Origin: Escherichia coli
GTDB lineage: Bacteria; Pseudomonadota; Gammaproteobacteria; Enterobacterales; Enterobacteriaceae
Direction: 5' to 3' (one strand)
Length of the DNA: 64,000 nucleotides
Assembly (NCBI RefSeq): GCF_013122565.1
Contig: NZ_CP053258.1
In this document: piece by piece, positions 1 through 64,000 of the stretch
Numbering within the stretch: the stretch's first letter is position 1
Layout of the letters: the number at the start of each line of letters is the position of its first letter
The notes under the pieces: generated by a model
Databases searched by the model: none
Seen by the model: the letters and a program-made list of their open reading frames with translations, nothing else
Told to the model about the DNA's origin: nothing
Made by a program: the position numbers and the translations under genes

Positions 1-1325
<1,325 letters not shown>

Positions 1326-1488
1326 TTAAACGGCTTAACAAAAATCCAGTAATATGGATTAAAAAGCAGACTAAACCCCAAATATTTCTTATGTTTTACT
1401 TTAGACCTATTCACGGTGGTTATTGTGTGCAAATACGCCTCTTGTTACAACCTTAACCCCAATGACCGATTTTCGGGAGAGCGACACC

Positions 1489-2127
1489 ATGAGTTTATTT
1501 GATAAAAAGCATCTGGTTTCCCCCGCCGATGCCCTGCCTGGACGTAACACCCCGATGCCCGTAGCCACGCTGCATGCAGTCAACGGTCACTCAATGACCA
1601 ATGTACCTGACGGAATGGAGATTGCCATTTTTGCGATGGGTTGTTTCTGGGGTGTGGAGCGTCTGTTCTGGCAGTTACCCGGCGTTTACAGCACCGCCGC
1701 AGGCTATACCGGTGGCTATACGCCAAATCCGACTTATCGGGAAGTGTGCTCCGGTGATACGGGTCATGCCGAAGCGGTACGCATTGTTTACGATCCTGCC
1801 GTCATCAGCTATGAGCAGTTGCTACAGGTATTTTGGGAGAATCACGATCCCGCCCAGGGAATGCGTCAGGGCAATGACCACGGCACGCAGTATCGTTCAG
1901 CGATTTATCCGCTGACCCCAGAACAGGATGCCGCAGCTCGCGCCAGTCTGGAACGTTTTCAGGCAGCGATGCTTGCCGCCGATGACGATCGTCGCATCAC
2001 CACGGAAATTGCTAACGCCACACCGTTTTATTATGCCGAAGATGACCACCAGCAATATCTGCATAAAAACCCGTATGGTTACTGTGGAATTGGCGGAATT
2101 GGCGTCTGTCTGCCACCGGAAGCATAG
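1489..2127 (+). CDS. msrA: Peptide methionine sulfoxide reductase MsrA
   Basis: Translation [19 protein letters not shown]... with GCFWG active-site motif; start placed at ATG 1489 (212 aa) rather than upstream in-frame ATG 1423. Confidence 0.93.
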
Positions 2128-2174
2128 CGTTACGGGTACAAATGTAGTTTGTTGATAAAGTGCGTTTTGTTTAT

Positions 2175-2273
2175 GCCGGATGCGGCGTAAACGCCTTAAC
2201 AGGCCTACAAAATCGTCCAAATTCAATATATTGTGGGGACTGCGTAGGCCTGATCGGCATAGCGCATCGGGCA
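2175..2273. repeat. REP/BIME element (two inverted REP units)
   Basis: gccggatgcggcgtaaacgcctt...aggcctaca and tgcgtaggcctgatcggcatagcgcatcgggca, classic REP palindromes. Confidence 0.85.
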
Positions 2274-2449
2274 GTTTTGCATTTATCAGCAGCCTGAATT
2301 TTAACCCTCTGGCGGCTTTACAGTACCTTACGCTATACTAGCCACTGAAAATGCCGGTTCACTTTCTTCGAATCGGCTTTCAATGTGTATTTCACACAAA
2401 TTAATCAACTTCCCCTTCCGAGGATCTGGCCTGAAAGGTCGGATAAGAT

Positions 2450-3793
2450 ATGTTAAACAGTATTTTAGTCATACTCTGCTTGATCGCTGTAAGTGCGTTC
2501 TTCTCGATGTCCGAGATCTCGCTTGCCGCCTCACGCAAAATCAAACTTAAACTGCTGGCTGATGAAGGCAATATAAATGCCCAACGCGTTCTGAATATGC
2601 AGGAAAATCCCGGCATGTTCTTTACCGTGGTCCAAATCGGTCTGAACGCAGTGGCGATTCTCGGCGGTATCGTCGGTGATGCGGCATTTTCTCCAGCTTT
2701 TCACAGCCTGTTCTCCCGCTATATGTCGGCAGAGCTCTCTGAGCAACTGAGCTTTATTCTCTCTTTCTCGTTAGTGACTGGCATGTTTATCCTGTTTGCG
2801 GATTTAACCCCGAAACGCATCGGTATGATTGCGCCAGAAGCTGTGGCTTTGCGTATCATCAACCCGATGCGCTTCTGCCTGTACGTTTGCACCCCGCTGG
2901 TGTGGTTCTTCAACGGCCTGGCGAACATGATCTTCCGTATTTTCAAACTGCCAATGGTACGTAAAGATGACATCACTTCTGATGACATCTACGCGGTAGT
3001 GGAAGCCGGTGCGCTGGCGGGCGTGTTACGTAAACAGGAACACGAGCTGATTGAAAACGTCTTTGAGCTGGAATCCCGTACCGTTCCGTCGTCAATGACA
3101 CCGCGTGAAAACGTGATTTGGTTTGATCTCCACGAAGATGAGCAAAGTCTGAAGAATAAGGTGGCGGAACATCCGCACTCTAAGTTCCTCGTCTGTAATG
3201 AAGATATTGACCACATCATCGGCTATGTCGATTCTAAAGACCTGCTGAACCGCGTGCTGGCTAACCAAAGCCTGGCACTGAACAGCGGCGTACAAATTCG
3301 CAATACGCTGATTGTGCCGGATACGTTAACCCTTTCTGAAGCGTTGGAAAGTTTTAAAACCGCAGGTGAAGACTTCGCGGTGATCATGAACGAGTACGCG
3401 CTGGTAGTGGGGATCATCACCCTCAACGACGTGATGACCACGCTGATGGGCGATCTGGTCGGTCAGGGGCTGGAAGAGCAGATTGTCGCCCGTGATGAGA
3501 ACTCATGGCTGATTGACGGCGGCACCCCGATTGACGACGTCATGCGCGTGCTGGATATTGACGAGTTCCCGCAGTCGGGCAACTACGAAACCATCGGCGG
3601 CTTTATGATGTTTATGCTGCGTAAGATCCCGAAACGCACCGATTCGGTGAAATTCGCCGGCTACAAATTTGAAGTGGTGGATATCGATAACTACCGCATC
3701 GACCAGCTGCTGGTAACCCGGATCGACAGCAAGGCCACCGCCCTTTCGCCAAAACTGCCTGACGCTAAAGATAAAGAAGAAAGCGTCGCGTAA
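2450..3793 (+). CDS. ytfL: Inner membrane protein YtfL (CNNM/DUF21-CBS-CorC family)
   Basis: 447 aa ORF; hydrophobic N-terminal DUF21-like region followed by CBS/CorC-like C-terminus; synteny next to msrA. Confidence 0.9.
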   Translation: MLNSILVILCLIAVSAFFSMSEISLAASRKIKLKLLADEGNINAQRVLNMQENPGMFFTVVQIGLNAVAILGGIVGDAAFSPAFHSLFSRYMSAELSEQLSFILSFSLVTGMFILFADLTPKRIGMIAPEAVALRIINPMRFCLYVCTPLVWFFNGLANMIFRIFKLPMVRKDDITSDDIYAVVEAGALAGVLRKQEHELIENVFELESRTVPSSMTPRENVIWFDLHEDEQSLKNKVAEHPHSKFLVCNEDIDHIIGYVDSKDLLNRVLANQSLALNSGVQIRNTLIVPDTLTLSEALESFKTAGEDFAVIMNEYALVVGIITLNDVMTTLMGDLVGQGLEEQIVARDENSWLIDGGTPIDDVMRVLDIDEFPQSGNYETIGGFMMFMLRKIPKRTDSVKFAGYKFEVVDIDNYRIDQLLVTRIDSKATALSPKLPDAKDKEESVA

Positions 3794-3809
3794 CCCCCAG
3801 AAACATCAA

Positions 3810-3837
3810 CGGCTCCTGAATCAGGAGCCGTCTTATT
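3810..3837. terminator. Bidirectional intrinsic terminator between convergent ytfL and ytfK
   Basis: Perfect inverted repeat cggctcctga/tcaggagccg followed by T-rich tcttatt. Confidence 0.7.
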
Positions 3838-3854
3838 ACTGCATAGCACTTTGG

Positions 3855-4061
3855 TTAAGCCATCTCTGTTTGCAGACGCATAACCTGACGGTTAACTTCG
3901 GACATCACTGACAAATGCAGCTTATCCTTCACTTTTGGGATAAGAATCTTACCCTTATCAAATTCAAAAGCGCCAACGTCCTTGATGTATAACCGTCCAC
4001 GGAACAGGATCTTTACGTACTTCGCCACCTGAAGTGGGTTGTACCGTTGGAAAATTTTCAT
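3855..4061 (-). CDS. ytfK: Small protein YtfK (68 aa)
   Basis: Translation [38 protein letters not shown]...; start chosen at internal ATG giving 68 aa. Confidence 0.88.
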
Positions 4062-4385
4062 TGTTATCTCCTGCTGAGTATTACGCCTGTGCGGTGCCAC
4101 AATCGGCCCAACTATTATGAGGCGCAAATTTTAATGCTTAGTGACTATAGACTATCCGGGCAATGTTTCCACCGCGTATAACTTTTTTTACCTAAAGGTT
4201 ACAATTATTCAGAATTATCTTTTTACCGAAGCGCGGTCTTCAGTATAAGCATTCATTTTTCATATGATTTGTGCGCTTGACCGCAAACTGGCATCACACT
4301 TGCGGGAAATTCGATAAATAGCACATATGATTAAAACTCAGACCCAAGTGGTCGGATCACCTGCATATCATAAGAAGGAAACACC

Positions 4386-4940
4386 ATGACCCTACGCAAG
4401 ATTCTGGTACTCACCTGCCTGCTGTTGCCGATGATGGCTTCCGCACATCAGTTCGAAACCGGTCAGCGAGTGCCGCCGATTGGCATTACCGATCGTGGCG
4501 AGTTGGTGCTTGATAAAGATCAGTTTAGCTACAAAACCTGGAACAGCGCGCAGTTAGTGGGAAAAGTGCGAGTACTGCAACATATTGCTGGTCGCACCTC
4601 TGCAAAAGAGAAAAACGCGACGCTGATTGAAGCGATTAAATCAGCGAAGTTACCGCACGATCGTTACCAGACCACCACCATTGTTAACACCGACGACGCG
4701 ATTCCGGGTTCCGGCATGTTTGTGCGCAGCAGTCTGGAGAGTAATAAAAAGCTTTATCCCTGGTCGCAGTTTATTGTCGATAGCAATGGCATCGCGCGCG
4801 GTGCCTGGCAGCTGGATGAAGAAAGTTCCGCTGTAGTGGTGCTGGATAAGGATGGTCGCGTGCAATGGGCCAAAGACGGGGCGCTCACTCAGGAAGAGGT
4901 GCAGCAAGTGATGGACCTGCTGCAAAAGTTGCTCAAATAA
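4386..4940 (+). CDS. ytfJ: Periplasmic protein YtfJ
   Basis: 184 aa ORF with N-terminal signal peptide MTLRKILVLTCLLLPMMASA; synteny. Confidence 0.9.
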   Translation: MTLRKILVLTCLLLPMMASAHQFETGQRVPPIGITDRGELVLDKDQFSYKTWNSAQLVGKVRVLQHIAGRTSAKEKNATLIEAIKSAKLPHDRYQTTTIVNTDDAIPGSGMFVRSSLESNKKLYPWSQFIVDSNGIARGAWQLDEESSAVVVLDKDGRVQWAKDGALTQEEVQQVMDLLQKLLK

Positions 4941-5002
4941 TGGCAACAACATAGATTCTGCAAAAATAATATTCCCCTGTCGATACCTATGGGATAGGGG
5001 AA

Positions 5003-5785
5003 TTAAGTGTATGAGTTCTTACGCCGAACTAATACTGGTAACGCTAGTTGCTCTTTTTTAAACGCCTCAATGGTAGATTTATATTTCTCGCAAATCTCCT
5101 CTTCGGTAATATCACTATCTACCGCCAGATTCGCACTTACTATCGCATCCACTTGTTCGGCTAATTCCACTTGTTGGCAACCTGCATTAACCAGAAAATT
5201 ATAAATAAGAGAGTAATCTTCATCCTCCAAAACAACAAAGGAACCATTACGAAAACGTTCATCCCCTCCATAGATTGTAAGCACAGAGCCCAAAGATTCT
5301 ATGACTATGGCAAAATTATCATCAATTATTTTTTCGTAAATATACCATCCATCGCATTCTTTAATTCCACCTCCTGGTATTTGGAGTTCAAATTTACCCC
5401 GTTTTAATTTGCTTACTATATCCTCCAATAAGGCATAACCTAAAGACACGTCACCAAACGCCTGGCGAATATAACCTTTAATCCTTTTCGGTATGTCAGA
5501 CTGTTTTTTCTGTAAAATATCCCAGGCATACAATCTTCTGTTTTGTTCTAACGGAAACTCGCGGTTTTTGAAATCCATGAATGAGTTATACTCATTTATT
5601 GTTATGGGAATTTCTTCGTATTCAAACCCACTGCCTCGCAATGTCATTGTATATTCGGCACCGTTATCTTTAAGGCTGAAACTGATAAGAAACTTATCCA
5701 TGGCGTTAACAGTTTCATTTTTTGATGAAAGTACCTGATAACTATTTTTATCAATCTGAGTTGCGCAACGAAAGAACTCCCTCAA
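5003..5785 (-). CDS. Hypothetical acidic cytoplasmic protein, AT-rich orphan occupying the ytfI position
   Basis: 260 aa ORF starting at TTG (in-frame TAG 8 codons upstream); no recognisable motif; visibly AT-rich coding and flanks; weak ribosome-binding signals. Confidence 0.55.
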   Translation of the reverse strand: MREFFRCATQIDKNSYQVLSSKNETVNAMDKFLISFSLKDNGAEYTMTLRGSGFEYEEIPITINEYNSFMDFKNREFPLEQNRRLYAWDILQKKQSDIPKRIKGYIRQAFGDVSLGYALLEDIVSKLKRGKFELQIPGGGIKECDGWYIYEKIIDDNFAIVIESLGSVLTIYGGDERFRNGSFVVLEDEDYSLIYNFLVNAGCQQVELAEQVDAIVSANLAVDSDITEEEICEKYKSTIEAFKKEQLALPVLVRRKNSYT

Positions 5786-6152
5786 AGTTAAGAGGCTATC
5801 ATAATTCTAAACCCAATCTTTTTCCCTAAATGCATGCTGAATATTATTAAAAAAATTGTTTGAATGTGTTTTTGTATGCGATGATTTTACAAATAACTCC
5901 ACCGCACCAATAAAATTATTGTGTCTGATCCTGGGTAACATATGGCTACCTTATTTTATTTGGTTATTTTATGTCGCCATTAAATATCTCATTATAGAAG
6001 TAAACTATCAAAAAACGCTCATTATTAAAATGTTACTTATTAGCAATTGAATTTTTGCACTTTAAATACAATCTCTTTTTATTTATAACTTTTTAGGTTG
6101 GGAGAAATCAGCATGGCAGAATCAGGAAATACACTGTTTCTGCCATCTGAAT

Positions 6153-6893
6153 TTAGTAAATAGACACTCTGAACCCCGGATTCAGGAACGACTCGCGCGG
6201 AGTGTAATCCAGCGGTTTACCCTGCCAGTCGTGAACGTGCGCTCCGGCAGCTGCAGCCACAGCATGACCGGCGGCGGTGTCCCAAATATTCGTTGGTCCG
6301 AAGCGCGGGTACAGCTGCGCCTGTCCTTCCGCCACCAGGCAGAATTTCAGCGAAGAGCCGATGGACGTGGTCTGATGTTCGCCAAGCTGTTGCAGATACT
6401 CTTTCAGCTCCGCATCTGCATGGGAACGGCTGATAACCACCAGCGGCGGGCGCGCATCGCGGACCTGAATCTGCTTGCGCACACCGCACTCTTCTTTCCA
6501 GGCTTTGCCTTCTGCCGCGCTGTACATTACGTTCATTACCGGCGCATACACCACACCTAAAATCGGTTTGCCGTGGTCGATGAGCGCAATGTTAACGGTG
6601 AATTCGCCATTACGTTTAATAAACTCTTTAGTACCATCCAGCGGGTCTACCAGCCAGTAACGCTGCCAGTGCTGACGGACTTCCCAACCGGGAGGATCTT
6701 CTTCAGAAAGGACCGGAATATCCGGTGTCAGCGTACGTAAACCGTCCATGATAACGGTGTGTGCGGCAATATCCGCTGCCGTTACCGGAGAATTGTCCGC
6801 TTTGCTGACGACGTCCATCGGTTTCGTCCCGTCGTAGACCTGCATAATGGCATCGCCTGCATTCCGTGCAAGCTGGCATACTTGATCTAACAT
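6153..6893 (-). CDS. cysQ: 3'(2'),5'-bisphosphate nucleotidase CysQ
   Basis: 246 aa, inositol-monophosphatase-family motifs ([15 protein letters not shown]); C-terminus ...GFRVSIY. Confidence 0.93.
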
Positions 6894-7082
6894 TTCTCCA
6901 CCTCGTCTCTGTGAGCGGTGTTAACTTATTGTTTTACTTATACCCTATCGTTAATGAATGCGCCAACTGTGATAGTGTCATCATTTTCAAAGCGTAAAAT
7001 TGTGGCATTCTTCACTGTTCTATAAGTAAGACGTTTATTCTCCCTTTTCTTTCGTATTCCCGATGATAAAAGGATGTCCCTG

Positions 7083-9026
7083 ATGATTAAGTTTAGCGCA
7101 ACGCTCCTGGCCACGCTGATTGCCGCCAGTGTGAATGCAGCGACGGTCGATCTGCGTATCATGGAAACCACTGATCTGCATAGCAACATGATGGATTTCG
7201 ATTATTACAAAGACACCGCCACGGAAAAATTCGGACTGGTACGTACGGCAAGCCTGATTAACGATGCCCGCAATGAAGTGAAAAACAGCGTACTGGTCGA
7301 TAACGGCGATTTGATTCAGGGGAGTCCGCTGGCCGATTACATGTCGGCGAAAGGATTAAAAGCAGGTGATATTCACCCGGTCTATAAGGCATTAAATACG
7401 CTGGACTATACCGTCGGCACGCTTGGCAACCATGAGTTTAACTACGGTCTGGATTACCTGAAAAATGCGCTGGCAGGAGCGAAATTTCCTTATGTAAATG
7501 CCAACGTCATTGACGCCAGAACCAAACAGCCAATGTTTACACCGTATTTAATTAAAGATACCGAAGTGGTCGATAAGGACGGAAAAAAACAGACGCTGAA
7601 GATTGGCTATATTGGCGTCGTGCCGCCGCAAATCATGGGCTGGGATAAAGCTAATTTATCCGGGAAAGTGACGGTAAATGATATTACCGAAACCGTGCGC
7701 AAATACGTGCCTGAAATGCGCGAGAAAGGTGCCGATGTTATTGTCGTTCTGGCGCATTCCGGGCTGTCTGCCGATCCGTATAAAGTGATGGCGGAAAACT
7801 CAGTTTATTACCTCAGTGAAATTCCGGGCGTTAACGCCATTATGTTTGGTCATGCTCACGCCGTTTTCCCAGGTAAAGATTTTGCTGATATCGAAGGGGC
7901 TGATATCGCGAAAGGCACGCTGAATGGTGTTCCGGCGGTAATGCCAGGCATGTGGGGCGATCATCTTGGTGTAGTCGACTTACAACTCAGTAATGACAGC
8001 GGTAAATGGCAGGTGACGCAGGCGAAAGCGGAAGCACGACCGATTTACGACATCGCTAATAAAAAATCCCTCGCGGCGGAAGACAGCAAGCTGGTAGAAA
8101 CACTCAAAGCCGATCACGATGCCACACGCCAGTTCGTCAGCAAGCCAATCGGTAAATCTGCCGACAATATGTATAGCTATCTGGCGCTGGTGCAGGACGA
8201 TCCGACCGTGCAGGTGGTGAACAACGCGCAAAAAGCGTATGTCGAGCATTACATTCAGGGCGATCCGGATCTGGCAAAACTGCCGGTGCTTTCAGCTGCC
8301 GCACCGTTTAAAGTTGGTGGTCGCAAAAATGACCCGGCAAGCTATGTGGAAGTGGAAAAAGGCCAGTTGACCTTCCGTAATGCCGCCGATCTTTATCTCT
8401 ATCCCAATACGCTGATTGTGGTGAAAGCCAACGGTAAAGAGGTGAAAGAGTGGCTGGAGTGCTCCGCCGGACAGTTTAACCAGATTGATCCTAACAGCAC
8501 GAAACCACAGTCACTCATCAACTGGGATAGTTTCCGCACCTATAACTTTGATGTGATTGATGGTGTGAATTATCAGATTGATGTTACCCAGCCTGCCCGT
8601 TATGACGGCGAGTGCCAGATGGTTAATGCCAATGCGGAAAGGATTAAGAACCTGACCTTTAATGGCAAGCCGATTGATCCGAACGCCATGTTCCTCGTTG
8701 CCACCAATAACTATCGCGCTTACGGCGGCAAATTTGCTGGTACGGGCGACAGCCATATCGCTTTTGCTTCACCGGATGAGAACCGCTCGGTGCTGGCAGC
8801 TTGGATTGCTGATGAGTCGAAACGTGCGGGGGAAATTCACCCGGCAGCAGATAACAACTGGCGTTTAGCACCGATTGCCGGCGATAAGAAACTGGATATC
8901 CGTTTCGAAACCTCTCCGTCAGATAAAGCCGCAGCGTTTATTAAAGAGAAAGGGCAATATCCGATGAATAAAGTCGCGACCGATGATATCGGGTTTGCGA
9001 TTTATCAGGTGGATTTGAGTAAGTAA
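7083..9026 (+). CDS. cpdB: 2',3'-cyclic-nucleotide 2'-phosphodiesterase / 3'-nucleotidase CpdB
   Basis: 647 aa from [19 protein letters not shown] signal peptide; calcineurin-like metallophosphatase plus 5'-nucleotidase C-terminal region. Confidence 0.93.
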
Positions 9027-9044
9027 AACACTTCTTTTTCGGCC

Positions 9045-9236
9045 TATAAATCATCAACCGCATCCGGCACTTTTGGCGGATGCGCTGCTGGCGCATCTTA
9101 TCCGCCCTACAAGCCATGAACCGTTGACCATATAAGCGCAGCGCATCCGGCTCTTCCTGGCGGAGGCGATGCTGACGCATCTTATCCGCCCTACAAGCCA
9201 TGAACCATAGACCGGATAAGCGCAGCGCATCCGGCA
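9045..9236. repeat. Composite REP/BIME cluster with tandemly duplicated ~85 bp unit
   Basis: Two copies of gatgc(t)g...gcgcatcttatccgccctacaagccatgaacc...ataagcgcagcgcatccggc. Confidence 0.8.
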
Positions 9237-9237
9237 G

Positions 9238-9402
9238 TTATGCCGCACGTTCATCCCGCACCGCTAACACCTCGGGCAAATTCAACTCAATCCAGTCCGC
9301 CAGTGCAGCAACCTTTTCGCTCACCTGCTCGCCCAGCGGCGTGAGGCTGTATTCCACATGCGGCGGCGTTACTGGCGTTGTCCGGCCAATGTTAATAACT
9401 AG
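9238..9402 (-). pseudogene. ytfH: Truncated remnant of HxlR-family regulator ytfH (C-terminal ~45 codons only)
   Basis: Minus-strand frame reads ...PVTPPHVEYSLTPLGEQVSEKVAALADWIELNLPEVLAVRDERAA*; in-frame stop at 9403-9405 leaves at most 54 codons, no N-terminal HTH region. Confidence 0.55.
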
Positions 9403-9500
9403 TTAATTAAAGTGGCATCCTCCCGCATCCTCTCTGATAATGACGGGATGCCGGGAGCAATCATGTCTGCTTCCTGAACTTTCTTCTGACAGATCAATGG

Positions 9501-10502
9501 ATGCCAGTAATGATTAGCGGCGTGCTGTACGCCCTGTTAGCAGGGTTGATGTGGGGGCTTATCTTTGTCGGGCCGTTGATCGTGCCGGAATACCCGGCGA
9601 TGTTGCAGTCGATGGGGCGTTATCTGGCGTTAGGGTTAATTGCGCTACCCATTGCCTGGCTGGGACGCGTGCGTCTGCGTCAGTTGGCGCGTCGCGACTG
9701 GCTTACCGCCTTGATGCTCACCATGATGGGCAACCTTATCTATTACTTCTGCCTTGCCAGTGCCATTCAACGTACTGGCGCGCCTGTTTCCACGATGATT
9801 ATCGGCACCCTGCCGGTGGTCATTCCTGTCTTTGCCAATCTGCTTTATAGCCAGCGCGACGGCAAACTCGCATGGGGAAAACTCGCCCCGGCACTGGTTT
9901 GTATTGGCATCGGCCTGGCGTGTGTGAATGTTGCTGAGTTAAACCACGGACTCCCCGATTTTGACTGGGCACGTTATACCTCTGGCATCGTGCTGGCGTT
10001 AGTTTCCGTGGTCTGCTGGGCGTGGTATGCCCTGCGCAACGCCCGCTGGCTGCGGGAAAATCCCGACAAACATCCGATGATGTGGGCAACGGCGCAGGCG
10101 CTGGTCACGCTGCCGGTTTCTCTCATCGGCTATCTCGTCGCTTGTTACTGGCTGAATACGCAAACGCCGGATTTCACGCTTCCTTTTGGCCCGCGTCCGT
10201 TGGTTTTTATCAGCCTGATGGTCGCAATCGCTATTCTCTGCTCGTGGGTGGGCGCGCTTTGCTGGAATATCGCCAGCCAGCGTTTGCCTACGGTGATCCT
10301 CGGCCCGTTAATCGTGTTTGAGACGCTGGCGGGTTTGCTGTACACCTTTTTGCTACGCCAGCAATTGCCATCGCTGTTAACGTTTAGCGGCATTGCGCTG
10401 TTAGTGATTGGCGTGGTGATTGCGGTTCGGGCGAAGCCGGAGAAACCGTTGAGTGTCACTATTACCGACGTTAACAAACCCACTGCCACGAAAGGGTTAT
10501 AG
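9501..10502 (+). CDS. ytfF: Inner membrane DMT/EamA-family transporter YtfF
   Basis: 333 aa polytopic membrane ORF; synteny immediately upstream of ytfE; exact start uncertain. Confidence 0.85.
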   Translation: MPVMISGVLYALLAGLMWGLIFVGPLIVPEYPAMLQSMGRYLALGLIALPIAWLGRVRLRQLARRDWLTALMLTMMGNLIYYFCLASAIQRTGAPVSTMIIGTLPVVIPVFANLLYSQRDGKLAWGKLAPALVCIGIGLACVNVAELNHGLPDFDWARYTSGIVLALVSVVCWAWYALRNARWLRENPDKHPMMWATAQALVTLPVSLIGYLVACYWLNTQTPDFTLPFGPRPLVFISLMVAIAILCSWVGALCWNIASQRLPTVILGPLIVFETLAGLLYTFLLRQQLPSLLTFSGIALLVIGVVIAVRAKPEKPLSVTITDVNKPTATKGL

Positions 10503-10512
10503 CTTTACCTAA

Positions 10513-10535
10513 AAGATGCATTTAATATGCATCTT
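10513..10535. promoter_or_regulatory. NsrR-type operator upstream of ytfE
   Basis: aagatgcatttaatatgcatctt: 9-bp perfect inverted arms, 27 bp upstream of ytfE start; matches the known NsrR palindrome. Confidence 0.75.
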
Positions 10536-10561
10536 ATATTTTTCACCATGAGGTATCCGCT

Positions 10562-11224
10562 ATGGCTTATCGCGACCAATCTTTAGGGGAACTGGCACTC
10601 GCTATTCCTCGCGCTTCGGCACTGTTTCGTCAATATGATATGGATTACTGCTGCGGCGGTAAGCAAACGCTGGCGCGCGCGGCAGCACGTAAGGAGCTGG
10701 ATGTTGAGGTCATTGAAGCCAAACTGGCAAAGCTTGCAGAACAACCGATTGAGAAAGACTGGCGTAGCGCCCCGCTGGCGGAAATCATCGACCATATCAT
10801 CGTGCGCTACCACGATCGTCACCGCGAACAACTGCCAGAGTTGATCCTGCAAGCTTCTAAAGTCGAGCGCGTTCACGCCGACAAACCGAGCGTGCCAAAA
10901 GGGCTGACAAAATACCTGACCATGCTGCATGAAGAGCTTTCCAGCCACATGATGAAAGAAGAGCAGATCCTCTTCCCGATGATCAAACAAGGCATGGGCA
11001 GCCAGGCGATGGGGCCAATCAGCGTAATGGAAAGCGAGCACGATGAAGCGGGCGAACTGCTGGAAGTGATTAAACACACCACCAATAACGTCACACCGCC
11101 GCCGGAAGCCTGCACCACCTGGAAAGCGATGTATAACGGTATTAATGAATTGATTGATGACCTGATGGAGCACATCAGCCTGGAAAACAATGTGCTGTTC
11201 CCACGCGCGCTGGCTGGTGAGTGA
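10562..11224 (+). CDS. ytfE: Iron-sulfur cluster repair di-iron protein YtfE (RIC)
   Basis: 220 aa; ScdA_N plus hemerythrin-like region (HH..EE motifs); synteny. Confidence 0.93.
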
Positions 11225-11232
11225 TTCGTTCG

Positions 11233-11265
11233 ATCAACGATCCTGACATGTACGGGATCGTTGAT
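11233..11265. terminator. Hairpin between convergent ytfE and downstream repeat-protein gene
   Basis: 11-bp perfect stem atcaacgatcc/ggatcgttgat with 11-nt loop; weak T-tract. Confidence 0.5.
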
Positions 11266-11276
11266 TGTTAAGAGGT

Positions 11277-12770
11277 TCAGTCTTTCAATGGACGTAATTC
11301 ATTGTTGTAACTGGTGTAACTGCCTTCAACGGTAAGTAGATTGCCGTTTTCATCAAGATGCGCCGCATTGAGTTGTCGAGTTTCATTACGCCGCTTCGCA
11401 TCACGAACCAGCCCATCGCCTACGTAATAAATATAGTGGTCATCATGAGCAAAGGTATCTGATAATTGACCATTGGCGTATTTAAACCACGTCCATTGGC
11501 CTTTAAGCTCAAATTTCTCAACCGTGTCTTTATCAATAAAATACGTATAGCGATCGTCATGTGCCAAATAATTTAATGTTGTGCCATCGGGGCTTTTATA
11601 CCACTGCCATTGCCCATTGATATCAAAAATAGTCACATCATCCCTTGCAAGGAAATAAACTTTATTCCCTACAACATTAGCACCTTCCTGTAATTCTTGT
11701 TGCGGGTCTGGTAAATGAATGACCGAAAGCGTTTTTTCGACCGCAGAAATATACTTCACCAGATAGAGCGAATCTTTATATTGCGCCACATTCTTCGTCA
11801 GCGGGCGAAAATATTCCGGATCAACATCAGGAATGGTCGCAACCCGGCAGTCATTGGCACGCCAGGAAGCATCACGCGTCATCCAGGTTACTTTATCCCG
11901 CTGTAGGTCAAATGTATTCCGGCAATCTTTACCGAACGAATAACGTTTCTCCCCGTCCTTATCGCGATAAATCAGCAGGGAACCGGCTATCCAGCGCACA
12001 ATATGAAAGGTGTCCGGATCGGCGTCGATGGCATCTCCGTTCACAAAGACCTGCGATTTTGTCCGCCAGATTGTATCCCAGGGTGCGGGATGCCCCCAAC
12101 TTTCACAACTGTTTGGCAAATAAAGAATATTCCGTTGGGCCCAGGGTTTAATATCAAGAATAGAATATCCTTGGGTACTACCCAACCAGCGTCCCTGAAA
12201 GTAAAGATTGCGACGATCTTTCAGCACATCCGCGGAATCAACTGAATTCATCCTCCCCCCCACCTGTTGCAGCGAATCCATATCGACCTGCTTTTCGCCG
12301 TGATTATCATCCGTGCGTTCGCCGTCAAAATAGAGGCTGTCTTTATCGGCAGCAAAACGCCCCCATGCGCGGAATGTTGCGGCATCGACTTTCGGTGTTC
12401 CCGGCGGGTTCTGAACTATTTTCCCTGCCCATAAAATATGGCGACCATCGGTCAACCAGTCGAAACGCCAACTGCTGTTAGTTCTGATATTAGTGCCAGC
12501 ATCTACCTGAACAAAATCATTATTGATATCATCAGGAGAATCATATTTATCATCAGTGCCGTTGGGTACGCGGCGAAGTTGCTTAAACTTCACCTGCGAT
12601 AAATGAATATCCGGAAAATAGAGTCCGTAACCATCACTATCTTCAACGATATATTTTGTGCCTTGCCCCCACGGCTGGTAGTAAAACGCAGCATAAGGCA
12701 CACCAGAGCAAGCTATTGAAGCGGTTGAAAATAAAGCCAGTGCGAGACAAACAGGTTTAATTGGCAACAT
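11277..12770 (-). CDS. Secreted repeat protein, paralogue A (DKNYY-like repeats), function unknown
   Basis: 497 aa; N-terminal signal peptide MLPIKPVCLALALFSTASIACSG; repeated D-K-x-x-LYF/DA-x-TF blocks; ATG with AGGA RBS. Confidence 0.8.
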   Translation of the reverse strand: MLPIKPVCLALALFSTASIACSGVPYAAFYYQPWGQGTKYIVEDSDGYGLYFPDIHLSQVKFKQLRRVPNGTDDKYDSPDDINNDFVQVDAGTNIRTNSSWRFDWLTDGRHILWAGKIVQNPPGTPKVDAATFRAWGRFAADKDSLYFDGERTDDNHGEKQVDMDSLQQVGGRMNSVDSADVLKDRRNLYFQGRWLGSTQGYSILDIKPWAQRNILYLPNSCESWGHPAPWDTIWRTKSQVFVNGDAIDADPDTFHIVRWIAGSLLIYRDKDGEKRYSFGKDCRNTFDLQRDKVTWMTRDASWRANDCRVATIPDVDPEYFRPLTKNVAQYKDSLYLVKYISAVEKTLSVIHLPDPQQELQEGANVVGNKVYFLARDDVTIFDINGQWQWYKSPDGTTLNYLAHDDRYTYFIDKDTVEKFELKGQWTWFKYANGQLSDTFAHDDHYIYYVGDGLVRDAKRRNETRQLNAAHLDENGNLLTVEGSYTSYNNELRPLKD

Positions 12771-12802
12771 AGCGTCATCCTGAAGCTGTTAGCGTGAAGA
12801 GG

Positions 12803-13960
12803 TTATTTAAATAAGGGTTTAAGACCGCTCGGGGGTTGCTTCACCGATGACCAACCTCCCTTACCTAAGTTATAACGCAGCCATTTACCTTGTTGGACGT
12901 GCTCTTTCCCAACTCCAGTCGCTTGTTGAGTGTAAAGCTGCCCGTCTGTTGATATAAACGTGTTAGTTAATCCCCAACTACCACCTGCTTCAAGTGAGTC
13001 GGTGAGATCCTCTGGCTTGAGATTAATCAACTCCCCTTCGCCCAGGGCGTTGGTTGTGACTTTATAAATTTGGTTCTTATATAAACCGGTATTGCGAACA
13101 AACAGATAAAAATATTCCGGATCAACTCGCGGCAGCGTTTCATAAATACACTCACTGCCCGCTGGAGTGGCTTCATGTTTGAGCCAGGACACGTTATTCA
13201 GACCAATATTAAAAGGTGCACAGCGATAGCTGGTATCCTCCAGCTCATAGTCACGCTCACCGCTTTTATCGCGATAAACTAAGCGTTCGCCAGGCATCCA
13301 GCGGATTATCTGAAAGGTTTTACGATCGGCGGGCAGCGGCTTGCCATTAACAATCACCTGCGAATTTGTCAGCACAACAAATTGCAGGGCGGAATCATGC
13401 CGCACGATTTGAAACCCGTCAGCGCTTCCCAACCAGTGCCCCTTATGCCAAAGACTATTTTTATCACGCAGTAAATTCCAGATGTCCGTCTCTTCAAGCG
13501 TTGACATATCCACCTGCTTATCACCGCTATTATCATCGGTACGCTGACCGTCAAAATAGATACTGCGTTTATCAGCAGCGAAAGCGCCGAATGCCTGAAA
13601 ACTGGCAGCGTCGACTTTAGGTTTACCGGGGGGGTTTTTCAGGACTTTGCCAGACCAAAGGACAGAGCGTCCATCAGTGAGCCAGGCATGCTGGCAATCC
13701 CCCTCGTCATCACAATCGAACTTATCGGGATTAAAATCTGACAGTAACCGGCAATCTTGTTTATTGGTTAAATTGGCAATGCGCCAGAGGCGGGAAAAGT
13801 TAACGTCCAGCAGTTCGGAGAGGATCTCATCTTTTTGCCCCTTCTCTTCGGCAACGTAAACCGTGCCTTTCTCCTGCTGGCGGTAATAAAAATCCGCGCC
13901 CCAGGAAGGTGAAATGGAGAGCGGTAATGCGGTGATTAATAACCAACTTCGCGTAACCAT
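12803..13960 (-). CDS. Secreted repeat protein, paralogue B (DKNYY-like repeats), function unknown
   Basis: Signal peptide MVTRSWLLITALPLSISPSWGA; block WLTDGRSVLWSGKVLKNPPGKPKVDAASF...DKRSIYFDGQRTDDNSGDKQVDM nearly identical to paralogue A; start placed at ATG 13960 (track ORF starts at TTG 13984). Confidence 0.75.
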   Translation of the reverse strand: MVTRSWLLITALPLSISPSWGADFYYRQQEKGTVYVAEEKGQKDEILSELLDVNFSRLWRIANLTNKQDCRLLSDFNPDKFDCDDEGDCQHAWLTDGRSVLWSGKVLKNPPGKPKVDAASFQAFGAFAADKRSIYFDGQRTDDNSGDKQVDMSTLEETDIWNLLRDKNSLWHKGHWLGSADGFQIVRHDSALQFVVLTNSQVIVNGKPLPADRKTFQIIRWMPGERLVYRDKSGERDYELEDTSYRCAPFNIGLNNVSWLKHEATPAGSECIYETLPRVDPEYFYLFVRNTGLYKNQIYKVTTNALGEGELINLKPEDLTDSLEAGGSWGLTNTFISTDGQLYTQQATGVGKEHVQQGKWLRYNLGKGGWSSVKQPPSGLKPLFK

Positions 13961-14079
13961 AGTGATCTCTGAAATGAGTGGCAAAGATCCACAGTAAGTC
14001 CGCGCCTGGGGGGATGTCGATGACGGTAAGTTTTTTTAGGAATGTATAAAGACAAAGGAGATTGCTGACAAAGTGAGCT

Positions 14080-14190
<111 letters not shown>

Positions 14191-14226
14191 TGCGCCTGAA
14201 AGACACCCGCAGGTGCCTTAGCGGCA

Positions 14227-15630
14227 TTACTTCGCCATGCGTTTTTTACCAATAAACAACCAGCCCAGCCCCAACGCGATAAACCACAGCGGGGTGACCA
14301 GCAGCGCCTGGCGGGTATCATCTTCCAGCGTCAGCAGCACGATCACAAACACAAAGAACGCCATGCATACCCAGCACATCAGCTTGCCGAGCGGCATCTT
14401 GTAGATCGACTTCTCATGCAGATGAGGACGCTGTTTGCGATACACCAGGTACGAGCAAAGGATAATCGTCCAGACGAACATAAACAGAATCGCGGAAACG
14501 GTTGTAATCATCGTGAACGCGCCAATCACGCTAGGATTCACATACAACATCACCACGCCGCCGAGCAGACAGATACACGAGAAGGTCAATCCTTTCGCGG
14601 GTACTGCGCGCTTAGAAAGTTTAGCGAACGCTTTCGGCGCAACACCTTCCTGCGCCAGACCAAACAGCATACGGCTGGTAGAGAAGACACCGCTGTTAGC
14701 GGAAGACGCCGCAGAGGTCAGCACCACAAAGTTGATCACGCTGGCAGCCGCAGGCAAACCTACCAACACAAACAGTTCAACAAACGGGCTTTTCTCCGGG
14801 ACTACCGAACTCCACGGCGTCACGGACATAATCACAATCAGCGCGAAGACGTAGAACATAATGATACGGATCGGAATGGAGTTAATCGCGCGTGGCAGTG
14901 ATTTCTCTGGATCTTTGGTTTCCGCAGCTGTTGTACCTACCAGCTCAATCCCCACGAAAGCGAAAACCGCTATCTGGAATCCGGCAAAGAAGCCACTTAA
15001 ACCTTTCGGGAACCAGCCGCCGTCATTCCACAAATGCGCGAATGACGCTTCCACACCAGTCGGTGACTGAAAGTGCATCGCCACCATGACCAGGCCGACG
15101 ACAATCAGCGACACAATGGCGACGATTTTGATCATCGCAAACCAGAACTCCATCTCACCGAACATTTTCACGGTGGCGAGGTTAAGCGTCAGCAGCAGCA
15201 CTATCACCGCCAGCGAGGCGACCCAGTCGGAGAGATCGGGGAACCAGAACTGAGCATAAGCCGTGATCGCCACCACGTCTGCCATACCGGTTACAACCCA
15301 GCAGAACCAGTAAGTCCAGCCGGTGAAATATCCTGCCCACGGCCCGAGTAAATCGGAAGCGAAGTCACTAAAAGATTTGTATTCCAGATTCGAAAGCAGC
15401 AATTCCCCCATTGCCCGCATCACGAAAAAGAGCATAAAACCAATGATCATATAAACGAAAATGATCGACGGCCCGGCAAGGCTAATCGTTTTGCCAGACC
15501 CCATAAACAACCCCGTACCAATGGCACCGCCAATGGCAATAAGCTGAATATGTCGGTTTGTGAGATTGCGCCGTAGCGACTGTTCAGCCGGAGCCTGATC
15601 ATCGGCAACGACTTTTACCTGATCTACCAT
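14227..15630 (-). CDS. cycA: D-serine/D-alanine/glycine transporter CycA (APC family)
   Basis: 467 aa ORF MVDQVKVVADDQAPAEQSLRRNLTNRHIQLIAIGGAIGTGLFMGSGK... Confidence 0.93.
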   Translation of the reverse strand: MVDQVKVVADDQAPAEQSLRRNLTNRHIQLIAIGGAIGTGLFMGSGKTISLAGPSIIFVYMIIGFMLFFVMRAMGELLLSNLEYKSFSDFASDLLGPWAGYFTGWTYWFCWVVTGMADVVAITAYAQFWFPDLSDWVASLAVIVLLLTLNLATVKMFGEMEFWFAMIKIVAIVSLIVVGLVMVAMHFQSPTGVEASFAHLWNDGGWFPKGLSGFFAGFQIAVFAFVGIELVGTTAAETKDPEKSLPRAINSIPIRIIMFYVFALIVIMSVTPWSSVVPEKSPFVELFVLVGLPAAASVINFVVLTSAASSANSGVFSTSRMLFGLAQEGVAPKAFAKLSKRAVPAKGLTFSCICLLGGVVMLYVNPSVIGAFTMITTVSAILFMFVWTIILCSYLVYRKQRPHLHEKSIYKMPLGKLMCWVCMAFFVFVIVLLTLEDDTRQALLVTPLWFIALGLGWLFIGKKRMAK

Positions 15631-15938
15631 GTTTTTTTCTTCCTGTACCTGTCTGTGTTGTTCAGGCTCTACGGCCTTTAGTCAGTCTATGATACGACGA
15701 ATCTGTATCGGGACTCATCGATATTAGGTAACAATACGCGGGATGAATACTAAGATTTAGATCTAATGTTAATTTTATGTTTAAAGTGAGTGTCATATCA
15801 CGGTGATAACGCGAAACAGCTCACAAAAATACACGCTTACGGGGTCTTTGCAACACAAAATAGCGCCGTTTGGCAAACTGAAGGGTTTATTGCTGAATGC
15901 CTGCTCCCCTCTGGTTCGAGGGGAACAGAATGCGCTGC

Positions 15939-16559
15939 TTAGAGGATTTCCAGCAGTTCGACTTCAAACACCAGGGTGCTGAACGGAGGGATGGATGCGC
16001 CTGCACCGCGCTCGCCATATGCCAGTTCCTGCGGGATAGTCAGTTCCCATTTAGAACCTACCGGCATCAGAGTCAGTGCTTCAATCCAGCCAGGGATCAC
16101 GCCATTAACCGGAAATTCAGCGGGTTCACCACGAGCAACGGAGCTGTCAAACACGGTGCCGTCGATCAGTTTACCGGTGTAATGAACACGAACGCGGTCG
16201 GTACGTGCCGGAATTGCGCCTTCACCCTGGTTGATCACGCGGAATTGCAGGCCAGATTCGGTGCTATTCACACCTTCTTTTTTGGCGTTTTCTTCCAGGT
16301 ATTTCACACCTTCAGCAGCCATCGCCTGGAAACGCTGACGACGAACGGCATCGGCGCGCTCGTGGATTTCACGCAGCGCGCGATGCACCACATCAACCGG
16401 AACAGCCGGATGTTTGCCTTCCAGCGCATCGGCAATACCTGCAACCAGTGCTTCTGGCAGCAGCCCTTCCAGGCCAGATTCACTCAGTTGTTGCCCTACC
16501 TGCAAACCAATGCCGTAGCTTGCTTGCGCTTCGATGGTGTCAAAAGTTGGGGTGGTCAT
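15939..16559 (-). CDS. fklB: FKBP-type peptidyl-prolyl cis-trans isomerase FklB
   Basis: 206 aa from [25 protein letters not shown]; FKBP C-terminal domain. Confidence 0.92.
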
Positions 16560-16777
16560 CGTATTTCCTTTCTTAGGGTATAAAAGTAGCGGGCAGCATA
16601 TCAGCCACACTTCTTTGGGTAAAACTTTGTCGCAGGAATGATGACAAATCCCGGGGAAAAAGAAACAATAGCAATATCCCGTATGAATATAATAAAGGCG
16701 GGTTTACCACGGACATCATAGCGTTAGCTTATTCATAGGCTATGATTGAGGAACAAGACGCGGAGCAGGAGGAAACC

Positions 16778-17416
16778 ATGCCCGGGCGCTTTGAACTAAA
16801 ACCAACCCTGGAGAAAGTCTGGCACGCGCCGGACAATTTTCGCTTCATGGACCCGCTGCCGCCGATGCATCGTCGGGGGATCATTATTGCCGCCATTGTA
16901 TTGGTGGTCGGATTTCTGCTTCCATCTGATGATACGCCCAACGCGCCGGTGGTGACGCGTGAAGCGCAGTTAGATATTCAGTCGCAATCACAACCGCCGA
17001 CAGAAGAACAGCTGCGGGCGCAATTAGTCACACCACAAAATGATCCTGATCAGGTGGCTCCGGTCGCTCCAGAACCTATACAGGAAGGCCAGCCAGAAGA
17101 ACAGCCGCAAACTACCCAAACGCAACCATTCCAGCCAGATAGCGGAATTGATAATCAATGGCGCTCTTACCGTGTCGAACCCGGTAAAACGATGGCGCAG
17201 CTGTTCCGCGACCACGGACTGCCCGCTACCGATGTCTATGCAATGGCGCAGGTAGAAGGCGCGGGTAAGCCGCTGAGTAATTTGCAAAACGGGCAGATGG
17301 TGAAAATCCGCCAGAACGCCAGCGGCGTGGTGACGGGCTTAACCATTGATACGGGGAATAATCAACAGGTCCTGTTTACCCGTCAGCCGGATGGCAGTTT
17401 TATTCGCGCGCGGTAG
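16778..17416 (+). CDS. ytfB: Cell-division-associated OapA/LysM-domain protein YtfB
   Basis: 212 aa from MPGRFELKPTLEKVW (GGAGCAGGAGG RBS); proline/glutamine-rich linker; synteny after fklB. Confidence 0.88.
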   Translation: MPGRFELKPTLEKVWHAPDNFRFMDPLPPMHRRGIIIAAIVLVVGFLLPSDDTPNAPVVTREAQLDIQSQSQPPTEEQLRAQLVTPQNDPDQVAPVAPEPIQEGQPEEQPQTTQTQPFQPDSGIDNQWRSYRVEPGKTMAQLFRDHGLPATDVYAMAQVEGAGKPLSNLQNGQMVKIRQNASGVVTGLTIDTGNNQQVLFTRQPDGSFIRAR

Positions 17417-17428
17417 ATGAATCAACAT

Positions 17429-18064
17429 TCACATGCATGGGGTCACAAGGAGCCAGCTTAAAAGCGTCTCCTTGATAACCTTATGTCTGTTCTCCAAAGC
17501 CTCAGGAGATATCATACTGATGTGATAAACCAACCCTAAAGTATGTTGGTTAAGAATATAATATCCAGCAAGAGCGGCAAGGCTAATGTTTACCTGTAAT
17601 GGATCTATATCTTGCTTAAAGATATTTTGTTTTTTTCCTTCATCAAGCAACCTTTCCATAATCTCTAAATGCGAGTGGTTAATTTCGGGCAAACGAGTTG
17701 ATTTCTTGTAGTGCTCCCCTCGACTTTGGTTTTCGGAATGAATTATCTTTAAAAACCAAGGATTCTTCACATAATAATCCCACGTAAAATCAATAAATTT
17801 TTCAATGGATTGCAATGGGTTTAGTCCAGTAAAGTCCAGATCTCTTTCTTTTTGCCGGATGTCATTACACGTATATTCAAGGACTTCAATAAACAAATTC
17901 TCTTTATTACCAAAATGATGATAAACAGTCTGCTTACTACAACCGGCTGCTTTAACAATATTATCGACCCTGGCACCTTCATAGCCATACTCTGCAAATT
18001 CATTGATAGCGCACAGTAATAATTTTTCTTTCAAAATTTGCACTTTACTAGTATCAAAATACAT
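17429..18064 (-). CDS. TetR/AcrR-family transcriptional regulator
   Basis: N-terminal TetR HTH ([28 protein letters not shown]); AT-rich; start placed at ATG 18064 with GAGGG RBS (track ORF begins at GTG 18070). Confidence 0.85.
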
Positions 18065-18430
18065 CTTCACCCCTCACACTAATCTTGCCAACCTATTATA
18101 TACTCTTTTACCGCGTGACCACGCACATTTTTCATACAAAAATCATCATTATCTTACAGAGCATTAAACCTACTTACATTGTTTCGTTACTGTGAAACAG
18201 ACAGAAAATTTTTCCTTGATGCATATTTGTTAAAAATGGAATATGGCTTTAATTAATTATATTCATATAATGAATATTTAACTATAAATAATTAATTCCA
18301 TTTATTTTCAAAGAGTTATAATTTTAAATATGATCTCCCTCACGAATCAACCAACTAGATGGTTGGTTCAAATAAAATCTATAGGCATCTTTGTCTCCAT
18401 GATGAATCCTGTATTTAAAGAGGTCCAAAA

Positions 18431-19222
18431 ATGAAATCAAAAAAACCCGTTGCTATTATTACCGGTGCTGCCCGTGGTATCGGTAAAGGTTGTGCTATTG
18501 AACTAGCTCGCGCTGGATTTAATCTTCTAATAAATGATCGACCAGATAAAGACAGCATCGAAAAACTTAAAGCAACTCAAAAACTATGTATCGCTGAAGG
18601 TGTTGAAGTCATAACGTTTCCAGCCAACATTGGCGATTTAACGTTACATGAAAAGATGCTCGACGCGGCGCAAAATCAGTGGGAGCGTTTGGACTGCCTG
18701 CTCAATAACGCCGGAATTTCGGTGAAAAAGCGTGGTGATATTCTCGACCTGGAGCCAGACAGTTTCGACGATAACATTGCCATCAATACCCGCGCACCTT
18801 TCTTCCTCGCCCAGGCTTTCAGCAAGCGCCTGTTGGCGCAACCCAAACCAGAAGCTGAACTACCGCATCGCTCAATTATTTTTGTCAGCTCAATTAACGC
18901 CATCATGCTGGCGATGAATCGAGGTGAGTACACCATTGCCAAAACAGCTGTATCTGCCGCTGCCCGCCTGTTTGCCGCACGTCTTTGTGAAGAGCAAATT
19001 GGCGTTTATGAAATCCGCCCAGGTTTAATCAAAACCGATATGACTATTCCAGCAACAGCTTATTACGACGAACTGATCGCTAAGGGGTTAGTGCCATGGG
19101 GTCGTTGGGGTTTTCCACAGGACATCGCCTCCACTGTCCGTGCAATGGCGGAAGGCAAACTGATTTACACCTGTGGTCAGGCGGTCGCCATCGACGGCGG
19201 CTTAAGTATGCCACGCTTCTGA
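18431..19222 (+). CDS. Short-chain dehydrogenase/reductase (SDR) family oxidoreductase
   Basis: TGAARGIGKG nucleotide-binding motif, NNAG, catalytic Y-x3-K (YTIAK). Confidence 0.88.
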   Translation: MKSKKPVAIITGAARGIGKGCAIELARAGFNLLINDRPDKDSIEKLKATQKLCIAEGVEVITFPANIGDLTLHEKMLDAAQNQWERLDCLLNNAGISVKKRGDILDLEPDSFDDNIAINTRAPFFLAQAFSKRLLAQPKPEAELPHRSIIFVSSINAIMLAMNRGEYTIAKTAVSAAARLFAARLCEEQIGVYEIRPGLIKTDMTIPATAYYDELIAKGLVPWGRWGFPQDIASTVRAMAEGKLIYTCGQAVAIDGGLSMPRF

Positions 19223-19231
19223 GGCTGAACC

Positions 19232-20074
19232 ATGAGAGATCTGTTACATCGCCCGGATTTATTCAGCATCAATACCGCGACGCTGGGCTATAAAATGCCT
19301 CTGCCCGCCCTTATTGATGCTTGTGCCGCACGCGGCATCGGTGCGATTGCCCCCTGGCGCAGAGAGTTGCAGAGCGAAGATCTTCAGCAAATCGTCCGCC
19401 AGCTTGCCGCCAATAACATGAGCGTTTCTGGTTTATGCCGTAGCACCTACTACACCGCGCCGACGCTGGCAGAGCGCAAGCTGGCGATTGATGATAACCG
19501 CCGGGCGCTGGACGACGCAGCGATGCTGAACGCCGCCTGTTATATGCAGGTGGTTGGCGGTCTGCCAACGGGCACTAAAGATCTGTATGAAGCGCGGGAG
19601 CAAGTGAAAGAAGGGGTTCGCCAGTTGCTGTCACATTCGAAAGATGTCGGCGTGCCGATTGCACTGGAGCCACTGCACCCGATGACTGCTGCCGATCGCT
19701 CTTGCCTCTGCTCGCTACGTCAGGCGCTGGACTGGTGTGATGAACTCGATCCCGATGGTGAGTTTGGCCTCGGCGTGGCGGTCGATGTCTACCACGTCTG
19801 GTGGGATCCGGATCTCACCAGTCAGATCCTGCGCGCTGGAAAACGGATCCTCGCGTTTCATGTTTCCGACTGGCTGGTGCCGACGACCGATCTGGTCAAT
19901 GATCGGGGAATGCCGGGAGATGGCGTCATCAATATTCCGTCAATTCGTCGGCTGGTTGAAAACGCCGGATTTAATGGTTCTATCGAATTAGAAATATTTT
20001 CTTCATTCTGGTGGGAAAAGAATATCAACCAAATACTGGATAAAAGTATTAACGGACTTTCTTATTATTGTTAA
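19232..20074 (+). CDS. Sugar phosphate isomerase/epimerase-like TIM-barrel protein (xylose isomerase-like fold)
   Basis: 280 aa; family assignment by overall pattern only; 9 bp after SDR stop. Confidence 0.6.
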   Translation: MRDLLHRPDLFSINTATLGYKMPLPALIDACAARGIGAIAPWRRELQSEDLQQIVRQLAANNMSVSGLCRSTYYTAPTLAERKLAIDDNRRALDDAAMLNAACYMQVVGGLPTGTKDLYEAREQVKEGVRQLLSHSKDVGVPIALEPLHPMTAADRSCLCSLRQALDWCDELDPDGEFGLGVAVDVYHVWWDPDLTSQILRAGKRILAFHVSDWLVPTTDLVNDRGMPGDGVINIPSIRRLVENAGFNGSIELEIFSSFWWEKNINQILDKSINGLSYYC

Positions 20075-20223
20075 ACATCACACTATATTTTTCTCTCGAA
20101 ATTAGTTGATTGTTTAAATTTGCATGTTTTAGAAAGTTATGAGTGAAGTAATAAATCAATAAATTAAATATCTTACAGAGCATTGCGAGTGTTAGGTATT
20201 TATAATCAAATAGGGATTGGCAT

Positions 20224-21765
20224 ATGAGCAAGATTAATACTGCAGAAATACTGGTCGCAGGTATTAAAGATGGCGCAACAATCGCCATTAGCGGTAATGG
20301 CGGTGGAATGGTTGAAGCCGATCATCTACTACAAGCTCTGGAAACACGGTTTCTGGAAACCGGGCATCCATGTAACCTTACGCTTATACACTCATTAGGT
20401 GTAGGAGACCGTGAACACAAAGGCAGTAACCGTTTTGCTCATAAAGGAATGTTAAAGCGTGTTATTGCAGGACATTTCACATGGTCACCAAGAATGCAGG
20501 CTCTGGTTAAGAATAATGAGGTCGAGGCTTATTGCTTTCCTAGCGGAGTTATTCAGACATTATTACGTGAAATAGGCGCTGGACGTCCAGGACTGTTCAC
20601 CCATGTCGGGGTAGGAACTTTTATTGATCCGCGTAATGGAGGAGGGAAATCTAATTCACGAACGACAGAGGATCTGGTAGAGCTAATTGAAATTGATGGA
20701 GAAACAAAGCTACGCTATCGCCCATTTAAAGTTGATTACGCAATTGTGCGCGGTACTTATGCGGATTCACGCGGTAATATTAGCCTGGAAGAAGAAGCCG
20801 TCGATCTGGATTGCAATTCTATAGCTCTAGCTGCCCATAATAGCGGTGGTAAAGTCTTTGTGCAGGTACGTGACATTCTTGAAACAGGTGCGATTGAACC
20901 CAGACGAGTAAAAATACCCGGAATCTTAGTCGATGGCGTCGTGGAATATAGAGATCAACAACAAACATATCTTGGTGGTTACGATCTTACTATCAGCGGC
21001 CAGCATCGTCGTCTTTGTTCTCAAAACTCTATTGAACTGGTTTCAAACCCAATACGTCGATTAATTGCACGCCGTGCAGCACGCGAGTTAGTTGCTGGCG
21101 CATCCACAAACTTTGGCTTTGGCATGCCAGGAGGGATCCCAGGTATTGCTCTGCGTGAAGGAGTCCCTTTTGATACCCTTTGGCTCAGCGTGGAACAAGG
21201 TGTGCATAATGGCATGATGCTGGATGATGCTCTGTTTGGCTGTGCTCGCAATGCTGATGCGATAATTCCTTCTCTTGAGCAGTTTGATTTTTATAGTGGT
21301 GGTGGTGCCGATATAACTTTTCTCGGTATGGGGGAAATGGATCAGTATGGAAACGTGAATGTTTCCCATCTCAACAATAACCTTATCGGACCAGGCGGTT
21401 TTATCGAAATTGCACAGAATGCCCATAAAGTGGTGTTCTGCGGCACGTTTGATGCCAAGGGTAGCAAAATAAACGTCACAAATGCGGGCCTGGAAATCAT
21501 TCAATCCGGCCAGGTAGCAAAACTTGTTTCACAAGTAGAAGAGATAACTTTCAGCGGAGAATATGCGCAACAACGTAAACAGGATGTGTTGTACATTACC
21601 GAGCGCGCTGTATTCCAGTTAACGCCACAGGGTGTGGAACTAATTGAGGTTGCCCCTGGCGTGGACATTGACCACGACATTCTGCCGTATATGGCCTTCC
21701 GTCCAATTATCAAGCACCCACGCCTGATGGAAAGTAGTCTGTTTACGCCGATGGAGGATGCATGA
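20224..21765 (+). CDS. Acyl-CoA:acetate/3-ketoacid CoA-transferase, fused alpha-beta (YdiF-like, family I)
   Basis: 513 aa; clear colinear similarity to E. coli YdiF as recalled (GHFTWSPR, GVGTFIDPRNGGGK, FDFYSGGGADITFLGMGEMDQYGNVNVS, ITERAVF). Confidence 0.85.
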   Translation: MSKINTAEILVAGIKDGATIAISGNGGGMVEADHLLQALETRFLETGHPCNLTLIHSLGVGDREHKGSNRFAHKGMLKRVIAGHFTWSPRMQALVKNNEVEAYCFPSGVIQTLLREIGAGRPGLFTHVGVGTFIDPRNGGGKSNSRTTEDLVELIEIDGETKLRYRPFKVDYAIVRGTYADSRGNISLEEEAVDLDCNSIALAAHNSGGKVFVQVRDILETGAIEPRRVKIPGILVDGVVEYRDQQQTYLGGYDLTISGQHRRLCSQNSIELVSNPIRRLIARRAARELVAGASTNFGFGMPGGIPGIALREGVPFDTLWLSVEQGVHNGMMLDDALFGCARNADAIIPSLEQFDFYSGGGADITFLGMGEMDQYGNVNVSHLNNNLIGPGGFIEIAQNAHKVVFCGTFDAKGSKINVTNAGLEIIQSGQVAKLVSQVEEITFSGEYAQQRKQDVLYITERAVFQLTPQGVELIEVAPGVDIDHDILPYMAFRPIIKHPRLMESSLFTPMEDA

Positions 21766-23834
21766 GTCAGCTTGATGACACCATCCTTGATGCGCTGACA
21801 CACGTCACTTTCCCAAAGGGGTTTGTGTCAGCAGAGCCAACACCAATTGTCACCGTTGAGGATGTTGATTACCCGATCTGGCACGTTGATGCGCTGGTCG
21901 TTGGTAGCGGCGCAGCAGGATTACGTGCGGCAGTTGAACTTAAACGCCGCCAGCAAAATGTGCTGATCGCTACCGCCGGGTTATATATGGGGACGTCGGC
22001 ATGTTCTGGTTCCGATAAACAGACACTGTTTACCGCCGCTACCGCGGGCAACGGCGACAACTTCACCAAACTGGCAGAGGCACTGGCGAGCGGTGGGGCG
22101 ATGGATCACGACACCGCTTATGTCGAAGCGGTAGGTTCTCTGCACACTCTAGGCGGGTTGCAATATCTTGGTCTGGAATTACCGGAAGATCGCTATGGCG
22201 CGATTCTTCGTTATCAAACCGACCATGACGAAGCTGGGCGTGCAACCTCGTGTGGGCCGCGTACCTCAAGGTTAATGGTGAAAGTGCTGTTGGAAGAAGT
22301 ACAGCGCCTCGCCATTCCAGTGTTGACCAGTGCAACAGTGATTAAACTGCTGCATCAGCGTGACGAAAACGGCGAAGACCGCGTGGCAGGGGCAATCCTC
22401 GCGACCGGTCATCGCGCCCATAACCCATGGGGGCTGGCAATTGTGACTGCGCCCAATGTGGTACTGGCAACGGGCGGACCGGGCGAGCTTTATCGCGACA
22501 GTGTTTATCCACATAAATGCTTCGGCTCGCTGGGGCTGGCGCTGGAGGAAGGTCTGACGCTAACCAATCTGACCGAAAGCCAGTTTGGTATAGGCACACC
22601 GCGCAGCACGTTTCCGTGGAATTTGTCCGGCACCTATGTGCAGGTGATCCCGTATATCTATTCCGTGGATGCTGAGGGTAACGAGTATAACTTCCTCGCG
22701 GATTACTATCGCACCACCCAAGAGCTGGCTTCAAACATCTTCCGTAAAGGCTATCAGTGGCCGTTCCACGCCACGCGGGTAATGGATTTTGGCTCCAGCT
22801 TGTTAGATATGGCGGTGGCGCAAGAACAGCAACATGGTCGTCTGGTGTTTATGGATTTCAATCGTAATCCTGAAGCGGTGCCTGGTGATCTACCCTTCTC
22901 ATTAGATCGACTGGACGACGACGTTCGCGCGTATCTGGAAAATAACGACGCTCTGGCACCATCGCCCATCGAACGGCTGCAACGAATGAATCCGCTGTCT
23001 ATCTCGCTGTATAAGATGCACGGTTACGATCTCACCACGCAGCCATTGCAGTTTGCCATGAATAATCAGCACATGAATGGCGGCATTGAAGTGGATATCT
23101 GGGGACAAACATCCCTGCCCGGTTGTTTTGCAGTGGGAGAAGTAGCCGGTACTCACGGCGTTACCCGACCTGGCGGCGCGGCGCTGAATGCCGGACAGGT
23201 TTTTGCCGTGCGTCTGGCGCGCTTTATTGGTTGCACACAAAAGCGGTCTGTTGAGGAGGATGTCGCGCAGCTGGTAGCCTCATCTCTGCATATAGTCAGA
23301 GAAGTTATCGCTCAGGCACTGGCAAACGAGAACGGAATGGCGCTGGTAACGGTGAAAGAAAAAATCCAGGCGCGAATGTCTGATTACGCTGGATTTATTT
23401 GTCATGCCGATAAAGTTCGTCACGCCACCCGTGACGCCCTGCTGTTAAGTGAGTTTGTACAACAACACGGTTTGACCATCAAACATGTTGGCGAAATTGC
23501 CGAACTATTTATGTGGCGGCATATGGCACTGACTTCTGCCGCCATATTGACACAATTGACGCATTATATTGACGCAGGTGGCGGCAGTCGTGGGGCGCGG
23601 ATAATTATTGATCACTATGGGGAAGGTCTACCACAAACTCGACAGGGTGCAAAAGAAAAATGGCGTTTTAGATTGGAGTCTGAAAATGAAAGAGAATCAC
23701 GAGCAACGATTCAGCTTAACAATGGAGAATTTATAATAAATAAAAACAAGATACGTCAAATAATCAATTTCAAAAATAATTATTTTGAAAAAAATTGGCC
23801 GGAGTTTCTCCTTGGAGAAATCTATATAAAATAA
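21762..23834 (+). CDS. FAD-dependent oxidoreductase (fumarate reductase/succinate dehydrogenase flavoprotein-like), with unusual AT-rich C-terminal extension
   Basis: N-terminal dinucleotide-binding motif VVGSGAAGLRAA; 690 aa; ATGA start/stop overlap with upstream CoA-transferase. Confidence 0.8.
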   Translation: MSQLDDTILDALTHVTFPKGFVSAEPTPIVTVEDVDYPIWHVDALVVGSGAAGLRAAVELKRRQQNVLIATAGLYMGTSACSGSDKQTLFTAATAGNGDNFTKLAEALASGGAMDHDTAYVEAVGSLHTLGGLQYLGLELPEDRYGAILRYQTDHDEAGRATSCGPRTSRLMVKVLLEEVQRLAIPVLTSATVIKLLHQRDENGEDRVAGAILATGHRAHNPWGLAIVTAPNVVLATGGPGELYRDSVYPHKCFGSLGLALEEGLTLTNLTESQFGIGTPRSTFPWNLSGTYVQVIPYIYSVDAEGNEYNFLADYYRTTQELASNIFRKGYQWPFHATRVMDFGSSLLDMAVAQEQQHGRLVFMDFNRNPEAVPGDLPFSLDRLDDDVRAYLENNDALAPSPIERLQRMNPLSISLYKMHGYDLTTQPLQFAMNNQHMNGGIEVDIWGQTSLPGCFAVGEVAGTHGVTRPGGAALNAGQVFAVRLARFIGCTQKRSVEEDVAQLVASSLHIVREVIAQALANENGMALVTVKEKIQARMSDYAGFICHADKVRHATRDALLLSEFVQQHGLTIKHVGEIAELFMWRHMALTSAAILTQLTHYIDAGGGSRGARIIIDHYGEGLPQTRQGAKEKWRFRLESENERESRATIQLNNGEFIINKNKIRQIINFKNNYFEKNWPEFLLGEIYIK

Positions 23835-23937
23835 ACGCCTTTTAAATCGGTAGCTATTAAATAAATATTTTATGATTTGCAAAATTCACGCTTTTACATT
23901 GTGAGTATTTTCTATTGATAATATCAAAGGTTTAATC

Positions 23938-25218
23938 ATGAAAAAAATCAAGCACTATAGGTGGCATATTATCGTCTTAATATGTTTCATCACTGTAATT
24001 AATTATTTGGACAGAACAGCATTAGGCGTGGCCGCGCCCACAATAATGCAAACGATGGGGATAACTAAAGAGCAATATTCATGGGTTGTCAGTGCATTCC
24101 AGTTAGCATATACAATTGGACAACCTGTAATGGGATTCTTTATTGACCTTATCGGTCTGAAATTTAGCTTTTTCATTTGCATTATAATCTGGGGACTTGC
24201 CACTATGGGGCACGCATTAGCGGGATCCTGGCAAGGTTTGGCCTTTATGCGTGGCCTGATGGGAGTAAGTGAAGCCTCCGTCTTTCCCGCAGGGATAAAG
24301 ACTGTATCGACGTGGTTTCCTGCTAAAGAACGCGGTATTGCTGCGGGATTCTTCAACACGGGTACATCTCTTGGTGCCATGCTTGCTCCACCGCTTATTG
24401 CCTGGTGCATAATGTTCCATAGTTGGCAATTCGCATTTCTGGTTTCTGGCTGTCTGGCATTATTTGCGGCAGTGATGTGGTTTATCTTTTATAAAGACCC
24501 CAAAGATGCCAAAGGACTTTCTGAAGAGGAAAGACACTATATAGAGTCTGGGCAAGAAAAACATCTTGATTCTAATAAAAGTAAAAAAGCAACCATTCTT
24601 CATGTTATTAAAAAACGCAATTTCTGGGGTATTGGCATTACCCGTTTCCTGGCAGAACCAGCTTGGGGAACAATCAACTTTTGGGTACCTATATTTTTCG
24701 TTGAAACATTGCATTTCAGCTTAAAAGATATAGCAATGTTTATCTGGCTCCCGTTTTTATTAGGTGACTTGGGTTGTTTATCTAGTGGTTTTATCGCTAA
24801 GTTTTTTCACGATCGCGGGGTTAGCCTTCTTAATGCACGAAGAATTACATTTACATTCGCTGCAACAACGATGATGTCGATTGGTTTGGTTAGCATCGTC
24901 ACTAATCCGTACATTGCTGTATTACTAATTAGTATCGGTGCATTCTCACATCAATGCCTATCTACTGTTGTTGCCACTATGGGGGCCGATCTTTTTGAAA
25001 AAGAAGAAGTCGCAACAGTAGTTGGATTATCGGGAGGGTGTGGATATACAGGGCAACTGATATTTAATATATTCATTGGTGTATTCGTTGCTGCAATTGG
25101 CTTCTCGACATTCTTTGTGATACTTGCCTTCCTGGATATTATTGGTGCCATTATTTTATGGTCTGTAATTAGACCACCGAAACTTGTTGAACAAACAAAT
25201 TTAGTAACACAATCGTAG
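23938..25218 (+). CDS. MFS transporter, anion:cation symporter (ACS)-like, probable organic-acid permease
   Basis: 426 aa, 12-TM pattern, N-terminal YLDRTALGVAAP motif. Confidence 0.85.
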   Translation: MKKIKHYRWHIIVLICFITVINYLDRTALGVAAPTIMQTMGITKEQYSWVVSAFQLAYTIGQPVMGFFIDLIGLKFSFFICIIIWGLATMGHALAGSWQGLAFMRGLMGVSEASVFPAGIKTVSTWFPAKERGIAAGFFNTGTSLGAMLAPPLIAWCIMFHSWQFAFLVSGCLALFAAVMWFIFYKDPKDAKGLSEEERHYIESGQEKHLDSNKSKKATILHVIKKRNFWGIGITRFLAEPAWGTINFWVPIFFVETLHFSLKDIAMFIWLPFLLGDLGCLSSGFIAKFFHDRGVSLLNARRITFTFAATTMMSIGLVSIVTNPYIAVLLISIGAFSHQCLSTVVATMGADLFEKEEVATVVGLSGGCGYTGQLIFNIFIGVFVAAIGFSTFFVILAFLDIIGAIILWSVIRPPKLVEQTNLVTQS

Positions 25219-25269
25219 TTTTTATTTTTACCTATAGAATTTTAATCGAAAAAAAATAAAGGAAAGATT

Positions 25270-25749
25270 ATGTCTCAAACAGAAATTATTCTTCCTTCAG
25301 GAAGAGAACTTACTCCAGGTGAATATGGTTATGCCAATCTGGAACCTGGCGATCACTACCAGACTCCCGGTCTTAACGTAACAGAGTCACAGATTGTTGC
25401 TTTTGCGGGGATAAGCGGTGATTTTTTCGATGTTCATATGGATGATGAATTTGCAAGGGAAAAAGGATTTCCAGGACGCATTGCCCACGGTCTGTTAGGT
25501 TTAGCATTGACGGACGGCCTGAAGAATCGTTCTATTGTACGTTTACGTGCAGTTGCTACATTAAACTGGAACTGGTCATTCTGTGCACCATTATTGCCTG
25601 GAGATCATATTCACGCCGTTATTACTGTTGTTAAAAAACGCCCCACCAAACGTGAAGACCGAGGCATTGTGACTTTTGCTTTACAATTGTTTAATCAACA
25701 TGGAAAGATAATACAGCGAGGCGAAACTCTGCTGATGATGATGCAATAA
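25270..25749 (+). CDS. MaoC-like (hot-dog fold) dehydratase / enoyl-CoA hydratase
   Basis: 159 aa; GRIAHGLLGLALTDGL hot-dog motif; AGGAAA RBS. Confidence 0.8.
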   Translation: MSQTEIILPSGRELTPGEYGYANLEPGDHYQTPGLNVTESQIVAFAGISGDFFDVHMDDEFAREKGFPGRIAHGLLGLALTDGLKNRSIVRLRAVATLNWNWSFCAPLLPGDHIHAVITVVKKRPTKREDRGIVTFALQLFNQHGKIIQRGETLLMMMQ

Positions 25750-25760
25750 TCTGAGTTTGA

Positions 25761-25797
25761 AATACGTACCAACGAGTATGCTGGTACGTATTTCTTC
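25761..25797. terminator. Intrinsic terminator between convergent catabolic operon and HipA-like gene
   Basis: 10-bp perfect stem aatacgtacc/ggtacgtatt, 12-nt loop, followed by tttcttc. Confidence 0.65.
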
Positions 25798-25868
25798 GCA
25801 AACGCACTGTTTATGCTCTCTCCCTCATAATGACTGTTTCATCTAACTAATATTTCTAAATAACTGTC

Positions 25869-27137
25869 CTAAATTGACGACCTGAATGCCTCTGCCATTA
25901 ACTCTTGCTCACGATCAGGTAATCTAAGACGCTCGGCAATAGTTTGCCACTGACTGACAATCCCTCTAAAATTAGCAATAATGTCATCAGCTTCCGTCAA
26001 ACTAAGTCGAAAATACTCTGCAACTTCTCTAGCTAATTCCAAATCAAGTGCATTATCATTTTCCGTAATATTAAGCTTTAAACCGTCAGATCTGGAAACA
26101 GGATTCAAATCATATGCTTCAGAAAGCCGCCAACCTTTTCCCGGTATCAAGATATATCCATGATTACGTAAATGATCATCGGTATTAGAAACAAGAATAT
26201 TAAAAACAATTCTGGACCAGAGTTCTTTAAGGTCAGTATTGGTCTGCGCTCCGTGCCTGATAAGAACATCTGCTAATTCCAGATAACTTACACCTGTAGA
26301 GGCATCTTCACCATCCTGATGTCTGGTTAGTGTCATAGCCGAAGCAAAATGCAGACGCCTTCCCGCATTAGTGCGGTCAAAACGACGAACCATAAAACAA
26401 TGGTAATTGCTGGCAAATTTATGCGCCTGAGCAGGTGCAACATTCAGTCCACAGCCAACAGCAAGCGCATTAACGACCATTTCCCATCCACCAACATCAT
26501 ACTCATCTTTTGCACTGGGAAATTTAGCGATGTAAAGATGTCCGGCTTCATCAACCACACTGGCTTTTGGACGTGCACCCCCTAATGATCCCCCCGGAGC
26601 GATTAGCATTCTTAACCATTTTTGCCCCATGAGTTCTTTATTATCAGGATCTTCTTCAATTGCCCGGCTAGCCCTTTCCAGACTCGCTATTTCGGTAAAT
26701 GGTGGGGCTGCAACATTAATGCGGTTATCAAGAAACTCTCCAGCGTCTTCACGTTTGTATCGAAGAGCCCCAACCCGATAAAGATCATGAACACCTAATA
26801 GATAGTCAGACTCATAAAGGTGGGAGTCTTTATCAAATAACCCATCTCGAATATCCCTCTCAAAACGACGCTTCATTAGCATACGCCCCCAACGATCCGG
26901 GCAGGAATCACTAAACGCACCAAATTTATCCTTTGGAGGAATTGGGTACTGTGCTCCCTCATACAACATTATTTCAGGATCTAACTGAATGAAATTAAGT
27001 GCACGATCTGCAAGCGCCTTTTTATCGTACTCAAACTCAAATATCTCACGCGCCCGAGTGCGACGACTGTGTAAATAACCAATACGCGCAGGACCATCCA
27101 GGCCTTCCCAATCCGCATACACTCCGATTAATGCCAT
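25869..27137 (-). CDS. HipA-family serine/threonine kinase (type II toxin-like)
   Basis: 422 aa; P-loop-like GGSLGGARPK and catalytic NTDDHLRNHG motifs in HipA order; AAGGA RBS. Confidence 0.8.
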   Translation of the reverse strand: MALIGVYADWEGLDGPARIGYLHSRRTRAREIFEFEYDKKALADRALNFIQLDPEIMLYEGAQYPIPPKDKFGAFSDSCPDRWGRMLMKRRFERDIRDGLFDKDSHLYESDYLLGVHDLYRVGALRYKREDAGEFLDNRINVAAPPFTEIASLERASRAIEEDPDNKELMGQKWLRMLIAPGGSLGGARPKASVVDEAGHLYIAKFPSAKDEYDVGGWEMVVNALAVGCGLNVAPAQAHKFASNYHCFMVRRFDRTNAGRRLHFASAMTLTRHQDGEDASTGVSYLELADVLIRHGAQTNTDLKELWSRIVFNILVSNTDDHLRNHGYILIPGKGWRLSEAYDLNPVSRSDGLKLNITENDNALDLELAREVAEYFRLSLTEADDIIANFRGIVSQWQTIAERLRLPDREQELMAEAFRSSI

Positions 27138-27150
27138 AATTAATTTCCTT

Positions 27151-27642
27151 TTATCGGTTTTTTATCGGTTTTTTTATCGGTTGTAATAGTGCAGCAAGAG
27201 AGGTTGACGTTTCCCCTGGAATAGTTGGCGTTGAGTCTTTTGCCAGTGCTGTTAAATCCGTGGTGAGATGACCTTCTTTCTCGCGTTTCGTCTGAAATGA
27301 GGCTGTCTGAATCCCTTCTTCATTCTTAACTGATGAACGAGAAAGCCCTCTTTTTTTAATCAAACGGGAATCCTGGAGCTGATGCCCTAAGGCGTCTTCA
27401 GCTGCAAGCTTATTTAAATCCGTTTCCAGGCCCAAAACCTGCATCACAGACAAATATGCCCCTATCGTGACCCCTGCACTTCCTGCCTCCAGAGAACGCA
27501 ATGTGATTGGCGACATCCCTGCACGCTCAGCAACTTGCTTTGCGGTTAGCTTACGTCGTAAACGAGCAAGTTTCAGACGCTCACCAAATTCACTAAGCAT
27601 CTGATTCGTATAAGGGAGTAACGGTGCTGTTTTTTTACCCAT
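27151..27642 (-). CDS. XRE-family HTH protein (HipB-like putative antitoxin) with long low-complexity C-terminal tail
   Basis: 163 aa; HTH ~residues 16-75 ([23 protein letters not shown]); 13 bp upstream of kinase gene on same strand. Confidence 0.75.
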
Positions 27643-27663
27643 AGTGATAATATTTTATCTTTT

Positions 27664-27682
27664 TATGGCTATGATAGCCATA
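27664..27682. promoter_or_regulatory. Palindromic candidate operator upstream of the HTH/kinase operon
   Basis: tatggctat-g-atagccata, 9-bp perfect inverted arms, ~22 bp upstream of HTH start codon. Confidence 0.55.
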
Positions 27683-28000
27683 ATATTAGCATTTATTAGA
27701 TTGAACGCACCTGCAAAGCGTTCAGAATTATGGAAGAGATAATATCTTATCTTTTTATATATAAAAACAATAAAATAACAGCACATTAATATATAACTTA
27801 TTGTTTTTATTATCTTACAAGGGAGACACTCGCTGTATTGATGCTTTTGTCGTGTTTTATGTGTAAAAAACATGACACGAACTACCAGCGGCGAGACTGG
27901 GGGCTGGGGGCCTGGTATGGGTACTGCGAACTTTTTATAAAAGGAATAGCAAGAGATTTATGGAGGGAACGTCTATTTCTGCGGTTTTTATCACTTAAAA

Positions 28001-28030
28001 GCAAAACGCCGACCAATGGTCGGCGTTTTT
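28001..28030. terminator. Intrinsic terminator downstream of rplI (rpsF operon)
   Basis: Stem aacgccgacc/ggtcggcgtt with 4-nt loop, flanked by A-run and T-run (bidirectional capable). Confidence 0.8.
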
Positions 28031-28050
28031 ACGTCTCGTTGAATAACGAA

Positions 28051-28512
<462 letters not shown>

Positions 28513-28541
28513 TCAAAGTCGTATTAATGGACCGTGACCGA

Positions 28542-29088
<547 letters not shown>

Positions 29089-29094
29089 CAGAAA

Positions 29095-29508
<414 letters not shown>

Positions 29509-29816
29509 TTATTCAGCCTCCTGTCTGGGTCAGCCGAATCCCGGGGAGGCAAGGAACGTGTTAAAGGTCGGCTGAAAAATGACGCGTTATAGTACTGACA
29601 TACCCCGCTAAACTCAAGGGCAGAGCCGAAATAAATCTCCCCTTTCGCAAATAACCTCTAAACCGCTGATTTGGAGTTCATCACACTTCATCATGGTGTT
29701 TTTTCGAACAACTGCATCAGAAATGGTCACCATCAACTTCTTTATCATTGATTAAAATTAAATCAGAAGATCATCACAGAGGAGAGCACACAAAGTCAGC
29801 CGTCGAGGAGGTATCT

Positions 29817-30092
29817 ATGTTCAGTCGAGTTTTAGCCCTTCTGGCTGTGCTTTTGCTAAGTGCAAATACATGGGCAGCCATTGAAATTAATAACCACCAG
29901 GCTAGAAATATGGACGATGTGCAAAGCTTAGGCGTGATTTATATCAATCATAATTTCGCCACTGAAAGTGAAGCACGTCAGGCATTAAATGAAGAAACAG
30001 ATGCGCAGGGCGCAACGTACTACCACGTAATTCTGATGCGGGAACCGGGGAGTAACGGCAATATGCACGCCAGCGCGGATATTTATCGCTAG
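29817..30092 (+). CDS. yjfY: DUF1471-family periplasmic small protein YjfY
   Basis: 91 aa from MFSRVLALLAVLLLSANTWA signal peptide; GAGGAGG RBS. Confidence 0.85.
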   Translation: MFSRVLALLAVLLLSANTWAAIEINNHQARNMDDVQSLGVIYINHNFATESEARQALNEETDAQGATYYHVILMREPGSNGNMHASADIYR

Positions 30093-30132
30093 CACCAGGT
30101 ATAACCAACGAAACATTGCCATAGTTTGCTTT

Positions 30133-30157
30133 GCCCCCTTCGCAGGGGGCTTTTTTT
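30133..30157 (+). terminator. Intrinsic terminator after yjfY
   Basis: gcccccttcgcagggggc hairpin followed by ttttttt. Confidence 0.85.
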
Positions 30158-30220
30158 GAAAAACGGCTGCGGAATTAGACCAGTTATCTCCCGAGGAAGG
30201 AAATTTCCGCAGCGCGTGTT

Positions 30221-30907
30221 TTACTTCTGCCCGTAATAAGCGTTAGGACCGTGTTTACGCATGAAGTGTTTATTCATCAGGAAGCTGTCGATGTGATTGA
30301 GTTGTGGGTTAATACTGCGCGCAATCCACGCCATTTTCGCCACTTCTTCCATCACCACCGCGTTATGCACCGCATCGTGGGCATCTTTCCCCCAGGCGAA
30401 CGGTCCGTGCTGATACACCACAATTCCCGGCGTATGCAGCGGCTCGGCGTTGCCCAGCGTTTCGATAATCACTTTGCCAGTGTTCAGTTCATACTCGCCC
30501 TGCACCTCTTCTTCGCTTAACCCGCGCGTACACGGGATGTCGCCAAAGAAGTAGTCGGCGTGCGTGGTGCCTAACGCCGGGATCGCCAGCCCCGCCTGCG
30601 CCCATGCGGTGGCATGAGTGGAGTGGGTATGGACAATGCCGCCAAGCGACGAGTAACGACGGTAGAGTTCAAGATGCGTTGCGATGTCGGAAGACGGACG
30701 ATATTCCCCTTCCACTACCTTGCCGCTCATATCAACTACCACCATATCGTCTGCTTTCATGGTTTCATAGGCGACACCGCTGGGCTTGATCACCACCAGC
30801 CCGCGTTCGCGGTCAATGGCACTAACGTTACCCCAGGTAAAGGTCACCAGCCCATAGCGCGGCAGATCCATGTTGGCTTCAAACACCTGCTGTTTCAGGT
30901 TTTGCAT
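30221..30907 (-). CDS. ulaF: L-ribulose-5-phosphate 4-epimerase UlaF
   Basis: 228 aa class II aldolase/adducin family; last gene of ula operon; 1-nt overlap with ulaE. Confidence 0.92.
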
Positions 30908-31761
30908 TATGCCGCCTCCACCATGCCTGCTTTAACCATGCGCGCTTTCACCCAATCGCGCGCTTTCGCCACTTCTGCCGCCGGGTCTTCCGCCGTTTCG
31001 CTCCACATCTCAATCAGGTACGGCCCGCAATAGCCACTCTGTTTGAGCGTTTCGAAGCAACGTTCGAAATCCACTACGCCTTCACCAAACGGCACGTTTT
31101 TAAAGACGCCCGGTTTAGTGTCTTTCACATGCACCGCAACGATATGCCCGATTCCGGCCTGCAATTCCATCTGCACGTCGTTATCCCACGCCGACAGGTT
31201 GCCAATGTCCGGATAAAGCTGGAACCACGGATTGTTGAGATAGTGCGCGTAGCCCAGCGCCTTGCTGATGGAGTTCATCAACGGGTAATCCATGATCTCC
31301 ATCGCCAGCGTCACCTGCGCGCGGCTTGCCATCTCAACGCTCTCTTTCAGCCCGTCACGGAAACGACGACGCGTTTCGTTATTGGCTTCCTGATAGTAAA
31401 CGTCATAACCCGCCAGTTGGATCACGCGAATGCCGACATCCTGGGCGAACTGGATAGCTTTACGCATAATCTCCAGCCCCTGCGCCCGCACTGCGTCATC
31501 TTCGCTGCCCAGCGGGAAACGACGATGGGCAGAAAGGCACATGGACGGCACACGCACGCCGGTTTCAACAATCGCGTTGACCAGCGCCAGACGCTGCTCG
31601 CGACTCCAGTCGAGGCGCGAAAGGCGCTCGTCCGTTTCATCTACCGACATCTCGACAAAATCGAAACCTAACGTTTTTGCCAGTTGCAGCCGTTCCAGCC
31701 AGCACTCCCCGGCGGGGAGCGCTTTTTCATAGATACCAAGCGGGATTTGTTTGGACAACAT
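30907..31761 (-). CDS. ulaE: L-ribulose-5-phosphate 3-epimerase UlaE
   Basis: 284 aa xylose isomerase-like TIM barrel; operon position. Confidence 0.92.
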
Positions 31762-31770
31762 ATCCGCTCC

Positions 31771-32421
31771 TTAGCCCCACAGTTCGGCGATGGAACGTTT
31801 GAACTGACGTGCGGCTTCCACCGGAGAAGCGGCATCACGGATACTACGGCCCGCGATAAAGACGTGAATCGGAATGCCTTTGAACAGCGGCAGATCTTCC
31901 AGCGCCAGGCCACCAGTGACGGTTACTTTGAAGCCCATATCGGAAAGACGTTTGATCGCGGTAATGTCCGCTTCGCCCCACGCTACGCCTGCGGCCTGTG
32001 CGTCACGGCTGCGGTGATAAACCACCTGCTGAATGCCTGCGTCGCGCCACTGTTGCGCCTGTTCCCAGGTCCAGTAACCGGTCAGTTCGATCTGCACGTC
32101 GCCGTTAAACTCTTTTGCCACGTCCAGAGCGCCTTTGGCGGTGTTGATATCCGCACAGCAAATTACCGTCACCCAGTCAGCGTTGGCTTCGAAGCACATA
32201 CGAGAGAGGATTTTGCCCGCATCGGCAATTTTGGCATCTGCCAGCACGATTTTGTGCGGGTAAAGCGCTTTCAGGTCACGAACCGCACGCACGCCTTCGC
32301 CCACACACAGAATGGTGCCCACTTCGATAATGTCGACTTCTTCGGCAATCAGGCGAGTGGTTTCGTAGGCGCTGTCCATAGTCTGGTTGTCCAGCGCGAC
32401 TTGCAACATGGGTAATGACAT
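31771..32421 (-). CDS. ulaD: 3-keto-L-gulonate-6-phosphate decarboxylase UlaD
   Basis: 216 aa from [36 protein letters not shown]; AAGGA RBS. Confidence 0.92.
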
Positions 32422-32434
32422 CTTCAATTCCTTC

Positions 32435-32899
32435 TTAAGCTGCCGCGTTGGTGCGGTCAATGAGATCCAGTACTTCCTGCTCGGTACGGCAGGCACGTAA
32501 ACGGTCGAAATTCTCTTCATCTTCAAACAGGTTGACGATCTGCATGATGCCCACTTCCTGGTGAGTGTTGGCATCGACCGCCGCCATGGTGATGAGGATA
32601 TCCACCGGGTCGTTATCTTCGTGGTTAAACACCAGAGGCTTTTTCAGCGTCACCAGCGCAAAACCGGTTTTCTTAACACCCTCTTCCGGCCGCCCGTGCG
32701 GCATCGCCAGCCCCGGAGCGATAACGAAATAAGGGCCAAACTGTTCCACGCCATCCAGAATCGCCTGGTAATAGCGCGGCTCGACAACGTCCGCCGCCAC
32801 CAGCAGATCGACGCCGATTTTCACCGCGTCCTGCCAGGTTTCAGCTTCAGCCTGCAGGCGGATGGATTTATTTTCAGCCAGCGAATCACGTAATTTCAT
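32435..32899 (-). CDS. ulaC: Ascorbate-specific PTS EIIA component UlaC
   Basis: 154 aa PTS EIIA (mannitol/fructose-type) fold; operon position. Confidence 0.92.
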
Positions 32900-32908
32900 G
32901 GCGCGTCC

Positions 32909-33214
32909 TTACTTCACATCCTGCGGGAAATGCTCTTTGATCACTTCCAGCAGTTTCGGGCCAAAATCAGCAGGAGAGAGCATGTTGCGCACGCCAACCA
33001 CGTATTTGTTGCCGGTAACGGTGATTTCGCCCGCAATGTGCGTAGAAGCGATGATGATATCCGCGCCGCTCAACTCACTTTTGTATTCGCCAACCGCGCA
33101 GCTATTTACCGTGTGGTCAATCTTTGATTGGGTTAAAAACTGGTCCACTTTCATTTTCATGATCATGGAACTGCCTTGTCCGTTGCCACACACAGCCAGA
33201 ATACGTACGGTCAT
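32909..33214 (-). CDS. ulaB: Ascorbate-specific PTS EIIB component UlaB
   Basis: 101 aa from [16 protein letters not shown] (active Cys); AAGGAG RBS. Confidence 0.92.
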
Positions 33215-33229
33215 AATCAAAACTCCTTA

Positions 33230-34981
<1,752 letters not shown>

Positions 34982-36046
34982 ATGAGTAAAGTGAAAAGTA
35001 TCACCCGTGAATCCTGGATCCTGAGCACTTTCCCGGAGTGGGGTAGCTGGTTAAATGAAGAAATTGAACAAGAACAGGTCGCTCCTGGCACATTTGCGAT
35101 GTGGTGGCTTGGCTGCACCGGGATCTGGTTAAAATCGGAAGGTGGCACCAACGTTTGCGTTGATTTCTGGTGCGGCACTGGCAAACAAAGCCACGGTAAC
35201 CCGTTAATGAAACAGGGTCACCAGATGCAGCGCATGGCTGGCGTGAAAAAACTGCAGCCAAACCTGCGTACCACCCCGTTTGTTCTTGATCCGTTTGCGA
35301 TTCGCCAGATCGACGCGGTACTGGCGACTCACGATCACAACGATCATATCGACGTCAACGTCGCTGCTGCTGTGATGCAGAACTGTGCTGATGACGTACC
35401 GTTCATTGGACCGAAAACCTGTGTGGATTTGTGGATTGGCTGGGGCGTACCGAAAGAGCGTTGCATCGTGGTCAAACCGGGCGATGTAGTAAAAGTGAAA
35501 GACATTGAAATTCATGCGCTTGATGCTTTCGACCGTACTGCACTGATCACCCTGCCTGCCGATCAAAAAGCGGCTGGCGTATTGCCAGATGGCATGGACG
35601 ATCGCGCAGTAAACTACCTGTTCAAAACGCCTGGCGGCTCCCTGTATCACAGCGGCGACTCCCACTACTCTAACTACTATGCAAAACATGGTAATGAGCA
35701 TCAGATCGACGTGGCTTTAGGTTCATACGGCGAAAACCCGCGCGGTATCACTGACAAAATGACCAGCGCCGATATGCTGCGTATGGGTGAAGCGCTGAAT
35801 GCGAAAGTAGTGATCCCGTTCCACCACGATATCTGGTCAAACTTCCAGGCCGATCCGCAAGAGATCCGCGTGCTGTGGGAGATGAAAAAAGATCGTCTGA
35901 AGTATGGCTTCAAGCCGTTTATCTGGCAGGTTGGCGGCAAATTTACCTGGCCGCTGGATAAAGACAACTTCGAGTACCACTATCCGCGCGGTTTCGATGA
36001 TTGCTTCACTATTGAACCGGATCTGCCGTTCAAGTCATTCCTGTAA
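34982..36046 (+). CDS. ulaG: L-ascorbate-6-phosphate lactonase UlaG (metallo-beta-lactamase fold)
   Basis: 354 aa from [23 protein letters not shown]; HxHxDH motif ([10 protein letters not shown]). Confidence 0.92.
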
Positions 36047-36153
36047 TCTGTCGTTTATACCGGATAGCGTGGAGAAGTTCGCGCTATCCGGCGTAGTATT
36101 TCCTGGCTATTTCAAATATCATCTAAAAAAATCAAATTTTATCGGAATAGCTC

Positions 36154-36909
36154 ATGACTGAAGCACAAAGACATCAAATCCTCCTGGAAATGCTCGCACA
36201 ATTGGGCTTTGTGACCGTTGAGAAAGTCGTTGAGCGTCTGGGAATTTCGCCTGCCACTGCGCGACGCGATATCAATAAACTTGACGAAAGCGGCAAACTG
36301 AAAAAAGTGCGCAATGGCGCAGAAGCTATTACCCAACAGCGCCCGCGCTGGACGCCGATGAATCTGCATCAGGCGCAGAATCACGATGAAAAAGTACGTA
36401 TTGCTAAAGCGGCCTCGCAGCTGGTTAATCCGGGCGAAAGCGTAGTCATCAACTGCGGCTCCACCGCGTTTCTGCTTGGGCGGGAAATGTGTGGCAAGCC
36501 AGTGCAAATCATCACTAATTATCTACCGCTGGCAAATTACCTGATCGATCAAGAACATGACAGCGTGATCATTATGGGCGGACAGTACAACAAAAGTCAG
36601 TCCATCACTTTAAGCCCGCAGGGCAGCGAAAACAGTCTCTATGCCGGGCACTGGATGTTTACCAGCGGTAAAGGGCTGACCGCAGAAGGGTTGTATAAAA
36701 CCGATATGCTGACGGCAATGGCAGAGCAGAAGATGCTGAGCGTGGTAGGGAAACTGGTGGTACTGGTTGATAGCAGTAAGATTGGCGAACGCGCGGGAAT
36801 GCTTTTTAGCCGTGCCGATCAAATTGATATGCTGATCACCGGCAAAAATGCTAACCCGGAAATCCTGCAACAACTGGAAGCGCAAGGGGTCAGCATTCTG
36901 CGTGTTTAA
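36154..36909 (+). CDS. ulaR: DeoR-family repressor UlaR
   Basis: 251 aa [43 protein letters not shown]... Confidence 0.92.
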
Positions 36910-37655
36910 AGATGCTGGCGGAAAAATGTCACGGCAGCATCTAACGCTTCAGGCGTAATGCGGTGACGCACGCCTGGCTGCCATGAACAGATTAGCAGTT
37001 TATCCCGTCCCGTCTCGCTTAAGGCCTGCTGCAAACGTAGTGATTCTTCGGCAGACACAACGTCATCGTCGAGGCCATGCCACAGCAGTAGAGGTCTGTC
37101 ACCAAGTTGTTCCAGGTGGTTTGTCGCTTCCCACTCTGCCAGCGGCGCGATAATGTTATTGAATTCATTCTGCTGTGCTGCCGTTTCAGGTATCAGCGGT
37201 GGAAACAGTGAACGGGCGAGTGATGTAAAATAGCCCGATCCCATCATGCTGGCGGTACATCTCACCGTGGGGTGGCGAGCGGTAATCCCCAATGCCGTCA
37301 TCGCGCCCATCGACGCGCCACCGACTGCCAGACGGTCATCAAGCAGCCAGTTTTCTTCGGCTATTGCCGCACGTAAAGTAGTGAATTCCTGCATACTTTG
37401 TAGCAAGATTTGCCAGAATTGATTTAACCGCCGCGCTGCGTCGCCACTAAAACGGCTACCGTGAACGGGCGCATCCGGCATGATCACCCGCAAACCAGTC
37501 TGCGCCAGCGCAACGGCAAAATAGCTATACACCAGACTGGACGAAGTAAAGCCGTGATAAAAAATCACGCACGGTAACGGGGTATCTTTTTGTCCGACAG
37601 GATAAGCATGAAGAACGGGAATATCTGCCAGCTCGCGTGATTCTATTTCAATCAT
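36906..37655 (-). CDS. yjfP: Esterase YjfP (alpha/beta hydrolase)
   Basis: 249 aa; GxSxG motif GGASMGAM; synteny. Confidence 0.88.
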
Positions 37656-37836
37656 CTGTCTCTCCTTTTTGTCTGGTATGACATGAAGAAATCCTTAGCA
37701 CAAGTTTCTGTTGGCGGTATTAGTTCATAATGTTGAGATGTGGATTACGCTTTCGTCACGTTTTCATTCGAAAATCGCGTACCAGGTAACAATTCGGGAA
37801 CATTCCCCCAAAGTTAAATTAATAAGGCACTACACT

Positions 37837-38166
37837 ATGGTTAGCAGGAAACGTAATAGCGTTATTTACCGGTTTGCCAGTTTATTATTGGTGTTGATGT
37901 TAAGTGCCTGTAGCGCACTGCAAGGTACGCCACAGCCAGCACCACCAGTAACCGACCATCCGCAAGAGATTCGCCGCGACCAGACGCAAGGGTTACAGCG
38001 AATAGGTAGCGTAAGCACGATGGTTCGGGGTTCTCCGGATGACGCATTAGCAGAAATCAGAGCGAAAGCTGTCGCTGCAAAAGCTGATTATTACGTTGTC
38101 GTCATGGTGGACGAAACCATCGTCACAGGACAGTGGTATTCACAAGCCATTTTGTACCGTAAATAA
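37837..38166 (+). CDS. bsmA: Biofilm stress and motility lipoprotein BsmA (YjfO)
   Basis: 109 aa from MVSRKRNSVIYRFASLLLVLMLSAC (lipobox). Confidence 0.85.
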   Translation: MVSRKRNSVIYRFASLLLVLMLSACSALQGTPQPAPPVTDHPQEIRRDQTQGLQRIGSVSTMVRGSPDDALAEIRAKAVAAKADYYVVVMVDETIVTGQWYSQAILYRK

Positions 38167-38314
38167 ATCAGAAAACTTACATAGTCAGCTTTACATTGCT
38201 TTGCGTCCCTATGCGTTTACCTGTGCACAATAAATTACCGGCTGGAAGCCTGGGCGTTTATTACCGCGATGGAATGCCCTGCAACATGTGGGGAAATGAA
38301 AAATGGAGCTGACG

Positions 38315-38590
38315 ATGAAACAATTACTTGCCTCACCCTCGCTGCAATTAGTGACTTATCCTGCGAGCGCCACGGCACAGTCTGCAGAATTCGCCAGTGC
38401 TGACTGCGTGACGGGCCTGAATGAAATAGGTCAGATCTCAGTTAGCAATATTTCAGGGGATCCGCAGGACGTGGAACGTATCGTGGCGTTAAAGGCCGAT
38501 GAACAAGGTGCGTCATGGTACCGCATTATTACCATGTACGAAGACCAGCAGCCTGATAACTGGCGTGTACAGGCGATACTGTATGCATGA
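38315..38590 (+). CDS. yjfN: DUF1471-family protein YjfN
   Basis: 91 aa from MKQLLASPSLQLVTYPASA; GGAG RBS. Confidence 0.8.
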   Translation: MKQLLASPSLQLVTYPASATAQSAEFASADCVTGLNEIGQISVSNISGDPQDVERIVALKADEQGASWYRIITMYEDQQPDNWRVQAILYA

Positions 38591-38615
38591 GTGTCATCTA
38601 CAGCAAATGAACAAT

Positions 38616-38650
38616 GCCGGATGCGGCGCGAGCGCCTTGTCCGGCCTACA
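38616..38650. repeat. REP element
   Basis: gccggatgcggcgcgagcgccttgtccggcctaca. Confidence 0.85.
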
Positions 38651-38706
38651 ATTTTCACATATTTCATTGAGTTAATCGAAACCAGCGTCGCATCAGTCGT
38701 ATACGC

Positions 38707-40332
38707 TTACACACACACTCCCCCCGTCGCCCGCAGCAATAAATCATTCTGGATCTGCTCTGACAACCGTACGCCGCCGCGCGTATCTAACATCACCTGG
38801 CACCACGCCTGTGCCATTGGCGGAGAGGCATATTTCAACATTTGCGCACCGCAGCCCAGCAGGAATAGCTGATGAGTAATCTCTCGCCCCAGTTCTTCAG
38901 CAGGCTTACGCAGCTGCTGCTGTAAACGACGAACCGCGCGATCAAAATAGCGATCCTGCCCTTTCACTTCCACAAATGCTTCCGACAATAAGTCGTATAC
39001 GCCCGCTTGCTTATTGAGAACGCGCAGCACATCCAGGCACATAATATTGCCGGAACCTTCCCAAATACTGTTTACCGGCATCTCCCGGTAAAGCCGCGGC
39101 AACTCGCTCTCCTCGCAATAACCAATGCCGCCCAGCACCTCCATCGCTTCGGCCACAAACGGCATACCTCGTTTGCAGATCACAAATTTTGCCACAGGCG
39201 TAAATAAACGCGCCCACAGGGCTTCTTTGGCATCGGCACGCCGGTCCCACGCTCGCGCAAGACGAAACAGCAACGCCGTTTGCCCTTCAAGCTGAAGTGC
39301 CATGCGACTTAAGACATGACGCATAAGGGGCTGTTGGATCAATGGATTACCAAAAACATGGCGTTGATGCGCATGATAAATCGCCAGCGAGAACGCACGG
39401 CGCATCATGGCATGGCTACCCAGGGCGCAATCAAAACGCGTCATCCCACCCATTTTCAGGATCAGACGAATTCCTTCCCCTTCCTGCCCCAACAACCAGC
39501 CAATGGCATCCTGAAACTCCACTTCGCAACTGGCGTTAGAGCGATTACCCAGCTTATCTTTCAGCCGCTCGAGGCGAATCGCGTTACGTTGTCCGTCAGG
39601 CAAAAAGCGCGGCACAAAAAAGCAGGACAGACCGCCCGCGGTCTGCGCCAGCACCAGATGCGCATCGCTTTGCGGCACCGAGAAAAACCATTTATGCCCC
39701 ACCAGCCGATAAGAGCCATCTTCCAAACGCTCTGCACGGGTGGTGTTGCTCATGACATCGGAACCACCCTGCTTTTCCGTCATTCCCATGCCAATCAACA
39801 AACCGCGTTTTTGCCCACCTGGCAATAAGTGAGAATCGTAGCGATCGCTCAGCAGCGGGGTGGTCCAGTCCTGAAACGGCGCGGGTAACATCTGTAACAG
39901 CAATGGCGTGGCGGCAAAGGTCATGGTTATCGGACATAACGACCCTGCCTCAACCTGTGCGTGCAACATAAAACGCGCCGCGCGCGCCACAAATGCGCCG
40001 GAGCGAGCGTCTTCTTCCCAGGCCAGATTGTGCACCCGATTGGTACATAGCGCCTGCATCAGCAGGTGCCAGGCGGGGTGAAAACGCACATCGTCCAGAC
40101 GGCGTCCTTGCGCATCGTAGCGCAATAATTCAGGCGGATTCACATTCGCCAGCCGCCCCAGTTCAAGGGATTCAGCCGTTCCTAACTGCTGACCAATACT
40201 GGCTAGAAAATCGCTATCCCAGCCAGCACCTTCACGCGTTACCGCTTCGCAAAGCGCGCCATCAGACAGGTATAAGTTGCTGTTATTTAATGGTATAGGT
40301 TGATTAAAAACGGTGTGAGTTTGCCAGTGCAC
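38707..40332 (-). CDS. aidB: Acyl-CoA dehydrogenase-family adaptive-response protein AidB
   Basis: 541 aa from GTG (VHWQTHTVFNQPIPLNNSNLYLSDGALCEAV...). Confidence 0.9.
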   Translation of the reverse strand: MHWQTHTVFNQPIPLNNSNLYLSDGALCEAVTREGAGWDSDFLASIGQQLGTAESLELGRLANVNPPELLRYDAQGRRLDDVRFHPAWHLLMQALCTNRVHNLAWEEDARSGAFVARAARFMLHAQVEAGSLCPITMTFAATPLLLQMLPAPFQDWTTPLLSDRYDSHLLPGGQKRGLLIGMGMTEKQGGSDVMSNTTRAERLEDGSYRLVGHKWFFSVPQSDAHLVLAQTAGGLSCFFVPRFLPDGQRNAIRLERLKDKLGNRSNASCEVEFQDAIGWLLGQEGEGIRLILKMGGMTRFDCALGSHAMMRRAFSLAIYHAHQRHVFGNPLIQQPLMRHVLSRMALQLEGQTALLFRLARAWDRRADAKEALWARLFTPVAKFVICKRGMPFVAEAMEVLGGIGYCEESELPRLYREMPVNSIWEGSGNIMCLDVLRVLNKQAGVYDLLSEAFVEVKGQDRYFDRAVRRLQQQLRKPAEELGREITHQLFLLGCGAQMLKYASPPMAQAWCQVMLDTRGGVRLSEQIQNDLLLRATGGVCV

Positions 40333-40415
40333 TGTGTCTCCCTCCATCAATGGCAGTCACCATTAGTATGGTCACTGCCATGGATTCATGACAGAAAGAG
40401 ATTGCTAAAACATTC

Positions 40416-41579
40416 TTATCCAGCAATGTAATGCGGAACGAAACGTGAGGTGTCTTTGGTGATCAGTGTGTTATCTTCACGGATCCCCATTCCGCACGCT
40501 TCATCATCGACAATCCAGCTACCGATGAGTGTGTAGCTATCGCCAAACCGCGGCAGAGGTTGAAACGCCTGGTAGATCATCGGTTCATCGGCGTAATCAC
40601 CATCAGCGTGGTCAACGACGTTATTCTGGCCGTCGAAAATGGTGACATTTCCGCCTTCACGCGAGTAGATCGGTTTACGCACATAGCTTTCGCCAGCGGC
40701 AATCTGCGGTTTTTCACCCTCAAACCAGGATGCAAGAAGGTTAGGATGACCAGGGAAGAAGCGCCAAAGCAGCGGCATTAGCCCTTTATTACTCAAGATA
40801 CTTTTCCATAACGGCTCCACCCATTGCTCGCGATGCTTGCGCAGCAGCGGACCGTTATCGTCACGCATCATCCACTCAAGCGGATACAGCTTAAATGCAC
40901 GCTGGATGACATTATCATCAAGATCGGTCAGTACGCCGCCGACGCCCAAACCGAGATCTTCAATGTAGATAAACCGCGACTCCTGCCCTGCCTGCTGGGC
41001 GCAGTCCTGCAAGTACAGCACGGTACTCCTGTCTTCATCGGTGTCCTGACAGCAGCAGAAATAAAACGGCTCCCGGCTATAAAGCTCGCTAAAGCGTGAA
41101 ATCAGGCGTTCCTGAATGGCATTGTACTGATCGGCATCACGCGGAATAATGCCGCTGCGCCGGGCATCCTCCAGCCACAACCACTGGAAATAAGCCGACT
41201 CATACAACGAGGTCGGCGTATCGGCGTTGTACTCCAGCAGCTTCACCGGCGCATTGCCACACCAGGCAAAATCCATCCGGCCATACAGCGAAGGATCGCG
41301 TGCGCGCCAGCTTTCAGCGATCACATCCCAGTACAACGGCGGGATCGCCAGTTGCGTCAGGATCTCTTCGTCTTTAACCGCGCGATCCACCACCTCAAGG
41401 CACATCTGATGCAGTTCCGCAGTCGGTTTTTCGATCTGCTCTTCAATCTGGCGCAGAGTAAAACGGTAAGCCCGACTCTCGTCCCAATAGATTTCATTGT
41501 CGATGATATGAAAGTCGAAACCGTTGTCAGCGGCGATTTGGTCCAGATCCCGCCGCACAGGAACGTTGTGTCTCAGCAT
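40416..41579 (-). CDS. yjfC: Glutathionylspermidine synthase-like ATP-grasp protein YjfC
   Basis: 387 aa from MLRHNVPVRRDLDQIAADNGFDFHIIDNEIYWDESRAYRF. Confidence 0.88.
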   Translation of the reverse strand: MLRHNVPVRRDLDQIAADNGFDFHIIDNEIYWDESRAYRFTLRQIEEQIEKPTAELHQMCLEVVDRAVKDEEILTQLAIPPLYWDVIAESWRARDPSLYGRMDFAWCGNAPVKLLEYNADTPTSLYESAYFQWLWLEDARRSGIIPRDADQYNAIQERLISRFSELYSREPFYFCCCQDTDEDRSTVLYLQDCAQQAGQESRFIYIEDLGLGVGGVLTDLDDNVIQRAFKLYPLEWMMRDDNGPLLRKHREQWVEPLWKSILSNKGLMPLLWRFFPGHPNLLASWFEGEKPQIAAGESYVRKPIYSREGGNVTIFDGQNNVVDHADGDYADEPMIYQAFQPLPRFGDSYTLIGSWIVDDEACGMGIREDNTLITKDTSRFVPHYIAG

Positions 41580-41581
41580 GA

Positions 41582-42220
41582 TTAGCCTCCCCAATGCCCA
41601 CGGGCGCTGGAAGAACGACCATAGCCGCCGCGTGAAACGGTCGACGCTTTTCTGGTGGTAAAGCCGCCTGAAGAGTAAGACTCTTTTTTGCCAGAACCGG
41701 AGCGCCAGGAGTAATCACCAGAAGTGTTGCGCCAGACGGGGCGCGAAGCAAAAGATGAACCGCCGCTGTTATAAACAAACTGCTCATCGCGATCTTTACG
41801 AATAACCCGGCTTAACAAAAATCCAGAAACGACCGGGATCCAACTCTGTTCAACATTGTCGTAGTAGCAATTTTCGTACTTAGACTGACAATTCTGCTGA
41901 GTCATATTCTTCGGAACATCGGCATAAAATGCTGCTTTGGCGTTGTTCCAGCCACGCGCGCAAATGTCTGCATTATTACCGTCATCAATACAATCCTGCA
42001 CAGTCGAGTAAAACGTTCCGTCGCCGTCGTTATCGACATCGCTACTTTCACTCCATCCTTTGACTATTAAAAAAGCGGCACCGCCCATAAGCGCCAACGT
42101 TAAGTATTTTTGTGCGTAACGATTGCGACGCGGTTCAAAAGGATTATTCGGTCTACCAATGCGACTGATCGCTCCGTGACCAATTTTACTGTTATTTCTT
42201 GATTTGCGTTTTCTGGCCAT
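41582..42220 (-). CDS. yjfM: DUF1190-family protein YjfM
   Basis: 212 aa, basic N-terminus, Gly/Ser-rich C-terminus; operon position. Confidence 0.82.
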   Translation of the reverse strand: MARKRKSRNNSKIGHGAISRIGRPNNPFEPRRNRYAQKYLTLALMGGAAFLIVKGWSESSDVDNDGDGTFYSTVQDCIDDGNNADICARGWNNAKAAFYADVPKNMTQQNCQSKYENCYYDNVEQSWIPVVSGFLLSRVIRKDRDEQFVYNSGGSSFASRPVWRNTSGDYSWRSGSGKKESYSSGGFTTRKASTVSRGGYGRSSSARGHWGG

Positions 42221-42229
42221 GATCGTCCA

Positions 42230-42628
42230 TTACCATGTCATACAAGCTGCGTTAAAAATACCGCCAGCCAGCGCGGCGGTTCCCATAAACATTCCTGCTG
42301 CGGTATTGTGATTAATAATTTTTTCGCTTAATGCGGGCATATAAAGTCTGACACCAGCAAAAACGAGTAACTGAATCACTAGTGCGATCCCGCCCCAGGC
42401 GAAATAGTCTGGAATACTCACCGCATTGATTGCCGCACTGGATAAGGGGATCACGTAACCCAACAATGTACCGCTGAATGCCAGTGACGCCGCGGTATTA
42501 TTGTTTTTGATTAATTGCCATTCGTTGTGCGGTGTAATTTTGGAGTAGATAAACAGAAAAATAATCACCATAGCCACGCCAATAAAAAAATAGGCACTAA
42601 AGGCAAGAAGTGAATCCAGTATATGCAT
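42230..42628 (-). CDS. yjfL: DUF350-family inner membrane protein YjfL
   Basis: 132 aa from MHILDSLLAFSAYFFIGVAMVIIFLFIYSKI. Confidence 0.82.
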   Translation of the reverse strand: MHILDSLLAFSAYFFIGVAMVIIFLFIYSKITPHNEWQLIKNNNTAASLAFSGTLLGYVIPLSSAAINAVSIPDYFAWGGIALVIQLLVFAGVRLYMPALSEKIINHNTAAGMFMGTAALAGGIFNAACMTW

Positions 42629-42645
42629 TGTAAACGTCCTTGTAA

Positions 42646-43305
42646 TTAACCAATAATATGAAGTGATGTCAGCGGGATATCGACACCCAACGCGCGCGAA
42701 AATAACCACTCTGGCTCGCCGAGATCGTTAAAAGATTCCTCACCATTTAATAGCAAATATTCGTAAGTATCTTCAGTCACTTGCCGTTGGTAGCCCATGG
42801 TAAAATTATGGACCTCCCATTTGGCATGGTTTTGATTTTCTACTTTTTCCAGCATGTAGACGGGTTCGATATTTCCCGGTTCTTCGCTGTTAAAAAATCG
42901 CTGCCAGCGTTTTTCCTGCCAGTTTAAGGTCATTGCCCCCATCGCTTTGGCGTTGATCGCCTCGCGCCAGTGACTCTCTTTACTGATACCGTAGCTCTCT
43001 TCATAGACAAAGAGCTTGATATCATCAATGTCATCAATATCTTTGCCGCCGGTAGTATTGATTTGCAGAAACTCATCGCCTGAAGTGTAGTAGCGGAAAA
43101 TCTGGCTACCGCCGCCCAGATCGATGTGACTGACAGCGGCTACCGTAAATTCCTCACCCGGCAGCGCAATCAGCAATTCATCTTCCAGCAAACGAAACGC
43201 TAACGTGTCGAGCGTAAAGCCACTATTGAGATGAAGTCCCAGCGGACCGCGAGCGATAGCAGGCTTATTATCCTTGCCAAACAGACGCTGGAAAAAACCA
43301 GACAT
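42646..43305 (-). CDS. yjfK: DUF2491-family protein YjfK
   Basis: 219 aa MSGFFQRLFGKDNKPAIARGPLGLHLNSGF...; operon position. Confidence 0.82.
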   Translation of the reverse strand: MSGFFQRLFGKDNKPAIARGPLGLHLNSGFTLDTLAFRLLEDELLIALPGEEFTVAAVSHIDLGGGSQIFRYYTSGDEFLQINTTGGKDIDDIDDIKLFVYEESYGISKESHWREAINAKAMGAMTLNWQEKRWQRFFNSEEPGNIEPVYMLEKVENQNHAKWEVHNFTMGYQRQVTEDTYEYLLLNGEESFNDLGEPEWLFSRALGVDIPLTSLHIIG

Positions 43306-43355
43306 ATTTTATCCTTAAAATAGTTGCCAGCCTTGCAGTGAGGCTGGCAAAAAAA

Positions 43356-44054
43356 TTACTCGCCCTGTTGGCGTTGCAGTCTTGCTAATACATCCTGGGC
43401 GCTACTTTTATTGCTACCGCCAATTCCGGCTTCTGCCAGCTTTTCGTCAAGGTCGCGACCGTCTGCGACTTTCTCCAACTGTGCGGCAGCATCCAGGCGA
43501 GCCTGACGTTCGGCCTGACGCGTTTGCAGGCGTTTTAAGGATTCTGCCGCTGTCGAAACGCTGGAAGATGCGCCAACGGTAGAGGTTGTTACAGCCTGTT
43601 GTGCACGCTGCATGGCTTCAGTGGCTTTAACGACTTCCATTTGCTGCTCAAACTGAGCGATACGCTGCGCTGTCGCTGTAACTGCTTTTTCCACGCCATC
43701 ACGGGAGACTTCCAGATTCGACAACACTTGCTCTTCAGCGGTAATGAGATTCTCAAGGCGCGCGATTTCTTCAGCAACTTCGTTAATCAACGACGGATTA
43801 ACGTTCTTGCTTAACGCTTCCAGCGCACGAGCTTCCAGACTGGCTTTGCGCTCACGTAAATCTTTCAGCTTATCGTGACTTAACTTCACCCGCGCCAGCA
43901 GATCAACGCGAGATTTTCCGGCTTTATCGAGTTCAGCTTTAGCGTCACGAATATGCTGTTCCAGCATGCGCACACCCTGGGTTTCTTCAATGGATTCTTC
44001 CGCCTGAGAGATAAACGATTTCCCCAGCGTAAATAAACTTTTTAAAATTCCCAT
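43356..44054 (-). CDS. yjfJ: PspA/IM30-family protein YjfJ
   Basis: 232 aa coiled-coil; operon position. Confidence 0.85.
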   Translation of the reverse strand: MGILKSLFTLGKSFISQAEESIEETQGVRMLEQHIRDAKAELDKAGKSRVDLLARVKLSHDKLKDLRERKASLEARALEALSKNVNPSLINEVAEEIARLENLITAEEQVLSNLEVSRDGVEKAVTATAQRIAQFEQQMEVVKATEAMQRAQQAVTTSTVGASSSVSTAAESLKRLQTRQAERQARLDAAAQLEKVADGRDLDEKLAEAGIGGSNKSSAQDVLARLQRQQGE

Positions 44055-44072
44055 AAATACCCGTCCTTGTAA

Positions 44073-44474
44073 TTAGTGTGAATATTCTTCTGTAATTTCA
44101 GCCAGATCCAATGCGTTATCTACCAGCGAGGTTATCTCAAGCAGGATATCTTCAAGAGAAGATTTAAGCGATAACGCACCGAAAACAATGTAATACTCTT
44201 CTTGTTGTACGCTGGAGATTCCTACCGATGACAACGGCATCATCTTCTGATTTCTTAATAAGAAGGTATTAAATTCATCTGGATTGCTGATACTACTTAC
44301 CGGACAAATAAAGGTTTCGATAATCATTTGGCGGGAAGTAAAAAGAATATTGATTTGCAAATCGCCATAATCATTCATTTTAATAATTAATGCGTTCTCG
44401 CTATTTGTTACATCAATATTTTGTTCATGTTCAGTTTGCAGCGCCGTCGCCAGCGCCAACGGATTCCATGTCAT
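44073..44474 (-). CDS. yjfI: DUF2170-family protein YjfI
   Basis: 133 aa MTWNPLALATALQTEHEQNIDVTNSENALIIKMNDYGDLQ... Confidence 0.82.
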   Translation of the reverse strand: MTWNPLALATALQTEHEQNIDVTNSENALIIKMNDYGDLQINILFTSRQMIIETFICPVSSISNPDEFNTFLLRNQKMMPLSSVGISSVQQEEYYIVFGALSLKSSLEDILLEITSLVDNALDLAEITEEYSH

Positions 44475-44553
44475 ATATTATTCCATATAGATTAAGTTTA
44501 AATATTAATAAAATGAATATTTGCAGTACATAATTATCTTACCAGCTATAGAC

Positions 44554-44580
44554 AAAAAAAAACCATCCAAATCTGGATGG
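44554..44580 (-). terminator. Intrinsic terminator closing the accessory catabolic operon ahead of yjfI
   Basis: Minus strand reads hairpin ccatccagatttggatgg followed by a T-run of 9. Confidence 0.75.
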
Positions 44581-44664
44581 CTATTAAGAAGAACCAAAAA
44601 TTTAACGCTATGCATACGATAAAAAATGCGCCAGTCTACATACACTGACGCTAATGATTAGTCA

Positions 44665-46266
44665 CTACAAGTCTAACGACCGCTTCCACAACATAAAATC
44701 AAACTGTTCGAGTTTGTCTGCCTTCACGACGTAGTCCTTACTGGCAGTTTCAATAACTTTTTCAAATAATTCTCTACTCACATCTTCCAGCGGAGTGCCG
44801 TCAATCACTGGGCCACAGTCGAAATCAATCATGTCAGACAATCGTCTGGCAATCGTGCTGTTGGTGGATATTTTTAACACCGGAACAATCGGGTTACCGG
44901 TGGGCGTACCAAGACCCGTCGAGAAGATAACCACATTACATCCTGCTGCTACCAATCCGGTTACCGCGTCCACGTCATTGCCCGGAGTACACACCAACGA
45001 TAATCCACTATCGGGCATAGGCTCAGCGTAATCGCATACACTCACAATTGGCGCTCGCCCGCCTTTTTTCGCTGCTCCGGTAGATTTTATTGCGTCAGTA
45101 ATCAACCCATCCGCGATGTTGCCAAAACTTGGGTTATCCGCAATGGTGGTATCGAAAAAGTTCGCTGTCTTTTCGTAGCCTTGCATTAGATTGAGGAACT
45201 TTTTTTTATCCTCAAGATTAATACAACGCTTAACCATATCACCTTCTGCCCCACATAATTCTGGAAATTCTGCTAACCCGGAAGCGCCACCAAGCGTTGT
45301 CAACCAGTCAGAAACCAGCCCCATTGCAGGGTTGCCGGAGATACCAGAAAAACCATCGGAACCACCACACTTCATCCCCACTTTGAGACAGGAAAGAGGG
45401 ACCTCTACTCTTTCTGTCGGCTTCACCGCTTTCATTGCCGCGAAAGTCTGCTGTAAAGCGGTCTGCATCATCCGCTCTTCGCTGTCCCACTCCTGTTGGA
45501 GAAAGTAGAGCGCAGGTTTATCAAATTCAGGATTACGTCTCGCCAGCGCATCCTTAAACATTTTCTGCTGCGCTTTTTCACATCCTAAACTGAATACCGT
45601 CATACCGATTACATTCGGATGGTCAGCATAAGCAGCTAATACATCGCACATAGTTTCACAGTCTGAAGTTGCACCACCACAACCACTGGTGACCGTAATA
45701 CAGCGAACACCTTCAATATGCGGAAACATTCTCGCGGTTTCGATCAGTTCATCGCTACCGGACGTCAGATTAAGAGCAAACTTTTTCAGTGAGTTATTGG
45801 TATAACCCAAAGCATCATTCAAAGCATTGGTTAACTTACTGACATTACGGTTCTCGCAAAATACCAATGGAAAGACTAACCAGTAACTGGCAGTACCCAC
45901 TCTGCCATCGTCACGGACATAACCTTTAAAAGTGCGGGTGCTCCAGTCAGAGACATCCGGTGCCTGCCAGTGGTAGGGTTCAACATCCTCCAGTGTGACA
46001 GGAGCTGCATAGTGGCGAATATTATCAACGGTAATCGCTTCTCCCTTAACGATGGGACGCGTGGCCTTGCCAACTGGCGTACCGTACATCGAAACAATGC
46101 CATCCAGAGGAATATCTTGCGTCGCAAACTTATGTTTAGCCTTAACATCAGTTACTAACGTTATGTTGTCGTCATCCCACGAGTACGATTCTCCAGCGTG
46201 CAGGTCTTTCAACGCGACAATGAGATTATCGTTACTGTCGATACGTAATATTTTTTGCATAATCAT
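44665..46266 (-). CDS. UxaA/GarD-family sugar-acid dehydratase (altronate/galactarate dehydratase-like, SAF N-terminal domain)
   Basis: 533 aa; Cys-rich motifs (ITVTSGCGG, CGGSDGFSGISGNP) typical of the family; probable true start at second ATG (46260). Confidence 0.78.
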   Translation of the reverse strand: MIMQKILRIDSNDNLIVALKDLHAGESYSWDDDNITLVTDVKAKHKFATQDIPLDGIVSMYGTPVGKATRPIVKGEAITVDNIRHYAAPVTLEDVEPYHWQAPDVSDWSTRTFKGYVRDDGRVGTASYWLVFPLVFCENRNVSKLTNALNDALGYTNNSLKKFALNLTSGSDELIETARMFPHIEGVRCITVTSGCGGATSDCETMCDVLAAYADHPNVIGMTVFSLGCEKAQQKMFKDALARRNPEFDKPALYFLQQEWDSEERMMQTALQQTFAAMKAVKPTERVEVPLSCLKVGMKCGGSDGFSGISGNPAMGLVSDWLTTLGGASGLAEFPELCGAEGDMVKRCINLEDKKKFLNLMQGYEKTANFFDTTIADNPSFGNIADGLITDAIKSTGAAKKGGRAPIVSVCDYAEPMPDSGLSLVCTPGNDVDAVTGLVAAGCNVVIFSTGLGTPTGNPIVPVLKISTNSTIARRLSDMIDFDCGPVIDGTPLEDVSRELFEKVIETASKDYVVKADKLEQFDFMLWKRSLDL

Positions 46267-46293
46267 ATTCTTCCAGTCAGATGTTCAATCTTA

Positions 46294-47595
46294 TTAACTG
46301 TATGCTTTTGCTGCCTGTTGGCTCTTTTGCAGCAATCCAATCAATAATGCGCAGCCGATGGTAATTACAGACAACGCCATCAATCCGGCGATGCTGCTAT
46401 CCATTGCCCGATCAACCTCAACACGGATAAGAGGAGCAAGGAACGAGCAGAAAGCGCCCATCGTGGTGCAAAAACCGATCCCCGCAGCCAGTGCCGGACC
46501 AGTAAGAAGTTGTGGAGGGAAAGTCCAGAATATTGGCTGTACTGAGAGGAAACCAACCGCACTTAAACAAAGTGCACCAATCGCCACAACAGGCCCCGCA
46601 AATGCGGAAAGGGCAAGGCCGACAGCAGCAGCCAACATACACATAACCGAAATGGCCACACGCTGGGAAGGATTGCGGTCAGCAATTCGCGGAATGTAAT
46701 AGACGCCAAAAGCAGAGCACGCCCATGGTATTGCCGCGACTAATGACTGCTTAAAGCCAAGGCTTTCTCCCATCAGCGATGCAACCTGTGACGGAAGGAA
46801 AAACATTAAACCATATACTGATATCTGGATGGTGCCGTAGATTAATGCCAGATGCCAAACTTTGGCATTTTTCAATGCTGAAATCACTGAACTGGTTTCT
46901 GTTTTCTGTCGTTCAGATTCCAGTTGCTTATTCAAAGCGTCTTTTTCTTCCTGGGTAAGAAATCGCGCTTTCGTCGGATTATCATCAAGGTAGAACCAGG
47001 CAAAGATACCAAGCACTAATGCCGGCAATCCCTCAATGACAAACATCCAGAACCATCCTGGACGTCCCATCCAGCCATGTAGTTCAAGTAAAGCTCCCGA
47101 TATTGGCGAACCGAGCGTTAACGCCAGCGGCACCCCCAACACAAATATTCCCACGACCGATCCGCGAACCTTGTTAGGAAAATAAATGGATGCGAGCAGT
47201 AAAATTCCGGGATAGAACCCCGCCTCGCCCAGCCCTAACAGAAAGCGCAAAATAATAAATTGCGTTTCACTGGTGACAAATCCCGTCATTGCCGAGAGAA
47301 GGCCCCAAATTGCAGTTGTAATACTTAACCACTTTTGTGCGCCGATTTTATTGAGGATCAGGTTAGCTGGAATGCCGAAAAGTGCATAGGCAGCGAAAAA
47401 TATTCCTGCACCGAGAGCGAATGCCGACTCTGATAATCCAATATCCAGTTTCATTGCATCTTTGGCAAAGCCAACATTTACCCGATCAATAAAGGCAACA
47501 AAATACATTATGAACATTAAGGGTACTAAACGTTTCCACGATTTTTGAATTGCGGAATTCAACAGCGGATTATCGTATTGGGTTATATTAGCCAT
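46294..47595 (-). CDS. MFS transporter, ACS family (sugar-acid/anion permease)
   Basis: 433 aa; N-terminal FIDRVNVGFA motif, 12-TM pattern; AAGGA RBS. Confidence 0.85.
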   Translation of the reverse strand: MANITQYDNPLLNSAIQKSWKRLVPLMFIMYFVAFIDRVNVGFAKDAMKLDIGLSESAFALGAGIFFAAYALFGIPANLILNKIGAQKWLSITTAIWGLLSAMTGFVTSETQFIILRFLLGLGEAGFYPGILLLASIYFPNKVRGSVVGIFVLGVPLALTLGSPISGALLELHGWMGRPGWFWMFVIEGLPALVLGIFAWFYLDDNPTKARFLTQEEKDALNKQLESERQKTETSSVISALKNAKVWHLALIYGTIQISVYGLMFFLPSQVASLMGESLGFKQSLVAAIPWACSAFGVYYIPRIADRNPSQRVAISVMCMLAAAVGLALSAFAGPVVAIGALCLSAVGFLSVQPIFWTFPPQLLTGPALAAGIGFCTTMGAFCSFLAPLIRVEVDRAMDSSIAGLMALSVITIGCALLIGLLQKSQQAAKAYS

Positions 47596-47645
47596 AAATA
47601 AATCCTTAGTTCTGTTGGTAAGATATTCTATTTATAGGTTTTATA

Positions 47646-48539
47646 TTATTTATAATAATCGGTGACAGATAAAATTTCCTGCAATCTCCGGGATTGAATA
47701 TCATCAAGTATATTAAATGGTGAAGAACACCGCTCTGATTGAATAACCCCCTTTAACTGAAGGGCTTTTTTGAAAGTGGGAATAAAAGGAGAATTCACGC
47801 TGTAAACGGCCATTAGTTGATCGACTATCTGCTGATGCTGCGCGACTGCAAGTAAATCGTCATTCGTGAATGCTTGCATCCAGGAGGCAAAAAATTCAGG
47901 GACAATATTGGATAAACCACCAATACAGCCATCTCCACCAGATAGTATGTTGTGGGCAAAATTATTGTCATATCCTGCATACACTTCAAAATGAGGGATA
48001 TTTTTCTTTACGGTATTGATAACCTGCGCAGTATGGAAAGCATCAGGGACGGTATCTTTCATACCAATAATATTGGGATATTTATCTGCCAGTCGTAAAC
48101 AAATCTCTGGTGATACGCTGTACCCGGTTCTCTCCGGGAAGTTATAAATAAAAATATGAGCCGGGGTTTGGCTTGCAATCGTACTGTAGAAATCAAAAAT
48201 AGCTTCATCATCCAGAGGGAAATAATAAGGACTGATGATCATCACACCATCCAATCCTTGCTCCCAGGCGTAATTGGCCAGTGATATTGATTCATTGACG
48301 TCCATGCGACTGGCTCCGGCATAAACCTTCATATCGCCTCGGGAAAACTCACTACAGGTTTTAATCATTTGGCGGGCGTTTTCCATATTAAGAGAAAAAA
48401 ACTCACCAGTACTGCCCATCACAACAAACCCGGACACGTGATTTTTAATAAAATCATAAACCTGAGTGTTTTGCTCAGGATCGATTCGCCCTTGTTCATC
48501 AAATATGGTGACAACGGGGGTTATGTAACGACTTTTCAT
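47646..48539 (-). CDS. Dihydrodipicolinate synthase-family (class I) aldolase, probable 2-keto-3-deoxy sugar-acid aldolase
   Basis: 297 aa; N-terminal TPVVTIFDEQGRID and GSTGE motif; GAGGTAGG RBS. Confidence 0.8.
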   Translation of the reverse strand: MKSRYITPVVTIFDEQGRIDPEQNTQVYDFIKNHVSGFVVMGSTGEFFSLNMENARQMIKTCSEFSRGDMKVYAGASRMDVNESISLANYAWEQGLDGVMIISPYYFPLDDEAIFDFYSTIASQTPAHIFIYNFPERTGYSVSPEICLRLADKYPNIIGMKDTVPDAFHTAQVINTVKKNIPHFEVYAGYDNNFAHNILSGGDGCIGGLSNIVPEFFASWMQAFTNDDLLAVAQHQQIVDQLMAVYSVNSPFIPTFKKALQLKGVIQSERCSSPFNILDDIQSRRLQEILSVTDYYK

Positions 48540-48867
48540 GCCTACCTCATCATAGTTTTATTGTTCATATATACAAACAACGTTTTTAAATACAAACTAA
48601 AATGAGTATACCCAACCTCAGAAATGAGTCAAATTTAGCCAATCACAGAAGTGATACAGCTAAGCTATTGATATATTTGGAGTAATTATGTCGGAGACCT
48701 GCATAAAAAACAATCGCAGTTCTTTTTTTATCCGTTTTATGACCAGTATCACGCTAAAAAAGGACTGATGGGCTCAACAGCAGTCAAGGAACGCGAGGGG
48801 GTTAATTTACTTGAATTATAATTCTCCCTAGAATGGTGCATTACTCATGGTAAGGGAAATAGTCATT

Positions 48868-49647
48868 ATGGAACATAAGCCTACCATCCGGGTGTTAGAG
48901 ATACTGGAAGCACTGGCAGCGGAGAATCAGGGTGTTTCATTAACTCACCTTTCGGAAAAAACAGGCATCCTGAAAGGAACGATTTTTCCCATCCTCAAAA
49001 CGCTGGTTGAACAGCGGTACATCAGTTATGACGCTAATACCCAGCTTTATAATCTGGGGATCTCCTGCTCGATTCTGTCCCGTGCTTTCCTCGACAGATC
49101 GTACTGGTTAAAAATGGTTTACAAAGAGATGAACAACATTGTCAAAGAGTGCAATGAAGTTTGTCAGATGGGGATCCTGGACGGTGCAGATGTTTTATAT
49201 ATCAATAAGGTGCAGGCGGCACAAACCGTACAACTGGTTTCACATATTGGGACTCGTCTGCCTGCTATCTATTCTGCGCTGGGAAAAGCCATTATCTGTG
49301 AATACAGTGATCAACAAATTCGGCAACTCTACCCTGACGGTTTTGTTCCCATGACATCGTATAGCGTTACGACCCTGGAACAATTGCGCCAACAACTTGA
49401 GGATGCCAGAGTAAATGGCTATGCATTTGATAACAGGGAAATCAATGAGGAGACGGTATGTTATGCTGTTGCCTTAAAACAGCGAAATAAAACGCTTGCC
49501 GCCATCAGCATTTCAATACCCGTATTTCGTGCGACAAAAGAAAAAATTGCCGATGTCACGCGTATCCTGCTGAATGCACGTTCGCGTATTGAACAGGAAC
49601 TCAACACCTTACAGGATATCAATATCGGTATTGATTCCCACCATTAA
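48868..49647 (+). CDS. IclR-family transcriptional regulator
   Basis: N-terminal wHTH (RVLEILEALAAENQGVSLTHLSEKTGILKGTIFPIL) plus effector domain; start at ATG 48868 (alternative 48847). Confidence 0.85.
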   Translation: MEHKPTIRVLEILEALAAENQGVSLTHLSEKTGILKGTIFPILKTLVEQRYISYDANTQLYNLGISCSILSRAFLDRSYWLKMVYKEMNNIVKECNEVCQMGILDGADVLYINKVQAAQTVQLVSHIGTRLPAIYSALGKAIICEYSDQQIRQLYPDGFVPMTSYSVTTLEQLRQQLEDARVNGYAFDNREINEETVCYAVALKQRNKTLAAISISIPVFRATKEKIADVTRILLNARSRIEQELNTLQDINIGIDSHH

Positions 49648-49723
49648 GGGTATTTTCCATTCGAAGCCCGATACGTAAAAATTATCGGGCTAACAAAATA
49701 TCCATTGAATGGATAGCGATGAA

Positions 49724-50455
49724 CTAGCTGCGCTGGCGCACCGCTTCAAATAAGCAAATTCCGGTCGCAACCGAAACGTTCAGGGAAGAAACGCTTCCAG
49801 CCATCGGGATGCTGATCAACTCATCGCAATGTTCACGAGTCAGGCGACGCATACCTTCACCTTCCGCACCCATCACCAGCGCCAGGCGTCCGGTCATTTT
49901 GCTCTGATAGAGTGTATGATCCGCCTCGCCTGCCGTACCGACGATCCAGATATTCTCTTCCTGCAACATACGCATGGTGCGCGCAAGGTTAGTCACCCGA
50001 ATCAGCGGAACGTTTTCTGCCGCGCCGCAGGCTACTTTTTTCGCCGTGGCGTTGAGCTGTGCGGAGCGATCTTTCGGCACAATCACCGCATGAACGCCAG
50101 CGGCGTCCGCGCTACGCAGGCACGCGCCGAGGTTGTGCGGATCGGTTACACCGTCGAGGATCAGCAGGAACGGTTGATCGAGCGAAGCGATCAGATCCGG
50201 CAGATCGTTTTCCTGATACTGACGTCCTGGCTTCACACGGGCAATAATGCCCTGATGCACGGCACCGTCGCTTTTCTCGTCGAGATACTGACGGTTCGCC
50301 AACTGGATAACCACGCCCTGGGACTCAAGGGCGTGAATCAGCGGTAACAGACGTTTATCTTCACGGCCTTTTAAAATAAAGACTTCCTGAAAACGTTCAG
50401 GGGCGCGCTCCAGCAGGGCCTGCACTGCGTGGATGCCGTAAATCATTTCGCTCAT
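49724..50455 (-). CDS. rlmB: 23S rRNA (guanosine2251-2'-O)-methyltransferase RlmB
   Basis: 243 aa SpoU/TrmH-family MTase [36 protein letters not shown]. Confidence 0.92.
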
Positions 50456-50479
50456 TAATGTACTCGTTGTTTACGTTTT

Positions 50480-50578
50480 GCCTGATGCACTACGTTTATC
50501 CGGCCTACATGATCTCTGCAATATATTGAATTTGCGTGATTATGTAGGCCGGATAAGGCGTTCACGCCGCATCCGGCA
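50480..50578. repeat. REP/BIME element (two inverted REP units)
   Basis: tgcctgatgcactacgtttatccggcctaca ... tgtaggccggataaggcgttcacgccgcatccggca. Confidence 0.85.
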
Positions 50579-50634
50579 TGAACAAAGCGCATTTTGTCAG
50601 CAATCTAACCCTCTTCTTTTAAAGAGGGTAATGA

Positions 50635-53076
50635 TCACTCTGCCACTTTTTTCTTCGCCGCACGCTTCGCTTTGGTCGCTGCAGCTATTTTCTGCGTTTT
50701 CGCCGATGGCTTTTTCGCTTTTCTCGCGTCTTTCTTCGCTGCTTTCGGCTTCGTTTTTTTCTCACCGCGGAAGGCGCTGTCTGGCTCAAAGTTTACCTTT
50801 TTACCGACCTGACGACGCTTGCCGCCTTTTTTACCTGTATCGCCTTTTTTCGCTTTCTCGCGCGCCGTTTTACCGACGTTGCGCGGTGCGCGTTCGCTGG
50901 AGATCAGGCTAAAGTCGATTTTGCGCTCGTCCATATTAACCGCTTCGACGCGAACTTCCACGCGATCGCCCAGACGATAAGTCTGGCCGCTGGATTCACC
51001 CATCAGCCGTTGCCCTACCTGGTCAAAGCGATAGTAGTCATTGTCCAGCGAAGAGACATGGACCAGACCATCAATGAACAAGTCGTCCAGACGGACGAAG
51101 AAGCCAAAGCCAGTGACGCTGGAAATTACGCCTTTAAAGACGTTACCTACCTGGTCGAGCATGAAGTCACACTTCAGCCAGTCAGCTACATCGCGCGTTG
51201 CTTCGTCGGCACGACGTTCCGCCATCGAACAGTGCTGACCCAGTTGCAGCATCTCTTCCATCGAATAATGGTAGCCGCCGGTTTCAGTGGTGTTGCCCTG
51301 ATGCCCCTGCTCTTTCGCCAGCAGATATTTAATGGCGCGGTGCAACGTCAGGTCAGGATAACGACGAATCGGCGAAGTAAAGTGCGCATAGGACTGCAAT
51401 GCCAGACCGAAGTGACCACGGTTTTCCGGATCGTAAATTGCCTGTTTCATCGAGCGCAGCAGCATGGTTTGCAGCATTTCTGCATCAGGACGATCGGCAA
51501 CCGACTCCAGCAGCTCCGCGTAGTCACGCGGTTCCGGCTTGTTACCACCCGGCAGTTCCAGCCCCAGCTCCGCCAGAACAGAACGGAAAGAGGTAATCGC
51601 TTCGGTGCTCGGCTTGTCGTGAATACGGAACAGTGCCGGTTCTTTGGCTTTCTCAACGAAACGCGCCGCCGAGATATTCGCCAGAATCATGCACTCTTCA
51701 ATTAACTTGTGCGCGTCGTTACGCTGAGTCTGTTCGATACGCTCAATACGGCGTTCAGCGTTGAAAATAAACTTCGCTTCTTCGCTCTCAAATGAGATCC
51801 CACCGCGTTCTTCACGGGCTTTATCCAGCACTTTATAAAGGTTATGCAACTCTTCGAGATGCTTAACCAGCGGGGCGTATTGCTCGCGCAGATCCTGATC
51901 GCCCTGCAGAATATGCCAGACTTTGGTGTAGGTCAGACGCGCGTGAGAGCTCATCACCGCTTCGTAGAATTTGTAGCCAGTCAGGCGGCCTTTCGACGAA
52001 ACCGTCATCTCGCACACCATACACAGGCGGTCTACCTGCGGGTTGAGCGAACACAGGCCGTTAGAGAGCACTTCCGGCAGCATCGGGATAACCTGCGAAG
52101 GGAAGTACACCGACGTGCCACGGTTACGCGCTTCTCTGTCCAGCGGCGTTGGCGGACGCACATAGTAGCTGACGTCGGCAATCGCGACCCATAAACGCCA
52201 GCCGCCGCCGCGTTTTTTCTCGCAGTAAACTGCATCGTCAAAGTCACGGGCGTCTTCGCCATCAATGGTGACCAGCGGTAAATCACGCAGATCGACACGG
52301 CCCGCTTTTGCTTCTTCCGGCACTTCTTCTTTCAGCCCGGCAACCTGTTGCTCAACAGCCTGCGGCCAGATGTACGGAATTTCATGGGTACGCAGAGCGA
52401 TATCAACCGCCATGCCGGTGCCCATATTGTCGCCCAGCACTTCGACGATTTTACCCACCGCTTTGGTACGGCGAGTCGGGCGTTGGGTCAGTTCAACTAC
52501 GACCACAAAGCCCATCCGCGCGCCCATGATCTGATCGGGCGGGATTAAGATATCGAAGCTCAGACGGCTATCGTCAGGAACCACAAAGCCGACGCCCGCT
52601 TCGGTAAAGTAGCGACCAACAATCTGGCTGGTTTTTGGCACCAGTACGCGGACAATACGCGCTTCACGACGACCTTTACGGTCAGCGCCCAGCGGCTGAG
52701 CCAGCACCTGATCGCCATGAATGCAGGTTTTCATCTGCTCGCTGGAGAGATACAAATCATCTTTACGCCCTTCAACCCGCAGAAAGCCGTAGCCATCACG
52801 GTGGCCAATAACGGTACCTTTCACCAGGTCGAGGCGTTCCGGCAGCGCATAGCACTGACGACGAGTGAAGACCAGTTGACCATCGCGCTCCATCGCGCGC
52901 AGGCGGCGACGCAGGCCTTCAAGCTGCTCTTCGCCTTCAATGTGCAGTTCTACCGCCAGCTCATCACGGCTGGCCGGTTTTTCACGTTTGGTTAAATGTT
53001 CGAGGATAAATTCCCGACTAGGGATGGGATTCGCGTATTTTTCAGCTTCGCGTTCCTGGAAAGGATCTTGTGACAT
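50635..53076 (-). CDS. rnr: Ribonuclease R
   Basis: 813 aa from [28 protein letters not shown]; RNB domain, lysine-rich basic C-terminal tail. Confidence 0.93.
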
Positions 53077-53114
53077 CTCGGTTCCTCCGTTGTCATCTCT
53101 GATGAAGATTTTCG

Positions 53115-53540
53115 TCACTCCACCAGCAATAATTTATAAAGCGGTTGATTCTCTTCAACCAAATCGGCAAGCGTGTAGTTATCCAGTTCCGTAAGAAAAC
53201 TTTGCACGGCCTTAGAAAGTGCCTGTTTCAACCGACAGGCAGGTGTAATGTGGCAAAACTCACTGCTGCAATTCACCAGCGATAAAGGTTCCAGCTCGCG
53301 CACCACATCACCAATACGTATCGCACTCGCCGGTTTACCCAGGCGAATGCCGCCATTTTTTCCACGAACAGCAGTCACGTAGCCGGCACGACTAAGTTGA
53401 TTGATTATTTTGACCATATGATTACGGGAGACGCCGTAGACGTCAGTCACTTCAGAAATACTGGTCATCCGCCCTTCTGGCAATGACGCCATGTAGATCA
53501 GCGCACGTAATCCGTAATCAGTGAAACTCGTTAACTGCAC
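53115..53540 (-). CDS. nsrR: Nitric-oxide-sensing Rrf2-family repressor NsrR
   Basis: 141 aa [49 protein letters not shown]...; three-Cys cluster. Confidence 0.93.
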
Positions 53541-53744
53541 ATCAACCTCAAAAGGGAAATCGGGAAAAAATACATTTATATTGATGATAAACCAGCCACA
53601 AGCTGTGTCGCTAATTTATTTCAGTTCGGGGAAGGAAAAAAGCGAGGATTTAACACTGTGTCGGATAGCGTAATGGCTTAACCGACACAGCAATGTATCA
53701 CACTGTTAGCCCGGCAGGCAAAATATCTGCCAGGCGTACCAGAA

Positions 53745-55046
<1,302 letters not shown>

Positions 55047-55146
55047 TCAAAATCACCGTTTGCTTAAAAATGGATTCTACCATCGCTTTTTCAGAGTTAC
55101 AGCACTTTTTGCACTCAAAAATGACCTCGATCAGTCTGTTTTTTGT

Positions 55147-55344
55147 TCAGCCAATCGTTTTCCTCAACATGTAGTAGACCACAACGCCCGCAACCACAAG
55201 TCCACCGCCAAAACGACGTAAAATATTATCGGGCAAATTGGTCATCGCAGAGATCATCTTCTTCCATGCCTTCGGGTAAAGCATCGGCCCTAAACCTTCC
55301 AGTACCAAAACCAGGGCAAGCGCCAGCCAGATTGTCGAATTCAT
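55147..55344 (-). CDS. yjeT: Small membrane protein YjeT (DUF2065)
   Basis: 65 aa hydrophobic ORF between purA and hflC. Confidence 0.78.
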   Translation of the reverse strand: MNSTIWLALALVLVLEGLGPMLYPKAWKKMISAMTNLPDNILRRFGGGLVVAGVVVYYMLRKTIG

Positions 55345-55425
55345 TCATTATCCTTATAGAAAAAGAAAACCACCGACATCCCTGAGGATGCGGTGGCTTT
55401 ATTGACCTGTACCGCAGTCGTTATA

Positions 55426-56430
55426 TTAACGCGTTGCGGAAGTCGGCGTCTTCATGTAGCGGAAGAAATCGCTATCCGGGCTCATGACCATCACGTCCTG
55501 ATTGCCAGAGAAGCTGTTCTCATAAGCACGCAGGCTACGGATGAATGCGTAGAAGTCCGGATCTTTACTGAATGCATCAGCAAACAGTTTGGCTGCTTCG
55601 GCATCGCCTTCACCGCGCATGATGCGGCCCTGACGCTCAGCTTCTGCCAGCGTTCTGGTCACTTCATAGTCGGCAGTCGCGCGCAGTTTTTCCGCTTCTT
55701 CCTGACCTTGTGAACGGTGACGACGCGCTACCGCTTCACGCTCGGCGCGCATACGGTTGTAGATCGCTTCAGACACTTCGGTCGGGAGGTTGATCTGCTT
55801 GATACGCACATCGACAACTTCAATACCCAGCGCCGCCATACTGTTCGGGTTGATGACCGGAACTTTGCCCTTCGTCTCAGCCGTTACGCGCTCTGCCGCT
55901 TCGGCAATGGCGTTATCTGCCGCCGGGGTAGTAACTTCATCTTCTGTACCCGCAGAACCGGAGTTCAGCGCATCACGTACTTCGAGGGTCAGACGACCAC
56001 GGGAATCGGTGACGATATCTTTCACGTCCAGGCGACCAATTTCAGAACGCAGACGGTCAGAGAACTTACGTTTCAACAGCACTTCCGCTTGCGAAATGTC
56101 GCCACCACCCGTTGCCAGGTAGTAACGGCTGAAATCGCTGATGCGCCATTTGATGTAAGAGTCGACGATCAGGTCTTTCTTCTCTTTGGTCACAAAGCGG
56201 TCGGCCTGGTTGTCCATGGTCTGAATACGTGCGTCGAGCATTTTCACCGTTTCAATGAACGGTATCTTGAAATGCAGACCCGGCTCATAAACCAGAGGTT
56301 TGTTGTCATCGTCACGCAGTACCTTACCAAAACGCAGCGTAATACCGCGCTCACCTTCTTTGACGACAAAGACAGACATGTAAAGCACTACCAGCACGAT
56401 GATGATAATCGCGATAACTGACTTACGCAT
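55426..56430 (-). CDS. hflC: Modulator of FtsH protease HflC
   Basis: 334 aa SPFH/band-7 protein; operon position after hflK. Confidence 0.93.
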   Translation of the reverse strand: MRKSVIAIIIIVLVVLYMSVFVVKEGERGITLRFGKVLRDDDNKPLVYEPGLHFKIPFIETVKMLDARIQTMDNQADRFVTKEKKDLIVDSYIKWRISDFSRYYLATGGGDISQAEVLLKRKFSDRLRSEIGRLDVKDIVTDSRGRLTLEVRDALNSGSAGTEDEVTTPAADNAIAEAAERVTAETKGKVPVINPNSMAALGIEVVDVRIKQINLPTEVSEAIYNRMRAEREAVARRHRSQGQEEAEKLRATADYEVTRTLAEAERQGRIMRGEGDAEAAKLFADAFSKDPDFYAFIRSLRAYENSFSGNQDVMVMSPDSDFFRYMKTPTSATR

Positions 56431-56432
56431 CG

Positions 56433-57692
56433 TTATTCCCCCTGACGCTGGTAGTCGTTACGCTGCGCGTTGGCGCGGCGTTGGTCCATAATATCGCCCT
56501 GACTGGTGGACGACGTGTTGCTTGCTCCACTGGTTGTGGAGGAAGAGGCTGGCGGCAGACGTAGCAGATTGCTGGCACCGTTATCGCTCTTCGCTGCAGG
56601 GGCGTTACCACCTTTCAGCATCTGGTCTAACGGCAGAACCATCAGGTTGCCACCTTTATCGTTAACCAGCACTTTGCGGGTGTTGCCCAACACTTTTTCC
56701 ATCGTCTCGATATACAGACGCTCGCGAGTAATTTCCGGCGCGGCTTTATATTCCGGCAGAAGTTTAGCAAAGCGCGCCACTTCACCCTGGGCTTCCAGGA
56801 TGGTCTGGGCCTTGTACGCACGCGCCTCTTCGAGGATACGTTGCGCCTGACCGTTCGCACGCGGCTGAACTTCGTTGGTATACGCTTCTGCTTCACGAAT
56901 GTATTGCTGTTCGTTTTCACGCGCGGCAATCGCATCGTCAAACGCCGCTTTTACTTCTTCCGGTGGACGAGCAGCCTGGAAGTTGACGTCCAGCAGCGTG
57001 ATACCCATGTCATACGGACGAATCGTCTCTTCCAGTTCGCGCTGAGTATCGCTACGAATCACGGTACGACCTTCCGTCAGAATGCGGTCCATGGTGTATT
57101 TACCGATAACTCCACGCAGGGCGCTGTCGGTAGCCTGACGCAGGCTGTCATCCGGGCTGGTCACGCTATACAGATATTTTTCCGGATTGGTGACGCGGTA
57201 CTGCACGTTCATCTCAACGCGCACTACGTTCTCGTCCGACGTCAGCATCACACCAGAAGCGGCCAGTTCACGCACGGCTTCCACGTTCACCGGTTTGACT
57301 TCGTCGATAAACGTCGGTTTCCAGTTCAGACCCGGCTCAACCAGATGGCTGAATTTACCAAAGCGTGTTACCACGCCGCGTTCGGCTTCTTTAATGGTAT
57401 AGAAACCACTGGCCGCCCAGATAATGACAATCGCTGCCGCTGCGATGGTAACGACACGACCGCCAAGCTGCGGGCGCGGGCCTTGCGATGAACTGCCACC
57501 GCCAGATCCGGTGCCTTTACCGCCGCCCAGACCACCGAGCTTTTTGCTCAGTTTGCGGAAGATATCATCTAAATCAGGTGGCCCTTGATCGCGACCGCCT
57601 TTGTTTCCATTTCCCTCAGAGTTGCCGCCAGGTTTGCTGCTTCCCCACGGGTCGCGGTCTTGTCCGTTATTACCGGGCTGATTCCACGCCAT
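56433..57692 (-). CDS. hflK: Modulator of FtsH protease HflK
   Basis: 419 aa; Gly-rich N-terminal region, SPFH domain. Confidence 0.93.
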   Translation of the reverse strand: MAWNQPGNNGQDRDPWGSSKPGGNSEGNGNKGGRDQGPPDLDDIFRKLSKKLGGLGGGKGTGSGGGSSSQGPRPQLGGRVVTIAAAAIVIIWAASGFYTIKEAERGVVTRFGKFSHLVEPGLNWKPTFIDEVKPVNVEAVRELAASGVMLTSDENVVRVEMNVQYRVTNPEKYLYSVTSPDDSLRQATDSALRGVIGKYTMDRILTEGRTVIRSDTQRELEETIRPYDMGITLLDVNFQAARPPEEVKAAFDDAIAARENEQQYIREAEAYTNEVQPRANGQAQRILEEARAYKAQTILEAQGEVARFAKLLPEYKAAPEITRERLYIETMEKVLGNTRKVLVNDKGGNLMVLPLDQMLKGGNAPAAKSDNGASNLLRLPPASSSTTSGASNTSSTSQGDIMDQRRANAQRNDYQRQGE

Positions 57693-57777
57693 GTTTGTGC
57701 TCCATATTTGTTATGCGGTGATCCCTGTTGTCTTTCGACGCCAGAGGATATGACTCCACGCTTCAGACGCTACGCCG

Positions 57778-59058
57778 TTAGATCAGGTAATCGATCAACG
57801 CCGGTTCTTGTTTACAGAGGCGACGCCAGTCAACGATCGGCATACGAACTTGCAGACTTACGCTGCCGTCCTCCTCCATCCACTCTTTTTCTATTGCCTG
57901 AAGCTGATAAAAACGACTTCTCAGACGTCCTTCCTGCGGCGGCAAACGCAATGTATGCTGCGCCACCTCGCCGGAAAGCCGCTCCGTCAAAGCCTGAAAA
58001 AGCTGTGGTATCCCCGCTCCGGTCTGTGCGGAAAGCCAGACACGGATCGGTTTGTTCTCTTCGTCCCGATCAATACGCGGTTCGAAATCTTCCAGCATAT
58101 CGATCTTGTTCATCACCAGCAGGGTTGGGATCTCGTGAGCGTCGATCTCTTCAAGAACCGTATTCACCGCTTCGATGTTTTCTTGTACACGCACATCCGC
58201 CGCATCAATGACGTGCAGCAGTAATGTGGCTTGCCGCGTCTCTTGTAACGTGGCTTTAAATGCTGCCACCAGATCGTGCGGCAGGTGGCGAATAAACCCT
58301 ACGGTATCTGCAAGTACGGTTTCACCGACATCCGCGACGTCAATACGCCGCAACGTCGGGTCGAGGGTGGCAAACAACTGGTCTGCCGCGTAGACCCGCG
58401 CTTCGGTGATGCGATTGAAAAGGGTAGATTTACCGGCGTTGGTATATCCCACCAGCGAAACAGTAGGAACGTCGGCTTTGATACGCGATTGCCGCCCCTG
58501 CTCACGCTGCTTTTCAACTCTTTCCAGGCGCGACTGTATCTGCACGATGCGATTACGCAACAAACGACGGTCGGTTTCGAGCTGGGTTTCACCCGGACCA
58601 CGCAAACCTATCCCGCCTTTCTGTCTTTCAAGGTGGGTCCAGCCACGCACCAGGCGCGTAGCCAGATGGCGCAGCTGCGCCAGCTCAACCTGCAACTTAC
58701 CCTCATGGGTACGCGCACGTTGGGCGAAAATATCTAAAATAAGGCCGGTGCGGTCGATGACACGACACTCGCACAAACGCTCCAGGTTACGCTCTTGCGC
58801 CGGGCTCAGGGCATGATCAAAAAGAACGACCGAAGCACCCGTCGCTTTGACAGCTTCCGCAATTTCAACTGCTTTACCTTCACCTACAAAATACTTTGGG
58901 TGCGGCGCTTTACGGCTACCGGTAATCACCTGCAATGCTTCGACACCGGCGGAAGAGACCAGAGATTCAAACTCCTGGAGGTCTTCCATATCTTTGTCTT
59001 GCGTAAAATAGATGTGTACCAGTACCGCCTGCTCACCAGCATCATAACGGTCAAACAA
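57778..59058 (-). CDS. hflX: Ribosome-associated GTPase HflX
   Basis: 426 aa; G-motifs [18 protein letters not shown]. Confidence 0.93.
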
Positions 59059-59134
59059 GCGTATAACCCTCTAAATAGATCAGCGGGGAACGCAGGATCG
59101 CTGGCTCCCCGTGTAAAAAAAACAGCCCGAAACC

Positions 59135-59455
<321 letters not shown>

Positions 59456-59528
59456 TTATATGCTTATTTGTACTTTGAACCTTTCGATTCTGAAAAAATT
59501 GCGCACGATACGTCTCAATTGTACACAT

Positions 59529-60479
59529 TCAGCCTGCGATAGCACCAACAACCTGTAATACTTCGTCACGCGCCTGTTCTGGTTTTTCACTGTCAAGCCA
59601 GTGAACCCCTTCCCAACCACGCAGCCAGGTTATCTGCCGCTTCGCCAACTGTCTCGTGGCGCAAACACCTCGATAAACCATTTCATCGTATGAGATTTCG
59701 CCTTCAAGGTAAGACCACATCTGGCGATAACCCACGCAACGAATGGAAGGCAAGTCCGTATGCAAATCTCCTCGGGCAAAAAGCGCCCGGACTTCTGCTT
59801 CAAAACCTGAAGCCAACATCTGATGAAAACGCTGCTCAATGCGTTGATGGAGCAGTTCACGGCTCGCCGGGGCGATGGCGAACTGATGCACCTGATACGG
59901 TAGAGCGTCTCCTGACGTTTGCGTCAGTTCCGTTAAAGTTTTACCCGAAATGAAAAAAACTTCCAGTGCCCGGGAAAGCCTTTGTGGATCATTTGGATGA
60001 ATCCTTGCTGCCGCAACCGGATCGATCTCCTGAAGTTGACGATGCAATGACTCCCAACCTTGCTCTGCCGCCTGTTGCTCAATTCTGGCCCGTACTTCCG
60101 GGTCTGCCGACGGTAGCGGCGACAACCCTTCCAGCAATGCCTTGAAATACAACATCGTACCGCCCACTAACAGTGGGATCCGCCCCGCCGCGGTGATATC
60201 GGCCATTTCCGCCAGCGCATCGCGGCGAAAATCAGCAGCCGAGTAAGCCTGCGACGGATCGCGAATATCCAGCAATCGGTGCGGCGCGGCGAGTAACTCT
60301 TCAGCGTTCGGCTTCGCCGTCCCGATATCCATCCCTTTGTAAATAAGGGCTGAATCAACGCTTATCAACTCTACTGGTAAAATTTTACGCAGCTCAATGG
60401 CTAACGCCGTTTTACCGGAGGCCGTCGGCCCCATCAAAAAAATCGCCTTAGGCAGGCTCGCCTTACTGATATCACTCAT
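59529..60479 (-). CDS. miaA: tRNA dimethylallyltransferase MiaA
   Basis: 316 aa; P-loop GPTASGKT; 8-nt overlap with mutL 3' end. Confidence 0.94.
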
Positions 60480-62325
60480 CTTTCAGGGCTTTTATCGCCG
60501 GATGTAAATCAACAGATTGTAACAGACCACCCGGCGGCGTTTTCACAAGTTGCGGACATAACCGTTCCACGTCCGCCAGCAGGGTTATGGCCTGTGCCAT
60601 TGACCACTGCGCATGTTCGCTCATCAGATTTCGTGCAATCCACTGCGCAATATTGCCAGGTTCGAATACGGACTGCTTCGCCAGGTAGCCTATCAGTTCA
60701 GGAATCAAGATTTGTAAATTTTGTTGGCGTAAGGGTAAAGGCACGGCCCTGATGGTCACATGCTGTGCATCTGACTGGAAATCAATACCCAATTCCGCCA
60801 GGGCAGACTGCGCTTTTTCTAATGCCGATTTTTCTTCGCCAGAAACTTTTAGCCGCAACGGAATCAGCAGCGGCTGGGCGCAAACGGGCGCTTCACCCGG
60901 CGTCAATTGTGCCTGACGCAGCCAACGTTCTGCCACTGGCAAGGCTAAAAGTGAAATGTTGCCGTCGCGCTCCAGCAACGCACAGTCGGAATGGACGATA
61001 GTCAGTACCCGACCAAAACTCTGACTGTTCGCCGCAAGTGCAGGTTCCTGCGGTTCTGGCGCTTTTGCTTTTGGTTTTTGCATCAGCGCGGGCGTTTGCA
61101 AAAGCTGGCGATACACTTCACCTTGCTGTTTCTGGTAGCCTGGCTGCGCATTCGGCCAGGGGGCAGCCGGACGACTGCCTGAGGCGGGCGCAGGAGTGTA
61201 ACGCGGAGCTACTGGCTCACGAACTGCCGGTTCAGCAAAATGATTGCGCCCCGCCGCCACGCGGTTTTCCGGAATAGCACGCGGTGCAGGTTGGGGTTCA
61301 TCGTCCAGCGGTAGCGGTGTTTCCAGTTGCTGTTGTAGCACGCTCAGCACGCCCTGATAGATAAAGTCATGCACCAGACGCGACTGATGAAAACGCACTT
61401 CGTGTTTGGCGGGGTGCACGTTGACGTCCACCTGATGTGGGTCGATCTCCAGATACAGCACAAATGCCGGTTGTTGATCGGCCCCCAGTTTGTCTTCACA
61501 GGCCTGGCGGATCGCATGATTGATCAGGCGATCGCGCATCATGCGACCATTCACGTAGCAATACTGAATTTCTGCCAGGGCGGGCGTGGTGTGATTTGGA
61601 TCGGCCACCCAGCCGCGCAGGGTGAGATCGCCGTGTTGCCATTCAATCGCCAGCGCTTGTTCGAGAAAAGCGGTGCCGCAAATCGCGCCTAAGCGCCGTT
61701 CTTTTTGCCCGCCTTCCGGCACTGCGCGGTACTGACGCACAATTTTACCGTTATGCGACAGGTTGATCGTGACGTCGAAACGCGCCAGCGCAATGCGGCG
61801 GATGATTTCATCGATATGGTTAAATTCGGTTTTCTCGGTGCGCAGGAATTTGCGCCGCGCCGGGGTGTTGTAGAACAGATCCAGCACCTCCAGCGTCGTT
61901 CCCACCGGATGCGCCGCCGGTTTAACCGTCACGTCCATATCGCGCCCTTCGGCATAGGCCTGCCAGGCTTCCTGCTGTTCTGCGGTGCGTGAAGTGAGCG
62001 TCAGGCGGGAAACCGAACTGATACTCGCCAGCGCCTCACCGCGAAAGCCCAGGCTGATAATGGCTTCGAGATCGTCCAGAGAGGCGATTTTACTGGTGGC
62101 ATGACGAGCCAGCGCCAGCGCCAGCTCATCTTTTTTGATACCGCAGCCGTTATCACGAATGCGGATAAGTTTCGCCCCACCGCGTTCGATATCAATATCG
62201 ATACGCGTCGCACCTGCATCGAGGCTGTTTTCCACCAGTTCTTTGACTACCGACGCAGGTCGCTCGACCACCTCACCTGCGGCAATCTGGTTCGCCAGTT
62301 GTGGCGGTAAGACCTGAATTGGCAT
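60472..62325 (-). CDS. mutL: DNA mismatch repair protein MutL
   Basis: 615 aa from [50 protein letters not shown] (GHKL ATPase). Confidence 0.95.
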
Positions 62326-62334
62326 CAATCGTCC

Positions 62335-63672
62335 TTAGTTTGGCAGCGTGCGATCTGGCGTCGTCACCGTACTGGCAGTTTGTGCCGTTGCCCCCTGCGG
62401 CGCAGATTGCATCGGATGCGCAAGGAAATAATTGCGCAGGCCTTTGTAAATGGCTTCTGCCAGCTGTTGTTGGTAATCGTCGCTCGCCAGCAAACGTTCT
62501 TCGCTGTTGTTGCTGATAAAACCGGTTTCGACCAGTACTGACGGGATATCCGGCGAACGCAGAACGCCGAGACTCGCGTGTTCTGGCCGACGTTTATGTA
62601 TTTCGCCAATGCGTTGCAACTGACTGATCATACTGGTCGCTACATCATACCCTACCCGCTGGGAATGACCGAACTGTAAATCCAGCACCGCCTGGCTTAA
62701 ATAGGGGTCAGACTGACTGTTCGCCAGCACATCGCCCGCTCCGCCCAGTAGCTCCGACTGTTTCTCGTGCTGCTCCAGCCAGCTGGCCATTTCGCTGTTG
62801 GCGCGACGGTTAGAGAGCACCCATACGGAAGCGCCGGTCGCACTGCGGTTCGGTGCGGCATCAGCGTGAATCGACACGAGGAAATTGGCGTTTTGCTTAC
62901 GTGCCACATCGCTGCGCCCCATCACCGATATAAAGTAATCCCCGTCACGGGTTAAAACGCCCTTAAACATCGGATCGTCATTGAGCAAAGTACGCAATTT
63001 ACGCGCGATGGCGATGGTGACATTTTTCTCCCGCGTACCACCGGGGCCGATAGCGCCAGGGTCCTGACCGCCGTGTCCGGCATCAATAGCGATGATAATT
63101 TTATCGCCAGTGTTAGCCGTCGCGCGCGCAGCCGGTCGCGTTACCGTATTACTGCTGATAACACCCGTAGTGCGGTTACTTTCCGTTTTAAACGGATTGC
63201 GCGCTGGTTCACTGACGCGCGGTGCGACAACCGCAGGCGTTTCAACGCGTTTCGCAACCACGGGCGGCGGAGGAGGCGGTGGCGGCGCATCGGCGTTAAT
63301 CGTAAAGACGACAGTGTAATTACTGCCATTCTGCCGCTTCACCGCTTCGGTTTTACCATTTTCGGTAAGATCGACCACCAGCCGTAGCGTTTGTGCATCT
63401 TGAGGCGTTCCGGAGCGAATCGCCTTCACCAGATTATTGCCGCTGAACAACAACGGCAGTCCCTGAATCACGCCCGTTTGTTTGATATCGAGCGCCACGG
63501 TGCGTTTGCTTTGATGGCTAAACGCATAATCAGGATCGCCAATAAAACTCAACGTTATCCGCGCCTGTTGGTTGCCGTTAGAAACCTGAATATCAGAGAG
63601 CGTCGCGGCACTCACCTGCGCGCACAGCAGCAGCAACGTCGCTACCAACCAATTTCTGATGCGATACATCAT
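62335..63672 (-). CDS. amiB: N-acetylmuramoyl-L-alanine amidase AmiB
   Basis: 445 aa from [23 protein letters not shown]; AMIN domain, poly-Pro linker, Amidase_3 domain. Confidence 0.92.
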
Positions 63673-63690
63673 CCCGCCACCTTTCAAAGG

Positions 63691-64000
<310 letters not shown>

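Follow-up and report, generated by a model that had tools for sequence, protein, structure and literature searches.

The gap between the divergently transcribed tetR and SDR genes of the window (the whole 64-kb stretch of DNA that was analysed) is an ordinary divergent control region, with a TetR-family regulator and CRP, of a widespread enterobacterial island. The reading that we prefer, and consider probable, is that the repressor would recognize a conserved palindrome at positions 18346-18368, which abuts a CRP box and would hold the -35 hexamer of the operon promoter, and that the AT-rich palindrome at 18261-18275, put forward as the operator in a first-pass annotation, would be part of a neutral spacer. 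What is new here is a previously unreported, predicted operator for an unstudied TetR-family protein (YtfA). The literature on the regulator, the operon and the operator contained nothing functional beyond a table of CRP ChIP-seq targets and a census of TetR proteins that lists ytfA, and no mention of the operator sequence turned up in the literature that could be searched. The regulator and the CoA-dependent pathway have gone unstudied because K-12 keeps only a ytfA pseudogene.

The tetR gene (17429-18064, minus strand) is the intact ortholog of this E. coli K-12 pseudogene, and the ortholog in E. coli H10407, ETEC_4558, has been named a ytfA homologue (PMC4287617). Its product carries the Pfam domains TetR_N (the N-terminal TetR helix-turn-helix, PF00440, at 2.3e-14) and TetR_C_29 (the C-terminal ligand domain, PF17938, at 6.7e-30). 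The alignment with homologs, which begins with MY, places the start codon at ATG 18064 rather than at GTG 18070, and the gap therefore runs from 18065 to 18430 and measures 366 bp, slightly more than the 360 bp given before. The AT-richness for which the gap had been singled out was borne out: its GC content is 29.5% (18% in the core), compared to some 50-55% in the flanking core genes cycA, fklB and ytfB. Downstream, the regulated operon (18431-25749, plus strand), delimited on the basis of domain content and of synteny across the fetched loci, starts with the SDR gene (18431-19222) and continues with genes for a xylose-isomerase-like TIM barrel, a fused CoA transferase, an FrdA-like flavoprotein of 690 amino acids, an ACS-type MFS transporter and a MaoC-like hydratase. 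No equivalog-level name was available in NCBIfam for the TetR protein, the TIM barrel, the CoA transferase or the flavoprotein, and the NCBIfam scores of the TetR protein fall under every equivalog cut-off.

The island is located between ytfB and rplI, next to a cycA-fklB-ytfB flank that is 98.8% identical to that of E. coli HS. The allele in the window has matches, at 92% identity, in 9 of 5426 complete E. coli genomes, and a second allele, the short-gap form with a gap of 212 bp and a TRAP transporter, was present in 3129 of them; in K-12-type strains only a tetR fragment remains. The island also occurs in other Enterobacteriaceae, though S. Typhimurium LT2 presumably lacks it. For comparison, orthologous tetR/SDR loci were fetched from E. 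coli (several alleles), E. albertii, E. whittamii, Entomohabitans, Salmonella, Lelliottia, Leminorella, Klebsiella spallanzanii and metagenomes, with TetR identities down to 52%. We used 18 loci for the context of the operator and the CRP box, ten for the promoter scan and the distance to the SDR start codon, and eight orthologs for the k-mer comparison. The divergent order of tetR and the genes for the SDR, the TIM barrel, an enoyl-CoA hydratase (ECH), the CoA transferase, the flavoprotein and the transporter was kept in nine fetched loci from several genera and several genomic neighbourhoods. The enoyl-CoA hydratase gene is absent from the operon in the window and present in all other orthologs of which the operon was recovered (the nine fetched loci and ETEC H10407). 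Its place is taken by an AT-rich spacer of 149 bp at 20075-20223 (compare positions 14685-15461 of the fetched locus L001), beside which the 3' end of the TIM-barrel gene has also diverged (identity 0.57-0.62), and the MaoC-like hydratase encoded after the MFS gene (25270-25749) might stand in for the absent enzyme. Between the island and rplI, the minus strand encodes a HipA-like kinase (422 aa) and, upstream of it, an HTH_31 protein (163 aa) (25869-27642), which together look like a hipBA-type toxin-antitoxin pair.

The invariant element of the 18 compared loci is the palindrome ATCAACCAACT-AGATGGTTGGT, located 85 bp downstream of the AT-rich palindrome. The window version, ATCAACCAACT-AGATGGTTGGTT at 18346-18368, can be described as inverted repeats with 13-nt arms (18344-18369) or as perfect AACCAAC/GTTGGTT arms. 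Across the orthologs the arms (AACCAAC and GGTTG(G/A)T) are unchanged and the central 4-5 bp differ (TAGAT, CAGAT, TATTT, CGATC and CGAAT), as expected for the site of a dimeric helix-turn-helix protein. The 10- to 16-mers of the gap that are common to all eight orthologs (with at most two mismatches) map only to 18345-18367. Around this element the orthologs align without gaps in a conserved block. The mean frequency of the top base was 0.91 in the operator block versus 0.53-0.64 in the non-conserved flanking blocks, and a second conserved block (GCAT.tT, 18385-18393), which overlies the proposed -10 hexamer of the operon, reached 0.79. When the ortholog consensus was searched in the 64-kb window with up to three mismatches, a single match was obtained (0 expected), and no further copies were found at that threshold, for instance before the CoA-transferase or MFS genes. 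Each of the 18 loci, including those in different genomic neighbourhoods, has one copy of the element in an equivalent upstream position, and in the ten loci measured it lies 82-97 bp before the SDR start codon; these counts are not independent since the orthologs share descent. The exception in copy number is a metagenome contig (L009, 4210-4416; TetR 52% identical), on which two operators, AACCAACCGATCGGTTGATC and the perfect palindrome AAACCAACC-GAAT-GGTTGGTTT, precede the SDR gene at a distance of 46 bp from each other. On the basis of this conservation, the element at 18346-18368 is most likely the binding site of the TetR protein.

We also scanned 100,044 species genomes for exact matches to the 20-mer CAACCAACYAGATGGTTGRT, for which about two chance loci were estimated. 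The scan returned 13 loci, six of them the enterobacterial orthologs. Three of the seven others, from Amycolatopsis, Gordonia and an Actinomycetes MAG (L021 1872-1891, L023 741-760 and L013 10594-10613), have a TetR-family ORF nearby, the distances being 8, 83 and 539 bp, and for the remaining four no TetR gene was present in the flanking DNA examined. The actinobacterial ORFs have a similar helix-turn-helix domain and different C-terminal domains (TetR_C_21, TetR_C_11). A second, similar half-palindrome was seen close to the 20-mer in both L023 and L013. The association of these actinobacterial 20-mers with TetR genes provides independent, circumstantial backing for the palindrome as a TetR-type site.

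The predicted operator is preceded by a CRP box, TATGA-TCTCCC-TCACG (TATGATCTCCCTCACG, 18329-18344, plus strand), that matches 8 of the 10 core positions of TGTGA-N6-TCACA. In 17 of the 18 loci, a box with 8-10 matches precedes the operator by 3-4 bp; in the remaining locus, L027, the left half of the box has been lost altogether. Haycocks et al. 2015 (PMC4287617) list the box of H10407, TGTGATCACTATCGCA, located between ETEC_4557 and ETEC_4558 (ytfA), among the targets of CRP in ChIP-seq. Within the H10407 locus the 16-mer occurs a single time, and we found it at the orthologous position (L025 9094-9109, corresponding to NC_017633.1 4941093-4941108), 190 bp from the published peak coordinate (4940903, PMC4287617). 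In vivo occupancy by CRP has been shown for the orthologous box in H10407 (PMC4287617), of which the box in the window is a degenerate variant with TATGA as its left half. Because of this degeneracy, and because the left half is gone in L027, CRP control may be weakened in the sub-clade to which the window belongs.

For the operon we propose a promoter with a -35 hexamer TTGGTT (18363-18368, plus strand; TTGATC in most orthologs) in the right arm of the operator and, 17 bp further, a -10 hexamer CATCTT (18386-18391, plus strand) in the conserved GCAT(C/T)TT block. TTGATC-17-CATCTT was the only sigma-70 arrangement that a simple weight-matrix scan found in the same register in all ten orthologs scored, with CATCTT itself being a weak hexamer. 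Transcription is predicted to start at about 18398, which would put the centre of the CRP box (18336.5) at around -61.5. CRP geometries of class II (-41.5) and of -71.5 were considered and rejected: by eye, no -10-like hexamer occurs at the needed register in the orthologs, and both registers are absent among the best-scoring sigma-70 positions. Two strong, lineage-specific -10-like hexamers, TATAAT (18317-18322) and TATGAT (18329-18334), are located further upstream on the plus strand (18317-18334) and reach 8-10 bits in the window and in E. coli MSI001 only. They are stronger than CATCTT and could be the real promoter, and the operator would then lie at about +5 to +40 relative to the start; from its position, the predicted operator is placed to repress the operon from either promoter. 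For tetR, a candidate -10 hexamer (TATAAT, 18095-18100, minus strand) is found 36 bp upstream of the ATG, proposed from its match to the consensus. In nine of the ten orthologs scanned, one of the three best arrangements likewise places a -10-like hexamer (TATAAT, TAAGAT, TATGAT or TATAGT) at a distance of 33-44 bp before the tetR start codon; in L005, a TATGAT was seen by eye only. No copy of the operator was found near the tetR promoter.

Taken together, the gap (18065-18430) would serve as the divergent control region of a catabolic island that was acquired horizontally, and a TetR repressor of the YtfA type would govern this island. The repressor would bind at 18346-18368, and not at the AT-rich palindrome (18261-18275). 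Since the predicted operator contains the -35 hexamer of the promoter common to the ten scored orthologs and adjoins the CRP box at 18329-18344, bound repressor would block both RNA polymerase and class I activation by CRP from about -61.5. Release of the repressor would be brought about by an effector, and the content of the operon, together with the nearest characterised relatives of the regulator (the acyl-CoA-binding FadR and KstR2), suggests that this is probably a CoA thioester or the organic acid that is transported. The tetR gene would use its own promoter, some 250 bp away (-10 at 18095-18100), with no operator over it. The AT-rich stretch of about 170 bp in between would be a lineage-specific neutral spacer with at most a non-specific role, for instance as a substrate of H-NS.

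In the first-pass annotation, the candidate operator of TetR between divergent promoters was instead ATTCAT-ATA-ATGAAT (18261-18275), together with the AATTAATT symmetry around it. The palindrome is real, its coordinates and letters were correct, it is located between both genes and it extends to perfect arms of 8 bp (ATATTCAT-ATA-ATGAATAT, 18259-18277). The larger symmetry (AATTAATTAT at 18251-18260 and ATAATTAATT at 18288-18297) could be confirmed as well, there are outer flanking repeats (AAATGGAAT at 18234-18242 and ATTCCATTT at 18295-18303), and in the window sequence alone the nested symmetry is somewhat above chance. However, the palindrome by itself is at chance level. The palindrome scan that had been suggested as a check yields an equal inverted repeat (perfect arms of at least 6, spacer of at most 10) in 82% of the sequences obtained by dinucleotide shuffling of the gap, so that 18261-18275 is not distinctive; arms of at least 8 occur in 13% of the shuffles, and for the anchored ungapped palindrome score P is 0.09 when the whole gap is the background and 0.21 when the AT-rich core is. 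Moreover, the closest relatives are E. coli MSI001 and L026, a metagenome contig, with TetR proteins that are 97% identical to that of the window; in both the site reads ATTCACATGATAAAT, with 3 of the 15 bases changed such that the symmetry is abolished, and the flanking repeats are likewise broken; in L027 (TetR 90% identical) unrelated sequence is found in its place. The 80 bp around the palindrome (18236-18315) are 0.675 identical to MSI001, close to the identity of third codon positions in the SDR gene (0.686; 0.715 in the TIM-barrel gene), which indicates that the segment evolves at about the neutral rate, whereas 18316-18430 is 0.905 identical. The whole segment is also missing from the short gaps of orthologs in which the TetR helix-turn-helix is nearly identical. 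Given this neutral divergence and this absence, the palindrome appears to lie in dispensable DNA, and a far better conserved palindrome is available 85 bp away. We therefore give almost no credence to 18261-18275 as the operator; what stands of the earlier proposal is the divergent control region of a TetR protein with a conserved palindrome in it. A further inverted repeat in the gap, TGTTTC-N8-GAAACA (18180-18199), was discarded as it is not conserved in MSI001.

The AT-rich spacer around the palindrome (about 18139-18304, some 170 bp, with ends that are approximate) was delimited from the lengths and sequences of the orthologous gaps. It is common to the closest sub-clade only, and it is absent from seven orthologous loci with gaps of 204-233 bp (Salmonella, Leminorella, Lelliottia, the common E. 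coli type and others). The spacer, including the nested quasi-palindrome of 70 bp that it contains (18234-18303, specific to the lineage of the window), might serve as a platform for nucleoid proteins such as H-NS or StpA that silences or insulates both promoters of the island; composition and curvature would then determine binding, and the palindrome would not be recognized specifically. H-NS prefers AT-rich acquired DNA, and the established preference fits with the GC content of the core and of the gap (18% and 29.5%, against about 50% in the flanking core genes) and with the horizontal acquisition and variable presence of the island (9 of 5426 genomes for the window type), features by which H-NS-silenced acquired DNA is recognized. 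In addition, L027, a member of the related sub-clade, has a long AT-rich gap of a different sequence, which suggests that composition and not sequence has been retained. On the other hand, the corresponding point of the gap in Entomohabitans teleogrylli is occupied by a GC-rich insert of about 230 bp (L002 about 8650-8900) that is unrelated to the spacer, and most orthologs lack the spacer entirely, which makes it dispensable for regulation of the operon. We consider such a role of nucleoid proteins a tentative possibility, and it is compatible with TetR binding at 18346-18368. Far less plausible is that the quasi-palindrome is a structural element in itself, for instance a hairpin or cruciform, a small RNA or a terminator, or what is left of a small mobile element. 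The 18%-GC core has three inverted repeats with arms of at least 8 versus 0.89 expected (P=0.055), so that the wider nested symmetry modestly exceeds chance, the single strand at 18228-18309 folds at -10.8 kcal/mol (z=-2.9, none of 200 shuffles being as stable), and similar stretches, ATTTTTCATA and ATTTTCAAA, occur on either side of the spacer. However, the homologous segment of MSI001 does not fold (z=+1.2) and shows none of the symmetry and no compensatory pattern, no Rfam family matched anywhere in 17000-26000 with an E value up to 1, and no credible small ORF is present in the gap. Among the 5426 E. coli genomes the orthologous locus was the sole match to the spacer, and neither terminal inverted repeats nor similarity between its ends were seen, so that we also rejected the spacer as a MITE or other repeated mobile element. 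We further regard two separate conjectures as improbable: that the quasi-palindrome was created recently and is functional (e.g. as a template-switch cruciform or as an H-NS nucleation structure that insulates or silences both promoters), and that AACCAAC-N4-6-GTTGGTT defines one recognition class for TetR helix-turn-helix domains that range from Enterobacteria to Actinobacteria and are joined to unrelated ligand domains. If the former were true, the quasi-palindrome might insulate or silence the two divergent promoters.

The divergence of the window from MSI001 is uneven. Third codon positions are 88.7% identical in tetR versus 68.6-71.5% in the SDR and TIM-barrel genes, and the difference between 17429-18235 and 18236-20074 suggests a recombination breakpoint within the gap, near 18200-18236. 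An exact direct repeat of 16 nt, TATCTTACAGAGCATT, connects the tetR/SDR gap (18150-18165) with the AT-rich spacer that replaces the hydratase gene (20169-20184); the flanks of the two copies are dissimilar, and this was the sole match of the spacer elsewhere in the window. This repeat may be a trace of the rearrangement in which the enoyl-CoA hydratase gene was deleted.

For the reading that we prefer, with TetR binding at 18346-18368, the practical consequence is that the predicted operator, the CRP box and the likely promoter offer an experimental handle for finding the inducer, and hence the substrate of the pathway. With respect to method, short AT-rich palindromes are to be expected by chance in DNA of 18-30% GC, and phylogenetic footprinting chose another site.

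The predicted arrangement can be compared with several known systems. As in TetR-tetA, QacR-qacA and AcrR-acrAB, a regulator with a TetR_N domain is encoded divergently from its target operon, a palindromic operator of 20-26 bp is predicted over the target promoter, and a small ligand would be expected to act as the inducer. The difference is that the operator is found at the operon promoter only, at a distance from the tetR promoter of about 250 bp in the window and about 60-100 bp in the short orthologs, and direct autoregulation is for that reason not evident. The nearest relatives of the regulator with a solved structure include 3vpr, 5gp9, 3whb and 4w97 (E 1e-5 to 1e-11), next to uncharacterised TetR proteins, and FadR of Bacillus and Thermus and KstR2 of Mycobacterium, which respond to acyl-CoA and regulate pathways resembling beta-oxidation, are among these nearest relatives by sequence. 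The operon in the window likewise encodes CoA transferase, hydratase, dehydrogenase and flavoprotein steps, the C-terminal domain of its regulator being TetR_C_29, and the half-site AACCAAC is not known to resemble the FadR or KstR2 boxes. Finally, the predicted operon promoter would follow the pattern of class I CRP promoters of the lac P1 type, with a CRP box at about -61.5 from the predicted start, a weak core promoter and a specific repressor site next to or over that core promoter. It would differ from these in that the CRP box in the window is degenerate (8 of 10 positions), and in that the repressor site would lie between the CRP box and the -10 hexamer and cover the -35 hexamer, whereas lacO1 is located downstream of the start.

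Follow-up and report, generated by a model that had tools for sequence, protein, structure and literature searches.

The window, the whole 64,000-nt stretch of Escherichia coli DNA analyzed here, contains an operon on an island between ytfB and rplI of an Escherichia-type chromosome. The genes of the cluster and the features at the junction between its CoA-transferase and flavoprotein genes are as follows.

17429–18070, minus strand: divergent TetR-family regulator (PF00440 and PF17938)
18431–19222, plus strand: SDR, assigned from profile matches
19232–20074, plus strand: xylose-isomerase-like TIM-barrel gene, 9 nt after the SDR gene
20224–21765, plus strand: fused alpha/beta family I CoA-transferase of 513 aa, YdiF/Pct/FadX-like (PF01144 and YdiF alignment)
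21744–21796, plus strand: predicted RNA hairpin in which the Shine-Dalgarno stretch GGAGGAU pairs with AUCCUU in flavoprotein codons 8–10
21753–21758, plus strand: Shine-Dalgarno sequence GGAGGA of the flavoprotein gene (positions −9 to −4), within the final CoA-transferase codons (M-E-D-A)
21762–21765, plus strand: ATGA overlap, from ORF reading, with the same PGAP annotation
21762–23834, plus strand: FAD_binding_2 flavoprotein of 690 aa with the N-terminal extension ILDALTHV (PF00890 and AlphaFold2 model)
23938–25218, plus strand: ACS-type MFS transporter, downstream of the flavoprotein gene in the same cluster
25270–25749, plus strand: MaoC-like dehydratase, further downstream in the same cluster

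The TetR-family regulator next to the SDR gene is conserved in many homologous clusters, and SDR, TIM barrel and flavoprotein together make up a widely conserved core. Upstream of the CoA-transferase gene lies an AT-rich gap of 149 nt (20075–20223). A search of this gap found no residual similarity to a crotonase gene, and its interpretation as a crotonase deletion scar was rejected. Two architectures of the island exist, one having a crotonase and the other a MaoC hydratase, at alternative positions.

The first gene of the overlapping pair encodes a family I CoA-transferase, with the PF01144 domains in one chain (1.3e-24) and an aligned catalytic glutamate. Residues 7–508 align with E. coli YdiF (PDB 2AHU; E = 1.7e-119), and the catalytic glutamate E324 corresponds to YdiF E333 in the VE(T/Q)G motif. 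The protein reaches no curated equivalog cut-off among FadX, AtoD and SCOT: NCBIfam FadX matched at 6.9e-116 with 387.9 bits, below its cut-off of 750, and AtoD and SCOT scored lower than FadX.

The second gene encodes a flavoprotein that matches PF00890 at 3.6e-28 (99.3 bits, cut-off 20.4) and has thousands of homologues; its GxGxxG motif, VVGSGAAG, spans residues 45–52. An AlphaFold2 model built from 68 homologues reached a pLDDT of 93.7 and a pTM of 0.94. The best PDB matches of this model in Foldseek were SdhA/FrdA (prob 1.0, target-normalised TM 0.7–0.8, 15–19% identity), followed by L-aspartate oxidase and APS/PAPS reductase alpha. Together, the PF00890 domain, the N-terminal GxGxxG motif and the SdhA/FrdA fold of the model identify the flavoprotein as a distant member of the SdhA/FrdA/NadB/AprA superfamily. 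It belongs to no named equivalog (fumarate reductase, succinate dehydrogenase, L-aspartate oxidase or TfrA), all NCBIfam scores falling far below cut-off, with TfrA as the best (127 bits against 718) and NadB at 97.6 bits against 452. The ACSGSDKQ segment presumably occupies the position of the SdhA covalent-FAD histidine motif. No gene for an FrdB/SdhB-type Fe-S partner is present in the flavoprotein's cluster, and a search for a characterized member of the family found none.

The two genes share a strand, and the flavoprotein gene is in the −1 frame relative to the CoA-transferase gene. Read in the CoA-transferase frame, the sequence at the junction is ccg atg gag gat gca TGA; the flavoprotein frame gives ATG agt cag ctt. 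The flavoprotein ATG (21762–21764) is overlapped by the CoA-transferase TGA (21763–21765) in the context gcATGAgt (21760–21767), a spacing of −4 nt, and both ORFs include 21762–21765. The junction is a −4 NTGA pair, formed by two real genes on one strand with an NTG start that shares its TG with a TGA stop. RefSeq/PGAP annotates the same 4-nt overlap and the same flavoprotein start in E. coli homologues. The sequence-only reading had proposed this overlap between a CoA-transferase and a flavoprotein gene, and both the geometry and the two gene identities (PF01144 and YdiF for the one, PF00890 for the other) were correct.

An overlap of this kind is only as good as the start codon that creates it. 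A better-supported start further downstream had been named as what would refute the overlap, and the next in-frame start after ATG 21762 is GTG 21825 (V22). Were that the true start, the overlap would be an artefact of ORF calling or annotation and the genes would be separated by a 60-nt spacer. Some distant family members (35–40% identity) do lack about 24 N-terminal residues and align from query residue ~30–43, as a downstream start would predict. However, initiation at GTG 21825 would cost the flavoprotein its conserved N-terminal motif (..ILDALT.V..P). The motif ILDALTHV.FPK at residues 8–20 is conserved at the protein level in essentially all of the ~80 orthologous loci, down to 44–57% identity. 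Its version in the window is MSQLDDTILDALTHVTFPKGF, and other loci carry ..(P)Q.ILDALTDV.MPR. The 80 reference-genome loci with the motif come from Enterobacterales, Rhizobiales, Rhodobacterales, beta-proteobacteria, Planctomycetota and Lentisphaerota, and the orthologous start codons sit consistently 4–9 codons ahead of it. The AlphaFold2 model also places a confident helix at residues 6–13 (pLDDT ~85–91), and a strong Shine-Dalgarno sequence precedes ATG 21762. We therefore rejected GTG 21825 on the conservation of the motif and consider an annotation artefact extremely improbable. In the upstream direction, the flavoprotein frame is closed by a TAG at 21735–21737, 27 nt before the ATG, and there is no start codon in between. 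Because of this in-frame TAG and the loss of the conserved motif from GTG 21825, the start at ATG 21762 is secure; judged from sequence, it is certainly the functional flavoprotein start, and hence the overlap is real.

The Shine-Dalgarno sequence is separated from the ATG by a spacer of 4 nt, counted from GGAGG. Its duplex with the 3′ end of 16S rRNA has a calculated energy of −9.3 kcal/mol, which no other gene of the operon matches: the remaining five range from −3.4 to −6.5. The predicted accessibility of the initiation region is low, with a probability of being unpaired of 0.36 for positions −15 to +3. The predicted hairpin has a minimum free energy of −35.9 kcal/mol with a z-score of −1.73 for the single sequence, and it is possible that it sequesters the Shine-Dalgarno sequence of the flavoprotein gene. 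An RNAalifold consensus retained the stem that pairs the Shine-Dalgarno sequence, with a covariation term of +0.3 and no compensatory changes. Given the weak z-score and this absence of covariation support, a conserved sequestering hairpin is no more than a possibility. A consensus scan of the junction detected no terminator-like site and no promoter-like site on the plus strand; the two genes are presumably co-transcribed. A programmed frameshift yielding a fusion protein was also considered and rejected: reading by eye the ~25 nt before the CoA-transferase stop, we saw no slippery heptamer of the form X XXY YYZ.

Conservation of the junction was examined in an alignment of ten sequences, comprising the window, three E. 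coli, Escherichia sp. MOD1, E. whittamii, E. albertii, Klebsiella oxytoca, Salmonella enterica and Entomohabitans teleogrylli. ATGGAGG and ATGA were invariant in all ten clusters with the order CoA-transferase to flavoprotein, while the flanking third-codon positions varied and mean column identity was 88%. The glutamate codon within the Shine-Dalgarno sequence is GAG, not GAA, in every sequence. Nine of the ten junctions have the −4 overlap. The tenth, from Entomohabitans, carries a 2-nt insertion before the ATG that shifts the CoA-transferase frame, which ends at a TAA and overlaps the flavoprotein gene by 14 nt. K. oxytoca and S. enterica retain the overlap with flavoproteins 76–78% identical, and in both species the island is found at the corresponding chromosomal position, flanked by ytfB and rplI. 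Of 5426 complete E. coli genomes, 3125 carry the pair, with 80–90% DNA identity to the window, and the window is nearest to Escherichia sp. MOD1-EC7003, with 94% protein identity. The sequence-only reading had offered conservation of the overlap in homologous clusters as a check, and for clusters of this gene order the alignment found it.

Outside this clade the flavoprotein gene has other neighbours. Direct CoA-transferase-to-flavoprotein adjacency was restricted to Escherichia, Klebsiella, Salmonella and Entomohabitans, accounting for 5 of the 80 reference-genome loci plus two additional loci (L088 and L089). About 68 of the 80 had no CoA-transferase in the retrieved flanks, which extended up to 7 kb and were shorter on some contigs. 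The remaining seven (Raoultella, Pantoea, two from Bradyrhizobium, Mangrovicella, Mameliella and Tropicimonas) have a different CoA-transferase within 7 kb, 37–40% identical, which is always paired with a crotonase, never adjacent to the flavoprotein gene and sometimes on the opposite strand. The gene immediately upstream of the flavoprotein is an SDR, typically at +4 to +12 nt, in Planctomycetota, Lentisphaerota, beta-proteobacteria and the metagenomic P0124 loci; an MFS transporter at +8 to +11 nt in the Phytobacter/Kosakonia/Mangrovibacter type; a TIM-barrel gene in Brenneria and Accumulibacter; a GMC oxidoreductase in Agrobacterium; and a 389-aa Gfo/Idh/MocA oxidoreductase at −4 to +29 nt in 20 alpha-proteobacterial loci.

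These junctions are often as tight as the one in the window. The flavoprotein start falls within −14 to +13 nt of the preceding stop in 36 of the 76 loci with a measurable junction, and with such varied neighbours, tight spacing therefore belongs to the flavoprotein gene in whatever operon it sits. Exact −4 junctions occur at nine of the 76 loci, and in five of the nine the upstream gene is not a CoA-transferase (Gfo/Idh/MocA in four; a 97-aa ORF at locus L042). Overlaps of −4 nt evidently arose repeatedly and independently, with different upstream neighbours. The comparison also suggests how the enterobacterial arrangement came about. Most likely, an ancestor shared by Escherichia, Klebsiella, Salmonella and Entomohabitans gained a CoA-transferase gene, with or without a hydratase gene, ahead of its flavoprotein gene, and the arrangement was then kept; the pattern may reflect insertion in the enterobacterial clade or loss from relatives such as Brenneria.

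The sequence-only reading had gone beyond the overlap to equimolar expression and a possible complex of the two proteins. On this account the overlap would enforce 1:1 synthesis, and CoA-transferase and flavoprotein would assemble, perhaps co-translationally, into a heteromeric complex. General statistics lend this some weight: among co-directional E. coli gene pairs spaced at −8 to +10 nt, 30.4% encode subunits of a heteromeric complex, compared with 6.8% when genes lie more than 20 nt apart (PMC10666635). The junction is also strictly conserved inside the clade, and CoA-dependent modules recur near the flavoprotein family in unrelated lineages. However, the same statistics leave 69.6% of tightly spaced pairs, about 70%, encoding no complex (PMC10666635), and the comparative evidence argued against one. 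Across the 80 reference-genome loci, neither adjacency nor co-occurrence of the pair extended to distant lineages, adjacency being limited to the four genera; orthologues with the same N-terminal motif instead adjoin SDR, MFS, TIM-barrel, GMC or Gfo/Idh/MocA genes, equally tightly, and the other CoA-transferases found nearby are the divergent, crotonase-paired ones that are separated from the flavoprotein gene or on the other strand. YdiF, SCOT and 4-HB-CoAT, relatives of the CoA-transferase, assemble as homo-dimers or homo-tetramers (PMC3180442).

Natural fusions of the two proteins were likewise absent among the homologues. The only two-domain candidates, P0023 (1078 aa) and P0032 (1043 aa), failed as Rosetta-stone fusions: both come from E. 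coli and arose by in-frame deletion across the junction, which removed the CoA-transferase C-terminus and the flavoprotein N-terminus, in P0032 together with the FAD GxGxxG region. Evidently, the two are decay products and not evidence of an interaction. P0150 was also discarded as a CoA-transferase fusion, the flavoprotein being joined there to an OYE-type FMN domain instead. Because the co-occurrence and fusion tests were both negative, we consider complex formation unlikely. Its fuller form, in which the enterobacterial CoA-transferase and flavoprotein would be a physically coupled CoA-transferase-linked enoyl/acyl-CoA oxidoreductase with a stoichiometry set by the overlap, appears more doubtful still. 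If it were true, the unit would represent a new type of two-enzyme complex, belonging to an uncharacterized pathway in which oxidation of keto-sugar/cyclitol type is combined with CoA-dependent steps and which over half of the complete E. coli genomes analyzed carry.

Nor does a −4 overlap imply equimolar expression. Reinitiation efficiency varies widely, and reported coupling efficiencies span orders of magnitude (PMC12548453). The flavoprotein gene has the operon's strongest Shine-Dalgarno sequence, which allows de novo initiation to supplement whatever coupling provides. Of the sequence-only reading as a whole, the overlap, the start codon, the gene identities and the conserved junction stand and translational coupling is plausible, while equimolar expression and the complex are unsupported.

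What the junction does resemble is a common bacterial arrangement. [quoted passage not shown] It is probable that two successive genes of an accessory catabolic operon simply meet in a routine NTGA junction of −4 nt, likely with coupled translation. Coupling from the CoA-transferase to the flavoprotein gene is plausible by analogy with native E. coli overlap pairs, four of the five tested being coupled by termination–reinitiation, usually with the help of an intragenic Shine-Dalgarno sequence, bioBF being the uncoupled one (PMC6728339). In such a mechanism, a ribosome finishing the CoA-transferase would stop at the TGA directly on the flavoprotein AUG and would reinitiate there, assisted by GGAGGA. 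Alternatively, passage of the ribosome might open local structure that otherwise masks the Shine-Dalgarno sequence. Independent initiation driven by that sequence would probably occur on top of coupling.

The same features could instead be read as neutral packing, with the flavoprotein translated de novo from its own strong Shine-Dalgarno sequence and translation of the CoA-transferase having little influence. The −9.3 kcal/mol duplex at a usable spacing would suit this explanation, as would the tolerance of a 14-nt overlap in Entomohabitans and the existence in E. coli of bioBF as an uncoupled −4 overlap (PMC6728339). Against it, an intragenic Shine-Dalgarno sequence is typical of the tested E. 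coli pairs, where it usually aids reinitiation, and four of those five pairs are coupled (PMC6728339). The predicted local structure and the accessibility of 0.36 at the Shine-Dalgarno and start region also disfavour free binding of the 30S subunit, and a ribosome terminating on the AUG sterically blocks simultaneous de novo initiation (PMC12548453). We therefore hold neutral packing to be rather doubtful and favor a coupled routine junction. Most likely, the junction reflects operon compaction and the co-expression of enzymes of one pathway, not the need for a 1:1 complex.

The genes around the flavoprotein give an indication of that pathway. A dehydrogenase of SDR or Gfo/Idh/MocA type, a TIM barrel resembling xylose isomerase, the flavoprotein and a transporter make up the conserved core, which points to an uncharacterized oxidation pathway in which a sugar-acid or cyclitol-like carboxylate would feed CoA-dependent steps. 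At the beta-proteobacterial locus L039, MaoC, an acyl-CoA dehydrogenase and ETF lie beside the TIM-barrel and flavoprotein genes. Because of this locus and the seven with a CoA-transferase and crotonase, a recurrent pathway-level link between the flavoprotein module and CoA-dependent enzymes is apparent, with no fixed CoA-transferase partner. In the window, the junction marks the joining of a CoA-dependent module to a widespread, uncharacterized module of dehydrogenase, TIM barrel and SdhA-like flavoprotein.

A literature search on the ytfB–rplI island and its E. coli proteins returned nothing relevant. The junction is an unstudied but typical −4 overlap, already annotated in thousands of RefSeq genomes, and its practical value is that it fixes the flavoprotein start codon. 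Polar or nonsense mutations and insertions in the CoA-transferase gene would probably lower flavoprotein expression, and knock-outs in this operon are therefore best designed in-frame. The uncharacterized catabolic island is of more interest than the overlap itself.

The flavoprotein shares its overall fold and PF00890 FAD domain with SdhA/FrdA, NadB and APS/PAPS reductase alpha, but is ~100 residues longer and carries a lineage-specific N-terminal motif. The ydiF gene presumably sits in another cluster (ydiF-ydiO-...). The CoA-transferase aligns with YdiF (2AHU) end to end with the catalytic glutamate conserved, whereas YdiF is a homo-tetramer without a flavoprotein partner (PMC3180442).

Known overlap pairs offer a closer comparison. 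An annotated 50-kb region of E. coli surrounding the island includes tamA/tamB, with a spacing of −4, and ulaE/ulaF, with −1. The tamA/tamB junction lies nearby on the E. coli chromosome, at a distance of ~19 kb, and has an ATGA-type −4 overlap like that in the window; in contrast to the CoA-transferase and flavoprotein, its products are annotated as autotransporter assembly complex proteins. The bioB/bioF pair also combines a −4 overlap with two enzymes of one pathway and no indication of a complex, although the bioF Shine-Dalgarno sequence is very weak and that of the flavoprotein gene is strong (PMC6728339). The bioB/bioF case shows that neither coupling nor a complex can be deduced from an overlap by itself.

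The tested E. coli pairs menD/menH, astD/astB, hyfH/hyfI and ydbH/ynbE of Huber et al. resemble the window junction most: TGA and ATG are shared on the same strand, a Shine-Dalgarno sequence lies in the 3′ end of the upstream gene and structure is predicted at the initiation region (PMC6728339, PMC10666635). Both astDB and menDH are among the coupled pairs (PMC6728339), menDH comprising two enzymes of menaquinone biosynthesis (PMC10666635). For these pairs coupling has been measured, whereas for the pair in the window it is predicted. The window junction further differs in its unusually strong Shine-Dalgarno sequence (GGAGGA), its short 4-nt spacer and its place on an accessory island and not in the core genome. 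To our knowledge, neither astDB nor menDH forms a complex; like the CoA-transferase and flavoprotein, the enzymes of these two pairs are consecutive in one pathway.

The 690-aa FAD_binding_2 flavoprotein encoded in the window (21762-23834) and in loci L003-L087 belongs to a large family: at E <= 1e-30 and 50% identity clustering, it comprises 413 clusters. A search for a characterised member of this family returned none. The usual neighbours of its gene encode Gfo/Idh/MocA proteins, SDRs, GMC oxidoreductases, AP_endonuc_2 TIM barrels, sugar-type transporters and LacI/GntR/TetR regulators. Occasional finds are CoA modules, ETF, a flavodoxin (Raoultella locus L013, 9134-9637) and an OYE fusion (protein cluster P0150). 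This neighbourhood suggests an uncharacterised keto-sugar/cyclitol-type oxidation pathway; of 5426 complete E. coli genomes, 3125 carry the candidate pathway.

Near the flavoprotein gene, some loci carry a second, distinct CoA-transferase with 37-40% identity to that of the window. A crotonase gene always lies directly downstream of its gene, and the two open reading frames overlap or abut (overlaps of 4 nt in L013 and 8 nt in L014 by longest-ORF coordinates). The two genes look like a conserved CoA-transferase/hydratase pair that recurs near the flavoprotein across unrelated lineages.

Second CoA-transferase plus crotonase in the retrieved loci
L013, 2958-5311
L014, 137-2513
L063, 332-2667
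L087, 9312-11662
L043, L051 and L062, opposite strand

The island between ytfB and rplI (window 17429-25749; loci L001, L002, L008-L012, L088 and L089) occurs in two architectures. Its alternative slots are filled by two non-homologous (de)hydratases, crotonase versus MaoC, and both are present in the Entomohabitans island. In the window, the gap between the TIM-barrel and CoA-transferase genes retains no trace of a crotonase gene.

Island architectures and features of the window
17429-25749, window type: TetR / SDR-TIM-(149-nt AT-rich gap)-CoAT-FAD-MFS-MaoC
Common E. coli/K. oxytoca/S. enterica type: TetR / SDR-TIM-crotonase-CoAT-FAD-MFS, without MaoC
20075-20223: AT-rich spacer of 149 nt between the TIM-barrel and CoA-transferase genes
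25869-27642, - strand: 422-aa HipA_C-domain protein gene, preceded by that of a 163-aa HTH_31/HTH_3 protein, 13 nt apart

The spacer could contain an internal promoter or regulatory site that would set apart CoAT-FAD-MFS-MaoC as a separate transcription unit; a simple sigma-70 scan of it gave nothing above threshold. The HipA_C and HTH_31/HTH_3 genes, which lie at the end of the island nearest rplI, look like a HipBA-like toxin-antitoxin pair; E. coli EC23HZZ201 has a broken HipA-like gene, in two short hypothetical ORFs.

The CoA-transferase/flavoprotein pair itself shows signs of decay in some E. coli lineages (L001, 7500-9572; P0023 and P0032). In strain ECCWS199 the flavoprotein gene is an annotated pseudogene with an internal stop, and the protein clusters P0023 (11 member sequences) and P0032 are in-frame deletion fusions across the CoA-transferase/flavoprotein junction.

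At the flavoprotein N-terminus (residues 1-22, window 21762-21830), the motif (P)Q.ILDALT.V.MP(R/K), with a predicted short helix at residues 6-13, is kept across phyla in the orthologous subclade and is absent from more distant family members. The fold of the family is SdhA/FrdA/NadB-like.

Follow-up and report, generated by a model that had tools for sequence, protein, structure and literature searches.

A HipBA-type gene pair of Escherichia coli belongs to a large branch in which the putative antitoxin has a disordered tail with a short conserved motif at its end

Introduction

The textbook example that ties toxin–antitoxin systems to antibiotic persistence is provided by the HipA kinases. 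In the classical hipBA modules of E. coli K-12 and Shewanella oneidensis a helix-turn-helix (HTH) gene precedes the kinase gene in a bicistronic unit with palindromic operators upstream; the K-12 operator reads TATCC-N8-GGATA, and K-12 HipB has a short tail that ends at Trp88. Two other architectures share the HipA_C kinase core: HipBST, as in E. coli O127 and Legionella, a three-gene system with a separate HipS gene and a short HipT kinase that lacks the N-terminal subdomain, and YjjJ/HipH, which is monocistronic and has the HTH fused to the N-terminus of the kinase.

The pair of genes considered here is no fresh discovery. RefSeq already labels the kinase 'type II toxin-antitoxin system HipA family toxin' and its partner 'HTH domain-containing protein', and a 2020 paper lists the orthologous locus of the AIEC strain NRG857c as the putative toxin–antitoxin system hipA-2/xre-3 (TA28; PMC7232551). 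That study comprised sequence cataloguing and transcript levels only: the hipA-2 transcript rose 8–32-fold with bile salts, and the xre-3 antitoxin was annotated as 97 aa without a recognised domain (PMC7232551). The orthologous locus was compared with ours in position and gene lengths, the NRG857c pair also lying between rplI and a fatty-acid/MFS cluster and encoding proteins of 163 and 422 aa. The copy in E. coli ST80 shows ~95% nucleotide and 96–97% protein identity to ours, whose Escherichia background is more divergent than that of the hipA-2/xre-3 copy.

A relative with an entry in the PDB is from another genus. PDB entry 9u9g, a Pseudomonas 'XRE family transcriptional regulator, HipB' of 153 aa, belongs to the same family as our HTH protein (residues 1–98, E 1.9e-29) and has the same architecture, including a C-terminal TSSELAKKLL motif, although its linker is shorter; downstream of its gene lies a 418-aa HipA_C kinase that is 59% identical to ours. 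The entry holds the HipB chain only, and our literature search found no paper tied to it. The clade is large, with 744 cluster representatives (50% identity, E<1e-30). For none of its members did the same search return an experiment showing that the kinase is toxic, is active or is neutralised, and it returned no published target or neutralisation mechanism; a search of the literature by protein accession gave no match.

Here we ask how this locus compares with the systems above, judging family membership by the operational definition of HipA kinases and hipBA modules that Gerdes et al. gave in 2021 (PMC8262856). We put at about three in four the probability that these two genes by themselves make up a type II toxin–antitoxin cassette of the HipBA class, a reading in which toxicity and neutralisation are what we infer.

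Results

Locus and setting

Within the window – the whole 64,000-nucleotide stretch of DNA that was analysed – the pair consists of two minus-strand ORFs, separated by a spacer of 13 bp (27138–27150) and bounded upstream by a terminator:

27151–27642, minus strand: hipB-like putative antitoxin/repressor gene, 163 aa (ORF; Pfam HTH_31/HTH_3; 96% identity to the annotated E. coli orthologue).
25869–27137, minus strand: HipA-family Ser/Thr kinase gene, 422 aa, putative toxin (Pfam HipA_C, hhalign, AF2, Foldseek).
28003–28029, minus strand: rplI intrinsic terminator, a GC-rich hairpin of 12–13 bp with a run of T behind it, taken as the upstream limit of the hipBA transcription unit.

The original prediction was of a 163-aa XRE-HTH protein and a 422-aa HipA-family kinase on one strand and 13 bp apart, at the edge of an AT-rich island and convergent with a catabolic operon. 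The minus-strand coordinates confirm the first part, and the GC profile and ORF map agree with the second: GC content is 40–43% around the pair (23–28 kb) and ~50–55% in the flanks, and the two genes are just downstream of rplI and convergent with plus-strand catabolic and MFS genes. The order, HTH gene then kinase gene, is that of classical HipBA.

The kinase

Pfam HipA_C (PF07804) matches residues 184–397 of the kinase at E 1.4e-46, covering positions 2–213 of the 213 in the model. Against K-12 HipA, hhalign gives a probability of 97.4% and pairs S184 with S150, K205 with K181, D320 with D309, N325 with N314 and D343 with D332; these five columns are invariant or near-invariant among 58 kinase relatives (33–96% identity). 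The elements concerned are:

26565–26594, minus strand: Gly-rich (ATP-binding) loop GGSLGGARPK, codons 182–191, in which S184 corresponds to the HipA autophosphorylation site S150 (hhalign; G187, R189, P190 and K191 in 58/58, S184 in 52/58).
26157–26186, minus strand: catalytic loop NTDDHLRNHG, codons 318–327, with D320 equivalent to HipA D309, H322 to H311 and N325 to N314 (hhalign; N325 in 58/58, H322 in 56/58, D320 in 53/58).
26109–26111, minus strand: codon of D343, equivalent to the Mg2+-binding Asp D332 of HipA (hhalign; D in 56/58).

Both loops had been picked out beforehand from the translation and can be read there directly (residues 182–191 and 318–327); under proper alignment, by hhalign profiles and the 58-member columns, all of the HipA catalytic elements are present.

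The AF2 model of the kinase has a pLDDT of 94. Its top PDB matches in Foldseek are full-length HipA of E. coli and Shewanella (TM 0.64–0.70, ~465 columns), the best full-length HipA matches reaching TM 0.69–0.70 with the N-terminal domain included; HipT ranks lower and matches the kinase core only. The predicted structure is thus that of a full-length HipA-fold Ser/Thr kinase, which has in common with classical HipA the overall fold (TM 0.70), the Gly-rich loop, the catalytic loop and the Mg-binding Asp. The N-terminus had been described as unlike that of E. coli HipA, and at the level of Pfam it is (Couple_hipA is not significant, at E 0.44); the description fails for the profile alignment, which runs from residue 16 on, and for the predicted fold, which is HipA-like. 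The N-terminal subdomain fused to the kinase is therefore HipA-like at the fold level only. Identity between our kinase and classical HipA is ~18%, and since a single-sequence phmmer search with the kinase misses E. coli HipA, mechanistic transfer from HipA rests on that figure. Searches of the PDB found no kinase structure for this clade. The motifs GGARPK and DDHLRNH were not found among the clade I sequences in the portion of the 'Hip Tree' Table S1 of Gerdes et al. available to us (PMC8262856).

Two alternative assignments within the family were rejected. At the level of sequence the best matches in the PDB are chains of HipT, but a HipBST architecture does not fit a locus of two genes only, which has no separate HipS gene and whose full-length kinase retains its own HipA-like N-terminal subdomain. 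YjjJ is the sole NCBIfam match, but at 44.3 bits against a cut-off of 401 (NF007297), and the HTH here is a separate protein encoded by its own ORF.

The HTH protein and its tail

The HTH protein runs from an N-terminal extension through an XRE helix-turn-helix (HTH_31 E 9.6e-11 and HTH_3 E 7e-07, residues 18–75) and a conserved LGxQLQD helix to a disordered linker and a C-terminal motif:

27358–27642, minus strand: HipB core, codons 1–95 (extension, HTH and LGRQLQDSRL helix), found in all family members (alignments; the 9u9g match given above; AF2 pLDDT 72–89 over residues 11–78).
27223–27357, minus strand: variable HipB linker, codons 96–140, rich in S/T/K/E/R and predicted to be disordered (unconserved sequence and length; AF2 pLDDT 33–45).
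27169–27222, minus strand: conserved C-terminal short motif of HipB, codons 141–158, consensus T-x-G-x-T-S-x-x-L-A-x-L-L-K-P-x-K-K (alignment of long HipBs).
27149–27180, minus strand: tandem repeat CCGATAAAAAA(A), present in ~2.6 copies at the hipB 3′ end and encoding PIKKPIK (pairwise DNA alignment with E. coli L001).

In contrast to the short tail of K-12 HipB, the protein thus has a conserved N-terminal extension, a linker of ~45 residues and a terminal motif. Within the motif, all of 20 long HipBs have L149, L152 and L153, and nearly all have T145, K154 and P155. The protein scores 18.4 bits against the NCBIfam HipB equivalog NF007271, below the cut-off of 79; a profile of the family recovers neither the E. 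coli nor the Shewanella HipB chain among PDB sequences; and hhalign aligns it with classical HipB at a probability of 59%, over the HTH portion only. As judged by these sequence comparisons, it is not a homologue of classical HipB outside the generic HTH.

The partner had been called atypically long. This is so beside K-12 HipB (88 aa), but not within its proteobacterial clade, where 144–227 aa is normal: the long tail is typical of the beta/gamma-proteobacterial branch, and the HipBs of more distant relatives are ~100 aa and lack it. The tail was also overestimated, at ~80 residues; beyond the conserved HTH core it has ~68 (96–163). The PIK repeat reported at its end is real in the protein, as QPIKKPIK, and goes back to an underlying DNA unit of 11/12 bp, the tandem repeat listed above.

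When HipB, linker and kinase are modelled by AF2 as a single-chain fusion, from a shallow alignment of 27 pairs, the C-terminal motif has a pLDDT of 86, with values below 35 on both sides, and confidence dips locally at the Gly-rich and catalytic loops of the kinase, a pattern compatible with, but no demonstration of, docking of the motif on the kinase.

Allelic differences are found in the same part of the gene. An A7+GGG slippage-prone tract (27346–27357) opens the linker, and it is here that E. coli frameshift alleles map; in E. coli RS218 a frameshifted, tail-less hipB stands beside an intact kinase gene, and the tail may for this reason be non-essential. In 545 genomes matched by one 40-nt allele-specific megablast query at hipB the frame is intact. 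Relative to E. coli L001 the window has one extra copy of the 11-bp repeat, by which the last two HipB residues change from GN to NR and the intergenic gap grows from 2 to 13 bp.

Such variation raises the possibility that the pair is, in this genome, a decaying and functionally inert remnant. The CFT073 copies are reported to be pseudogenised (PMC7232551), other E. coli assemblies have frameshift alleles of hipB or of hipB together with the kinase gene, and the window has the 11-bp duplication where hipB ends. In the window, however, both ORFs are intact and full length, every catalytic residue and every conserved HipB position is kept, the duplication alters nothing in HipB beyond its last two residues and leaves the kinase Shine-Dalgarno sequence and start codon in place, and the substitutions that separate the two proteins from their 96–97% identical E. 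coli orthologues are evenly spread. We regard decay as very remote.

Upstream palindromes

Like the classical operons, the pair is preceded by palindromes, here with the consensus GATAA-N4-TTATC, which differs from that of K-12. In order of distance from hipB the elements are:

27646–27659, minus strand: operator-like palindrome O1, GATAAAATATTATC, also conserved box B, with 3 nt between it and the hipB start codon (palindrome count; cross-genus comparison).
27663–27683, minus strand: perfect palindrome TTATGGCTATCATAGCCATAA with 10-nt arms, overlapping box A and confined to Escherichia among the genera examined (identical in E. coli ST80).
27677–27691, minus strand: conserved box A, TGCTAATATTATGGC, made up of an extended -10-like TGnTAATAT (hexamer 27683–27688) and an imperfect operator palindrome (cross-genus conservation).
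27738–27751, minus strand: O3, GATAAGATATTATC, second perfect copy of the operator palindrome (palindrome search).

The motif GATAA-N4-TTATC occurs twice in the window, against 0.05 expected, and both copies lie upstream of hipB. Over 24 nt the O1 region is directly repeated 92 nt further upstream, O3 being part of this second copy, and the centres of box A and O1 are 31 bp apart. Box B is found at the equal position in Serratia, Pluralibacter, Burkholderia and Pseudomonas loci, and box A is kept in position and sequence across long-HipB loci (for example GTGCTAATATT / GTGCTATTATT). A strict sigma-70 -35/-10 scan gave no minus-strand promoter upstream of hipB; our reading of box A as an extended -10 promoter element is an inferred one, drawn from its conservation across genera. 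That conserved palindromes overlap both this putative element and the ribosome-binding region suggests autorepression of hipB.

Co-conservation and distribution

A HipB homologue lies immediately upstream of the kinase gene in all 79 testable loci, those with upstream sequence (hmmsearch E 1e-15 to 1e-78), and these span Proteobacteria, Bacteroidota, Lentisphaerae and Ignavibacteriae. The gap between the genes, 2 bp in E. coli and 13 bp here, ranges from -4 to +39 bp in most other loci. What the locus displays of the hipBA module is therefore a HipA_C core, the catalytic residues, a fused N-terminal subdomain, and an upstream, co-oriented HTH gene conserved with the kinase as a pair. With the catalytic residues aligned and the HTH partner present in 79/79, the toxin–antitoxin reading of the original prediction has survived computational attempts to refute it. 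A third conserved gene was sought in 80 loci and not found, other neighbours being common to at most ~7; apparent 'families' of extra partner genes proved to be shadow ORFs, antisense to hipB or the kinase gene and lying within them, and were rejected.

Of 5426 complete E. coli genomes, 1046 have this module annotated by RefSeq at the identical position. Between Enterobacterales, Pseudomonas, Burkholderia and Stenotrophomonas the identity of the module is 72–83%, and 228 plasmid records carry it. Mobility of this kind – patchy presence in E. coli, high identity across genera, carriage on plasmids – is typical of toxin–antitoxin cassettes and so supports the HipBA reading.

Distribution also bears on the possibility that the two proteins form a non-toxic signalling pair, in which the neighbouring catabolic/MFS operon is under the control of the HTH protein, with the kinase as a modulator. 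Within Escherichia the pair always adjoins the same fatty-acid/CoA-transferase/MFS cluster, both in the genomes and in the published account (PMC7232551), and the conserved C-terminal motif, being Ser/Thr-rich, could be a phosphorylation site. Yet in other genera the same pair stands in unrelated contexts and on plasmids with no conserved neighbour; the catabolic cluster carries a TetR-family regulator of its own; and within the 64 kb the operator-like palindromes are found only upstream of the pair itself. Taken together these observations make a signalling role highly unlikely.

An abortive-infection or anti-phage module was the other function originally entertained: the HTH protein would hold the kinase inactive until phage infection frees it to shut down translation, a scheme compatible with a toxin–antitoxin role. 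Toxin–antitoxin systems are in general increasingly tied to phage defence, as the introduction of Gerdes et al. notes (PMC8262856), and this module is patchy, horizontally mobile and located within an AT-rich accessory island. Against this, the best PADLOC-DB 2.0 match of the kinase, PDC-M03A, is not significant (E 0.0049, 14 bits, 40 residues), and the HTH protein gives generic HTH matches only; no defence-type gene family recurs beside the module in the 80 loci; 50,697 phage records yield just 5 weak matches; and in E. coli the module keeps to one fixed chromosomal site next to metabolic genes. The suggestion is left without support, and we consider it unlikely.

Discussion

The cassette is an ordinary, previously annotated HipBA-type pair. 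It belongs to a large branch of the family whose antitoxins have a floppy tail with a short conserved motif at the end. On the model of HipA and HipT, the free kinase would arrest growth, probably through phosphorylation of an aminoacyl-tRNA synthetase. The XRE-HTH protein, as a dimer, would bind and neutralise the kinase, and would repress its own promoter through the paired 14-bp palindromes, one at the extended -10 element and one at the ribosome-binding region.

In the proteobacterial branch the antitoxin would appear to have gained a disordered linker that bears the short C-terminal motif. The motif may fold onto the kinase, where it would provide a further tethered contact or an inhibitory element; alternatively, it may act as a protease degron. 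A more specific form of this idea, offered tentatively as a doubtful rather than a favoured account, is that the TSxxLAxLL-KPxKK motif, tethered by the linker to a DNA-bound HTH dimer, docks on the kinase, perhaps in or close to its active-site cleft, as an inhibitory element, a pseudosubstrate or a protease-sensitive switch, leaving the HTH core to serve mainly in DNA binding. Neutralisation of this kind would be unlike that described for classical HipB.

For genome annotation the finding is routine. Its biological interest lies in the fact that roughly a fifth of complete E. coli genomes, pathogenic B2 strains included, have this second HipA-type kinase, as do many strains of Pseudomonas, Burkholderia, Serratia and Stenotrophomonas, and that an antitoxin in two parts – an HTH core and a tethered motif – may offer a simple handle on the control of kinases by HipB-type proteins.

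A conserved two-gene cassette

The original prediction placed a HipA-family kinase gene 13 bp downstream of an HTH gene on the same strand, and both ORFs were found in the window as described:

27151-27642, minus strand: HTH ORF, 163 aa (hipB, the putative antitoxin)
25869-27137, minus strand: kinase ORF, 422 aa (the putative toxin)

The quoted kinase motifs are likewise present: GGSLGGARPK spans residues 182-191 and NTDDHLRNHG residues 318-327.

Evidence that the two genes form a unit came from 80 loci of representative genomes whose kinases share 46-80% identity with that of the window; an HTH-protein profile was run against the upstream ORFs. A homologue lies directly upstream, on the same strand, in 79/79 loci with upstream sequence (E 1e-15 to 1e-78), with a gap of -4 to +39 bp in most; the lack of co-conservation that the original prediction had named as telling against it is thus not the case. 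Clustering of all flanking ORFs at the 80 loci gave no third conserved gene, real neighbours being common to at most ~7 loci. Strict pairing, together with the lack of a third conserved gene, indicates that the unit is an autonomous two-gene cassette. Further ORF "families" at these loci were dismissed as antisense shadow ORFs inside the two genes.

The kinase belongs to a large, mobile family. Scanned in full, the representatives of 50%-identity clusters include 744 relatives below E 1e-30 and 6964 below 1e-3, of which many align end to end at 35-56% identity; relatives with 72-83% identity occur in Enterobacter, Salmonella, Yersinia, Serratia, Pectobacterium, Pseudomonas, Stenotrophomonas, Burkholderia, Achromobacter and Alcaligenes. 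Homologues at E<1e-30 are carried on 228 plasmid records, including those of Azotobacter (76% identity), Pantoea megaplasmids (~72%) and small Chondrinema and Selenomonas plasmids; phage records yielded just five matches, all weak.

Genomic setting and previous annotation

GC content is 40-43% around the pair versus about 50-55% in the flanks. Immediately upstream lies the rpsF-priB-rpsR-rplI operon with its terminator, and a plus-strand catabolic/MFS cluster is convergent with the pair. Upstream of rpsF is an Rfam RpsF leader (29488-29572, minus strand; 110 bits, E 1.4e-25), an ordinary ribosomal-protein autoregulatory element.

By megablast, 1046 of 5426 complete E. coli genomes carry the module at this chromosomal site (~95% nucleotide identity), and the pair is already annotated and previously listed. 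RefSeq labels it "type II toxin-antitoxin system HipA family toxin" and "helix-turn-helix domain-containing protein"; identity to the proteins of E. coli ST80, a comparison strain, is 96% (HTH) and 97% (kinase). The NRG857c copy was catalogued, without functional test, as the putative system hipA-2/xre-3 (TA28) in a survey of adherent-invasive E. coli, which places it between rps genes and a cluster for fatty-acid metabolism, reports that K-12 lacks the locus and that the CFT073 copy is pseudogenised, and records an 8-32-fold rise in transcript with bile salts (PMC7232551). Coordinates and gene lengths in the NRG857c RefSeq record agree with that locus. The Gly-rich loop of the NRG857c kinase reads LGGTRPK (A188T); most relatives have Ala, and Thr occurs in 3/58 family members.

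The best identity to any of the 5426 genomes is only 98.0% over the conserved rplI-rpsF-ulaE core (28000-32000) and ~95% over the hipBA module (25700-27900), and the window may therefore belong to a divergent lineage of Escherichia and not to typical E. coli. Between the MFS and kinase genes lies a 159-aa ORF (25270-25749, plus strand) with no counterpart in ST80, where similarity to the window begins only at ~25849 and the MFS-kinase gap is 143 bp. The ST80 enoyl-CoA hydratase gene, between isomerase and CoA-transferase genes, is apparently absent from the window, where ~150 bp separate the flanking ORFs (20074-20224).

A full-length HipA-type kinase

Pfam HipA_C covers kinase residues 184-397 (E 1.4e-46). 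Among PDB sequences, single-sequence phmmer matched HipT chains (E about 1e-8) but missed E. coli HipA; the matches of a 58-sequence family profile were, in order, HipT of Legionella and E. coli, HipA of E. coli and Shewanella (E about 1e-10) and CtkA, all over the core only (positions ~216-404). By hhalign the profile aligns with K-12 HipA at 97.4% probability (columns 16-353 versus 8-347). Here SLGGARPK of the Gly-rich loop pairs with SVAGAQEK (S184=S150), IAKFP with IIKLP (K205=K181), NTDDHLRN of the catalytic loop with ATDGHAKN (D320=D309, N325=N314) and AYD with FYD (D343=D332). On proper alignment the catalytic residues S184, K205, D320, N325 and D343 are therefore in place, contrary to the loss named beforehand as grounds for rejection. 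Across the family alignment K191, K205, D211, R252-F-D-R255 and N325 are invariant, while S184, D320, H322 and D343 are each found in 52-56 of the 58 members.

An AF2 model of the kinase alone (pLDDT 94, pTM 0.93) has full-length E. coli HipA as its best structural match: the fold is the same (TM 0.69-0.70, ~465 columns) but identity is 18%. Shewanella HipA follows, then HipT, which shares only the kinase core. The enzyme is genuinely of the HipA type and full length, but distant from HipA. The dissimilarity of its N-terminus to HipA, as first proposed, holds in sequence (Pfam Couple_hipA, E 0.44, not significant) but not in fold: by the match to full-length HipA the N-terminal domain is HipA-like in its predicted fold, though Pfam does not see it.

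The HTH partner and its tail

The upstream protein carries Pfam HTH_31 and HTH_3 (residues 18-75). Family alignments divide it into four parts:

Part 1: conserved N-terminal extension, then the HTH
Part 2: strongly conserved helix LAAEDxLGRQLQDSRL, closing the core at ~residue 95
Part 3: linker, residues ~96-140, variable in length and sequence
Part 4: short conserved C-terminal motif, T-x-G-x-T-S-x-x-L-A-x-L-L-K-P-x-K-K

In the motif, L149, L152 and L153 never vary, and T145, K154 and P155 hardly do. Linker and motif are confined to a beta/gamma-proteobacterial branch (kinases at least ~59% identical, HipB 144-227 aa); HipBs of Bacteroidota, Lentisphaerae and other relatives (~95-125 aa) end shortly after the LQD helix. 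The partner, described originally as atypically long, is indeed longer than those of distant relatives, but its 163 aa are typical of its own clade, and the tail is an addition to a core that elsewhere functions without one.

By sequence comparison the protein cannot be recognised as a homologue of classical HipB: its NCBIfam HipB score is 18 bits (cut-off 79), hhalign aligned the HTH part only, and the HTH family profile did not find the E. coli and Shewanella HipB chains in the PDB. A PDB match is 9u9g ("XRE family transcriptional regulator, HipB", 153 aa; E 1.9e-29 by single sequence, 1.4e-42 by profile), so that one member of this family is already under structural study; a literature search found no publication on it. 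Over the 131 residues searched, the 9u9g protein has 99% identity to a Pseudomonas protein that carries the same motif at its C-terminus (…TSSELAKKLLGDDDA); the gene downstream of it encodes a 418-aa HipA_C kinase with 59% identity to that of the window.

We modelled the two proteins as one chain (AF2; 27 natural HipB-kinase pairs aligned with a (GGGGS)4 linker), from an alignment shallower than that of the kinase-only model. HTH residues 11-78 reached pLDDT 72-89, residues 79-140 fell below 50 and the artificial linker below 30; the C-terminal motif, a short strand and helix, recovered to 86 (141-150) and 73 (151-160). Relative to the kinase-only model, confidence dropped most in the Gly-rich loop block (58 versus >90) and the catalytic-loop block (63 versus 98). 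Packing of the motif on the kinase, perhaps close to its active site, would be expected to give such a pattern and is put forward as a hypothesis.

That the tail is essential is a further proposition, against which stand the tail-less HipBs normal in distant relatives and an allele in strain RS218 (L088, 3001-3390). There, deletion of one G leaves a tail-less 129-aa HipB beside an intact kinase whose sole difference is R18W, although sequencing error is possible. Two repetitive tracts of hipB were noted:

27346-27357: A7 run plus GGG, hipB codons 96-99, exactly at the core-tail junction; frameshift hotspot, sequencing error possible
27149-27180: 11/12-bp tandem repeat CCGATAAAAAA(A), 3' end of hipB

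The RS218 deletion falls in the first; in a Logan short-read assembly (L086, 3001-4010) A7 has become A6, and the kinase gene carries a further frameshift. The second has one 11-bp copy more in the window than in ST80. This shifts the hipB stop codon, so that the protein ends in NR instead of GN, and makes the hipB-kinase gap 13 bp rather than 2; the kinase AAGGA Shine-Dalgarno sequence is retained.

The region upstream of hipB

The palindrome GATAA-N4-TTATC occurs only twice in the 64-kb window (0.05 expected), both times upstream of hipB and within a 24-nt direct repeat. The elements of the region are:

27646-27659: copy 1, ending 3 nt before the hipB ATG
27663-27683: perfect 21-nt palindrome, Escherichia-specific among the compared loci
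27677-27691: TGCTAATATTATGGC, imperfect copy between the two, also readable as an extended -10 element (TGnTAATAT)
27738-27751: copy 2

A strict -35/-10 scan upstream of hipB returned no minus-strand promoter. When the 100 nt upstream of hipB were compared across Serratia, Pluralibacter, Burkholderia, Pseudomonas and other loci, two boxes, corresponding to the imperfect copy and to copy 1, proved to be kept in both sequence and position. The first spans about -50 to -36 (GTGCTAATATT / GTGCTATTATT) and the second, proximal to hipB, about -18 to -3 (…AATATTAGCAC). This arrangement is consistent with autorepression by HipB: HTH dimers at two sites roughly three helical turns apart would block the -10 element and the ribosome-binding region.

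Relation to known systems

Under the operational definition of hipBA, an HTH gene followed by the gene of a HipA-homologous kinase (Gerdes et al., PMC8262856), the pair is a hipBA module of a clade without an experimentally analysed member. It is not a HipBST system, there being no HipS gene and the kinase being full length, nor YjjJ/HipH, since the HTH is unfused (44 bits against a cut-off of 401). Among the defence systems catalogued in PADLOC it gives no significant match.

We judge the observation to be real and the toxin-antitoxin interpretation to be supported. The most likely function, with a confidence of about three in four, is a kinase toxin-antitoxin cassette with autoregulation. 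Its sole distinctive point is the conserved motif tethered to the antitoxin, a feature found clade-wide.

Follow-up and report, generated by a model that had tools for sequence, protein, structure and literature searches.

A probable slippage variant of peptide-repeat DNA at the hipB-hipA junction of an Escherichia coli HipBA-like module

A HipBA-like module beside rplI and its described relatives

In type II toxin-antitoxin systems, the C-terminal segment of the antitoxin usually becomes ordered on the toxin. The HipBA module of E. coli K-12 comprises an XRE-HTH gene directly upstream of, and tightly coupled to, a gene coding for a full-length HipA-fold kinase, together with palindromic upstream operators and an antitoxin with a flexible C-terminal tail; the last 16 residues of K-12 HipB (88 aa), which end in Trp, are disordered even with HipA, dispensable for binding and constitute a Lon degron (PMC3376134). 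A kinase domain related to the one considered below is found in HipBST and in YjjJ/HipH, the latter being a natural single-chain HTH-kinase protein (PMC8262856). Among solved structures, the nearest to the HTH protein considered below is that of HipB from Pseudomonas fluorescens 2P24 (PDB 9u9g).

The locus analyzed here lies in a 64-kb stretch of E. coli DNA (hereinafter the window) and has the following features, in which the designations antitoxin and kinase are putative and derive from homology and gene order:

25869..27137, minus strand: HipA-family Ser/Thr kinase gene, 422 aa, intact, putative toxin (Pfam HipA_C, E-value 8e-47)
27138..27150, minus strand: spacer of 13 nt separating the stop codon of the HTH gene from the ATG of hipA; it reads AAGGAAATTAATT on the coding strand
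27149..27182, coding strand minus: tandem repeat of three identical copies of TTTTATCGGTT (repeat search, 100% identity)
27151..27642, minus strand: XRE-family HTH gene, HipB-like putative antitoxin, 163 aa (Pfam HTH_31/HTH_3)
27158..27163, minus strand: run separating units 2 and 3, read as T6 on the plus strand and A6 in the coding sequence
27169..27175, minus strand: run separating units 1 and 2, read as T7 on the plus strand and A7 in the coding sequence
27646..27659, no strand assigned: palindrome GATAA-N4-TTATC, probable operator, ending 3 nt before the HTH start codon
27738..27751, no strand assigned: another GATAA-N4-TTATC palindrome, located 109 nt upstream of where the HTH gene starts

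The arrangement of the pair is that of K-12 HipBA, with a co-oriented HTH gene directly upstream of the kinase gene (a gap of 13 nt in the window), putative upstream operators and a flexible tail on the predicted antitoxin. The kinase carries the HipA_C domain, and a multiple alignment of 27 paired homologues, the window included, showed that GGSLGGARPK, DDHLRNHG and YD-N-P are invariant; the window shares every invariant column of this alignment, these kinase motifs among them. In a fold search its model matches the full-length HipA fold (Shewanella, K-12) over ~470 columns. Its sequence identity to K-12 HipA is 16-17%, and a phmmer search with the kinase as query against the PDB sequences recovered only HipT structures, with K-12 HipA absent at E ≤ 1e-3. 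These HipT matches, along with a weak match to the NCBIfam YjjJ equivalog (44.3 bits, against a cut-off of 401), point to a kinase domain related to those of YjjJ/HipH and HipBST; however, the module differs from both in having two genes, a kinase with an N-terminal subdomain and no HipS.

The HTH protein is organized as an HTH domain with a long helix over residues 10-94, followed by a disordered stretch (99-144) that links it to a tail of the conserved form TSxSLAALLxPIKKPIK. At 163 aa, with a disordered linker of ~45 residues, it contrasts with the 88-aa K-12 HipB; likewise, where K-12 HipB has the Trp-ended degron, the subfamily represented in the window has the conserved LAALL-KPIKK tail, which ends in GN or NR and lacks Trp. 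Residues 1-98 match PDB 9u9g (E-value 2e-29; 62-63% identity in the fold match), of whose 153 residues only ~77-85 align, as would be expected if the C-terminal half were disordered when the protein is free. The tails of Pseudomonas HipB proteins are rich in K, T and P, without the KPIKKPIK repeat.

Immediately upstream of the HTH gene, the proximal palindrome at 27646-27659 is probably an operator. Its 14-mer, GATAAAATATTATC, is identical in the Serratia and Atlantibacter loci, at -17, and its placement leaves the HTH gene without space for a conventional Shine-Dalgarno sequence. Further on, a perfect 13-bp inverted repeat at 28003-28029, followed by a minus-strand T-run, lies just downstream of rplI; it is likely the terminator of the rplI operon and would part that operon from the hipBA-like promoter region.

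The module adjoins rplI-rpsR-priB-rpsF and occupies the same position, at ~94% identity, in about 1046 of 5426 complete E. coli genomes (roughly a fifth), carriers including UTI89, CFT073 and ST131 strains, in which it is already annotated as a 'type II toxin-antitoxin system HipA family toxin' with an HTH protein. Homologous HTH-hipA pairs are widespread in Gamma- and Betaproteobacteria; for family-wide junction and tail statistics and for the paired alignment, we used a scan of species-representative genomes, which yielded 80 loci, all from genera other than Escherichia. Our literature search retrieved no paper on this E. coli locus or on PDB 9u9g, and the accessible part of the HipA phylogeny paper PMC8262856 does not name the locus. 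On the far side of hipA, the window has an ORF for a MaoC-like dehydratase (25270..25749) between an MFS transporter gene and hipA, a context shared by E. coli EC23HZZ201. When window positions 22327-25749 were compared with positions 1-2815 of an E. coli ST80 region (L001), the MFS gene and its upstream region proved only 79% identical, against 96.6% for the hipBA-rplI-rpsF side; this looks like a recombination or replacement boundary beside hipA.

The repeat and its length alleles

The three copies of TTTTATCGGTT begin at 27149, 27160 and 27172 on the plus strand, with a spacing of 11 and then 12 nt, and in coding-strand form the unit reads AACCGATAAAA. Tandem Repeats Finder assigned 27149-27182 a period of 11/12, ~3 copies and a score of 59-61. 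The 9-mer TTATCGGTT is present on the plus strand at 27151, 27162 and 27174, all adjacent, and nowhere else in the 64-kb window, where 0.63 occurrences would be expected by chance against the three observed. On the coding strand the HTH gene ends CAA CCG ATA AAA AAA CCG ATA AAA AAC CGA TAA, such that the repeat encodes the basic KPIK-KPIK tail of the HTH protein and the stop codon sits within the third and last unit. The original prediction had described a ttatcggtttt-type repeat occurring three times with a 1-nt variation in spacing, together with its coordinates, its encoded peptide and a distance of 13 bp from the end of the HTH gene to the kinase start; a re-reading of the sequence bore out all of these, the spacer being 27138-27150.

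All the aligned E. coli relatives have two units, exactly one 11-nt unit fewer than the window, and in rare relatives the homopolymer at 27169..27175, A7 in the window, is A6 or A8. The alleles recovered were as follows:

Two units, A7 (canonical): protein and junction end ...KPIKKP[I/L]KGN-TAA-TT-ATG; a single one of its protein variants is on at least 1000 contigs
Two units, A6: ...KPIKNR-stop, 159 aa; E. albertii, E. coli EC23HZZ201 (L099) and one metagenome contig
Two units with A8 or with an additional C: the HTH gene reads in frame into hipA; L012-L014, P0146 and L123
Three units, A7+A7: in frame, ...KPIKKPIKKPIKGN, 167 aa (+KPIK); five contigs, among them L007
Three units, A7+A6 (window): ends NR, 163 aa; two contigs, the NCBI genome (WP_171459940.1) and the Logan assembly of SRR11451224 (L015)

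The canonical allele predominates: the span has its length of 270 nt in 58 of 59 evenly sampled full-length E. coli matches (269 nt in the remaining one) and in 29 of the 30 best full-length E. coli matches, and two units with A7 are found in 26 of 28 metagenome contigs. The A6 allele of E. albertii is listed in 96 index blocks. The NCBI and Logan assemblies that carry the window's allele are identical over 1774 nt (100% over hipBA); both probably come from one strain and possibly from the same reads.

The length changes are spread over different backbones: there are 0 substitutions between the A8 allele and an A7 backbone, the two A6 lineages (E. albertii and E. coli) are separated by >40 substitutions, and the two three-unit alleles by 51 substitutions over 762 columns, which led us to reject the idea that the window's allele derives directly from the in-frame three-unit allele L007, a shared ancestry of the third unit being unsupported. 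The changes are thus independent events, and independent length alleles at one site mark it as a genuine slippage hotspot, albeit with low allele diversity. Accordingly, the original prediction that the repeat is slippage-prone holds, with A6, A8, +C, +12-nt and +11-nt alleles on different backbones; as several length alleles share the site, the repeat number is not invariant across relatives, and the comparison it called for shows that the number does vary, though the variants are rare. It also anticipated the two properties that the repeat could alter, namely the antitoxin C-terminus (...KNR in the window versus ...KGN in the two-unit allele) and the spacing to the kinase start (13 versus 2 nt).

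Relative to L001, its nearest two-unit allele, the window's HTH protein has the same length of 163 aa and retains KPIKKPIK, while the terminal GN is replaced by NR; the NR-stop ending stems from the frame shift introduced by the A6 run, which has one A fewer than the in-frame three-unit allele. The bases equivalent to spacer positions 27138-27150 are, in two-unit alleles, the last codons K-G-N-stop of the HTH gene. The hipA Shine-Dalgarno AAGGA, inside the spacer at 27146-27150, keeps its 8-nt distance to the ATG and is now untranslated; the frame of hipA relative to the HTH gene goes from -1 with two units to +1 in the window. Across 67 HTH-hipA pairs the stop-to-start gap is -4 (an ATGA overlap) in 45 and +2 in 13, with a maximum of 9; the 13-nt gap of the window is therefore beyond the range of its relatives and may affect the HipA:HipB stoichiometry.

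The CCGAU of each unit is complementary to AUCGG in hipA codons 4-5 (27125-27182, coding strand), and in the predicted mRNA folds a unit base-pairs with the 5' end of hipA through a stem of 5 bp. We considered a role of the repeat in mRNA structure and rejected it as too weak, the difference in minimum free energy between the alleles being <1.5 kcal/mol and the predicted unpaired probability of the Shine-Dalgarno changing from 0.89 with two units to 0.69 with three.

As to the state of the toxin gene, hipA is truncated in 14 of 31 loci with the canonical allele, and in L002-L004 and L006; the lesions are frameshifts or internal stops, and products of 168 and 195 aa recur. In E. albertii (L009-L011) and E. 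coli EC23HZZ201 it is a stub of 39-81 aa, leaving the HTH gene as an orphan with the A6 allele. Close to half of the Escherichia copies sampled are pseudogenes, and decay of the toxin gene is under way in many lineages of E. coli. Truncation is found in all nine loci with frame-disrupting alleles (A6, A8, +C), against the 14 of 31 canonical ones; Fisher's test gave p = 0.006 for the first eight frame-disrupted loci (before L123). This association, which draws on ~4-5 lineages that are not independent, is consistent with the tail being needed, and bears indirectly on whether the kinase is toxic and neutralised by the HTH protein. Both three-unit alleles have an intact hipA of 422 aa. The A8 and +C alleles, in fusing the HTH protein to the kinase, mimic the single-chain layout of YjjJ/HipH, and hipA is truncated downstream in every case.

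Constraint on the encoded tail and the junction

The peptide is conserved well beyond Escherichia. The homologues in Salmonella, Serratia, Pectobacterium and Brenneria end ...LAALLKP[I/L]KKPIKGN, and the first three of these genera keep both KP[I/L]KKPIKGN and a junction in which the stop codon is followed by 2 nt and the ATG. Their codons (CCA/CCC/CCG, AAG/AAA, GGT/GGC, TGA/TAA) are synonymous with those of Escherichia; consequently, they have neither a perfect repeat nor an A7 run, and the perfect 12-nt repeat with A7 produced by CCG-ATA-AAA-AAA-CCG-ATA-AAA is seen in Escherichia only. The persistence of the peptide and the junction in the face of synonymous codons argues for selection on the protein tail and on the overlapping hipA Shine-Dalgarno, which is contained in the K-G-N codons (AAA GGN AAY). 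Taken with the tight gaps in the 67 pairs, the conserved peptide and junction indicate that two units with tight coupling are ancestral.

Within the tail, an alignment of 47 homologues has L149 invariant and T145, L152, L153 and P155 at least 90% conserved, whereas the linker (~100-144) is variable. An AlphaFold2 model of the HTH protein alone has residues 10-94 folded and 99-144 disordered, with block-mean pLDDT values of 55 for 141-150, 62 for 151-160 and 46 for 161-163. In a model of HipA joined to the HTH protein by a (GGS)10 linker, the HTH block means are 69 for 139-148, 79 for 149-158 and 38 for 159-163, with a beta-bridge and a short helix at residues 144-150; this model was built from 27 paired sequences only, and the gain in pLDDT is moderate relative to the nearest block of the HTH-alone model. 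The comparison suggests that residues 149-158 gain order in the presence of HipA and that the last five residues remain disordered. We infer from the models that LAALL-KPIKK is the tail segment engaging HipA, the final residues being flexible. Such ordering would fit the usual pattern of type II antitoxins; unlike the tail of K-12 HipB, part of the window's HTH tail is predicted to be ordered with HipA.

Origin and meaning of the window's allele

We consider it highly probable that the window carries a slippage variant of peptide-repeat DNA in a HipB-like tail, a near-neutral derived allele with no programmed switch. On this account, the repeat is the DNA image of the (KPIK)2 peptide in the conserved basic tail of a HipB-like XRE antitoxin, and the last codons of the tail double as the ribosome-binding site of hipA. 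Because the Escherichia codons CCG-ATA-AAA-AAA make a perfect repeat with an A7 run, replication slippage occasionally alters the unit number or the run length. The three-unit, A7+A6 allele of the window could have arisen by the gain of a 12-nt unit followed by the loss of one A, or by a misaligned 11-nt gain; since a repeat with a 12-nt period does not simply yield a gain of 11 nt in one step, this path is necessarily a reconstruction. The final residues would be constrained mainly by the overlapping Shine-Dalgarno, and translational coupling and the toxin:antitoxin ratio would be affected no more than modestly by the window's change. The change from GN to NR falls in the part of the tail predicted to be flexible, and the overlap with the Shine-Dalgarno accounts for the conservation of GN; most likely, therefore, the allele is near-neutral.

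The phase-variable genes of Haemophilus and Neisseria are simple-sequence-repeat contingency loci, and the window resembles them in having a tandem repeat and homopolymer within coding sequence, so that slippage alters the frame. One could therefore read the repeat and the A-run as having been selected for frequent switching of the tail or of hipB-hipA coupling, and thereby of HipA activity and persistence; several independent length alleles in one site of ~40 nt, and their frame consequences (tail truncation with A6, an HTH-HipA fusion with A8 or +C), speak for it. However, the tract is far shorter than the long tracts of such loci (A7/A6; 2-3 units of 11-12 nt); in place of many alleles, a single one is shared by at least 93% of the loci; the DNA repeat is unconserved, with other genera keeping the peptide in the absence of a perfect repeat; and the frame-disrupting alleles appear only where hipA is already dead, which looks like decay. 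Short tracts, one dominant allele, a repeat absent elsewhere and frameshifts confined to decayed loci together make phase variation unlikely, and we give a contingency locus a very small chance of being the right description, sporadic slippage at a mutational hotspot being the better one. A bolder version, in which the junction acts as a low-frequency switch, with slippage or a change from A7 to A8 making a HipH-like HipB-HipA chain and unit gains resetting frame or coupling so as to tune kinase dosage and persistence, strikes us as highly improbable. The same fusion might instead be made without any change in the DNA, if -1 frameshifting or transcriptional slippage at A AAA AAA yielded a HipB-HipA product from the two-unit allele, with the window altering the frame. 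In two-unit alleles hipA is indeed in the -1 frame with no intervening stop, the genomic A8 and +C alleles do encode HTH-HipA fusions, and single-chain HTH-kinase proteins of the YjjJ/HipH kind occur naturally (PMC8262856). Yet the slippery run is replaced by AAG AAA or AAG AAG in Salmonella, Pectobacterium and some Serratia, the downstream structure predicted is weak, falling short of a -1 frameshift site, and the genomic fusions all come with a truncated hipA; recoding of this sort is exceedingly doubtful.

An entirely different interpretation would place the function of the repeat in the DNA itself, with three GATAA/TTATC units about one helical turn apart serving as additional half-operators to which the HipB-like repressor, or some other protein, would bind. 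The upstream palindromes have the form GATAA-N4-TTATC, and the CCGATAA in each unit holds the same 5-nt half-site. However, the units are direct rather than inverted repeats; Serratia and Atlantibacter, with an identical upstream 14-mer, lack half-sites throughout the final 45 nt of the gene, as does Salmonella; the GATAA arises from the codons CCG-ATA-AAA and is a weak 5-nt match; and copies of the 9-mer with one mismatch number 20 in the rest of the window against 14.3 expected, which is at the level of chance. We dismissed this idea as a codon coincidence, given that the half-sites are missing in genera with an identical operator, and it has next to no prospect of being correct. Nor do we put more weight on an assembly or sequencing error as the source of the third unit: the window's allele does come from what is probably a single strain, but the separate Logan assembly of SRR11451224 agrees with it, an exact 11-nt insertion is atypical of sequencing error, and a related three-unit allele occurs independently in five other contigs, so that an artefact would be most surprising.

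In sum, the window's variant is a commonplace microsatellite polymorphism within the coding sequence of a familiar type of operon, the hipBA-like one; it probably has little functional effect, and its importance beyond annotation is small. What the locus does tell us is that, in this HipB-like subfamily, constraint acts on the tail at the protein level and the ribosome-binding site of hipA overlaps the tail's last codons. Escherichia codon usage has turned the hipB-hipA junction into a small mutational hotspot. The rare alleles that have resulted (+KPIK, an NR end, a truncated tail and an HTH-HipA fusion) constitute a natural series for probing the tail and stop-start coupling.

Follow-up and report, generated by a model that had tools for sequence, protein, structure and literature searches.

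The HTH/kinase gene pair

The window (the whole 64-kb stretch of Escherichia coli DNA that was analysed) contains two adjacent genes on the minus strand, located downstream of rplI and preceded by a short palindrome. The features of the locus are the following:

25869-27137, minus strand: kinase gene, 422 aa, HipA-family Ser/Thr kinase (Pfam HipA_C, E 8e-47)
27151-27642, minus strand: HTH gene, 163 aa, HipB-like XRE-family protein (Pfam HTH_31, E 4e-11)
27664-27682, read on the plus strand: palindrome core, TATGGCTAT-g-ATAGCCATA
27663-27683, both strands: palindrome at its full extent, TTATGGCTAT-g-ATAGCCATAA, with perfect 10-bp arms
28003-28029, minus strand: rplI intrinsic terminator, which isolates the operon from upstream transcription and forms the edge of the accessory segment

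The HipA_C match of the kinase scores 160 bits against a cut-off of 30.5 bits, and the motif DDHLRNHG is present in the translation. The kinase gene starts 13 nt past the stop codon of the HTH gene, with AAGGA as a ribosome-binding site of its own. Among solved structures, the HTH protein is closest to PDB 9u9g (153 aa), annotated as 'XRE family transcriptional regulator, HipB' and matched by residues 1-98 (E 2e-29), including the N-terminal MxKKTAPLxP arm; neither a paper nor a DNA target was found for this entry in a literature search. The solved structures closest in sequence to the kinase are HipT chains (E ~4e-8), and no match to the HipA N-terminal models was identified. Among the NCBIfam equivalogs, the HTH protein reached 18.4 bits with the HipB model NF007271, below its cut-off of 79, and the kinase had no HipA match, the best being the YjjJ model with 44 bits against a cut-off of 401. 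The PADLOC defence-system models returned generic HTH matches only, and no match to the kinase clade was identified in the supplementary tables of Gerdes et al. 2021. The pair predicted from the translations, in which the HipA_C kinase gene comes directly after the HTH gene in the same orientation, has the structure that defines a hipBA-type module. A hipBST module was also considered and rejected, the gap of 13 nt holding no separate hipS gene and the kinase being 422 aa and not ~335 aa long.

In the family alignment the N-terminal 95 residues of the HTH protein are nearly invariant; a linker of hypervariable sequence comes next, and a motif at the C-terminus is conserved. The N-terminal segment has an invariant lysine-rich arm of 10 residues, which could contact the AATATT core of the DNA boxes described below; the motif after the linker is TSxSLAALLKPxKKP and may be a kinase-binding element or a degradation tag.

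The HTH family was identified in Salmonella, Serratia, Erwinia, Yersinia, Pseudomonas, Burkholderia, Achromobacter and others. In 71 of 80 loci the gene immediately after the HTH gene encodes a kinase homologue with 62-81% identity. Of 5426 complete E. coli genomes, roughly 1040 (about a fifth, ST131 included) have the pair at ~94% identity, located at the same site downstream of rplI and annotated as HipA-family toxin and HTH protein. The hipBA-like module is accessory DNA, since K-12-like genomes share sequence with the window only from the rplI terminator onwards. The neighbouring FAD-oxidoreductase, MFS and MaoC genes (window 22000-28060) are 89-97% identical to their counterparts, and the gene order with MaoC resembles that of E. 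albertii.

Damage to the kinase gene was observed in several Escherichia genomes, in the form of a frameshift (ST131 strain 4224), a split into two ORFs or a deletion, with the HTH gene and the proximal operator intact (loci L001, 3021-4288; L089, 1083-1680; L090, 981-1100). Judged from these alleles, the decay looks like toxin loss leaving an orphan repressor. The persistence of the HTH gene would be compatible with a toxic kinase neutralised by the HTH protein, without being proof of it. A second copy of the HTH gene was identified in E. coli GPEC709 (L087, 2054-2542), with both proximal boxes intact, on an integrative element together with AbiE, a MobH relaxase and an integrase; downstream of it no kinase is annotated and another small HTH gene is found instead.

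Two further elements were observed in the vicinity. The RpsF leader (Rfam RF02893, 110 bits), a known element, is located upstream of rpsF at 29488-29572 on the minus strand. A 7-bp tandem duplication (CTGGGGG twice) is located in intergenic DNA at 27897-27910, the 7 bp being present once in the E. coli alleles.

The palindrome upstream of the HTH gene

The first-pass annotation had described a palindrome with perfect 9-bp arms at 27664-27682, about 22 bp before the HTH start codon. The palindrome is seen in the sequence and is even longer than described, position 27663 (T) pairing with 27683 (A) to give perfect arms of 10 bp, and the measured distance between its end and the HTH ATG (27642, minus strand) is 21 nt. 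Additional half-sites, which the same annotation suggested looking for in 27643-27900, were searched for in that intergenic DNA and no extra copy with at most one mismatch was identified.

The palindrome exceeds chance expectation. The 64-kb window has just three different perfect palindromes whose arms are 9 bp or longer and whose loop is 3 nt or shorter, the other two being at ~3810-3830 and at 28006-28026 (the rplI terminator). Expressed as counts, in which each palindrome is counted twice, this is 6 against 1.5 +/- 1.3 in first-order Markov simulations. Such a palindrome is contained in 1.0% of 5000 simulated 408-bp regions of local composition (35% GC), and the probability of a perfect 10-bp palindrome is ~4e-4 per shuffled spacer. 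Terminator prediction, for which a GC-rich stem followed by a T-run is required, made no call at the palindrome, and an Rfam search at the same place gave no match at E values up to 1.

Conserved 17-bp boxes

The upstream DNA of 80 homologous loci from Gamma- and Betaproteobacteria was aligned without gaps before the start codon. The conserved cis elements of these loci are 17-bp boxes with the consensus AGTGCYAATATTYYGGC, which is pseudo-palindromic (TGCnA-N6-TnGCA, with AATATT as its core). The consensus of the whole stretch, as read on the gene strand, runs AGTGCTAWTATTCTGGC, ~17 nt, GAAGGAATAWTGGCAC and at once the ATG, the two conserved blocks being inverted copies of one 17-bp box. In the alignment of this proximal pair, O1, conservation is seen in columns 3-17 and 35-50 and is lacking in columns 18-30. 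The mean information per column, calculated without the window on the 39 sequences left after dereplication, is 1.25 bits in box A, 1.02 in box B and 0.26 in the palindrome columns outside the boxes. The 50 bp before the start codon are the most conserved non-coding DNA of the locus.

The boxes are conserved not only in sequence but also in number, orientation and spacing. When the 400 bp upstream of each locus were scanned with a single-box matrix (78 loci), a proximal convergent pair at -42/-10 from the ATG was identified in 68 of 78 loci, in 67 of them with a spacing of exactly 32 bp; in those 68 loci box B is at -10/-9. A distal convergent pair of the same spacing was identified in 51 of the 78 (exactly 32 bp in 50), and the distance from pair to pair ranges from 71 to 156 bp across loci. 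A spacing of 32 bp from centre to centre puts the AATATT cores 33 bp apart, or about three turns of the helix. The distal boxes yield the same consensus although they were left out of matrix building, which makes them an independent check. The background is one box match and no pair in 88.5 kb of kinase coding DNA. As expected of an operator, the AATATT boxes co-occur with the repressor gene across the homologous loci.

The window was scanned with a matrix built from non-Escherichia loci only (~128,000 scored positions), and the elements found upstream of the HTH gene are the following:

27676-27692, minus strand: box A, ATGCTAATATTATGGCT on the gene strand, 20.7 bits, rank 1, upstream member of O1
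27644-27660, plus strand: box B, GTGATAATATTTTATCT, 19.6 bits, rank 2, inverted with respect to box A
27768-27784, minus strand: box D, GTGCTGTTATTTTATTG, 14.8 bits, rank 4, upstream member of the distal pair O2
27736-27752, plus strand: box C, GAGATAATATCTTATCT, 8.2 bits, rank 23, downstream and degenerate member of O2
27752-27767, both strands: 16-bp perfect palindrome, TTTTTATATATAAAAA, exactly at the dyad centre of O2

The centre of box A is 42 nt before the ATG and that of box B 10 nt, with 1 nt between box B and the start codon. The gene-strand sequence of O1 is ATGCTAATATTATGGCT-ATCAT-AGCCATAAAAAG-ATAAAATATTATCAC-T-ATG. The O2 pair of the window is located 92 bp farther upstream than O1. 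Box C is a direct repeat of box B shifted by 92 bp (repeat D1, 27643-27666 and 27735-27758, 92% identical) and scores 12-14 bits in E. coli alleles, against 8.2 in the window. E. coli alleles retain the O2 palindrome, and E. albertii has it in degenerate form.

Other sequences resembling these elements were observed. A 13-bp perfect inverted repeat (27761-27773 and 27798-27810, ATAAAAACAATAA and TTATTGTTTTTAT, with a 24-nt loop) overlaps box D and is probably non-functional, because the copy at 27761-27773 has three uncompensated changes in E. albertii. The third-ranking match of the scan, a box-like 17-mer at 25145-25161 (GTGCCATTATTTTATGG, 15.6 bits), falls within the gene for the MFS transporter, lacks a partner box and is probably due to chance.

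The palindrome across homologous loci

One arm of the palindrome (27674-27682) overlaps box A and is its TATGGC flank; the other (27664-27672) is located in the unconserved spacer between boxes A and B. The palindrome is absent elsewhere in the family. Both boxes are kept at the same spacing, with an unrelated spacer and no palindrome, in Salmonella, Serratia, Erwinia, Atlantibacter and Pluralibacter and in the ICE-borne copy of E. coli GPEC709. Among 39 dereplicated non-Escherichia loci the longest perfect palindrome of the spacer has a mean of 3.3 bp and a maximum of 6, against 3.5 in shuffled spacers. Outside Escherichia, then, the palindrome does not accompany the repressor at any of the homologous loci.

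Three allele types were identified in Escherichia, all of which keep the outer 7-bp arms TATGGCT and AGCCATA. The inner 5 nt vary among them (ATCAT, ACCAA and GCCAA) by changes that are non-compensatory. The comparison by segment of the window with E. albertii-type alleles gave the following differences:

Inter-operator DNA: 12/42 (29%)
Distal operator O2: 9/49
Palindrome, inner 5 nt: 2-3/5
Palindrome, spacer arm and A-tract: 0/11
Box A: 0-1/17
Box B: 0/17

The spacer arm may be under lineage-specific constraint, as suggested by the 0/11 (~P 0.02, from what is essentially one independent comparison). Judged from the homologues, the palindrome is a feature of Escherichia only and not the main operator; it appears to have arisen within this genus, and autoregulation in the family would not need it.

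Two ways of joining the palindrome to the boxes were tried and rejected. It is not the centre of the dyad formed by boxes A and B, its own centre being at 27673 and the midpoint of the AATATT cores at 27668, 5 bp off. Neither is it a fifth box: its half-sites, TGGCT-N5-AGCCA, are everted with respect to those of the box, TGCYA-N6-TRGCA, and are spaced by N5 and not N6.

Predicted promoter, leader and translation start

A generic sigma-70 scan for -35 and -10 elements identified no promoter on the minus strand, and a -35 is not evident. The following element was recognized within box A:

27683-27691, minus strand: predicted extended -10, TGcTAATAT (TG at 27690-27691, hexamer at 27683-27688)

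The TG and positions A2 and T6 of the hexamer are among the best-conserved columns of the 80-locus alignment, and the Pseudomonas counterpart is TGcTATTAT. We infer that this extended -10 is the promoter of the operon. A promoter in box A would explain why box B keeps a fixed distance from the ATG, and part of the conservation of box A could come from such a role and not from repressor binding. The only sigma-70-like match in the region is TTAATA-16-TATTAT at 27786-27813 on the plus strand, directed away from the HTH gene and towards the rplI terminator. It was also observed that each box in the '<' orientation resembles an extended -10 for the plus strand.

The leader before the HTH ATG, AAAAAGATAAAATATTATCACTATG, has a poor Shine-Dalgarno, which bears out the remark of the first-pass annotation that no good one precedes the annotated start. 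The same columns in the Pseudomonas homologues read TGAAGGAATAATGGCACATG and contain AAGGA. GAAGGA, which forms the left half of box B in Pseudomonas, would serve there as Shine-Dalgarno as well, and the element is probably missing in Escherichia because the same half of box B has decayed to AAAGAT.

Comparison with known HipB operators

In E. coli K-12, HipB binds cooperatively to four TATCC-N8-GGATA operators and represses hipBA, HipA reinforcing the repression (PMC3376134). The locus described here is like K-12 hipBA in having an XRE-type HTH gene directly upstream of a HipA-family kinase gene and in having four dyad-symmetric sites, predicted in this case, upstream of and over the promoter. 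The motif is different, as no TATCC-N8-GGATA was identified in 27643-28050 with up to 2 mismatches, and so is the arrangement, the K-12 sites being separated by 10, 21 and 10 bp (PMC4150777) and those described here forming two convergent 32-bp pairs. K-12 HipB has 88 aa, against 163 aa in the HTH protein of the window.

In Shewanella oneidensis, hipBA has four GTGTA-N6-TACAC operators (PMC4150777). The likeness in this case comprises half-sites of 5-N6-5 geometry in a 16-bp site, four copies and a spacing of about three turns (34 bp there; PMC4150777). The half-sites differ, however: no GTGTA-N6-TACAC is present in the region, where the half-site is TGCYA and the core AATATT. Moreover, the S. 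oneidensis sites are evenly spaced whereas the boxes described here are paired and convergent, and unlike in S. oneidensis none of them is inside the HTH reading frame.

At the level of predicted sites, the logic of four sites and the 5-N6-5 geometry match those of published HipB operators. The motif itself, the convergent pairing at three turns and the box abutting the start codon are new, being undescribed in the searchable, limited literature; a search for the box sequence returned nothing relevant, and one for any member of the HTH family found no binding or transcript-start data.

Proposed mechanism and alternative explanations

The region is very probably the autoregulatory operator/promoter of a hipBA-like operon, as argued by the arrangement of its predicted sites. 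The first-pass annotation had proposed a candidate autoregulatory operator, and this stands for the region, which has the layout of an operator over a promoter; it does not stand for the palindrome itself, which is restricted to Escherichia and is not what is conserved, the boxes being conserved instead. The reading preferred here, and considered likely, is that the palindrome lies in the core of O1 of this operon and that the four paired boxes are the recognition elements. The protein binding, promoter position and mechanism of repression that we infer are as follows. Each box would be bound by one HTH dimer, by analogy with the HipBA systems of K-12 and Shewanella, and the kinase would probably reinforce the binding as in other HipBA systems. 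A repressor on box A would cover the extended -10 and exclude RNA polymerase. If the promoter is the one in box A, the transcript would start near 27675-27677, inside the palindrome, and the leader would be of ~33 nt, its last 17 nt being box B. The palindrome would be at most an auxiliary, lineage-specific addition to O1.

The alternatives differ in the role assigned to the palindrome. That it is itself the main autoregulatory operator, bound by an HTH dimer, is suggested by its perfect dyad symmetry, 21 nt before the ATG and over the predicted transcript start, by the binding of HipB proteins to palindromes (PMC3376134) and by the presence of the outer 7-bp arms in all three Escherichia allele types. 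Such an operator should however be found with the same protein elsewhere, and the palindrome is absent from every non-Escherichia homologue despite a nearly invariant DNA-binding domain. Its half-sites, moreover, have no further copies in the intergenic region and are everted with respect to the box (TGGCT-N5-AGCCA against TGCYA-N6-TRGCA), and the four conserved boxes already suffice for a four-site operator of the HipB type, so that we regard this role as unlikely. The restriction to one genus also fits a palindrome with no function at all, produced by neutral mutation in an AT-rich spacer, for example by the template-switch correction of a quasi-palindrome that was seeded by the constrained flank of box A. 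The two inner changes of E. albertii break two different pairs and are non-compensatory, and the O2 palindrome and the nearby 13-bp inverted repeat are not kept in that species, which suggests that palindromes come and go in this region. Against a neutral origin are the 0/11 differences in the spacer arm and A-tract, compared with 29% in the flanking DNA, and the very low a priori probability of ten perfect pairs; on balance it is unlikely.

A function in RNA would require a transcript starting upstream of box A, in which the palindrome would act as a hairpin of the 5' leader and affect mRNA stability or translation of the HTH gene. The predicted structure is a 9-bp stem with a 3-nt loop (the whole 61-nt leader having -11.8 kcal/mol and a z of -3.6), a 7-bp stem with a 5-nt loop is kept in the E. 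albertii and L090 variants, and the Shine-Dalgarno of the HTH gene is poor. The hairpin would nevertheless not be transcribed whole, because with the only plausible -10, that of box A, transcription would begin within the 5' arm. No promoter was found upstream on the minus strand by the generic scan, Rfam gave no match and the other members of the family do without the hairpin, all of which makes this role very improbable. Still less credible is a site for a different, host-encoded regulator of Escherichia, gained after the module settled by rplI. A feature that is genus-specific, possibly constrained and located over the predicted start site would suit such a regulator, but no second copy of the half-site is present nearby. 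To our knowledge the palindrome resembles no binding site of an E. coli regulator.

A further possibility concerns the boxes. Pairs three turns apart, present twice per promoter from Escherichia to Burkholderia, might reflect a higher-order assembly unlike the HipBA-DNA complexes of K-12 and Shewanella, for example a HipB tetramer or dimers bridged by the kinase. The palindrome would then add a lineage-specific contact or form a hairpin of the leader that tunes the complex. We give this arrangement only a small chance of being correct.

With the four paired boxes as the probable recognition elements, the palindrome is a minor, lineage-specific feature. The biology is that of a standard autoregulated toxin-antitoxin promoter and its general significance is limited. 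A plausible but wrong target, the palindrome, is replaced by a testable definition of the operator, and EMSA, footprinting and reporter work should probe the AATATT boxes and their 32-bp pairing and not the central palindrome alone. This definition applies to a widespread HipBA-like family, found in about a fifth of the complete E. coli genomes, ST131 included, and in many Serratia, Erwinia, Pseudomonas, Burkholderia and Achromobacter.

Follow-up and report, generated by a model that had tools for sequence, protein, structure and literature searches.

What is the AT-rich stretch that separates an operon for a HipBA-type toxin-antitoxin module from the ribosomal protein gene rplI in this Escherichia coli chromosome, and why does it part there from the sequence of strain K-12? 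A sequence-only reading of the window (the whole stretch of 64,000 nucleotides analysed here, identified as E. coli from 99.5% identity to many genomes of this species over 44-48 kb) had described positions 27683-28000 as an AT-rich spacer with an isolated G-run and nothing but spurious open reading frames, and had interpreted it as the probable right-hand insertion boundary of an island as well as the promoter region of an operon coding for a helix-turn-helix (HTH) protein and a kinase. Our analyses confirm the observation as a whole and support the interpretation in part. With a probability of roughly 75%, the interval belongs to a composite non-coding region consisting of the control region of the HipBA operon, an Escherichia-specific stretch that carries a slippage duplication, and the edge of the rplI terminator.

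Composition and content of the intergenic region

The intergenic region proper extends from 27643 to 28050, between the HTH gene (27151-27642) and rplI (28051-28500), both on the minus strand. Its GC content is 34.6% over 27683-28000 vs 49.4% for the whole window, which places this interval among the lowest 3.5% of 318-nt windows, and it is 27.3% over 27643-27880, among the lowest 0.6%. The description of the spacer as AT-rich is thus accurate, as is the statement that its open reading frames are spurious, the interval holding only short ones that are specific to single haplotypes. Neither the IHF consensus nor a Chi site occurs in the spacer, PADLOC made no defence-system assignment, and an Rfam 15 scan of 27000-28700 at permissive E-values yielded no family at gathering score, the top hit (AgrB, 32.4 bits vs a cut-off of 40) sitting on the terminator hairpin. 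An independent short-read assembly (Logan SRR11451224) was identical in the spacer over the aligned 27600-28055, including the duplicated G-run, so this duplication is not an artefact of the assembly under study.

The operon next to the spacer comprises a HipB-like HTH antitoxin/repressor gene of 163 amino acids (27151-27642, minus strand; Pfam HTH_31/HTH_3) and a gene of 422 amino acids for a HipA-like Ser/Thr kinase, the toxin of the module (25869-27137, minus strand; Pfam HipA_C, E 8e-47). The two genes lie 13 nt apart on the same strand with the HTH gene upstream, an order in which a HipA homologue directly follows the HTH homologue in most of the 80 loci encoding HTH relatives that we fetched from other genera, Serratia, Erwinia, Atlantibacter, Azotobacter, Pseudomonas, Burkholderia and Achromobacter among them. 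Residues 1-98 of the HTH protein align with PDB 9u9g ('XRE family transcriptional regulator, HipB', 153 amino acids), a member of the same antitoxin subfamily, from residue 1 of the latter (E 2e-29), and this supports 27642 as the position of the start codon. The kinase is under strong constraint relative to its B2 allele (dN/dS about 0.09).

Two palindromic operators upstream of the HTH gene

Homologous loci in many Proteobacteria share an inverted repeat, TGCTAATATT-N27-AATATTAGCA, ending 1-2 nt before the ATG of the HTH gene. A strict match to it was found in 57 of 82 loci, in 56 of them with the 27-nt spacing, and in none of 1640 shuffles. A weight matrix was derived from 62 unique proximal sites in other genera, E. 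coli being excluded; in a scan of the window with it, two sites stood out, scoring 53.9 and 29.0 bits, while the next best of the 127,896 positions in the 64 kb reached 0.3 bits. The first of these, O1 (27642-27694, minus strand), has its arms at 27645-27654 and 27682-27691, reads TGCTAATATT, 27 nt, AATATTATCA, and stops 2 nt short of the ATG. The second, O2 (27734-27786, minus strand; arms at 27737-27746 and 27774-27783), is a degenerate copy that mismatches at 5 of 20 arm positions and is centred 92 bp from O1. A 24-nt direct repeat (27643-27666 and 27735-27758) corresponds to the right arms of the two operators. The same layout recurs across the family: a proximal site was detected in 77 of 81 loci, and 54 of the 81 have a distal site too, at a distance of 71-156 bp. 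In 1.27 Mb of sequence, 259 positions scored at least 12 bits, both strands counted, and nearly all of them were palindromic upstream sites.

Within O1, the left arm overlaps a predicted extended -10 promoter element, TGCTAATAT (27683-27691, minus strand), which was recognised by pattern match and agrees with the family consensus TGCTATTAT. A promoter scan of the minus strand yielded no canonical -35/-10 pair, so that the extended -10 is the sole element on which the predicted promoter is based. Between the arms, an inner palindrome, TTATGGCTAT-G-ATAGCCATAA (27663-27683), was read from the sequence and forms part of inverted repeat I2. The two operators are separated by a segment (27695-27733) with a small hairpin (GAACGC at 27703-27708, GCGTTC at 27718-27723).

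Sequence conservation follows this organization. O1 together with the first 43 coding nucleotides shows 0 of 96 differences from the B2 allele (dS 0.14), and O1 differs from E. albertii at 4 of 53 positions, where the synonymous expectation (pS) is about 0.25. The inter-operator segment, in contrast, differs at 5 of 39 positions from B2 and at 11 of 39 from E. albertii, about the neutral rate. The invariance of O1 next to a neutrally diverging segment agrees with a control-region reading.

From these features we infer that 27642-27786 is the autoregulatory control region of a minus-strand HipB/HipA-type toxin-antitoxin operon with two long palindromic operators, where the HTH protein, alone or with the kinase, would bind O1 and O2 and shut off its own promoter. 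As the left arm of O1 appears to double as the extended -10 element, a bound repressor would occlude the promoter. The proposal that the promoter region of the HTH/kinase operon lies here is supported; the AT-rich stretch does not, however, merely separate the HTH promoter from the rplI terminator, as had been supposed, its first part being the promoter-operator region itself.

Two further peculiarities of this segment were observed. Strain EC23HZZ201 (locus L003, about 12011-12034) has lost precisely the 92 bp that separate the right arm of O1 from that of O2, equivalent to window positions 27667-27758, and one hybrid operator of 34 bits remains; in the same strain hipA is broken into two short open reading frames. 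In addition, a perfect 13-bp inverted repeat, ATAAAAACAATAA / TTATTGTTTTTAT (27761-27773 and 27798-27810), brackets the distal arm of O2; since E. albertii retains only its right arm, the pairing is probably not functional.

Comparison with the hipBA operators of K-12

The K-12 HipB operator has the consensus TATCC-N8-GGATA, to which no match with up to two mismatches occurs in 27600-28050. The arms found here are instead TGCTAATATT and AATATTAGCA, with 27 nt between them in a 47-bp site, and the two sites are 92 bp apart. Other differences from the K-12 system are that the proximal site stops 2 nt before the ATG, that the antitoxin is 163 amino acids long with a fast-evolving C-terminal half, and that the kinase matches HipA_C only, its best NCBIfam hit, YjjJ, being far below the cut-off. 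Judging from their sequence, the operators of the window thus belong to a different family from those of K-12 HipB.

The likenesses concern the overall plan. As in K-12 hipBA, the HTH antitoxin gene stands directly upstream of the gene for a HipA-family kinase, and the promoter is overlapped and preceded by several palindromic sites, an arrangement that by analogy would imply autorepression. Binding of HipB to palindromic operators in the K-12 hipBA promoter-operator region is described in PMC8262856. A literature search on the locus, the operator motif and PDB 9u9g found nothing relevant.

As a junction or a spacer, the region is ordinary. Its interest lies in the definition of a conserved two-operator control region for a widespread and uncharacterised HipB/HipA subfamily, which ranges over Escherichia, Serratia, Erwinia, Pseudomonas, Burkholderia and others, and which provides a handle for work on binding and regulation. 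Within E. coli it is carried by about a fifth of the complete genomes, most of them from extraintestinal pathogenic lineages.

The antitoxin itself evolves unevenly. Its N-terminal HTH part has a dN/dS of about 0.18, and other genera conserve well only residues 1-95 or so, whereas the C-terminal half (27151-27357, roughly 68 residues) evolves fast (dN/dS about 0.8 vs B2). The exact HTH protein of the window was encountered in only two contigs of a large assembly collection.

An Escherichia-specific stretch between the operators and the terminator

The remaining 211 bp (27787-27997) were compared among four haplotypes, namely those of the window, B2 strains, EC23HZZ201 and E. albertii. No similarity to this stretch was detected, as DNA or in six-frame translation, in the 80 related loci or in the rest of the window. 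A scan of genome contigs found no Escherichia species representative with the module and only distant relatives, which are informative for the operators and not for the distal spacer. The Salmonella copy of the module and the copies in loci L166 and L167 have both operators followed by unrelated sequence, so that the 211 bp are tied to the Escherichia copy and not to the module as such. A plasmid collection showed similarity to the coding region and O1 only, in Azotobacter and Pantoea, besides one E. coli record of 834 kb labelled as a plasmid.

Relative to E. albertii, the distal region shows 22 differences in 199 positions, where about 50 would be expected from synonymous sites (about 25%); by this measure it is not neutral and evolves at about half the synonymous rate. 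The indels that distinguish the four haplotypes are of 7, 4, 1, 2 and 1 bp, none of them a multiple of three, and no open reading frame of at least 18 codons is common to all haplotypes, length and frame shifting each time. The best-conserved block, AACTTATTGTTTTTATTATCTTACAAGGGAGA (27796-27826, 31 bp), is nearly invariant in the four haplotypes and is possibly a promoter on either strand; a weak promoter-like match on the plus strand (27786-27813) overlaps it. Further on, an 11-bp hairpin, TGTCGTGTTTT / AAAACATGACA (27848-27877, plus strand; inverted repeat I14), has a stem that is fixed in the four haplotypes save for one G-U to A-U change, around an 8-nt loop that differs in each. The last part of the stretch, the rplI-proximal tail (27931-27997), is found in B2, EC23HZZ201 and E. 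albertii, where it varies by indels of 1 and 2 bp, and is absent from K-12, EA7 and MSB1_4I.

Several candidates for a function of this stretch were tried and rejected. An open reading frame from the ATG at 27872 has 22, 39, 28 or 20 codons according to the haplotype, with different frames and C-termini and no Shine-Dalgarno sequence; a 30-codon frame in B2 varies in the same way in its frames and ends. Nor could the hairpin at 27848-27877 be an intrinsic terminator, as no U-tract follows it. A conserved RNA structure over 27815-28000 was discarded because no compensatory pairs occur and the plus-strand fold has a z of only -2.1 without the terminator; on the minus strand the fold gives z = -1.0.

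A 9-codon frame (27837-27866: ATT GAT GCT TTT GTC GTG TTT TAT GTG TAA) was also noted behind AAGGGAG (27819-27825). It overlaps the left arm and loop of the hairpin, whose right arm contains the ATG at 27872. The first codon of the frame is ATT in E. coli and ATG in E. albertii, where AAAGGAG precedes it by 7 nt.

The distal 211 bp might be thought to encode a small RNA on the plus strand that has escaped annotation, or else a leader mini-ORF followed by a short downstream frame; the unit would run from near 27820 to the bidirectional rplI terminator and might derive from the toxin-antitoxin module or serve it as an accessory. The slowed evolution of the region would suit such a unit, as would the conservation of the Shine-Dalgarno-like motif, the persistence of the 9-codon frame in all four haplotypes, the position of the ATG at 27872 within a conserved hairpin stem, and the plus-strand fold score. 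Each of these has its counterpart, however. The mini-peptide, read from the alignment, has accumulated 2 synonymous vs 5 non-synonymous changes and is hence not conserved, and three of the four haplotypes have a non-standard start; the downstream frame keeps neither its length nor its phase; several of the predicted base pairs are broken and none is compensated; and a promoter-like match that would drive the unit (TTAATA-16-TATTAT, 27786-27813) is weak and no commoner than in shuffles. With no Rfam family at gathering score either, and with no annotation in the spacer among the 60 B2 records listed, of the 1046 genomes that have it, we consider such a unit quite unlikely. The broader proposition that the distal 211 bp are a so far overlooked regulatory unit of the plus strand (leader peptide or small RNA), one that accompanies this HipBA subfamily in Escherichia, is speculative and unlikely; so is a separate one, that the 47-bp operator, whose arm centres lie 37 bp apart, reflects an undescribed mode of DNA recognition by HipB.

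Under the composite reading, 27787-27997 is probably non-coding sequence specific to Escherichia with a minor function, which would stay attached to the cassette, being moderately conserved and tolerating indels that are not multiples of three.

The G-rich patch as an indel hot spot

The patch that had been singled out as GC-rich is real: it extends over 27881-27930 (66% GC), reaches 80.8% GC at 27890-27915 and contains an exact tandem repeat of CTGGGGG (2.1 copies, two of them at 27897-27910). Comparison of the haplotypes shows that B2 and EC23HZZ201 have a single copy, GA-GGCTGGGGGCC, where the window has GAGACTGGGGGCTGGGGGCC, and that E. albertii has a different indel at the same place, GGCTGGGGAGCC. 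Versions with a higher copy number were not encountered: when metagenomes were scanned for the G-run in at least two copies, all 72 matches proved unrelated to the spacer. Neither a gene nor a promoter overlaps the repeat. On this comparison the patch appears as a small indel hot spot, and the state of the window as a lineage-specific 7-bp tandem duplication, most simply explained by replication slippage. The eye-catching G-run would then be a neutral-looking duplication and not a signal.

It could be argued that the C-rich complement of the patch acts on minus-strand RNA as a Rho-utilisation site, or as an insulator of another kind, that blocks read-through from the strongly expressed operon rpsF-rplI into the toxin-antitoxin operon. 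The patch does lie between the rplI terminator and the operators, its plus strand has 22 G vs 9-11 C per 50 nt, which makes the minus-strand RNA rich in C and poor in G, and its core GGCTGGGG is kept in the four haplotypes. This skew is nevertheless found only in the top 1% or so of 50-nt windows, the patch is short (about 45 nt) and tolerates indels of 7 bp and 1 bp, and the rplI terminator is itself strong, all of which makes a role of this kind very unlikely.

The boundary with the rplI terminator

The terminator of rplI, which the sequence-only reading had placed next to the spacer, is a genuine intrinsic terminator (28003-28029, minus strand), with a 12-bp stem in which 7 of 12 pairs are G-C, followed by TTTTGCTTTT; on the plus strand the hairpin is followed by T5. 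The boundary between haplotype-specific and common E. coli sequence falls at 27997/27998, with the switch at AAAGCAAAACGCC, and the core side of it is matched by 5425 of 5426 E. coli genomes. Alignment of K-12-type sequence to the window covers 16000-17811 and restarts at 27998 (99.7% identity), five bases before the terminator stem, with nothing between. The claim that similarity to K-12 stops here is therefore correct, and a search for continuous alignment of the spacer with K-12 found none.

The same switch at 27998 was read at the sequence level in the K-12-type, EA7, B2, EC23HZZ201 and window haplotypes, and this base is the end of the terminator U-tract on the rplI strand. What adjoins it on the other side varies, with at least four different contents across E. 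coli strains. In K-12 the gap is filled by yjfZ, a gene present in 2539 of 5426 complete E. coli genomes; in EA7 a gene for a transporter (MFS) leads directly up to this core base; MSB1_4I has a transporter, then yjfZ, an IS4 and rplI; B2-type strains have a TRAP transporter and then the same HipA-HTH-spacer cassette, which they share with the window over 25849-27997 at 94.8% identity; and EC23HZZ201 has the gene order of the window with a degraded hipA. Of the 5426 complete genomes, 1046 have the spacer, always in single copy, on the chromosome and adjoining rplI. That several contents meet at 27998 fits the edge of a conserved rplI terminator better than an attachment site. From 27998 onward lies the conserved terminator, and to its left, according to the strain, HipBA, yjfZ, a transporter gene alone or IS4.

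A right-hand attachment scar, left by site-specific insertion of a mobile island beside the rplI terminator, is very unlikely: three unrelated sequences do meet the core at one base, a 9-mer (CTTAAAAGC) does span the junction and recur at 17457, and a homologous module in Salmonella does sit amid mobile-element genes, but there is no integrase, insertion sequence or tRNA, the 9-mer is at chance level with its left copy lying off both the K-12 breakpoint (17811) and the boundary of the B2 module (25849), the cassette is always single-copy at one chromosomal site, the arrangement recurs in E. albertii with divergence at the species level, and the end of the terminator U-tract is where purifying selection is expected to stop.

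The haplotype that the window presents between ytfB and rplI (17300-27997) is rare and divergent. None of the 5426 complete genomes has it exactly; it is at best 90% identical to one of them, EC23HZZ201, and 82-86% identical to the common operon haplotypes, and its flanks are at least 99.5% identical to E. coli. In MSB1_4I, the IS4 element (locus L085, 2141-3487) interrupts the rplI terminator region in its left half, and similarity to the window resumes only from 28010.

Age and polarity of the locus

An HTH protein 88% identical to that of the window is encoded on E. albertii contigs, in the order rplI, 400-bp spacer, HTH, HipA, MaoC, MFS, FAD-binding protein and CoA transferase, which is the architecture of the window. 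The E. albertii spacer is colinear with that of the window over its full length. At synonymous sites, the window and E. albertii have diverged by 0.31 in hipA and by 0.30 in the nearby core gene ulaF, with 0.59 for MaoC; divergence at the species level indicates that the common arrangement is old and not the result of recent transfer. On these sequence comparisons, the HipBA arrangement would be at least as old as the split between E. coli and E. albertii, or exchanged between them. The suggestion that the spacer marks a right-hand insertion boundary is not supported, as the same colinear arrangement, spacer included, is found in E. albertii.

The left side of the locus leads to the same polarity. 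The left breakpoint with K-12 is at window position 17811, inside a TetR gene, and not at 17417-17440 as had been proposed; K-12 ytfA is annotated as a TetR gene without its N-terminus. Taken together, the E. albertii synteny and this TetR remnant point to K-12 as the derived state, and we infer, from one outgroup species, that K-12 is a deletion or replacement derivative. Its truncated TetR gene ytfA and yjfZ would together constitute this derived state, and the reading of the locus is corrected to an old HipBA state common to E. albertii.

If the HipBA arrangement is ancestral, no mobility mechanism is needed. The absence of an integrase, tRNA or insertion sequence, already remarked upon from the sequence, is borne out in that no tRNA was found in 14000-31000, no integrase or insertion-sequence annotation in the homologous loci of three E. 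coli strains (2017.09.02CC and EC23HZZ201 among them), and, in a Pfam scan of eight window open reading frames, only metabolic, transporter, regulator and toxin-antitoxin domains, one short frame giving no hit. The direct repeat that an insertion might have left was sought between 17417-17440 and the junction. The longest word common to the two is the 9-mer at 17457 and 27994, which coincides with no haplotype breakpoint, and a word of at least 9 nt arose in 11 of 300 shuffles; the repeat was accordingly rejected.

Replacement hot spots between conserved core genes occur in E. coli. The slot between ytfB/TetR and rplI resembles them in having alternative contents by strain and no mobility genes. 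It differs in that the state of the window, one of the alternatives, is common to E. albertii, which makes the polymorphism an old one that was not recently acquired.

The TetR gene is intact in the window (17429-18070), and ytfA (locus L002, 4516-4917) corresponds to its 3' part, K-12 having lost the TetR N-terminal part and the whole metabolic operon.

Relatives of the module and its surroundings

In Salmonella enterica (locus L162, 1-8486), an HTH and HipA module with 70% identity lies amid genes for AbiEii, an autotransporter, AcaB, DUF3158 and DUF3577, surroundings of a mobile-element type which indicate that the module moves in other genera.

An extra gene for tryptophan-tRNA ligase (trpS) precedes a close relative of the module in two loci (L166, 281-1282; L167, 282-1282), matching TIGR00233 over the cut-off with 211.6 bits, the L167 copy being frameshifted. 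As a general feature of the module this gene was rejected, only 2 of 91 loci having it. PMC8262856 lists TrpS as the target of the HipT kinases of hipBST systems, and by analogy the extra trpS may hint at the target of the kinase.

Finally, the MaoC and hipA genes converge on a perfect 12-bp inverted repeat, AAATACGTACCA ... TGGTACGTATTT (25760-25793), which is probably a bidirectional terminator.
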